Shown: one piece after another, positions 1-34,212 of the stretch
Layout: the number at the start of each line of letters is the position of its first letter
How positions within the stretch are numbered: position 1 is the stretch's first letter
Assembly (NCBI RefSeq): GCF_001186125.1
Contig: NW_014040138.1
Location: forward strand, 1 to 34,212
Reading direction: 5' to 3'
Length of the DNA: 34,212 nt
Origin: Sphaeroforma arctica JP610
Taxonomy: Eukaryota
Translations under genes and position numbers: made by a program
The notes under the pieces: model-generated
Databases searched by the model: none
What the model was told of the DNA's origin: nothing
What the model saw: only the letters and a program-made list of their open reading frames with translations

Positions 1-67
<67 letters not shown>
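1..67. repeat. (TG)n microsatellite, within the presumed first intron of mL46
   Basis: Pure tg dinucleotide run at the window start. Confidence 0.98.
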
Positions 68-72
<5 letters not shown>

Positions 73-218
73 AACTAACTTTCTTGTGCGCGTGTCCGTG
101 TTCGTTCTTAGATATATATATAAATATAATTATGAGCGCTATTGTATCTGGTATATCATATACAATTTCCTATATCGTTTAGCCCACCACGCAACACCCC
201 GGGGCGTATTCCACTTAC

Positions 219-541
219 CGTCCCTCGGCGATGCGTTCTTTGTAGTCGTTAAACTCCAGTTCGAAAGGGTCTGGGTCTGGCGTGAGAATAGGGTATCTCT
301 CTATGATCACTCCGACTGATAATCTTCTTGGGGACACGGTTGAGATGTCAACGTTGGCTTTCTCATCTGACGCATCGGCACTTGAACTATGACGTACAGT
401 TGTACATCTGGCTAACTTTGTGTGCGTGTGTGTATTATGCAATTGGTATTGTTTCCAAGCTGTTAGTGTGTGTGCTTGTCGTGTACACGCTGATGTGTGG
501 GCTTGTCGCAGCAGTCGACCAGATACGTATGAGCTGAGCAT
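219..541 (-). CDS. MRPL46: Mitochondrial ribosomal protein mL46 (MRPL46/MRPL17 family), first coding exon; the rest lies off-window to the left
   Basis: ATG at 541 gives an Arg/Ser/Thr-rich presequence (MLSSYVSGRLLRQ...), then LSVGVIIERYPILTPDPDPFELEFNDYKERI, resembling the MRP-L46 N-terminal motif. The exon ends at a GTAAGT donor (218). Confidence 0.75.
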
Positions 542-1338
542 CGTGATCGAGGTTTGGGTGATATGAATATCGCCTGGTTCCCTACCCTTATATATTGGTA
601 AGAACACCTGTCTATTGAACAGATCAAGGTTGTTCTAGATATGTATGTGACCTTGACGCTCACTTTGTAGTTCCCTCGGTACCTCTCTCTCTAATATTAC
701 CGCCACCCCTTCTGGTGCGCTACTTATTCTAAAGTACCTATTTGAGCTGCTTTGTTTATCAATATATACCCCCAGCAGACTATTTACCACTAGCTCTCTA
801 GTAGCTTTATATACCCCGTGATTGCGCGTGGAATTTAATACACTACACACAACAAATGCAAACCCTCTACTGGGGTAGAGTGCATGAGATATTTGTAAAT
901 ACATACCGTAGTTGAGGCGGTAGCAGAGTTTGCAACAACAATAGAATAGTTTGCAACGCGTGTATTTTTATACATAAAAAAGCAAGAAGAATTGACGCGG
1001 CAAATTATCCGCGAAATTCAATGATACATTGCATAGAGAGAGCGTCTAATCAGTAATAGGCTATTAAAGAGGCTTTATTTATGTGCTTGAGCTTTAGATA
1101 TTTGATGTGATATTCCGCAACAAGTCAAGTTCGCCTATTAACATTGTCGTACAGATAGTTAACTAATAGATCATGTAGATACTTTCTCTGCATACTATTT
1201 AGCTTAGAAGAATACAAGACGTGAGGTGTTCTCGTGATCTCAGTATACTCCCCTCGTTCCTTATTCATTCACCTGAATTCAGCTTTTTGTTTCACATATT
1301 GAATAGCAATAGTGAACAGACTTTAGGAGAACCCCAAG

Positions 1339-1804
1339 ATGCGCATCAGTTCATTGTTGAGTTGTTTATCTACGGCTGTGGCAGCAAACATCATTTATCC
1401 CACGGCTCAGTGCGACACTATCGAATATGGGAGAAGTCGGCAGTGTCAGGTATGAGATGAATGAAGTGATTAGGAAAAATGTTATACCCCCTAAATGTAA
1501 GTCCCAAGTACTTCTCATTCCTGGTGGCACTTCACATGTGAATCCCGATTTATTTCGAATTGATATATGTTCCCGTTGTCTTATATGATTTACTTCACGT
1601 GTATGTGTGTTTGTGTGTGTATGTGTGTGTTTGTGTGTGTGTTTGTGTGTGCGCGCTCGCGTGTGTGTGTGTGTATGCGTGTACACGTGTGCGTACATGT
1701 AGTATATATATATGTGTGTGTGTCTGTGTCTGCTTCTGTGTCTGTGTCTGTGTCTGTGTCTATGTTTGCTTCTATGTAAGTGTCTGGGTCTGGGTCTGGG
1801 TCTG

Positions 1805-1854
<50 letters not shown>

Positions 1855-1891
1855 CTGTGTCTGTGTCTGTGTGCGTGTGTGTGTGTGTGTT

Positions 1892-1928
<37 letters not shown>

Positions 1929-3599
1929 AATGTATATATATATATATGGATATATATATTTATGTATGTATATATGTGTGTGGATATATATATATATATA
2001 TATAAATATATATATCCATATACACTAATATGCCTATAATATACATGTGTGCATTATAAATATGTATCCGTACAGATTTGACTTTTTATATATACTGAGA
2101 GATTTATCCGTGCGGTTTGGTACTAATTAAACATCTATTTCTAGATGCAGACAACTGTGCACACAAAATCTATACATAAAGCATGTGGACCAAATTCGTT
2201 TTTGCACGGTCATTGTGTGTACAACATCAAAATTACAATCTATGACACTATTTTGTGTGGAATTGGTTATGAAAATGACCTGTTGGGGTAGATACTTAGA
2301 TACAGACGCCCTTTTTTTTTTTCGGTGAATTTTTATGTTGTATCTGATAAGTTTATCAGTAGTATTTTCTCCTTGGTTGGGGACCCGTCATTAGTTTCCA
2401 TTTTCTGGAGAATGGGGCACGGGCTAACTCTATTCATCTGCATAGTGTGCAGAATTTCGAATGTGCCCGATCACAAACGACTGATATGTTTAAATTTTAG
2501 CTGCGAGTACTACTGGAGTACATAATGTCTACAATTGCGGACTGTGTTGCTGCACAATTCAATGATCTGCTTCATCCATATCATATGTATTGTCCGTGTT
2601 TTATATGTACCTAATATATGATACTGTGTCTCATCTCATGTTGTAGTCGTTTGCTATCATCTTTTTGCTGTTGACATGCATGAGAGCACTTACTTTCAAA
2701 TACACTTCACAAAGTGATGTTCTCAGGTTACACAATATAAATCTGTGCACACCCGTCGGCGTATGGAGAGCATGCGTTGTAGAAAAACAAGACCTCTAAT
2801 CCAATCATGTCTACGCATTATCACAGGCGTCAGATATGCCCATATACAACTCAACCGCAGTCTGGCACCTCGACACACCAAAACTAGCCGATCAGCTCAC
2901 CAATGCATCTGCGGGACACTTCTCCACACCTTACACGGCTGTTTATGTACACACTGAGTGGTGCCCGTATAGTATACGCAGCTTCCCTGTGATTAAGGAC
3001 CTGTCACGGGTTTTCCCACATATCCCAGTAGTGGCGATTGACGTGATGGAAGAGAATGCTAGGCGATGGGTTACCGTCGTGGGCGTACCCGCAATCCTTA
3101 TCTACGATGGTATGTGTTTGAGTCGTTCGTTTCTTTACTTGGGATCGTTTATACGTTACGCAATTATACGCTTGTGTGTGTTTTATCAGTATCAACCGTG
3201 TATGCTTATCGTAGCGGACGTTGTTACACTCAATGCCTCATCAGGGGAATCTTCTCGTGCTATGGAGTATTAATCAAGTGCATCCTATGGTTTCACGTGT
3301 ACGTATACAACCCTCAGGAATATTGACCTCGCTTTCTTCACATCGGTTCCACAGGCATTGAACTCAAAGCAAAATACTCTGGAACGCGTTCTCTACAAAG
3401 TCTGACAAAATTTGTACAGAAAAAGGTACATCACACACCACAAAATATCACCGAAACGCCCACGATACCTCCGCCAATGTACACACACAAACCGTCGCTC
3501 GAGGGCGTGGATCAGGGAGTGGGATGGGCTCTGTTTGTGATTGTAGCGATACTCGTTCTGCGATGGGTGGGTGATACACCCGAGACCACTATTGAGTGA
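1339..3599 (+). CDS. TXNDC15: TXNDC15/APRL-like thioredoxin-domain membrane protein; exons 1339-1449, 2827-3109, 3355-3599
   Basis: Exon 1 is signal-peptide-like ([16 protein letters not shown]; donor GTATGA). Exon 2 has a Trx fold with WCPYS and [10 protein letters not shown]. Exon 3 has [15 protein letters not shown] and a C-terminal hydrophobic helix ([12 protein letters not shown]), then TGA. Intron phases (0, 1) join in frame. Exon 1 assignment is less certain than exons 2-3. Confidence 0.75.
1598..2050. repeat. Compound microsatellite (TG)n/(TGTCTG)n/(TA)n in intron 1 of the TXNDC15-like gene
   Basis: Directly visible low-complexity runs. Confidence 0.95.
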
Positions 3600-3846
3600 T
3601 CGCAATCGCACATTCTGATACATATGCTCGGCGAACGTAAACGTTCCTGTCGAGGACTAATTAGGAGTATGCGTGCTTACATATGGTCGCATGACGTTAC
3701 CTGGATTCGAACGTCTCTATTAAGATGCAGTGGCGAATATTCCGCCACAGTCGGGTCCCAGTGCAGGAGAACTTACTCTGTTTGATGTAGATATAGTGGT
3801 GACCTACCCATAAGGCTCGAATGAGTAGGAGGCAACTTTGTAAAAA

Positions 3847-4281
3847 TCAAACAGCGCGTGCTCCTCTATCTATTCCGTGATGGGTGCCGTTGTTCTTCAC
3901 ATCGACAGCGAAGAGGTTTGTCGGTAACGCAGAGATCATAGACGCCTTAGGTTCTTTGAGAAAGTCATTTGGGTACACCTCGTGAGCCTTGACAGTTATT
4001 CCGTCCATGTGACATAGTATTGCGTGCAATTTAAAATTGAGAGCGCCCAGGGTTACGTTACGATACCTTTGAAATACCGGTTGTCGACAGTACAGGCAGT
4101 ACAGGCTGAGATATTTATGCGCTGACCAGTACGCTCGATGTGTGTGCCGGCTTAAAGATAGCAACGCTCTTGAATCCGGCAAAATCATTTCCCACAGCGT
4201 TCGTCGGTACACGAAATTGTACTCTTCATTAAGGATTGTAGGCATTACTGAAGGGTTAGATGTATCTACATAAAGGTGCAT
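3847..4281 (-). CDS. Hypothetical 144-aa ORF, unknown function, possibly TE-derived
   Basis: Open ATG-initiated frame of non-repetitive composition; no family motif recognised. Confidence 0.25.
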   Translation of the reverse strand: MHLYVDTSNPSVMPTILNEEYNFVYRRTLWEMILPDSRALLSLSRHTHRAYWSAHKYLSLYCLYCRQPVFQRYRNVTLGALNFKLHAILCHMDGITVKAHEVYPNDFLKEPKASMISALPTNLFAVDVKNNGTHHGIDRGARAV

Positions 4282-4307
4282 CCGGACCTTAAACCCCTAA
4301 ACGCTGA

Positions 4308-4500
4308 TCAATTGCTGCCCTTATAATTCTTTCCCTGATATTTTTTTTCCGCGGACTTCAAAAAAAAGAAAAACATCCATATCTATTCATTTTTATGGTC
4401 CGACCCTGATAAATTGCTGCCCTTATTTCCTTTGCTTGCGGGTTCTTTCCTAAGGACTTCGAAAGACCTGAATAACATCCGATATCTATTTGTATGCCAG
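4308..4500. repeat. Diverged tandem duplication (~100-bp unit)
   Basis: aattgctgcccttat...ggacttc...aacatcc...atatctatt occurs twice in succession. Confidence 0.7.
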
Positions 4501-4899
4501 GCATTTTTCGCATATGATCGCCAACAGCACAATAATACTACTCATATTCCTAATACTTGAAATTGGGAAGCGGATATCCTACTTAAATGAGGAATACCGG
4601 TCTAGAATTTTAGTGGCTGTAGAAATGTTCTACTCTCAAACCAAACACTGAGCTGTTGGTCTGAAAGGGTCTGACTCCTCAAGACATCCCCCTTCTATTC
4701 CTTCATATTAAACCCATATTTTGAACCATCGCTCAATTTTGGCTTAAATTACATGTGTAAGGGCTAGCAATAACATTTTTAACGAAAGTCAAATACAACC
4801 GCGAATATTTCACCAATGCAACTTATTATATTTTATATATTGGTGTAAATAAAGAGCGACAGTTCGACACCCGTCATGTGTCAAAGTTCAGCGCATATT

Positions 4900-6150
4900 A
4901 TATATACGTAAAACAAGTTATCAATGCATTATATGTGCAGATGGTATCTCACCAAGGCTGCATAGATGACTGCTGCACTAGTATTTTTACCCATACCTGT
5001 GAACAAATATGGTGTTCGACAGATTAAGGAATAATGTATAGAAAATCATGAGTCGGGTAGTGGTACGAACGATTAAGCCGAGGAAGCATTAGATTCGTCA
5101 ACGATAAGTGATGTACCGCTTGCAATCACATCCGAACAGATAAACCAGAACTTGTGCGTGTATGGCACCACATTCTGAAAGAAGTCTTACATTTGATAAA
5201 TCCGCTCCTAGTTCAAAAAATCATGAGTACTACTGTGAATTCTGGACATTGTTCAGAGATGTCTTTTCATTGATCACACTGAAGACCGTATATTAATAAA
5301 CAGAGTAGTAGAGGAACGTGGCCATCATTATAATTATTACGATAGGATAACACACAAACGACAATTCATTAGTATGAGAGTGCGACGGATAATTCCATGT
5401 CCTAGATTGCTGTAGAACCGCGTAACTAAGGTGTTTGAAGCAATGAGAAACAAAATGAGCTCACGTTCTGGCTCAAAGCTGTTTAATGTTAAAACTCGCG
5501 AGCAAGATCAAACTTGACCATATCAGGGACAGTTATGAATCTGATTCACCTAATATTAGACTCTATTGTAGTGGCACAAAGGACAGTGACGAATTGCGCT
5601 TATGAAACTGTTATCATGCACCTAACAAAGTTGATCAATTTAGTAGTACATGAAACAATATCTGGAAATTCGGACACCTATCACTAGTAGTACACTCGTT
5701 AGTAATGATATGGTATACATGCGTCGTATGCCCGATTAAAAACAAGATATAAAGTACAATGGTACCCTACGACACACAATTTGTAGATAAGAGTGTCATG
5801 AATTTAGATCTGACTAGTGAGAGCGTAATGGGATGTTTGTATCCACGACCCGATGACTTTGTAGCGACGAAAAAGTGTTTTGGTATTGTACCAATACGGC
5901 TTCTATTTGAAGAAAGCCTGCTATCCCCACTAGAAGAGTCATTACAAAATATTCCTGGACCAAAGATATACGAATAGGAGTACACTGACAAAGCGCAGGA
6001 ACTTTCTTTCATGCCTATGTTGCGACATACCACTCCCAGTGGGTTCGCGATTCAAGGAGAGCTTGATTCACTTCAAGTAGACCTTCTGTGCTTGTGCCGT
6101 ATTAGCCGAGATTGTCATGCGCTCAAATGTTTGTTTCGTTGTCATCACGT
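4900..6150 (+). pseudogene. Possible highly decayed Mutator-like (MULE) transposase fossil
   Basis: HYMCRWYLTKA (~4927-4960) resembles the MULE CxxH motif. TFCACAVLAE..LSCAQ (~6081-6126, with a frameshift) resembles a SWIM finger CxC...CxH. Many stops intervene. Confidence 0.3.
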
Positions 6151-7321
6151 AACAATATTTGTGTAGATGCTTCACGTCGCTGTGTAAATTAACGCTCTGT
6201 ATGTTTAATTACATTTATACCAACCATCACAGCCAACACGATAAGCGCTTTTTCACGCATCTGAACAGCCTTGTCAACCACAACTGTAGCCTCGGCCACA
6301 AAAGCCTCCGACACTTATTCGCAGGCCTATGAATAGCAGAATTTCAACAAAGAATCAATACATGTTAATAGAGTGTAATGTGGATGACTATAAGTAAAGT
6401 ACAAATGCATCTAAAGTATGGCGCGTTCGAATGAATTTATCTATGATCTCACCCTCAGTTATATACTGATGGTGCTTGTACTAGTGTTCAACAACTTGGG
6501 TTGGCCACGGTAAAAACTTATAAGATCAGTATGAGAAACCTTATGCAGATCACTTTAGTACTCTGATAAATTTCTAGAAATATATATATATCACATTCTC
6601 TGTTACGTACTCTCAGTCTCGGACCTCGGCTCTCGGCTAGCCGATGGCCCGTGTCCTATAAATACTTTATAGAATAATCTGAGAAGAAGTCATAAATAAC
6701 TCTTACGTTCTCTCGGGCTGACCCACCTATACATATATTAATTGGAAAACAAGTCCCAAGTTACTTTCGGGCTGATGGCGTAAAACGTTCTCAACGTATT
6801 TAGAAATACTTACACTCCTGTAGTCTCTTAATACAAATCACTCTTACCAACAAACACTTATGCACACACAACCCAACGGCAACAAGGCAATTTCATACAT
6901 CAACCCGCACATTCTTGTTAGGCTATCATCTTCCATGCGAATTAACAGTAAGAACCTCAATTGCCCCAGCTTCGAATCGAACAGCAAAATCCATCACAAC
7001 AGCTTAGCTGTACGACAAGTGGCGAAAAAATGGAGGAAGGAAAGCAGATTCAACGACTAAGTTGTGATGGATTTTATGCAGATATACGTAAACATAAACA
7101 ATAATAAATTTTCTTCGTTTTTCAATGAATTGCAATTTTAATTACGATAAGAACTATCATCAAATCTAGACACCTGCTGTGTCAGCCGTACATACGTGAG
7201 TGTTGTAAAATTGCAACCGATTCGGATCAGGGACTGATTGTCACATGCGTCGTAGATTTTACTTTTATCCTTAGTAATTTTCTGCACTCATACTATTTTT
7301 GTGCGTGTGTAGAAAAACGGC

Positions 7322-7632
7322 CTTCGGTCAGTCTATAATATCAAGATCAAATGAGATATTAAGGTTTCTCCAATAAATCCAAAGTGTTCTAAATTCACTT
7401 TGATGGCTTATATAGCCTTAGTGGTTGGTATGACTCATATACTTGGCTCTGTTTAAAACAATAGTTGATGTAGGAAATGACATACTAAATTATATAACTT
7501 CTGAGCTATATACTACTTATCGTTTTGGTCCTCCTGCCAAATTCCAAAATCCAATATAGTGTTTTTCTTAGATATTTTTTATAAATTTTCTTCAGAAGGA
7601 CCTTTACTCATATTTGCTAATGTAATAACTTG
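7322..7632 (-). repeat. Interspersed repeat copy A (inverted homologue of 17398-17752)
   Basis: ccaaagtgttctaaattcactttgatggct and atatcaagatcaaatgagata here are exact reverse complements of blocks at ~17614-17643 and ~17703-17723. Confidence 0.85.
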
Positions 7633-9084
7633 GTTTGCATGCTTTCACCGATCTACGATGAGTCCATGTGAGCTATGCACCTTAAGTACTTCTACGGAAA
7701 AAATATCAATTAAGATTGTACAGGTACATTCTGTGTGATCATGAAGTTTTAAGACTCTTGCCAAGCAGCAACCGCGACCATTTTTGTACAATGTTTCACT
7801 GCTCATTCCTAATAAACTTAATTAGTCGTATTATTATTCTAATATAGTAATACTAATACTATTATCTCTGACGCTTATACGTGTGTAAACCCTATATCCT
7901 AAATTTCGACTCGGAGTGCTGTCAGTCTCATTGTTATACAATCATTTTGCACCTTGTCGTATCATACTTGTCGTCGTCGACAGGAATACCCTCCTCATTG
8001 TCAGGTAGTATTATATTCCTTAATGTCGTGGCCATTCCTTAATAGTAGAGCATTTCAGGTACATAAACAGTCATCGATACATAAAGTTGAAAGCCCCTTA
8101 TTTCTACAGAGCAAGTAATATGTTTTCCGCAGGTACGAATTGGTCTTCTCTATGTACTTCATTTCCTTAACGAATGTATTCATCTACCGACATGTTTAAA
8201 CCATAAATCCAAACCTCGACGAAAACTACTTTATTCGTGTCTTATTTTGCCCCTTGATATCAAACTGTAGAAATGTGATTAAAACGGTGGTTTAGTACTG
8301 CTACCTAAAGGCAAGTGTAGACGAATAATTAAAAGGACTGTATCAAATCTGAGTACTTAAATTAGCGCATGCGATATTGTTTGATTCACCAAATTGACTT
8401 GGGGGGTACTTAGTATTGGAAGGTCACATAGTTTATATCGAGTGGAGATGACTTTGTATACATATATCGGGCATACATATAGCGGTGGCAATAAACGAAC
8501 CGGCAGACCACTAGTGTGTATTTAGGTACTGATCTGGAAGTGACTGATCGTTATCGCAAAGCAATGGCGCTGCACGCTTCTCCAAAAACCCATCGTTGAT
8601 GGTAGCCGTTCAAACTACCCACTATATTGTGTACAGCTGCCTTTCTCACACATCTCGCAATGATATTTATATTAGCCTTTTTTAACTGCTATACTAGAGA
8701 TATTTTTGTATAGAATTTGTGATATAATCCTGCTCAAGGCTATTTGACAGTAATTCATAGTGAGCCATAGTATCTACTGTAGTGGATCAGGTAAATATGT
8801 ATCTGAACCAGCCAACCTACCAACCAACCTAGTATTAGGTTGGTTGGTTCAGTTATTTGCCTAATCCACAATACTACGAATGTACTATGGCTCTTGACTA
8901 TAAGGGTGCGCTTTGAGATGTGATTTTCTTGAATATCAAAAGCGCGGTTGACTGTTTGCTTGTTTTCGTTCATGAAGTATATGTCTACCACTACTGGCAA
9001 ACATCATCCTCAGTATTGTTCGACACCACTGAAATGTGAGCAAATATTATTGAGTGTGCAATTGCTCAAGGTATGTTGTACAAT

Positions 9085-9900
9085 AATAATGACATGCAGC
9101 AATTACTACTGCAGTATATTCGTGTGATGGTCGTTTTTGTAATATTGCGTTGTGTGCGAGATGCATCAATTATGACTAGTTTCAATTACTATTGCTCTAA
9201 ATTCGTGTGATGACTGTGTGTGCGTTGTCATAATTATGCCAAATATAAATTACTGTTGCTAAAATGTTGAGTGATGGCTGTGTGTATGTGATGCAACAAA
9301 TGACTAGTGGCAATTACTGTTGCTGTCTAGTTCTCTTGACTGTGTGTGTGATGCAAGTACTACGACCTGTGTTGCTATATATGAATGCGTTGGCGTGTAC
9401 CTGTCATGTAATGTTGTATATAGTGGAAATCATGTGTGTATGACCTGTAGGGCTACATGTCATAGAATTTACGTGTGCGTATGACACAAAGTGGTATATA
9501 TAATAGAATTCACGTGCATGTATGGCACACAGTGGTATATATAGTATGTGGCGTGTGCCAATGACCTGTAGGGCTATCTATACTGAAGCTCACGTGTATG
9601 CATTGCATATAGTGGTATATATAACAGAATTCAAGTGTGTATAGCATGAAGAACTATGTATAGTATATTGAAATTCAGTGTGTGTACGGCTATAATGGTA
9701 TATATAATGCATTTTACGTGTGAGTATGACATAAAGTGGTATATAAAATAGAATTTACGTTTGTATCACTGGTAGGGCTATATAAAATAAAATTCACGTG
9801 TGTATGACCTACAGAGGTTTATATATAGAACTTGGAATATTTTCATGATCTTTAGGTTTTATATATTAGAGTTGGCGTGTGTCGTTGTCTGGTAGTTGTA
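9085..9900. repeat. Degenerate minisatellite: ~60-bp units (caattactgttgct...gtgtgatg) followed by ~43-bp units (tagaattcacgtgtgtatgac...gtggtatatata)
   Basis: Recurrent motifs at regular spacing, with heavy divergence. Confidence 0.75.
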
Positions 9901-12900
9901 CGTATAGTGGATTATGTCGATATGGCCCTTATCTCGTCATGCCAGGCTGCGCTGCACGCATGTTCGTTTTAGTTTGTAGTGAAATTTGATCGTGCGCTAG
10001 TTTTTCATACACATATGCATTCTGATTTAAGATCTCACAGGCTGATAATGAGATTTTTGGTTTCGTATTTCACTTCATAGCTTGTTGGAATCCTCCAAAA
10101 ATTCTCAAGTGCCGTAGCACTAATATCGGGCCTGGGTACGATGGATTACAACAAGGAATCTACAGCCTTAGTCCATACACATGGCTTATAATCTTTTGAT
10201 GTGAAATCGGTCCACAACAGACATGATGTAGATTCCACAGCTAGCGCATGTGAAAACTCATCAACAAGGAATGCCGCAGCATCAGCTCCTAAAAAAAAAG
10301 GGCAAAAGAAGAACTCAAGTGAAAATGAGACCTTACCGCGCGCAGCAAGCGCTCGTTAAGAAAGCTACCCCTGACTTCCTTGCCTTCTCCAGGGGATCAA
10401 ACTAATTCAGCTCGATATGGAAATGTAAGCAGCAACCCTGTTCCGAAGACAAAAGGTGACTAAAAGCACCGTCGGAGTATCCTGAGGACGTCAGTGAAAA
10501 GGGAAAATAAAGTTAGGAATCAGCCATCATCTGTGTGCTGTTTTCATATATAATTATATGAATTTTATATGCTTGTTTACGAAGTGTACGCCCAGACGAA
10601 TGGCGTTGCCCATATGGGAACATAACATAAACATACAAATTTGGCACGATTTATTTATGTATTTTCGTAGATATTTTCCACAGAACACAACAAACTTAGT
10701 TACGAATATTTACAATTTCTTTGGAAATAAATATATAAAATAAATGTCGCTTATCATTTTACGACCACCAGCTCTGCGTATACGTTCGGCGTACGACATG
10801 ACATCGTTCGCCCGACTGGCAGTAGTATTAGATGTCGTCAATGCGTCGTAAACACTGATTTGGCCCAGGTAATCTCATTAGTCATTTTAAGGTGAGTCAG
10901 GCTAAGGGTAAAGTTTATGTATCTTACATATAAACATCCTTTAGGCATATTAGAATCGTTTCTAATATCATTATGTAGATATTCTTATATATTTATGTAT
11001 TATAAAGTTCTACCACTAATGTGCTATCTCATAACTTACAATGTTCGTGCTATTGCGTTAAGTTATCACATGATGCGTTGGTTCTGTACATAGATCCGGA
11101 TATTACAGGTTAGCATAGCTGCCGAGAAAGCCAATACCAGGCGTAACTTCATATCCGTGTGTTGAGTTGAAAACGAGACCGCCGAAAGGAAGGAACATAC
11201 TGTTGCGAACAAGCGGACATAAAGAAAAGCATGAAGGTTAACACGAATGCTGAACATTTGGATGCGAAGCTTAAAAATGACATCTGTGATTTCAATATGG
11301 ACTTGGATTAGTCAGAGTGTAGGTTCAAGGTGCTGCAATTAGGGGCAACGTTCGTTGATGAGACTGTACAACGATGCCCTGTTCTCCTTTTAAGAGGGTT
11401 GACTTATCAAGAGCTATCTATTTTTTGGACGAATACAGATGCCTTGGACTATGTCATGGCTTGAAATTTCATGTACTAGCTTACAAGTATAGGTGCAATA
11501 TATATACGACTGTATAAAATACTCTTGAGCTACCTGGGTAGAAAACTTAGTACAACAATACCAGGTTCCACTGAGGTTCCTATTTTGCGCTTGGATGTCA
11601 TTATAGACATTTCTCGCAATCGCAATATACAGTAAAACACTGCGCTAATAACTTATTGACACGCACAAATATGTAAATGCACAGCCAATTGTATTTACAC
11701 ATAATTAAACCCATTGGTCGCCTTGATATTTATTTGAGGTGCTTTATCAATTTCCTATTTTACAAAAACATCAGCGGTGCAAATTTGCAGTCCGATCCTC
11801 TCCGTCGTTCAGAAAAAGGTCGAATGATCTAGACGGTGATGTATTCATAAGCGCCAAGCTCAACTGCTGAGGCTTGTTTCACTCCTTCATTTCAAAATAT
11901 TGGACACCCACAATTTGGATCAAGAAATTCTATAATGCCCGTAATCTACAAAACTGACTTTGTAAAAGTCAGGTTAACCAGGCGGACTATCGATGTCAAC
12001 AAGTCATTGTAAAAGAAAATACTATATAGAAGTAAATTTGCACAATGTAATTTAAGTTTAGCTTCAGCCCTTGAGCTAAAGATTAGCGGATTTTAGACTG
12101 AGACTGTTGTCTATATGCTCCGCTCTAATCACTCACTACTTCGGTCTAGATTTATTTGGTGTCAATAACTAAGATAAGATCTCATTTCATTGGATGCATG
12201 ATATTTCATTCTCATATCATTTCATGCTTCGAAACAATTCTGAATTCTCCAATCGGAATTACCAATAAAATATCCAAGTCCAACTCAAGAAAAATCAAAA
12301 TAAATCAAAAAAACCATGTTAGTGCAGATAAAAGTCTGCACCTATACCCCATCACATGGTACCTAGCTCTCCTTCCCATTGAAGGCATAGACGGGAAAAT
12401 CTAGTTGGCTGGCTAGGGGGGATCATTTTCATGCCCCAATTCTCAGTGAGTTATCTCGCGCTGAGAGTATTTGGAAATAAAGCATATGTCATCCAGTGTC
12501 AATTTTGCTTGAGACCCCTCGATTATTTTATCCCATTATTCTGGTGGAAAACATATCAAATATAGAAATACCACCATATCAATATCAACATTTAACAGAG
12601 TCTCCGTCCTCTGTTGTAAACATTTATATTCCCAAATATCTATTATTAGATTATTTGTATGTTTGTTTTGTTTTCTGCATTTCAAAATATCTATAATTGG
12701 GTTATTTGATTATTTTACGGTTACAAGTATCTACAATTGCGTTACAACGTATACCAGGTTTTATAACCGTATTGTGTTGAAACATTCATACGTTCATAAT
12801 ATACGTTTAACATGTCCTTCTACTATAGGAACCCGCTGATTTTACAACTTGGTGTGGTCAAAACGGACAAGAGTCCAGGTCATCTTTTGGATCTGTTTGA

Positions 12901-14237
12901 TACTGATATTAGTACTCTATCAGTCAACCCGGCCTATATTTCACAACAGACTATGATGTTAGACAGTAAAAATCATTTCACTATCAAATAGTATATATCA
13001 TTTCATTGTCCAGACGTACAAAATCTAGATTGCAGGGGAGGGCCTCCAGAATGAATTCTAAAGGTGAGATCGTGACGTTCATGTCCTTTTTTGACGACTT
13101 GTTAGAAGCGGTGCCAACCAGGGTTGGCGATTTAAATCTTAGTGATGAGACCAATTAACACGGTCATCGTCTTGAGATAGAAAATTATGGGGTAAGTAAT
13201 AAGTAAATGTTAATTCACAAAATGCCTGTGCGATCATTTCATTATTTCTCGTATCTGACGATTATTGTTTATCAGTATAAATATACACTTGGTACTTCTC
13301 ATATATGAACAAACTTAGGTGATTCATGTAATCCTTCAATCATACCTCCATATTGGGACCGATACGTAAAGGAATATTTCAAGACGTTGTGGTCTATTCC
13401 GTATCCAAGAACAGGTACACTCTGTCAATTCTGCAATAGGACTCAGATAAATTTAAATGGTGAATTCTGTCTATACAATAATGAAGAGATATTGTATATG
13501 AGTGACAGGTTGGCCATGCGTAAAAATACAAAGCGGTGACAATCAAGCAGACGGGAGGGCAGAACAACGTCGAACGGATCAAGTTAGATGACATCACTTA
13601 GGCTTTGGGGCAGTAACGCAGAGAATCCTAGCACAGTGAAGGCTATATATTTATTTTTCTACATCTTTGAAGGAGACAATGTTGGATAATACTACCTTCA
13701 TCCAGCGATGCTGAAGTTTTGTAGCGCTTGGCAAGAGTTGTAAAACCTATACGAAATCCTATTCAATATTATCACATATATACACACAACAAATTTCTCA
13801 ACCTCAAAGACTTTAGTCGTTGGTGTGATTACATGACCTATGATCGTATTCCCAAAGCGATCATATCTGAATATCAACGTGGAATGCTTATGATACAACC
13901 TGACCTGACTGATCATGATTCGCATGCAGTGTATGATTGCTTCATTCGCGGTTATTGTATATTTTGATTAGTAGATAGACGCCATGGTAGACACGATGTT
14001 CGTTACCGGAAAACGAATACACGCGTGTGAAACAGTAACACAGTAAGAAATTCAAGTCGATCATCCTTAGTAGTAGGGTTCGGTCTGAGGTTGGTGTGTA
14101 TTTTTTTTATTAAAATAGCTAAATTAGTTCATTCAAAACTAAATTTATACTTTTTGGTTTGTGAAAACCTTAGTTTATCTATTTAAAACAAATACTTTGT
14201 TGCTCTTGTTCCAACTCTCAACCCCCACGTCCTCTAA

Positions 14238-14418
14238 AATGGACAATATAAACTCGATTGCTCAAGAAGTGTCTTTGTTATATTTTGGCATTGAATATAA
14301 ATAAGTATTTGTCTTTATCTCATCATGCTGTGTTCAGATATATAAGTTTAGTAAAAAACTACTTTGAAGCTAAGGAAAAACTATGTTTGTGATTCTAAAA
14401 CCTGGGCAGCGCCCAAAA
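14238..14418 (-). repeat. 3' LTR of the Copia element
   Basis: Diverged direct repeat of 28826-28993 (shared ...aggaaaaactatgtt(t)gtgattctaaaacctgggcagcgcccaaaa). It follows RNase H and a purine tract (AGGAAGG on minus). Confidence 0.75.
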
Positions 14419-14449
14419 ACCTTCCTGAATCGTGAACAGAGGTTCCTGG

Positions 14450-17160
14450 AGTCCGGAGAAGATTACGGAGGAGTTCGTACTTAGGACGAGACAAACTTTT
14501 GGTGAGTAAATCAGCTAAGTTGCCGTTGGTAGGAATGTAGGCAATGTCGATAATGTTTTTACCGACACAGTCCCTGATGTAGTGCGTGCGAATGTCTACG
14601 TGTTTGAGCCCTTTAGGGGTGCCAGTACCCTTGGCGACTTTGGTTGCACTTCGGTTATCGCAGTGAAGTTGAGTAGGTAGTTTCCGGTGGTATCCCATGG
14701 CATATAGAATGTTACGGATCCATGCAATATGTCGAACGCTTTCTGACGCGGTCACATATTCAGCTTCGGTAGAACCGATGGCGACAGTTTTCTGTTTGGC
14801 GCTCTTCCTGAGAGACCACAGGTCTCAGGCCAGATTTTACGAAACCATCTTTGATTTAAGGAAGTCAGCAGAGATAGCTCACTCCCGAGAGCTAAGTCAT
14901 CAGAGTTAGCTCACTCCCGAGAGCTAATCAAGTTGCTTAATTTACCCTCAAGAGTTGAGTTAATACTCAACCGACTTCCTAGAGCAGATTAAATTTCTCA
15001 ACCGATTCCCGAAAGTAGATTAAGTCTGTCAACCGCAATATTCTAAATATAGCTGCGGTTGTATGTAAGTCACAACCTATGCGAAAGACATCATGTGATC
15101 AGCGTGAGATTTAGTTGCAGGGAAGTTGAAATAGAATAGCGTCGAAGTGTTAAAGGTGTTCTGCATAAGGTTTCTCATGCTGACCATATGATATTTTACC
15201 CTGGCCAGCCCAAGCGGCTGAACACTAGCACAAACACCTTAGGTATAAAACCAAGGGTGAGGTCAGAAATAAATATATACATTTGCACTTTATTTAAAGT
15301 CTACTACATTGCACCCTAACACTTTCAGTAGATGGGAGCACCGTTAAAGCAGATGACGGTACCGGTCTGTGAGCGGCGATTAGCATAGTCACGGGCCCAA
15401 TCGGAGTCGGTAAAGCCCTGGAGGGCAGAGTCAATGGTCTGATTAGGAGCTCGACGACGGTATGTGATTTTAAAGTCTTTGGTGGCTTTAAGGTATTCTA
15501 GGATGCATTGTAGTGCGACAATGTGGCCCGTTGCTGGTTTAGTGGCAAAGGCAGCTAATTCATTGACCGTGGCAGCGATATCGATGCGTGTACGGTTGGC
15601 GGCGAAGCCAAAAGCTCCTAAAAGCTGTCAAGAATCTGTGCCAGTGTATGAGTCGGTTGTGGAGTCGGCAGGGTTGTGAGTGGTACCCGGTGTGTGTGTT
15701 TTGGTATTGTGCCATTGAGGTGAAATGTAGTGAGTACGTGTTCCACGTATGCCTGTTGATCTATCTCAATGCGATCAGGGTTTTGTCGGATTCGTAGACC
15801 TACAAGGTAACGCACACGGCCCATTTGAAAAAACAGCCAAGTTTCCTTGCACGAATTGCGGGGAACGGCGGGAGCAAGCTCATCAACATATAGGACTAGA
15901 AGAATGCGATGTTTGGAGTGGCACCAAATACTCTCGTCAGCGTCACTTTCTGTAAACCTAATTGATTGAAATCGTTTATTGATGTCGAGGTTACAAAGTC
16001 GGCCGGCTTGTTTCAAGCCTTAAAGGCCGCGCTTGAGTTTTAGTATTGTGTTAGGTGGACAAAACCCCAGTTCGACAGCACCAACGGGGGGGGGGGGGGG
16101 AGCGCATATAAAGCGGCGTATCAAGGTAAGAATTTAAGTATGCTGTGTCGACATCAAAGTGAAAGACGTCCAAGTCATAAAATGCAGCTTGTGCAAGAAA
16201 TGTCCGCAGCGTGGTTGAGGTGGCTGCTGGGGCATACGTGTCATGAAATGAGTCGCCCTCGACCTGTTGGCCGCTCCTAGCCACCATCCTAGCTTTATAA
16301 ATAGTAGGACTCTCGTGTTCATCGTGTTTTCGTGTAAGATCGTATTAGGAATGAATGATCTTGGTAACCGGTGGGACCTGTTCCGGTGTAACTATGTCCG
16401 CAAGATTGTTCTAAATGTGCGCCTTGTGTTCTGCTTGGATAGCCGAGAGCCATGACGATCATTCAGGTGTGCGTTGAGCTTGTTTAATACTTTTGGGTAA
16501 CGTATGATCAAGTGCGGCCGTGGCTTCGAGAAGGGTGTAGATAGTGGAAGCCGGGGACTGTAGTATGCGGATAGTAGGGTGGACAGATGAGTACGGAATA
16601 CCGGGTAGGACCAGGTTATCCGTCATAATTCGGTCGATGAGCAAAGTTGGGGGTGAGCCAATGCCGCACCAGACCACGGATGCACTCGGTATGTGCTGGC
16701 TGGCCGGGATCGGAAGTATCATAGGCGGAACCAACAAGCGCGATGACTCGGTTTGGACCGAAATTTGGAAGTAGTACTTCAACAGCATGATTAGCCGGGG
16801 TATGGGGAACATCTGCTAATTTGTCAGAGACGGGTGAGAGTACGGTGGTTGTTCTACATGCTGAAGAAATGATTCAATGTGTTTGTGGAGGTTCCAGATA
16901 CCGTGGAAGTCGTGGCGCGCCTGTTTTTTTGGTTGAGTAATTAATACACTGTGAAGTCCAAACTTAGTGCCGTCACAAATCATGTTCAACGTATACTTGT
17001 TGCCGTAGCGGTCAGCGGGCATAGGGCGCTGCAGGTCAGTGTCAATCTGCTTGACCGGCCCATAAATTGTGTCGGAGGTGTGATGAGGAACTGCCTTTCG
17101 TTTCAGCTTGCCCTCTATACAGACGCGCCAGTGTTTGGGAAATTCCGGGTTGTAAACTTC
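14450..17160 (-). pseudogene. Copia pol remnant: integrase N-part, reverse transcriptase, RNase H
   Basis: Integrase: CIEGKLKR...DTDLQRPM. RT: YKARMVAR..DTYAP..FDVDTAYLN, GLKQAGR, LYVDE. RNase H: GFTDSDWA, STEAEY, CDNRSA, KHVDIRTHYIR, NLADLLTKSL. Stops and frameshifts throughout. Confidence 0.95.
14809..15321 (+). mobile_element. Solo LTR (513 bp) of a different retroelement inserted in the Copia RNase H
   Basis: Starts TG, ends CA, flanked by a near-identical 5-bp TSD cttcc/ctttc. Contains TATAAAA (~15244) and AATAAA (~15268). Removing it restores GAPIYWKSAKQKTVA. Confidence 0.8.
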
Positions 17161-17397
17161 GATGGATATTTCTATGTTTTTAAACTATGTTGTATAAACT
17201 AAGATACAATATAAGTCAGTTAGGAATTAGCAGTGGTAGCTTGTGTACGAATGATCGGGACTGCCTCTTGTTAAGAGCCTTAAAATCTGCGATCACACAG
17301 GACGTACCTCTAGCTGTTCTTTATTGAATAATTTTCACTAGAAGTACTAAGTGTTCATGACCACATGTCTAATTTGTAGATAGACATAAGAACGTAA

Positions 17398-17752
17398 GTC
17401 AAGTTAATACATTAGCTAATATAAATAAAGTTCCTTCTGAAGAAAAGAAGAAAAAAAGAAAACAGACGTGTTGGATTTTGGAGATTGGCGGGAAGACCAA
17501 AACCTGTAAGTAGTAGATCAGAAATAAAAAAATCTAGTTTATAATATCCTACATCTACTATCGTCTTAAATATGTCCAGGTAGATGAGTCATACCTAATA
17601 CTCAGGCTATTGGAGCCATCAAAGTGAATTTAGAACACTTTGGAAATATTAGAAAAAGAACTTGTATTGAATTATTTTAAATACAAATAAAAACCAATGT
17701 GTTATCTCATTTGATCTTGATATTTTAGACTGACCGGACGCTGTATTTCTAC
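17398..17752 (+). repeat. Interspersed repeat copy B (inverted homologue of 7322-7632)
   Basis: See copy A. Both copies give related broken translations (LDFG.W.EDQN...AIKVNLEHFG). Confidence 0.85.
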
Positions 17753-18160
17753 ATAGCCCCCAGTAGCTTTCAGGACTACGGACGTACGTTAAGATACGAT
17801 CTAGTTTGTAAAGCGAAAAACCAAAGTACAACGGTTTCGGTCATGGCTTATCGAGTAAGTATGTGCCTATATGTACGAGTTTAAGACTCATGTTGTACTC
17901 TATGTCGTTTAGTATTTGGTCCAGCAACCATTTCCGATGTAGTCGCCTTACGTTTATTACTTGGTAAGGTAATAGCCAATGGTTTGTTCTTCATTAGTAA
18001 GTATGTTCGAAGAACTTTCTGCTCTGTTGGTAAGCAGATCAGAAAGTTTAGTCACATAGGAAGTAGGTGGCAAATAGGGAATTTCAGATCCATCAAGGGT
18101 TGTAGTCACCTGAAGAAACTCTTTCCGTTTATCTCGTGTGTTTTTATGTAAACGTTTATT

Positions 18161-19750
18161 TCATTTCTTATTAAAAATACGAAGGAAGTCGCGAGATTCA
18201 CAAAACGCATCGGAGGTTAGCCAAGTTACTGTCCCATCCATAAAACAGGTCTTGTAGTAAGTGTTACCGTCTTCGGATGTTTTGTCAATTATATCTCTGA
18301 CTTGTGACTCCATAACTGGGACATCATAATCAAATGAGCGAGCGAATGAAAGTTCGGAGGTAAGGATACGGTGAGCGCCTAGATTAGTTGTGCTAGTACC
18401 ATCTATGTTATTCACTTCGTAGGTATCACTCTTCTCATCATGGTAGGAAATAACAAAAGGTCCAATTGTCTTAGAAAAGAGTTCGGTAACGTTGGCATTG
18501 TAAGTTTCAGTCTATCAAGGCGATATTAACGCCTTAGAGTAATTTAACGCTTAGGTTAAGTCTAAGTATAGTTAAATTCGAAATAAGTAACGAAATGAGT
18601 CTTTTAGTAAAGTTAGGTATGCCTCGTGAAAACAGCAATACTCTGAGCGATTGTGAGGCTGAGACATTGCCTATATATAATCCTCTCAGTACTGTTTTCG
18701 CCGAAGGGATTTTATTTAGTGTTTCGTTGTCGCTCTATTAGAAACTATGGAGTGTTTTGTTGGGGCGAATCCGAGAGACTCATAAAATCTTATCTTTAGA
18801 AACATTAAATAATAACTTGCCACTTATCAAGAACTACCGACTTAGCCTTTATCAGACTGGCACATCTGGTTGGCTGAACGGAGGTTAAACTAGGTAGCGC
18901 TAATAGTCCCTAGAAACCTATATTCGGTTGAGCCATCTCGCTACCGAAGTATTCAGATATAAATAGATTTGGAAGTTAACATAGTTCTATTAATAGAAAT
19001 AGTCCAAATCATATCTTTGGCATTTTTATCTGGCCCTTTAATGGCCTTATCCAAATATCTGATATGTAAAATAGAAAAGGTATTTAATCAATAAAAACCG
19101 TTAAAAAAAACCATTTTAGGAAACTTAAGTTCCTCGTACTATTAAGAGTACGTTTATAGTTTACGTACTGCTTAAGAGTATGTTTATAACATAGAGTCTA
19201 ATGTGGAGGCCCGGCTACTAAAGCATTGCGATTTATAATGTCAACATAATCGCCAACTTTGAACTAAACAATGTTTTTAGTGTTATTCCATCTGTCATAC
19301 GCTTTAAGTATTACGTGATTTTTGTGCTCGAGTAAACAGGGGTAAACAACGTTTTGTATATGCTCGAACTTTTGTAGCCACGGAGTAACGTATTTCTCGG
19401 GCGCAGTTTTGTCAAACTTTGCTTGCAATTCACTATAGCGGCCAAAGAAATAATGAAACGGTTTGAGGATTCATGCAGTTATTCATTTCAGTCTGAACCC
19501 ATTTCAAACGATAAGACCACATATCCTCAACGTCATCTAGTGCGGTACGCAATAGTTTCTTCAGTTCTCTATGACGAGTCTCATTTGCACCCTGCGTTTG
19601 AGGTTTAAAAGGAACATCACGCCTATGTGTCATGCCTGATACGAGTATAAGTGCCTCCATTACATCGGTACAAAACTCACTACCGTTATCAGAACACAGT
19701 AACGACTCTGTCACTGTTTGCAAATGTTTGTTCGGTATTGCATAAGGAGT
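18161..19750 (-). pseudogene. Gypsy/Ginger-type rve integrase remnant with a C-terminal chromodomain-like segment
   Basis: SDNGSEF...PFKPQTQGANE (integrase D..E core, 19433-19723); FKVGDYV (~19245-19265); VRDIIDKTSEDGNTYYKTCFMDGTVTWL (chromodomain-like, 18161-18310). Confidence 0.75.
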
Positions 19751-19849
19751 GTGTTATATCATTCAAATAATATTATCCCTAAAAAAAAAATCCCTAAAAA
19801 AATAATAATATTATGGCAATAATGCCACGGACGGAGTAGTTGGAGTAAA

Positions 19850-20960
19850 AGTATCAGGTGGGACTGGCAAAGGAATAGAGGTGTTGTCGGGTGGAGGAGG
19901 CGATTCTTCTTGACGTCCGAGTCAGTGAGGTCAGCGTCACTTGGCGGTGGAGAATTGCGTGTGGCAAGCGTTCAAAGCCAGTGATAAGTACTGCTATACC
20001 CTCCCTTTGTTCGCGTAATGAGAGTGATGAGTCTGTGTGATGAATGAGGCATATACGCATGTTGATGAAAAATTCAAAGCGGTGCCCACTGTCCTGAAGT
20101 CTATTTTGGGAAACAACTATTTGCTGTGAAAGGAAAGGGCTGAGATAGGTTAGCCCTAAGCCAGAAAGAACTCCCCGGGTGGTAACGTGGGTGAGCATTG
20201 AATCATTAGCGAGAAGAAGAGGGAAGGTATGTCCAGTTTCAACATCAAGTAGTAAATGTTTAGCTGTAGTGTGGAGATAATTTACCCTTACAGAGGAATT
20301 TAGGACTGGACCAGAGGACCAGGCCTACGGGAATATTTTAGGTCCAAACCAGAGGACCGGACCTAGGCGATTATTCGAGGTGAGGACCAGAGGACCGGAC
20401 CGATTAATGGATTAGAGAAATTAATGAGATAGAAGTGATGACTCAACTGAAACCATAGAGACGGGTATTTTCACACAACGCAATGGTAGAGAAAGTTTCG
20501 TTCTACTTAGGATCGTGATTAATAAATATAGCAGTAACACCATTCCTAATAGCACTTCTGACTGAGTTCACTTATTTCAGACTTAACATTCTTTATTAAG
20601 TTTTACCTGGTTTTGACCATACCCCGCCGTCAATAAGAAGGGGATACATGGTAAAGTCTATTCGACAACGAAGTCATGTATTATATAAAAGGGAACGGCG
20701 AACGAACGAGACGGAGGCCAAGATGGCGGCATTGGGATCTAAATACTGCCATGTCTCGATTTACTCACAATTGTGAAGTAGAGAAATGTTGGTATAGTCA
20801 TTGGTGACAAGAAATTGTCGGACTTGATCTTGAGGGCCTGGTCAAGGCCAGAAAGTAAATGTCTTGGATGAATGCCGATGACAGGGAATTATCTTGGCTG
20901 GTAGCAATACGTTTTAACGTAGTACAGCGATTTTTCCATACGCAGCGCGTGTTTTCATCG
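19850..20960 (-). pseudogene. Copia gag C-part / protease / pre-integrase remnant
   Basis: WKNRCTTLKRIATSQDNSLSSAFIQDIYFLAL continues in frame from the gag piece at 28351. LLIDGG (~20640) and ILHRQV (~19950) are weak protease and pre-integrase motifs. Confidence 0.5.
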
Positions 20961-21110
20961 CAAAATACTCTTTATTTAGTGGCATATTTACCATTTTTTC
21001 ATGCCAAATGTAAAAATGCCTTCTTTTCATACCAAACTGATTTTTGCCTTTATTTCATGCCAAATGTAAAATCGCCTTTTTTTCATGTCAGATGTATAAT
21101 ACCTTTTTTT
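20961..21110 (+). repeat. Left terminal inverted repeat: four 28-bp units (core TTTCATGCCAAATG)
   Basis: Cores start at 20997, 21025, 21053 and 21081. Confidence 0.85.
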
Positions 21111-22668
21111 AGTTTGTGTACACATTTTGCAATTAAGGCTGTGGTTTTGCAATTTTGTGTCCGTTTGAACCGTCCTTGCTCGGGCACCAGGAATCTGCCT
21201 CACACCACATATAGCTCCTTCAGTACCAACAGGTAAGAGTCTACCGTTCGAGTCACGACGCAAGAGACAACGTGAGCCCTATCCGGTACCAACAGGCATG
21301 ACTCGAACGGTATAACCGTTCGAGTCACTGGACCAGAGACAATATGGCCTCTATTTAGTACCAACAGGTAAGAGTCTACCGTTCGAGTCACGACGCAAGA
21401 GACAACGTGAGCCCTATCCGGTACCAACAGGCATGACTCGAACGGTTATACCGTTCGAGTCACTGGACCAGAGACAATATGGCCTCTATTAGTAAGTACT
21501 TGTGTGTGCCCTAGTGCGTGCCTGTGTGGTAGTATTGGTGTGGGGGTAGTACACACACCCAAGGGTCACCGGATACGTGTCCGCTTCAAACGGACACAGA
21601 CGGCGGTTTTTGCAATTAAGGCTATGGTTTTGCAATTTTGTGTCCGCTTGAGCCGGACACAAATTGTGTCGTGCCCCTAGTAGTATTTGTGCGTGCCCCT
21701 AGTAGTATTTGTGCGCGCCCTAGTAGTATTTGTGCGTGCCCCTAGTAGTATTTGTGCGCGCCCTAGTAGTATTTGTGCGTGCCCCTAGTAGTATTTGTGC
21801 GCGCCCTAGGGGGTCGTCGCACCGTATACACTATACGGTCGCACCGTATACACTATACGGTCGCACCGTATACCCGGCGGTGCTGGGGACCTTCGACGAG
21901 AGTGTGCGCTTGAACCGGACACAAGGCGATGGTTTTTGCAATTAAGGCTGTGGTTTTGCAATTTTGTGTCCGCTTGAGCCGGACACAAGGCGATGGTTTT
22001 TGCAATTTTGTCGTCAGAAGCACGATAACCTGGTGATTTGACTGTGGCTTGCTCGGGTACCATCAATACCGACAGGTAAGTGTCTACCGTTCAAGTCACT
22101 GGACCAGAGACAATATGGCCTCTATTAGTAAGTACTTGTGCGTGCCCTAGTGCGTGCCTGTGCGGTAGTATTGGTGTGAGGGTAGTACACACACCCAAGG
22201 GTCACCGGTGATAGAACGCGCACAAAGGCGAGCTTGCTATCGTACGGTAGGCTCAATGGTACTTGCCAGTGCCTATGGTAGAACGCGAGCAAAGGCGAGC
22301 TTGCTATCGCGAACTCAATGGTACGTGCCAGTGCCTATGGTAGAACGCGAGCAAAGGCGAGCTTGCTGTCGCGAAATCTACGGTAGGCTCAATGGTACGT
22401 GCCAGTGCCTATGGTAGAACGCGAGCAAAGGCGAGCTTGCTGTCGCGAAATCTACGGTAGGCTCAATGGTACGTGCCAGTGCCTATGGTAGAACGCGAGC
22501 AAAGGCGAGCTTGCTGTCGCGAAATCTACGGTAGGCTCAATGGTACGTGCCAGTGCCTATCGTAGAACGCGAGCAAAGGCGAGCTTGCTATCGCGAACTC
22601 AATGGTACGTGCCAGTGCCTATGGTAGAACGCGAGCAAAGGCGAGCTTGCTGTCGCGAAATCTACGGT
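21110..22668. repeat. Composite array of hairpin-containing direct repeats
   Basis: 135-bp unit x2 (21222, 21357); alternating 22/21-bp units (21671-21809); 22-bp unit x2.5 (21816-21873); gtgtccg..cggacac hairpin units; 74/62-bp units x~6.5 (22210-22668). Block 21450-21572 recurs at 22085-22207. Confidence 0.95.
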
Positions 22669-23039
22669 AACAGTGGTCGGTTGGGGATTCACGGCGTCCA
22701 CAATCACCGGGGCCTTGCTGGGGGTGAGATCAATGGTTGGAGGTACCACGGGTGCTTCCGACGCCAGCTGGCCCGTGACGGGGTTGGGGTTGCAAGAAGA
22801 CTGCGACGGTTGCGGGTAATCTCAACCTGGAGGGATCACAGTACGACGGCATCATTCTGGATCTCTAGTCGAAAAGATGAAATTATTTCTTTTAAAAAAA
22901 CCCCGCGTAAATATTTCCATATACATATCCAGATACCCAGACACACACATAAAATATATATCCACATACACAGACACATACACATATAAAATATACACGC
23001 ATATAGTACATCCACCCACAAGTATATACGTATAAAATA

Positions 23040-23112
23040 TTCGTATACCCCGTTGCTGGTTTTTCCGATGCGCTTGGACAGACCAAAGTCGATCACATAG
23101 TACTTGGTTAGG
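23040..23112 (-). pseudogene. Captured protein-kinase fragment (subdomain VII)
   Basis: LTKYYVIDFGLSKRIGK, followed on minus by GTATAC and a TG/TA-rich intron-like tract (22915-23045). Confidence 0.55.
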
Positions 23113-23351
23113 TCCACAAAGTTGAACAGTAGGTTGTCCCGATATCCAATTGGTCGAGGCTCGAAACCGGCATTGGTTGAAAGTACACGTGATTTCGCTT
23201 ACTCTGTGTGAACAAATTAATAGGTGTCAAGAATAAACCAATTCTCTGGTGTTCACGAATTATAGCTGATTCATGAATGTATGAGAATGATGTGACGCAT
23301 ACCCGAAATTGGTATTTAAGGCATTCCAAACTTTCAAATTGAATTCACAAT

Positions 23352-24302
23352 ATGATGCCTAATGATCAACATGACGCCATTGGCCGGTTCGCAGTTATTG
23401 ACGCCGTGGTTGACTTTATTCTGGACTACGACGACTCGCCGATCAGTGTCGAGGCCGTACTGTGCATGGAACGTATCGTTCGCCACGAACCCGAGGCCGA
23501 GTGTCTCGTGCGGTTGATTCATCACAAGTTGCGCACGCTGCAGCGCAAATACGTGGGTGGTCCGACACGCACCATCAACGGCCCATCGGGCATCGACGGA
23601 CACTCGCTGTCGTGCGTACAGGGATCGGCCGCCGATCCACTGGCGGTGCTAGCATTACCCGACTGTACCGTGGAAATTGCCGACTGCAGTATTTGCCTCG
23701 AACAAGACGGCCACGGAAACGTTGTATCCAGTCTGCCCTGTGGACACGACTTCCACCGCACGTGTATTCGCCGCTGGTTGCAGTCCAGCACCCAGTGTCC
23801 CGAGTGCCGTGCCGAGTTGCCAGACACTGTAGGTGCAGCCGACAACGTGCCGGTGTTGAGTCTGGAGAATACCTGGACCTCCAATCAGGTTTTGGAAAAC
23901 CGAGTCTCACGATGGAACGTTGTGTCCTTGAAGCAAAAGAAAACCACCGGCTCGACCGGACTTGCACCGACCGTTTGGTTTATGGACTGCGACGGCGACA
24001 TGGTCAAGCGCGTCAAAAATCGACGCGGCAAGAAGAAGCTCGTGCGTGTGCCTTTCGACGAGTGGGTAAACGACCACGAACTGGCGGCAATAACCGTGCG
24101 TGTGTTTGACGACACCGACCGTTTCCCCTGCGTCTCGAAGGGACAGTTTGACAAGTCGTATGATGACGTCGCCACTCCGATGCGTGTGTTGACACTTTTT
24201 GTCCGCGACGGTATTGTGTACAAGCAGACCGCGAACGTGACTGTTTCTGCACACGCTTTCAGTGACACCTTGTTTTTCTCGATTTTCTCGAAAATATTGT
24301 GA
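23352..24302 (+). CDS. Intronless RING-H2 (C3H2C3) putative E3 ubiquitin ligase with an unknown C-terminal domain
   Basis: CSIC-x15-CGHDFHRTC-x10-CPEC in a 316-aa open frame, visibly GC-richer than the flanks. The last ~12 codons run into the adjacent repeat block. Confidence 0.9.
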   Translation: MMPNDQHDAIGRFAVIDAVVDFILDYDDSPISVEAVLCMERIVRHEPEAECLVRLIHHKLRTLQRKYVGGPTRTINGPSGIDGHSLSCVQGSAADPLAVLALPDCTVEIADCSICLEQDGHGNVVSSLPCGHDFHRTCIRRWLQSSTQCPECRAELPDTVGAADNVPVLSLENTWTSNQVLENRVSRWNVVSLKQKKTTGSTGLAPTVWFMDCDGDMVKRVKNRRGKKKLVRVPFDEWVNDHELAAITVRVFDDTDRFPCVSKGQFDKSYDDVATPMRVLTLFVRDGIVYKQTANVTVSAHAFSDTLFFSIFSKIL

Positions 24303-24782
24303 ATGGTGTTGCGAAAAAAAACTTGCACAGAATCGTCCGCTGGTGTTCCGTGCACGAAAATTATTGTCATCGATGTTGCGTACCGTGCACGAAACTTTTT
24401 TTCCCCGATTTTCTTGAAAAAAATGTGAACGGTGTTGCGACGCAACTTGCACAGAATCGTGTGCTGATGTACCGTGCACGAAACTTTTTTCCCGATTTTC
24501 TTGCACGAAACTTTTTTGTGCGGCGCGTGGCGTTGAGTTCATCACTCGAGGCTGAATGATGAACTGTGGAAAAACAAAACCTGGTTGGTACTCCCATGTT
24601 CGCGCTCGCAAATAAAACCATTCACCGATTTAGTTTTTATGCGTATAAGAGCGGCGACGCAACTTGTACGGAATCGTGTACTGATGTACCGCGCACGAAA
24701 CTTTTTTTTCCGAATTTCTTGAAAAAACGGTGTTGCGACACAACTTGTACGGAATCGTGTGTTGATGTACCGCGCACGAAAC
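24270..24782. repeat. Degenerate direct repeats (gtgttgcgacgcaacttgcacagaatcgtgtgctgatgtaccgtgcacgaaactttttt) between two convergent genes
   Basis: Copies near 24305, 24372 (partial), 24431, 24655 and 24729. Confidence 0.9.
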
Positions 24783-25794
24783 TGACCTTCGTCCGGTCCC
24801 GCCGCATCTGCGCCTTTAGCTCTGCGCTCAGCTTGACGGTTGCAAACCCCTTGTTGCCAGACACCACCTTGTGCGACCCGGCGATGCACGAAAAGTACTG
24901 AGCCGTCGAGTCCAGGTTCCACCAGCCCCCAAACACGAGATCGTCGGCCCCGGCCAGCTTGGCCTCGTCCCGGTGCCACGCCTCCGCCGAGGCCGATTCG
25001 CCCTTCTGTCGCACCATCATGCGGTCGACCACCTGCTCAAAGTACATTGGCCCACCTTGTGTTCCAGCCAGGGGCGCCAGGAGGGGTCTGATGATCGCGT
25101 GCGCCCACACCCTAAGTAGGCGCACAGTGGGGTTGTGGAACGACGCGGGGTTCCCGAGCGCCCCAAAGCCACCCAGTACATACTTGCTGGCGTCGGCGTT
25201 GAACTCGGGGAAGTTGGCAATCTCCGCGTCAAAGTATGCCCTCGCCTGCGCCACGTCCAGGTCCGTCGGCACCACGGCGTACCCGTGCTTTTCGAGGTGC
25301 TCAAGCACTGTCAAATGATCACCACCACTCCTTCCAGGCCGTGGCTGCGGTGGTAGCGGACGGGGCTCGGGGACCCTGGCAACAACGGCAACCTCCTCGG
25401 GTGGTCTTGGGCCGGCTTTGGAGTCAATGTACGCTTGCACCATCGACTCGGCAACCACAGAGTCGTCAATGTTGACCCAGATCACACACCCCTGCTTGTG
25501 CTGGTACGGGAGCGCTCGCTGTAGCCGCACGGGCGACTCCAGGACCCACGCATACGGCGTCTTGTACCCACTGTGCAGGGCCTGCGACCCGTGGCGGTCC
25601 GAGTGGCTTGCAAACACCTCGTTGTCCAGCTTGATACAGTCTACCAACTTGGCAAACCCGACCACCTTTTGTCACCCAGACTCTACTAGGCCCACAAAGC
25701 CACGGTGTGTCGCTGGCGAACCGCGGATCCCCCAGGTCTTGTTGCCGCCAAGTATAAGGTCCAGCGGCGTCTTCTTGATTATGATTCCCTTCAT
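24637..25794 (-). pseudogene. ASCH domain fused to a PhyH-like 2OG-Fe(II) dioxygenase; in-frame stop and 3' truncation
   Basis: ATG 25794: MKGIIIKKTPLDLILGGNKTWGIRG...ESG*QKVVGFAKLVDC...YAWVLESPVRL..PYQHKQGCVIWVNI (ASCH; TGA at 25674-25672). A Pro-rich linker follows, then GYAVV...WHRD...WWNLD...GSHK (PhyH-like). The frame enters the repeat at ~24782. Confidence 0.8.
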
Positions 25795-25872
25795 TCTTCC
25801 GTGTGTCTTGAATATCTTGAATCTCTAAACTTGTGACTTGTAAAGTTACGATAACACTACTACTTATACTCG

Positions 25873-25901
25873 ATTTACAAATCCAATTTGGATTTGCAAA
25901 T
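25873..25901. promoter_or_regulatory. 29-bp near-perfect palindrome in a divergent intergenic region
   Basis: atttacaaatccaa-t-ttggatttgcaaat (13 of 14 arm positions complementary). Confidence 0.45.
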
Positions 25902-26036
25902 GGACGACCAATCGATCAATCGTGTCCTATGAGCCTTTAGGGTGTAGGGTTTGCTTGAAGGGCCCGCAGCCTGCTCAAGTTCAAAGCACATCGCACCATA
26001 GGGCCACCCCACTAGGCTTCGTCGCCCCCCAAGACC

Positions 26037-26570
26037 GTGATGGTCGGCAGCTGCGCGATCAAGGCCGAGGGGATTCCAGTATCCTCCGGCTCGCTGGTCT
26101 CCCGTCTACTGGATGGTGATGTAGCTGCTCGCGCGGACATGCTTGGCGTGATCCGAGCCGCAAAGGCCGAGGGGATTCCAATATCCTCCTGCTCGCTGGT
26201 CTCCCGGCTACTGGATGGTAGTAGTGAGACGAGGGTGAAAATTTTACGTAGTATCAAGCTGATGATGGATCACAAAATAAGTTGTTCCTACAACACGGTC
26301 GTCAAGTATGTTGTTGGACCCAACTATCGCTCGAGAGTTGAATCGATAGTCGGTCTACGAAACGCCGGTGTTCCTATAACGAACTCTACCGTCTACCGCG
26401 CACTCGTCTTGGGATATTATAATATCGTGGTTGATATTTGGACCAGAATGAAAACTGAAAGTGTACCACATAAGAAGCGCAAAGCGACAGGAAATATGCG
26501 TGTGGACGAGGTGATTAAAAGAGCGCGCGTACAATCGGAAGAAGGCCGCACATTTGACTCCTCTAGATAA
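26037..26570 (+). CDS. Hypothetical protein with tandem HTH-like repeats and a basic C-terminal NLS-like patch
   Basis: KAEGIP(V/I)SS.SLVSRLLDG twice, 34 aa apart; related ISCSYNTVVKYV and LRNAGVPITNSTVYRAL; HKKRK. Confidence 0.55.
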   Translation: MMVGSCAIKAEGIPVSSGSLVSRLLDGDVAARADMLGVIRAAKAEGIPISSCSLVSRLLDGSSETRVKILRSIKLMMDHKISCSYNTVVKYVVGPNYRSRVESIVGLRNAGVPITNSTVYRALVLGYYNIVVDIWTRMKTESVPHKKRKATGNMRVDEVIKRARVQSEEGRTFDSSR

Positions 26571-27210
26571 AATTTCCAATTTCTAAATAAATTGTCCTTT
26601 ACCAGTGCTCCTCCTGCATTCATAATCAGAAACACCGCCTCTACATGTACATTGTAAACCATCGCCTCTTGGACAGTTTAGACTCGGCGGTCGGAACCCG
26701 TAGTTGCGGACGGGGGTGTATAGGTTGACCAGCGCGACCGTGTCTGGTAGCGACTTTGGATGGTCCTTTCCATTGTCTCCGAGACCCAGCACCCCGACAC
26801 TGGGGAAGCCACTACTTCCATGTGCATAGCTGTGTACATTGTTGCCATGGGGTGGAAAATGTCACGAAGAACGTGTCCACAAGTTCTTCATAGGTCAGAT
26901 CCGACACACGGGAAATGTAATTCTTTTTACATATATATATATGTACACACACATACACATACACACACACACCGATTTTGACGTGCTGCGACTCATGACG
27001 ATTGGTGCGGATCTGAAGATGTGTGTGCAGGTGACGAATACTGAATGAAATTAAAATACTTAATTAAAAAGATAAAAGAATAACTTTTTGAATACGGACT
27101 TAAGGGGATCAACTACTACAAAAAAAGGTCGATAAAAAATTTAAGAAATATATATATTTTTTTATACCATTCGTTTCGTTCCACAAAACTTAAAAAAAAA
27201 CATTGCTACA

Positions 27211-27762
27211 ATGAGCGGCATCCTAAGAGACAACGTGTTTTACCTCAAAGACCGCCACGGCCAATACTGTGACCTGGGGGTCCTATTTGAGACCCTGGAG
27301 GTGCAGGACACACACATTGTAATCACGCTGCCAAACAAGACAAACTTTAAGCTTATGCGCAAGCCAGACACACCCGAAAGCCATTTGCCCATTAATACCA
27401 AGAAGGGTCGGGTGAACCGCATGTACGTGGAGCGTCAGGTGTTGTGTGTGCTGTACGACTGTGGAACCAAGGGCTACGTGCCATCGATTTCTCTGTGCGG
27501 CAACACATCCACAAAGCCCCCCTGTACACCCAAGCACACACTGATGCCGAAACTTTTGAAGCGTCCCGAGTACATGCAGCGCCGGCCAAAAAAGTACGGC
27601 AACTGCACACAGGCACAACCGGTCACACCGACCTGTACCACAAAACCCGCGGTTGTGGTACTACGTGGGGGTTGGAGGGATCCGATTGTTCTTGAGCCTG
27701 TTGCTGCCTGCGTAGCCGCCGGCGTTCGTCGGACTGTGCCTTCGATCGACTGTAGGGTCTAG
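27211..27762 (+). CDS. Intronless hypothetical protein (183 aa)
   Basis: ATG immediately after a very AT-rich promoter-like tract (27050-27210); open frame of complex composition; no family recognised. Confidence 0.55.
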   Translation: MSGILRDNVFYLKDRHGQYCDLGVLFETLEVQDTHIVITLPNKTNFKLMRKPDTPESHLPINTKKGRVNRMYVERQVLCVLYDCGTKGYVPSISLCGNTSTKPPCTPKHTLMPKLLKRPEYMQRRPKKYGNCTQAQPVTPTCTTKPAVVVLRGGWRDPIVLEPVAACVAAGVRRTVPSIDCRV

Positions 27763-27869
27763 TGCGGTCGAAACCGTATCCTCTGTGGTTTGAGGGATCC
27801 GATTGTTGTTGAGTCTGCTGTCGTTTGGATGTGGATGTACGGGGGGAGTCGTAGTGCTGCTCCTGCTTG

Positions 27870-28212
27870 GACCCTGTGTTGACCGGCGGTAATATCTCAA
27901 ATGACTTTCGTGGAGTATTGGACTTGAATGGTTGTGGGTAATGTCGTGCGTATCAAACTGGGCCGACACACCCTTGGACCAATCCAGAGTGGCCAGCGGG
28001 TTGGTCGCGGCACGCAGCCGTCTGGGACCGCCCGCACCCACCGCCCTGTACTGCAACCGTGACCCCCCCGCTGCTCGGGCGGACCTGGACCGTTCCAGAC
28101 ACGTAGCCGCGGCACACTTGGGCTTGGCTTTGGGCTGTTCCACTTCACATCAAGCGCCTGACCCTCCAGGTCATCATACACCAGCTCCGGGGCCACGGCC
28201 TGCACATCTTCC
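27870..28212 (-). pseudogene. Possible remnant of a transposase N-terminal WRKY/FAR1-like domain
   Basis: TCLERSR...VGAGGPRRLRA...DTHDITHNH reading inward from the right end; GGP is one substitution from GCP. Confidence 0.3.
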
Positions 28213-28342
28213 AAAATATGAAAAAAAGGTATTTTACATTTGGCATGAAATAAAGGCATTTTTCGATTTGGCATGAAATGAAGGCAAAAAGGCGTTTGGA
28301 CACAAACAATGGGGTTTTTTATACCAAAATGAAGGTACTTCC
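28210..28342 (-). repeat. Right terminal inverted repeat: four ~28-bp units (CATTTGGCATGAAA on plus)
   Basis: Cores end at 28223, 28250, 28278 and 28306. The outermost core begins at position 37 from the end, as on the left. Confidence 0.85.
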
Positions 28343-28780
28343 TTTTCATCGTCTTGGATATTAAGCTAAATTGATAGGCATCACAATAGTAGCGGACATC
28401 GTAGGACCTGAAGTAGTGTCCATGGGTCGGACAGAAATTATTTCATCGGGATCAAGTGAATTTCGCAGTTCATCAGATAAAGAGTCAAAGAGGTGTATCT
28501 AACGAGCACAACGGGCATACGTACTATCTTCAGTGGTCGTTGCACGGAATTGGGCTGTACGGAAGTGAACATGAGCGGGTAGGTACACAATCGGGGTTTG
28601 TCCAGTTGGGGTCTGTGGTTGACCCTCTCAGATAAATTCGAAAACTGGTAACTTATTCTGTTTAGCGGTGGAGGTGGCAACACGGAGGTCGGCTAGCCAG
28701 TCATCGTGGTTATCACCGCTGAGGGACAGAAGTGTCCAGCGACTACGGAGCACTGTGGTCGGGGCAGCGTCGTCGTTCAT
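28343..28780 (-). pseudogene. Copia gag N-terminal remnant
   Basis: MNDDAAPTTVLRSRWTLLSLSGDNHDDWLADLR (LxGxNxxxW gag motif)...IHLFDSLSDELRNSL; internal stops. Confidence 0.65.
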
Positions 28781-28813
28781 GATAAATGTAATTCAAAAAA
28801 TATGTCGAATAAA

Positions 28814-28825
28814 GGCCCATATCCT
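28814..28825 (-). promoter_or_regulatory. Primer-binding site of the Copia element
   Basis: AGGATATGGGCC immediately 3' of the 5' LTR, one mismatch from the GGTTATGGGCC copia-type PBS. Confidence 0.65.
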
Positions 28826-28993
28826 AATGGACAATACAAACTCAATTACTAAAGAAGTGTCTTTATTATCTTTTGGTATTGAATATTGTCTATATCTCAT
28901 CCTGCTGTGTTCCGATATATTAGTTTAGTAAAAACTATGTTGAAGTGAAGGAAAAACTATGTTGTGATTCTAAAACCTGGGCAGCGCCCAAAA
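28826..28993 (-). repeat. 5' LTR of the Copia element
   Basis: Diverged direct repeat of 14238-14418, directly upstream of the PBS and the gag ATG. Confidence 0.75.
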
Positions 28994-29707
28994 TTTCCCC
29001 CCAGTTTCTCATGTCTCAGCAGACTGTCAGACCTTTTTTTTTTAAATAAAGAAATAAAAAACAAAAAAACAAAAAAAAACATCATCAAGATGGTCGTGAA
29101 GAAAAAAAAAAGCTGTTTATGTACAATTACGTATTTACTCGAAATCTTTATCCTAATTTCATAGCCTCTCCAGACTCCAGAGCCTCTGCCTCTCGTATGT
29201 ATAAATTTGAAAAAATCCCCCCCCAAAAAAATCACAACTTGCCACAAAATATAGTGAAAAGGTATTGATCGTCAAGGACAATTCAAAACGTACTGCTCAG
29301 TAGCCCTTCTCACCGGTGGAGGGTATATTTAACAGCTTACGTTTTCCTCTCTGGGCGAATAGATATTCCCGGTTCATTTCAGCTCCAGTGATATATTTAT
29401 AGTACAGAGCACACAAAAGAAAAGGGACCTACTTCCCAAGGCCCAAGTTGGGTAGATGCAAGAGACCTAAAGAACAGTATTTATTTGATCCCTCGTCTCT
29501 TGTGCGAGTGTGTAATATTAAAATCCGAGGTGCGGCCTCCGTGCTATTTTATTACGGTCGCTAACGTAATATGTGCTAGTGAGTACACTACACTCCGTTA
29601 CACATCTCAAATTATAGTGTATTGACTCACAAGGCAGTAGAGCATAAGCTTGTTGCACTCTCGACAAAGAAAAACAACACTGCAATCTCCTGCTTCCAAT
29701 CTGTACA

Positions 29708-34178
<4,471 letters not shown>

Positions 34179-34212
34179 GTACGTATTTGTGTGCGTGTCT
34201 TCTGTGTGGTGG

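What the first reader, a model, noticed from the sequence alone, without database searches (positions are those of the whole stretch)
20952..28351. 7.4-kb cargo-carrying DNA transposon with a 9-bp TSD and unusual intronless cargo
Seen: exact TTTTCATCG on both sides. Both ends carry four inverted ~28-bp units starting at position 37 from each end. Deleting the element gives an open gag frame (LNIQDDENTRCVWKNRCTTLK). Inside are hairpin arrays, RING-H2, ASCH-dioxygenase, HTH-repeat and orphan ORFs, and host-like fragments, but no intact transposase. Known: 9-bp TSDs typify Mutator (Merlin makes 8-9 bp), and Pack-MULEs capture genes in plants. Inference: a non-autonomous pack element in a microbial eukaryote moving near-complete, intronless, possibly virus-derived genes. 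I do not recognise this cargo combination.
Basis: partly seen in the sequence, partly recalled or inferred. Interest (0 to 1): 0.88.

Follow-up and report, generated by a model that had tools for sequence, protein, structure and literature searches.

The report
Transposon carrying a giant-virus-type gene
A 7.4-kb insertion in a single-celled relative of animals has transposon-style ends, a 9-base target duplication and no recognisable transposase; it is likely a Mutator/foldback-type cargo transposon, and it holds a broken copy of a gene whose family is found mostly in giant viruses, which suggests that such transposons may spread virus-derived genes inside this genome.

Summary
The element is real. 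TTTTCATCG occurs only twice in the window and bounds 7,382 bp whose ends carry inverted 28-bp unit arrays in register with it (80/120 identical; best of 10,000 shuffles 55). Contigs from four studies carry the junctions. Depth at the ends is roughly 12-33 times single copy, while most of the interior is single copy. No transposase remnant was found. The anatomy (9-bp TSD, unlike tips, subterminal tandem units) matches Mutator/foldback families (Tm1, Muta1); the superfamily is inferred, and Merlin or P/Galileo are not excluded. A tool names the host Sphaeroforma arctica. One cargo gene, an ASCH plus PhyH-like dioxygenase fusion, belongs to a family found mainly in giant viruses (86 IMG/VR stretches, 4 in GTDB). 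Here it has a stop and is truncated; a 97%-identical intact sister lies elsewhere in the genome. The other ORFs are orphans. The 'open gag frame' is weak (4 codons upstream, no Pfam match) and 'HTH' is unconfirmed. Whether the cargo moved with the ends or piled in afterwards is open. The scan's earlier notes hold nothing similar.

The parts
20952..20960 (+). Left target-site duplication TTTTCATCG
   Evidence: only two copies in the window
20961..21110 (+). Left end: tip unlike the right tip, then four 28-bp units
   Evidence: depth about 12x single copy
21115..22669 (.). Block of direct repeats, palindromes and tandem arrays (135, 22/43, 22 and 74/136 nt periods)
   Evidence: other contigs join the left end (21050/21081) to about 21954-21961 (table 5)
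22839..23198 (-). Kinase-like fragment running into an intron-like GT/AT microsatellite; likely a host fragment
   Evidence: weak NCBIfam Bud32 kinase hit E 0.083; no Pfam or PDB hit; sequence
23352..24302 (+). Intronless 316-aa ORF with a RING-H2 finger; the rest is orphan
   Evidence: residues 160-316 find only the protein itself; single-copy depth
24269..24783 (.). Array of about 58-nt repeats at which the dioxygenase gene is cut off; multi-copy elsewhere
   Evidence: contig 24543-24820 with 0 differences spans the cut in run X6
24787..25794 (-). Broken ASCH plus PhyH-like 2OG-Fe(II) dioxygenase fusion: stop at codon 41, C-terminal 142 aa missing
   Evidence: intact sister P0133; fold
25870..25904 (.). 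Hairpin upstream of the fusion gene, in a multi-copy patch
   Evidence: z -6.2; depth
26040..26570 (+). 176-aa orphan ORF with a duplicated 57-nt stretch (102-nt spacing); HTH not confirmed
27211..27762 (+). 183-aa orphan ORF; no transposase match
28218..28342 (-). Right end: three 28-bp unit cores plus one degenerate unit, tip beginning GG
   Evidence: depth about 24-33x single copy
28343..28351 (+). Right target-site duplication TTTTCATCG
19436..19753 (-). Retroviral-type integrase remnant, likely of the decayed element that was the insertion target
   Evidence: phmmer against PDB, E 2e-6
28364..28780 (-). Possible decayed gag 5' part of the target element (unconfirmed)
   Evidence: by-eye resemblance only; no Pfam hit

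Best explanation
Window 20961-28342 is an insertion bounded by a 9-bp duplication and inverted arrays of 28-bp units, with no recognisable transposase; it is likely a non-autonomous Mutator/foldback-type (Pack-MULE-like) cut-and-paste element moved by a transposase encoded elsewhere in the genome. Inferred mechanism: the transposase binds the repeated units at both ends, cuts at the two unlike tips and inserts with a 9-bp stagger, here into an already decayed retroelement 1.4 kb upstream of an Argonaute gene. The interior is a patchwork: repeat modules shared with other loci, a host-like fragment, three orphan ORFs and a broken copy of an ASCH-dioxygenase gene. That gene's dioxygenase family occurs mainly in giant viruses, and an intact sister exists elsewhere in the genome. 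The gene likely entered the lineage from a giant virus and was likely copied between elements before this copy decayed. Shown: TSD, ends, junction contigs, raised depth at the ends, gene identity, breakage and family distribution. Inferred: superfamily, mobilisation in trans, viral donor, and capture before insertion.
For: TSD unique in the window and in register with the inverted arrays. Contigs stop about 30 letters inside each end in 3 or 4 of 4 runs, as expected where a sequence becomes multi-copy. End depth is about 12x (left), 32x (right array) and 24x (last 41 nt) against 1x for the RING and orphan ORFs in runs X11 and X6. Other contigs join the same left end to an inner motif about 0.9 kb further in, which points to family members with other interiors. 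Tm1 has 9-bp TSDs, asymmetric 7-bp tips and tandem-repeat TIRs (PMC3169594, passages). Ten of 12 long-TIR Aedes MULE families have subterminal tandem repeats, all 14 have 8-9 bp TSDs, and their non-autonomous copies carry mixed interiors (PMC5225508, passages). Cargo: intact 477-aa sister, 325 of 336 identical. Best viral structure matches are Marseillevirus LCMAC101 (E 5.8e-24) and Tetraselmis virus 1 (5.5e-14), against 7e-7 for the best PDB dioxygenase. 86 of 96 candidate stretches in IMG/VR are relatives, 25 of the 80 listed being named giant-virus bins, against 4 of 63 candidates in 185,579 GTDB genomes. A major capsid gene lies beside it in L029 and a Pox_A22 resolvase gene in L023.
Against: No transposase or autonomous partner was seen, because no genome was held. 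No second copy with its own TSD was read. The units are 28 bp with no 14-bp sub-period, longer than the 9-15 bp of Aedes MULEs and the 13-15 bp of Tm1. A GG tip, 8-9 bp TSD, imperfect TIRs and internal tandem repeats also describe some Merlin families (PMC8101967, passages). Most of the interior is single copy, so this 7.4-kb form is not shown to have moved twice. The nearest tree neighbours of P0133 are unlabelled environmental proteins (support 0.82). The family also holds two proteins labelled from other eukaryotes and a GTDB contig with a neighbouring histidine kinase (L019). The ASCH half has many relatives on phage-sized IMG/VR contigs and none in 5 of 5 dioxygenase-bearing virus records searched. 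Cargo GC3 (0.54-0.76) is not distinct from that of host exons (0.56-0.70). The tool warns that contig depth is not a copy number.
Confidence: 0.62

Rival explanations
1. Same kind of non-autonomous cargo element, but moved by a Merlin or a P/Galileo-type transposase.
For: The right tip begins GG, and Merlin has GG tips, 8-9 bp TSDs, sometimes very imperfect TIRs and internal tandem repeats. The left tip begins CA, as P elements do (recalled). Foldback-like ends occur with more than one transposase class.
Against: The left tip lacks GG. Unlike tips plus tandem-unit arrays of more than 100 bp plus a 9-bp TSD match Tm1 and Muta1 more closely. P-type TSDs are 7-8 bp (recalled).
Confidence: 0.17
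2. A much shorter element landed here, and the 'cargo' accumulated afterwards by nested insertions and recombination among repeats, so the 7.4 kb never moved as a unit.
For: The interior is a mosaic of single-copy and multi-copy modules. The dioxygenase is cut at a multi-copy repeat array. Other contigs show a shorter left interior. The region is a pile of decayed retroelements.
Against: No short direct repeat of 6 or more bases flanks the 58-nt array, the one internal boundary pair tested. The element is GC-richer (0.51) than its flanks (0.41). The outer TSD is still perfect, which suggests a fairly young insertion (inference).
Confidence: 0.15
3. A remnant of an endogenous giant virus, Polinton-like virus or Plavaka giant repeat.
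For: Intronless ORFs and a gene of a giant-virus family. Ichthyosporeans hold such inserts (PMC11244446, section 7).
Against: No capsid, polymerase, ATPase, integrase, tyrosine recombinase or Plavaka match inside. The end units were not found in IMG/VR. An intron-like host fragment lies inside. That paper reports no reliable ViralRecall hit in S. arctica.
Confidence: 0.04
4. Assembly artefact.
For: No contig spans the whole element. The window's own allele of the dioxygenase gene was not the one laid in any of 4 runs.
Against: Junction contigs with 0 differences in runs of four studies. A perfect TSD in register. The dioxygenase cut is spanned in X6. Contigs drop minor variants.
Confidence: 0.02

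Closest known systems
Mutator/Foldback family Tm1 of root-knot nematodes (PMC3169594)
   Same: 9-bp TSD, asymmetric short tips, TIRs built of tandem units that differ in number between ends, non-autonomous members
   Different: Tm1 units are about 14 bp and the two members described in the passages read have no obvious coding potential; here units are 28 bp and the interior holds long ORFs; no transposase seen here
Pack-MULEs and the Aedes Muta1 non-autonomous derivatives (PMC5225508, PMC6431247)
   Same: 8-10 bp TSD, ends of more than 100 bp with subterminal repeats, mixed captured interior, no own transposase
   Different: Pack-MULEs mostly carry 1-2 kb of host gene fragments and none of the 2004 set exceeded 7 kb; this is 7.4 kb, in a unicellular holozoan, with gene-length intronless ORFs and a giant-virus-family gene
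Merlin families with imperfect TIRs (Sy.k_F1, PMC8101967)
   Same: 8-9 bp TSD, divergent tips, internal tandem repeats, GG at one tip
   Different: The left tip is not GG; the passages read describe no gene cargo
Amoebidium Plavaka giant repeats and giant endogenous viral elements (PMC11244446)
   Same: Ichthyosporean host, intron-poor genes of foreign look clustered in a mobile context
   Different: No Plavaka transposase, tyrosine recombinase or viral core gene here; far smaller; bounded by a TSD and foldback-like ends
Uncharacterised giant-virus PhyH-like dioxygenases (Marseillevirus LCMAC101 A0A481YSB5, Tetraselmis virus 1 A0A2P0VN02)
   Same: Predicted fold and, in the sequence family, the invariant HxD...H...R motif
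   Different: No relative seen carries the ASCH domain: all non-self hits listed cover at most 55% of the query

Membership tests
Mutator/MULE (Pack-MULE, foldback type) | 8-10 bp target-site duplication | tested here: met
   9 bp, exact and in register
Mutator/MULE (Pack-MULE, foldback type) | Long (>100 bp) inverted ends, often with subterminal tandem units | tested here: met
   80 of 120 identical; 28-bp units; tips unlike, as in Tm1
Mutator/MULE (Pack-MULE, foldback type) | Ends shared by many copies | tested here: inconclusive
   Depth about 12-33x and contig breaks at both ends point to many copies, but no second copy was read
Mutator/MULE (Pack-MULE, foldback type) | MULE-domain DDE transposase in an autonomous family member | not testable with these tools
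   No genome held; none inside this copy
Mutator/MULE (Pack-MULE, foldback type) | Captured gene sequence with a parent elsewhere in the genome | tested here: met
   Intact 97% sister P0133 on another contig; its surroundings are unknown
Merlin | 5'-GG at both tips | tested here: not met
   Right tip GG, left tip CA in this copy; other copies not read
Merlin | 8-9 bp TSD | tested here: met
Merlin | DDE_Tnp_IS1595 transposase in the family | not testable with these tools
   None inside; no genome to search
Endogenous giant virus / Polinton-like / Plavaka repeat | Viral core genes, polymerase B, or Plavaka / tyrosine recombinase gene | tested here: not met
PhyH-like 2OG-Fe(II) dioxygenase (intact sister P0133) | Dioxygenase fold with HxD...H iron ligands and the 2OG-binding Arg | tested here: met
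   Foldseek matches; H, D and H in 92 of 92 rows, R in 90 of 92; Pfam score 21.2, under the cut-off of 22. The window copy lacks the second His and the Arg
LTR-retrotransposon gag (insertion target) | gag domain collinear across the empty site | tested here: inconclusive
   58-aa open stretch with 4 codons upstream; no Pfam hit; no second gag copy in the window

The most novel reading that the evidence does not exclude
A family of foldback-type DNA transposons in Sphaeroforma acts as a gene shuttle: it picked up a giant-virus dioxygenase, fused it to an ASCH nucleic-acid-binding domain, and carries whole intronless genes between loci. This would give an animal relative without recognised giant-virus insertions a transposon-borne route for viral genes, and possibly a new nucleic-acid-directed dioxygenase.
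Probability: 0.3. Interest if true: 0.75.

Novelty: new variant of a known kind. Interest (0 to 1): 0.52.

Why it matters
Gene-carrying cut-and-paste transposons are mostly described from plants and some animals, where they usually hold fragments of host genes. If a family with these ends holds the intact ASCH-dioxygenase gene, it would show a transposon keeping and spreading a giant-virus-family gene in a unicellular relative of animals where a virus-detection screen found no reliable insertion. The intact fusion is a testable enzyme from an uncharacterised viral family. As it stands the evidence is one decaying copy, so the interest is moderate.

Tried and rejected
No whole genome was held, so the ends could not be searched genome-wide. 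The flanks and tip sequences of other copies of the left end were not read and remain unknown. End-unit patterns gave 0 matches in metagenome contigs and viral contigs. No RNA holder was listed. No empty-site joint appears among the 15 joints shown (4 hidden); this is uninformative for a cultured line. By eye the 27211 ORF resembled a MULE N-terminal zinc-finger domain (recalled motif). It was not supported by Pfam, NCBIfam, PHROGs, PDB, the Atlas (L28e lead at 0.89, under the bar; none) or a single-sequence fold (pLDDT 34, not searched further). Its one metagenome hit, L101, is a chance match to a membrane protein. The RING ORF and the 26040 ORF gave no relative in their own viral scans; generic RING fingers occur in 5 of 100 fetched loci. 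A 14-bp sub-period in the end units was tested and is absent. Rfam gave 0 matches in 19000-30000. A PDB sequence search with the dioxygenase profile gave 0. A second gag copy in the window was sought and not found. Codon composition does not separate cargo from host. The scan's earlier findings gave nothing relevant (the one row, a lambda-like promoter, shares 4 of 48 words). Ten paper searches listed no description of this element or of a Mutator-type element carrying giant-virus genes in ichthyosporeans. The library lacks most subscription papers and Repbase, and no supplements were read; repeat libraries in them may hold this family.
Full report
Observation. TTTTCATCG lies at 20952-20960 and 28343-28351 and nowhere else on either strand of the window. 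It encloses 7,382 bp of GC 0.51, against 0.41 in the flanks. Both ends hold 28-bp tandem units in inverted orientation. Measured from the TSD, the two ends align without a shift: 80 of 120 bases are identical, against a mean of 35 and a maximum of 55 in 10,000 shuffles. Some 9-mer pair between two 95-nt zones arises in 4% of shuffles, but at one given position the chance is about 7e-6, so the register is what makes the TSD convincing. The left end has four unit cores; the right has three plus a degenerate one. The tips agree at 5 of 8 and 13 of 30 positions. The TSD shares seven letters with the unit core but is out of phase with the array.

Independent sequencing. Twenty of 24 listed runs hold part of the stretch, from 7 studies. 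Four runs of four studies were laid, all as contigs; one may be the window's source. A contig 20568-20992 with no differences crosses the left junction in 2 of 4 runs, with 32 letters inside the element. Contigs cross the right junction in 4 of 4 runs with 27-30 letters inside the element (36-39 counted to the end of the TSD), just under the tool's 31-letter rule at the inner boundary. Breaks about 30 letters inside an end are what a 31-mer assembly gives where sequence becomes multi-copy (inference). From the bin means of X11 and X6, depth is about 12x single copy over the left end, 32x over the right array and 24x over the last 41 bases; the tool warns that such depth is not a copy number. 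The RING ORF and 26013-27974 are at 1x and the dioxygenase gene at 2.5x. Other contigs join the left end to 21954-21961. No contig spans the element, and the flanks of other copies were not read.

Host and target. Tool output names two proteins of this cargo gene as Sphaeroforma arctica, one of them the gene model over this locus. An Argonaute gene lies to the right (ArgoN and PAZ matches; likely start at 29708). A copia-type reverse transcriptase remnant lies at 15621-16019 and a retroviral-type integrase remnant at 19436-19753 (E 2e-6). The target is likely a decayed retroelement, but collinearity is unproven.

Cargo. The minus-strand gene 25794-24787 has a stop at codon 41 and ends at residue 336, where a multi-copy 58-nt repeat array begins. 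A contig in X6 spans that cut with no differences. An intact 477-aa sister on another contig is identical at 325 of 336 residues, and the allele seen in the runs agrees with the sister at the replacing positions listed (21 listed differences, 58 further rows hidden). The sister folds (mean pLDDT 79) into an ASCH-like domain and a PhyH-like dioxygenase. HxD...H is invariant in 92 of 92 aligned relatives and the Arg is kept in 90 (92 rows chosen from 189 by BLAST rank and locus label). The window copy lacks the second His and the Arg. The best viral structure matches are from Marseillevirus LCMAC101 and Tetraselmis virus 1. The family rang in 86 of 96 candidate IMG/VR stretches, 25 of the 80 listed being giant-virus bins by name, and in 4 of 63 candidates in GTDB: three short MAG contigs and one weak 46-aa match. 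The two scans used different patterns. Among 7 loci checked, neighbours include a major capsid gene (L029), a Pox_A22 resolvase (L023) and an Erv1 oxidase (L024), but also a hybrid histidine kinase (L019). In the tree the sister sits beside two unlabelled proteins (0.82), inside a clade of 38 (0.86) with four IMG/VR and two GTDB loci; the two eukaryote-labelled relatives fall outside it. A giant-virus donor is therefore likely, not proven. The ASCH half has 214 relatives among protein representatives and 126 in IMG/VR, and none in 5 of 5 dioxygenase-bearing virus records searched. No non-self hit listed covers both domains, so the fusion was seen only in this species. The RING ORF matches Pfam only in its finger, and its C-terminal half finds only itself. 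The 26040 and 27211 ORFs found no credible relative. A kinase-like scrap (E 0.083) runs into an intron-like microsatellite.

Transposase. Scans through stops of 20961-23362 and 25800-28345 in six frames and of 23300-24801 in the three minus frames found no transposase family, nor did scans of the ORFs.

Mechanism. The best reading is a non-autonomous Mutator/foldback-type element moved in trans. Tm1 has 9-bp TSDs, asymmetric tips and tandem-repeat TIRs (PMC3169594, passages). Aedes MULEs have 8-9 bp TSDs, subterminal repeats and derivatives with mixed interiors (PMC5225508, passages). Merlin shares the TSD size, can have very imperfect TIRs and starts with GG (PMC8101967, passages); only one tip here does. 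That the units bind transposase, and that the cargo was inside before insertion, are inferences. Since most of the interior is single copy and the one traceable gene is broken, later accumulation inside a shorter element stays possible.

Comparison and novelty. Pack-MULEs of the 2004 set did not exceed 7 kb and were mostly 1-2 kb (PMC6431247, passages). Such elements usually carry fragments rather than whole genes (PMC11162782, passages). Amoebidium has giant-virus insertions and Plavaka repeats, while ViralRecall gave no reliable hit in S. arctica, which has a few polinton-type viruses (PMC11244446, passages and section 7). PMC12344493 and PMC12221973 (passages) added nothing on this element. 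Ten searches listed no description of it; supplements were not read. It works like a Pack-MULE, but membership awaits the transposase. Verdict: real, a new variant of a known kind, interest 0.52.

Noticed in passing
window 20280-20620: A very high-copy repeat in the left flank (depth up to about 130 times single copy, with many variant contigs), lying between the putative gag and the integrase remnant; not identified.
   Followed up: no
window 29708-34212: Argonaute gene with an RGG-rich N-terminus and long TA/CA-microsatellite introns, starting 1.4 kb from the element's right end.
   Followed up: partly
window 14238-14418 and 28826-28993: A 181-bp segment present twice at 85% identity. One copy abuts the end of a copia-like RNase H frame, the other precedes the putative gag; possibly an LTR edge or leader.
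   Followed up: partly
window 17700-20900 (minus): In the decayed target element the integrase remnant appears to lie between the putative gag and reverse-transcriptase/RNase H-like text (by eye only), a copia-like order; only the integrase was confirmed.
   Followed up: partly
window 7308-7848 and 17184-17753: Inverted duplicate of about 490 bp at 73% identity.
   Followed up: no
window 9373-9833: Degenerate tandem repeat array.
   Followed up: no
L020 and L021: Contigs in bacterial MAGs carry the dioxygenase beside RING, heliorhodopsin and RNase T2 genes (L020) or a papain-like gene (L021); they may be misbinned giant-virus contigs.
   Followed up: partly
window 25660-25690: The public gene model P0023 skips the in-frame stop with a short predicted intron and reads on into the repeat array, so it is probably an annotation artefact.
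   Followed up: yes

What the first reader, a model, noticed from the sequence alone, without database searches (positions are those of the whole stretch)
24637..25794. ASCH + PhyH-like 2OG-Fe(II) dioxygenase fusion, longer than the ORF track shows
Seen: the frame extends 43 codons upstream of the listed ORF to ATG 25794 through one TGA, completing an ASCH domain. It is joined by a Pro-rich linker to a dioxygenase with WHRD (HxD) and GSHK. The ASCH GxKxxExR motif reads GNKTWGIR (E to G), and the region expected to hold the distal His is replaced by repeats, so this copy looks dead. Known: ASCH is a PUA-like nucleic-acid-binding fold, and fungal KDZ transposons carry TET/JBP dioxygenases. Inference: the ancestral protein may be a reader-plus-oxidase of modified bases serving a mobile element or virus, for example in anti-silencing.
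Basis: partly seen in the sequence, partly recalled or inferred. Interest (0 to 1): 0.78.

Follow-up and report, generated by a model that had tools for sequence, protein, structure and literature searches.

The report
Virus-type ASCH–dioxygenase fusion, broken transposon copy
This is a broken copy, carried inside a small transposon, of a gene that joins a likely RNA de-acetylating domain to an unstudied oxygenase typical of giant viruses; an intact sister copy exists in the same protist and would likely strip chemical marks from RNA building blocks.

Summary
The frame runs from ATG 25794 through one TGA, carries an ASCH domain with E22G, and loses the last 140 dioxygenase residues at 24784. 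It is Sphaeroforma arctica SARC_06081, whose annotation hides the stop in a 21-nt 'intron'. An intact paralogue, SARC_00068 (477 aa), keeps GNKTWEIR, the distal His and the 2OG Arg, so the fusion is real. Differences between copies are mostly synonymous in both domains. The oxygenase half belongs to a large uncharacterised giant-virus family (1083 clusters). Its fold is PhyH-type, with no TET/JBP profile match, and the host lacks 5mC, so DNA anti-silencing is unlikely. The ASCH half is closest to TthASCH, a shown ac4C deacetylase. Family members fuse repeatedly with Xth, NADAR, macrodomain and AlkB domains, and PHYHD1-type enzymes demethylate nucleosides. Best reading (about 0.45): a two-headed eraser of RNA or nucleoside modifications. 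The fusion was found in no other organism. This copy lies in a 7.4-kb non-autonomous element with inverted ends and a 9-bp target duplication (Pack-MULE-like). New variant of known kinds; substrate untested.

The parts
24637..25794 (-). Pseudogene copy of the ASCH + PhyH-like dioxygenase fusion (annotated as SARC_06081)
25465..25794 (-). ASCH domain, GKER/TRIP4-like type (codons 1-110); K19, R24, Y77 kept, E22 replaced by G, pocket aromatic replaced by P10
25729..25731 (-). Codon 22, Gly instead of the catalytic Glu
25672..25674 (-). In-frame TGA (codon 41)
25666..25686 (-). 21-nt GT..AG stretch that the public gene model skips as an intron; likely a prediction artefact that hides the stop
   Evidence: P0001 lacks exactly these 7 codons; the paralogue reads through them
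25321..25464 (-). Helix plus Pro-rich linker (codons 111-158)
   Evidence: pLDDT under 50 at 129-156 of the paralogue
24784..25320 (-). N-terminal 179 codons of the giant-virus-type PhyH-like 2OG-Fe(II) dioxygenase, with GGFGALGNPASFHNP and WHRD (His at 24975-24973)
24637..24783 (-). Repeat-derived tail that replaces the last 140 residues (distal His, 2OG Arg and C-terminal subdomain lost)
25821..26029 (-). Upstream region shared with other loci that continue into different sequence; contains a 17-nt palindrome at 25879-25895; likely a promoter module
   Evidence: loose ends at 25821, 25826, 25926 and 26029, and raised contig depth; sequence
20961..28342 (.). 7382-bp non-autonomous element with terminal inverted repeats (GC 0.51 against 0.41-0.43 in the flanks); no transposase found
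20952..20960 (+). Left copy of the 9-bp target-site duplication
28343..28351 (+). Right copy of the 9-bp target-site duplication
20961..21110 (+). Left terminal inverted repeat, built of 28-bp units
   Evidence: other contigs join different flanks at 20963
28221..28342 (-). Right terminal inverted repeat, 28-bp units (67% complementary to the left over 122 nt)
23352..24302 (+). Cargo ORF, 316 aa, RING finger
   Evidence: Pfam PF13639 E 1.8e-12
26037..26570 (+). Cargo ORF, 177 aa, no family found
27211..27762 (+). Cargo ORF, 183 aa, no family found

Best explanation
The window holds a dead, transposon-borne copy of an ASCH-dioxygenase fusion gene whose intact paralogue (SARC_00068) likely encodes a two-headed eraser of RNA modifications: the ASCH head would remove N4-acetyl groups from cytidine, and the giant-virus-type PhyH-like head would oxidatively remove methyl groups from ribonucleosides or nucleotides. 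Shown: the broken copy, the intact paralogue, both folds, the catalytic residues in the paralogue, the giant-virus range of the oxygenase family, and the element with inverted ends and a target duplication. Inferred: (1) the oxygenase gene entered the Sphaeroforma lineage from a giant virus and was joined to a phage/bacterial-type ASCH gene, either in that virus or in the element family; (2) the fusion was under purifying selection before this copy decayed; (3) the ASCH K19/E22 dyad hydrolyses ac4C, more likely in RNA than as free nucleoside, because the pocket aromatic is lost; (4) the oxygenase uses Fe(II), 2OG and O2 (H273, D275, H352, R365) to hydroxylate and release a methyl group, and its seven near-invariant arginines would suit a phosphate-bearing substrate; (5) the likely use is turnover and salvage of host RNA, originally for viral nucleotide supply.
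For: The intact paralogue is 477 aa with 11 differences over the shared 337 residues. Of the differences listed (the 40 best-supported rows; 51 were not shown), 21 fall in the gene; 11 are synonymous, and 10 of 14 within the two domains (expected fraction 0.24, p 0.0002, no correction for transition bias). The closest solved sequence relative of the ASCH head is TthASCH, shown to deacetylate ac4C, with K23 and E26 essential on tRNA (10.64898/2026.02.27.708502, section 22); the paralogue keeps the matching K19, E22, R24, Y77. In the oxygenase, H273/D275/H352/R365 are kept in 125 of 128 aligned relatives; the model has pLDDT over 90 and a PhyH-type fold, including PHYHD1 (Z 13.4, rmsd 3.8, 214 aligned) and a Fadolivirus PhyH (E 1.2e-8, 14% identity). 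PHYHD1 and a Fadolivirus PhyH-family enzyme demethylate 2'-O-methyl nucleosides (PMC12709175, abstract and section 29; whether that is the same Fadolivirus protein was not checked). Family members in separate parts of the tree are fused to Xth+NADAR (P0275), Xth (P0276, same clade), a macrodomain (P0053, PDB E 1e-5), an AlkB-type domain (L128), NADAR (P0178, weak) and NUDIX (P0087, weak). Viral range: 66 IMG/VR loci, 24 of them named GVMAG; neighbours include major capsid protein, A32 ATPase and VLTF3; only 6 MAG contigs among 185,579 prokaryote genomes and none in 50,697 phage records.
Against: No substrate was tested. The fusion was found only in S. arctica: none among 263 fetched proteins, a region search over 262-835 aa, 7 longer hits, 152 oxygenase loci or 43 ASCH loci. 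The best fold matches are YbiU/GIG2 and amino-acid, aminoglycoside and secondary-metabolite hydroxylases, which score as high as or higher than PHYHD1, all at 10-17% identity. The TthASCH Y14 position is aromatic in 32 of 32 relatives but Pro in both S. arctica copies, and Y14A abolishes activity on the free nucleoside; PHYHD1, conversely, acts only on free nucleosides, so the two analogies point to different substrate forms. Only 66 of 418 family members have extensions of 100 aa or more, in 41 groups, and most partners are unrelated or unknown (chromo, MYND, Ulp1, haspin kinase, phosphatases). Repair or salvage genes are not conserved neighbours: AlkB-like hits in 6 and NADAR hits in 2 of 152 loci, one of them the L128 fusion itself. 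The placement of the S. arctica sequence in the tree is poorly resolved and changed between two trees, so no donor is identified.
Confidence: 0.45

Rival explanations
1. The oxygenase is a small-molecule hydroxylase unrelated to nucleic acids, and the ASCH join is an incidental chimera made by gene capture in a Pack-MULE-like element, with no shared pathway.
For: The top fold matches are YbiU/GIG2, MysH, ColD, proline hydroxylase, SnoK and ectoine hydroxylase. The fusion occurs in one genome only. The ASCH pocket aromatic is lost. Non-autonomous MULEs carry captured fragments (PMC6446971, passages). Family fusion partners are heterogeneous.
Against: There is a synonymous excess in both domains between copies, though only p 0.06 for ASCH alone. 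The K/E/R motif and the metal triad are intact in the paralogue. Fusions to nucleic-acid repair and de-modification domains recur.
Confidence: 0.3
2. The oxygenase is a protein (histone or translation-factor) hydroxylase or demethylase, and ASCH tethers it to RNA or chromatin.
For: Fusions to chromo (L065/L066), MYND (L005), haspin kinase (P0188), Ulp1 (L076) and a weak SET (P0229, E 0.26). Prolyl hydroxylases match at Z 11-12. JmjC genes are enriched in endogenous giant viruses of the related Amoebidium (PMC11244446, passages).
Against: Protein hydroxylases rank below PhyH-type small-substrate enzymes; no JmjC or P4H profile match.
Confidence: 0.12
3. One reading: a reader-plus-oxidase of modified DNA bases that protects the element or virus from silencing, like TET/JBP in KDZ transposons.
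For: ASCH domains are linked to DNA-modification systems (PMC4738411, passages). A viral TET is implicated in keeping an endogenous giant virus unmethylated (10.64898/2026.10.09.758095, passages). The gene lies in a transposon, and TthASCH binds ssDNA.
Against: No TET/JBP or AlkB profile match. AlkB-family structures score Z 9.4 or less against 13-16 for PhyH types. S. arctica lacks 5mC, and its 6mA goes with transcribed genes, not silencing (10.64898/2026.05.21.726589, passages). No KDZ transposase in the element.
Confidence: 0.1

Closest known systems
TthASCH / TTHA0113 (PDB 1WK2, 2DP9) and the GKER (TRIP4/EOLA1-like) ASCH deacetylases
   Same: Fold and the K-x-x-E-x-R motif plus the Y81-equivalent in the intact paralogue.
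   Different: Fused to an oxygenase; Y14-equivalent is Pro; the window copy has E22G and a stop. Nearest sequence relatives are phage/prophage and unnamed metagenome proteins at about 40-48% identity.
PHYHD1 / FJS / Fadolivirus PhyH 2'-O-methyl nucleoside demethylases (PF05721)
   Same: PhyH-type double-stranded beta-helix with an HxD...H triad.
   Different: Only 10-14% identity; its own motifs (GGFxAxGNPxSFH; a roughly 100-residue C-terminal subdomain); no sequence hit to any PDB entry; substrate residues not mapped.
YbiU / GIG2 (DUF1479) oxygenases
   Same: Best structural match, Z 16.0 (rmsd 3.8, 254 aligned) and 15.3.
   Different: 10-11% identity and tied within about 1 Z unit with several other PhyH-type enzymes; gives no substrate.
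Uncharacterised giant-virus proteins (Marseillevirus LCMAC101 A0A481YSB5, Tetraselmis virus 1 A0A2P0VN02)
   Same: Best viral fold hits, E 5e-32 and 2e-18; an Atlas cluster of hypothetical Nucleocytoviricota proteins scores 0.97.
   Different: No function known. The N-terminal part of the 480-aa LCMAC101 protein could not be read, so an ASCH domain there is not excluded.
Pack-MULEs (non-autonomous Mutator-like elements with cargo)
   Same: Long inverted ends, 9-bp target duplication, no transposase, several cargo ORFs (definition from PMC6446971).
   Different: The cargo includes a gene of a giant-virus family rather than evident host fragments; the ends are imperfect; the mobilising transposase is not identified.
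TET/JBP dioxygenases of KDZ transposons and punuivirus
   Same: A 2OG-Fe(II) oxygenase on a mobile element.
   Different: Different branch of the superfamily by profile and best fold; the host lacks 5mC; no KDZ transposase.

Membership tests
ASCH, GKER/TRIP4-like | ASCH beta-barrel fold | tested here: met
   (TM 0.94)
ASCH, GKER/TRIP4-like | Catalytic Lys and Glu of GxKxxExR, intact paralogue | tested here: met
   K19, E22, R24 in P0121
ASCH, GKER/TRIP4-like | Catalytic Glu, window copy | tested here: not met
   G22 and a stop at codon 41
ASCH, GKER/TRIP4-like | Pocket aromatic at the TthASCH Y14 position | tested here: not met
   Pro10 in both copies; W/Y/H in 32 of 32 relatives
ASCH, GKER/TRIP4-like | ac4C deacetylase activity | not testable with these tools
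   needs an assay
2OG-Fe(II) dioxygenase superfamily | Double-stranded beta-helix fold | tested here: met
2OG-Fe(II) dioxygenase superfamily | HxD...H triad and 2OG Arg, intact paralogue and family | tested here: met
   H273, D275, H352, R365; 125 of 128 relatives
2OG-Fe(II) dioxygenase superfamily | Distal His and 2OG Arg, window copy | tested here: not met
   frame departs after residue 337
PhyH (PF05721) | Pfam gathering score of 22 bits | tested here: inconclusive
   P0121 scores 21.2; relatives reach up to 36.5; many have no match
PHYHD1-type 2'-O-methyl nucleoside demethylase | Ribose- and base-binding residues K102, H105, Q139, F161, W277 | not tested
   no residue-level alignment obtainable; the paper's alignment figure was not readable as text
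TET/JBP | Match to a TET/JBP sequence profile | tested here: not met
   the Pfam scan of P0121 gave PhyH only at E 0.01
TET/JBP | Closest fold among solved structures | tested here: inconclusive
   PhyH-type entries fill the top ranks; unlisted families are not excluded
AlkB (PF13532) | Profile match and closest fold | tested here: not met
   no PF13532 match; ALKBH/AlkB Z 8.6-9.4 against 13-16
MULE / Pack-MULE | 8-11 bp target-site duplication | tested here: met
   9 bp, exactly on the inverted-repeat register; a looser test hit in 7 of 3000 random draws
MULE / Pack-MULE | Long terminal inverted repeats | tested here: met
   about 120 nt, 67% complementary
MULE / Pack-MULE | Cargo captured from host genes | tested here: inconclusive
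   one giant-virus-family gene, one RING ORF and two ORFs without relatives
MULE / Pack-MULE | A MULE transposase in the genome with matching ends | not testable with these tools
   no whole genome held
KDZ transposon | KDZ transposase in the element | tested here: not met
   84 stop-to-stop frames of 50 aa or more: only RING passed a curated cut-off
Giant endogenous viral element | Giant-virus core genes in the insert | tested here: not met
   none in the 7.4 kb element or among the 23 window proteins scanned

The most novel reading that the evidence does not exclude
The oxygenase family (1083 clusters at 50% identity, essentially confined to giant viruses and a few protists) is an unrecognised class of PhyH-fold enzymes that remove modifications from RNA or DNA itself. 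Viruses bundle it with Xth, NADAR, macrodomain, AlkB and ASCH erasers, and in Sphaeroforma a family of Mutator-like elements shuttles such virus-derived genes around the host genome behind a shared promoter module.
Probability: 0.22. Interest if true: 0.78.

Novelty: new variant of a known kind. Interest (0 to 1): 0.52.

Why it matters
The dead copy matters little in itself, but it points to three things. First, there is an intact natural fusion that can be expressed and assayed as it stands. Second, it gives a functional clue, by domain fusion, to a widespread giant-virus oxygenase family with no known substrate. If right, this would extend nucleoside or RNA de-modification to a new viral enzyme class and pair two recently described chemistries (ASCH deacetylation, PhyH-type demethylation) in one chain. 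Third, it is a case of a virus-family gene carried as cargo by a cut-and-paste element in a close relative of animals, a route by which viral genes could persist after the viral insert is gone. It also flags a mis-annotated gene model (SARC_06081).

Tried and rejected
No whole genome was held, so the surroundings of SARC_00068 and other element copies could not be read. Pfam, PHROGs and NCBIfam give no confident name for the window protein or its paralogue. A profile of the oxygenase family finds no solved structure by sequence, nor does the most PhyH-like member. No TET or JBP structure was listed in the rows shown (30 to 50 per search), which does not exclude them. The full-length model left ASCH unfolded (pLDDT under 50) because the alignment held few ASCH rows, so ASCH was folded alone. 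No RNA holder was listed for the gene; this says nothing on expression. Contig depth over the gene is 2-5 times that of adjacent contigs, which fits a few copies but is not a copy number. TGA recoding was rejected: the paralogue and the collapsed contigs have a sense codon there, and the copy has other lesions. The annotated 21-nt intron was rejected as unlikely: it removes residues conserved in ASCH relatives. An assembly artefact at the truncation was rejected. The three other cargo ORFs have no close relatives in viral contigs. A kinase-like DFG stretch near 23050-23120 was seen by eye but had no Pfam or PDB support. A conserved gene neighbourhood for the oxygenase was looked for (150 + 22 neighbours scanned of 259 candidates) and not found. 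Literature searches for this fusion or family listed no paper describing either; the library lacks most subscription journals. Three look-ups of earlier findings returned nothing. No complex prediction was run.

Full report
Observation. The minus-strand frame from 25794 to 24637 has 385 codons and one internal TGA at codon 41; ATG 25794 is 43 codons upstream of the GTG listed by the ORF finder. Read with X at the stop, residues 3-110 match T. thermophilus TTHA0113 at E 3e-9. A model of this part matches EOLA1, ZmASCH, TthASCH and TRIP4 at Z 10-11, ahead of YqfB at 8.8. The rest matches an unnamed protein family with the motifs GGFxAxGNPxSFH and WHRD. After residue 337 the frame enters a local repeat and ends 48 residues later.

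Identity and intact copy. The best database hit is S. arctica SARC_06081 (378 aa), which is this frame minus seven codons around the stop, skipped as a 21-nt GT..AG intron. Its 90% cluster holds a second protein, SARC_00068 (477 aa), with GNKTWEIR, a sense codon at 41, and a full C-terminus with H352 and R365. Contigs from public runs agree. One contig bridges the truncation without differences in runs X6 and X14; others leave the window at 24785 and continue as the intact gene in X10 and X3; the X3 contig keeps the TGA and G22, while collapsed contigs of the other five runs have the sense codon. Among the 21 listed differences in the gene, 11 are synonymous, and 10 of 14 within the two domains (p 0.0002 against a fraction of 0.24; the linker has 1 of 7). 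These come from collapsed contigs and a truncated table, so the figure is indicative only. The fusion is a real gene, and the window copy is its decayed duplicate.

The oxygenase family. The domain has 1083 relatives among 50%-identity representatives. A family alignment found 66 loci in IMG/VR, 24 named as giant-virus MAGs and forming 32 clusters at 75%, and 376 in metagenomes. It found only 6 MAG contigs in GTDB, which I infer are mis-binned because they resemble the viral loci, and none in phage records. Neighbours include major capsid protein, A32 ATPase, VLTF3 and YqaJ. Named eukaryote members are few (Hondaea, Gefionella, Isochrysis, one MMETSP sample). The metal triad and 2OG Arg are kept in 125 of 128 relatives, with seven near-invariant arginines. 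The model (pLDDT over 90) matches YbiU (Z 16.0), GIG2 (15.3), MysH, ColD, proline hydroxylase, ectoine hydroxylase and PHYHD1 (13.4), with AlkB-type enzymes at 9.4 or less; the best viral matches are uncharacterised Marseillevirus LCMAC101 and Tetraselmis virus proteins. Two FastTree trees place S. arctica among metagenomic members, but its sister group changed between them, so no donor is claimed. Giant-virus core genes were reported in small islands of S. arctica (PMC5294986, passages), whereas a ViralRecall screen found no reliable hit there (PMC11244446, passages).

Is the fusion elsewhere? It was not found in 263 fetched proteins, an ASCH-region search over 262-835 aa (29 candidates only, so weak), 7 hits of 836-2385 aa (P0277 has ASCH but no oxygenase), 152 oxygenase loci totalling 1.38 Mb or 43 ASCH loci. 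ASCH relatives are mostly phage or prophage stand-alone proteins; 1 of the 43 loci is a giant-virus MAG.

Function. TthASCH deacetylates ac4C; K23 and E26 are essential on tRNA, and Y14, R28 and Y81 also matter on the free nucleoside (10.64898/2026.02.27.708502: abstract, passages, section 22). EOLA1 deacetylates free ac4C for salvage, though murine EOLA1 was inactive in another study (10.64898/2026.08.01.741249: passages and the first part of section 41). By the alignment, SARC_00068 keeps K19, E22, R24 and Y77 but has Pro at the Y14 position, aromatic in 32 of 32 relatives. PHYHD1 and related PF05721 enzymes, one from Fadolivirus, demethylate free 2'-O-methyl nucleosides but not nucleotides or RNA (PMC12709175: abstract, passages, section 29; its alignment figure could not be read and may bear on the pocket comparison). 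Other members of the present family are fused to Xth+NADAR, Xth, a macrodomain, AlkB, and weakly NADAR and NUDIX, in separate parts of the tree, but also to chromo, MYND, Ulp1, haspin kinase and phosphatase domains; 66 of 418 members have long extensions. I commit to a double eraser of RNA-derived modifications at about 0.45. A non-nucleoside hydroxylase with an incidental ASCH join follows at 0.3, a protein hydroxylase at 0.12, and DNA anti-silencing at 0.1. The last is weakened because S. arctica lacks 5mC (PMC11244446 and PMC12344493, passages) and its 6mA marks transcribed genes (10.64898/2026.05.21.726589, passages), although a viral TET precedent exists (10.64898/2026.10.09.758095, passages) and ASCH domains are linked to DNA-modification systems (PMC4738411, passages). 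A survey of oxygen-dependent enzymes in giant viruses lists PhyH only in the Phycodnaviridae cloud and gives no viral substrate in the passages seen (PMC10598087).

The carrier. Inverted arrays of a 28-bp unit lie at 20991-21110 and 28221-28319 and nowhere else in the window. On their register, a 9-bp direct repeat flanks 20961 and 28342 exactly; a looser version of the test hit in 7 of 3000 random draws. Five to six contigs per run join other flanks at 20963 in two runs, so the end is repeated in the genome. The 7382-bp insert is GC-richer than its flanks and carries a RING ORF, two unknown ORFs and this gene, with no transposase in 84 frames scanned. This fits a non-autonomous Mutator-like element (8-11 bp duplications, long ends; PMC6446971, passages), but the superfamily is not proven without the transposase. 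The region upstream of the gene is shared with loci that continue differently, which suggests a reusable promoter module.

Verdict. This is a real, accurately described pseudogene that leads to an intact and apparently unique fusion and to an uncharacterised giant-virus oxygenase family. It is a new variant of known kinds, interest 0.52. No description of the fusion or family appeared in six literature searches.

Noticed in passing
window 29708-33693 (+): Host Argonaute gene in exons: Gly/Arg-rich start, ArgoN, ArgoL1 and PAZ matches, about 1.4 kb beyond the element.
   Followed up: no
window 14381-16016 (-): Decayed Ty1/copia retrotransposon; RVT_2 E 9.5e-9. An integrase-like fragment at 19433-19723 is by eye only.
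   Followed up: no
window 20280-20620: Very high-copy repeat (summed contig depth 50-100 times the neighbours) with 38-nt tandem units, just left of the element.
   Followed up: no
window 21219-22669: Nested tandem arrays inside the element: 135-nt, 22/43-nt and 62/74-nt units, with a 29-nt palindrome present twice.
   Followed up: no
window 24622-24655: A 34-nt stretch holding the pseudogene's new stop also occurs in other contigs with different flanks on both sides: a shared gene-end module.
   Followed up: partly
window 23050-23120 (-): Short stretch with a DFG motif resembling a protein kinase (recalled, by eye); no Pfam or PDB support.
   Followed up: yes
P0275, P0276: Family oxygenase fused to exonuclease III, with a NADAR domain in P0275: a candidate multi-function repair protein.
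   Followed up: partly
L065:5665-8124, L066:5665-8118: Oxygenase fused to a chromodomain and a C-terminal part that by eye resembles helix-hairpin-helix glycosylases (recalled; no Pfam or PDB support).
   Followed up: partly
P0130 (Hondaea fermentalgiana) and L076:5986-13182: Two tandem copies of the oxygenase domain; in P0130 the first lacks the HxD motif.
   Followed up: no
L006:3843-4151 and related loci: A histone H3-like ORF (by eye) near the oxygenase in 9 related viral and metagenome loci.
   Followed up: no
window 215-607 (-) and 2836-3273 (+): Host exons of mitochondrial ribosomal protein L46 and a thioredoxin-like protein.
   Followed up: no
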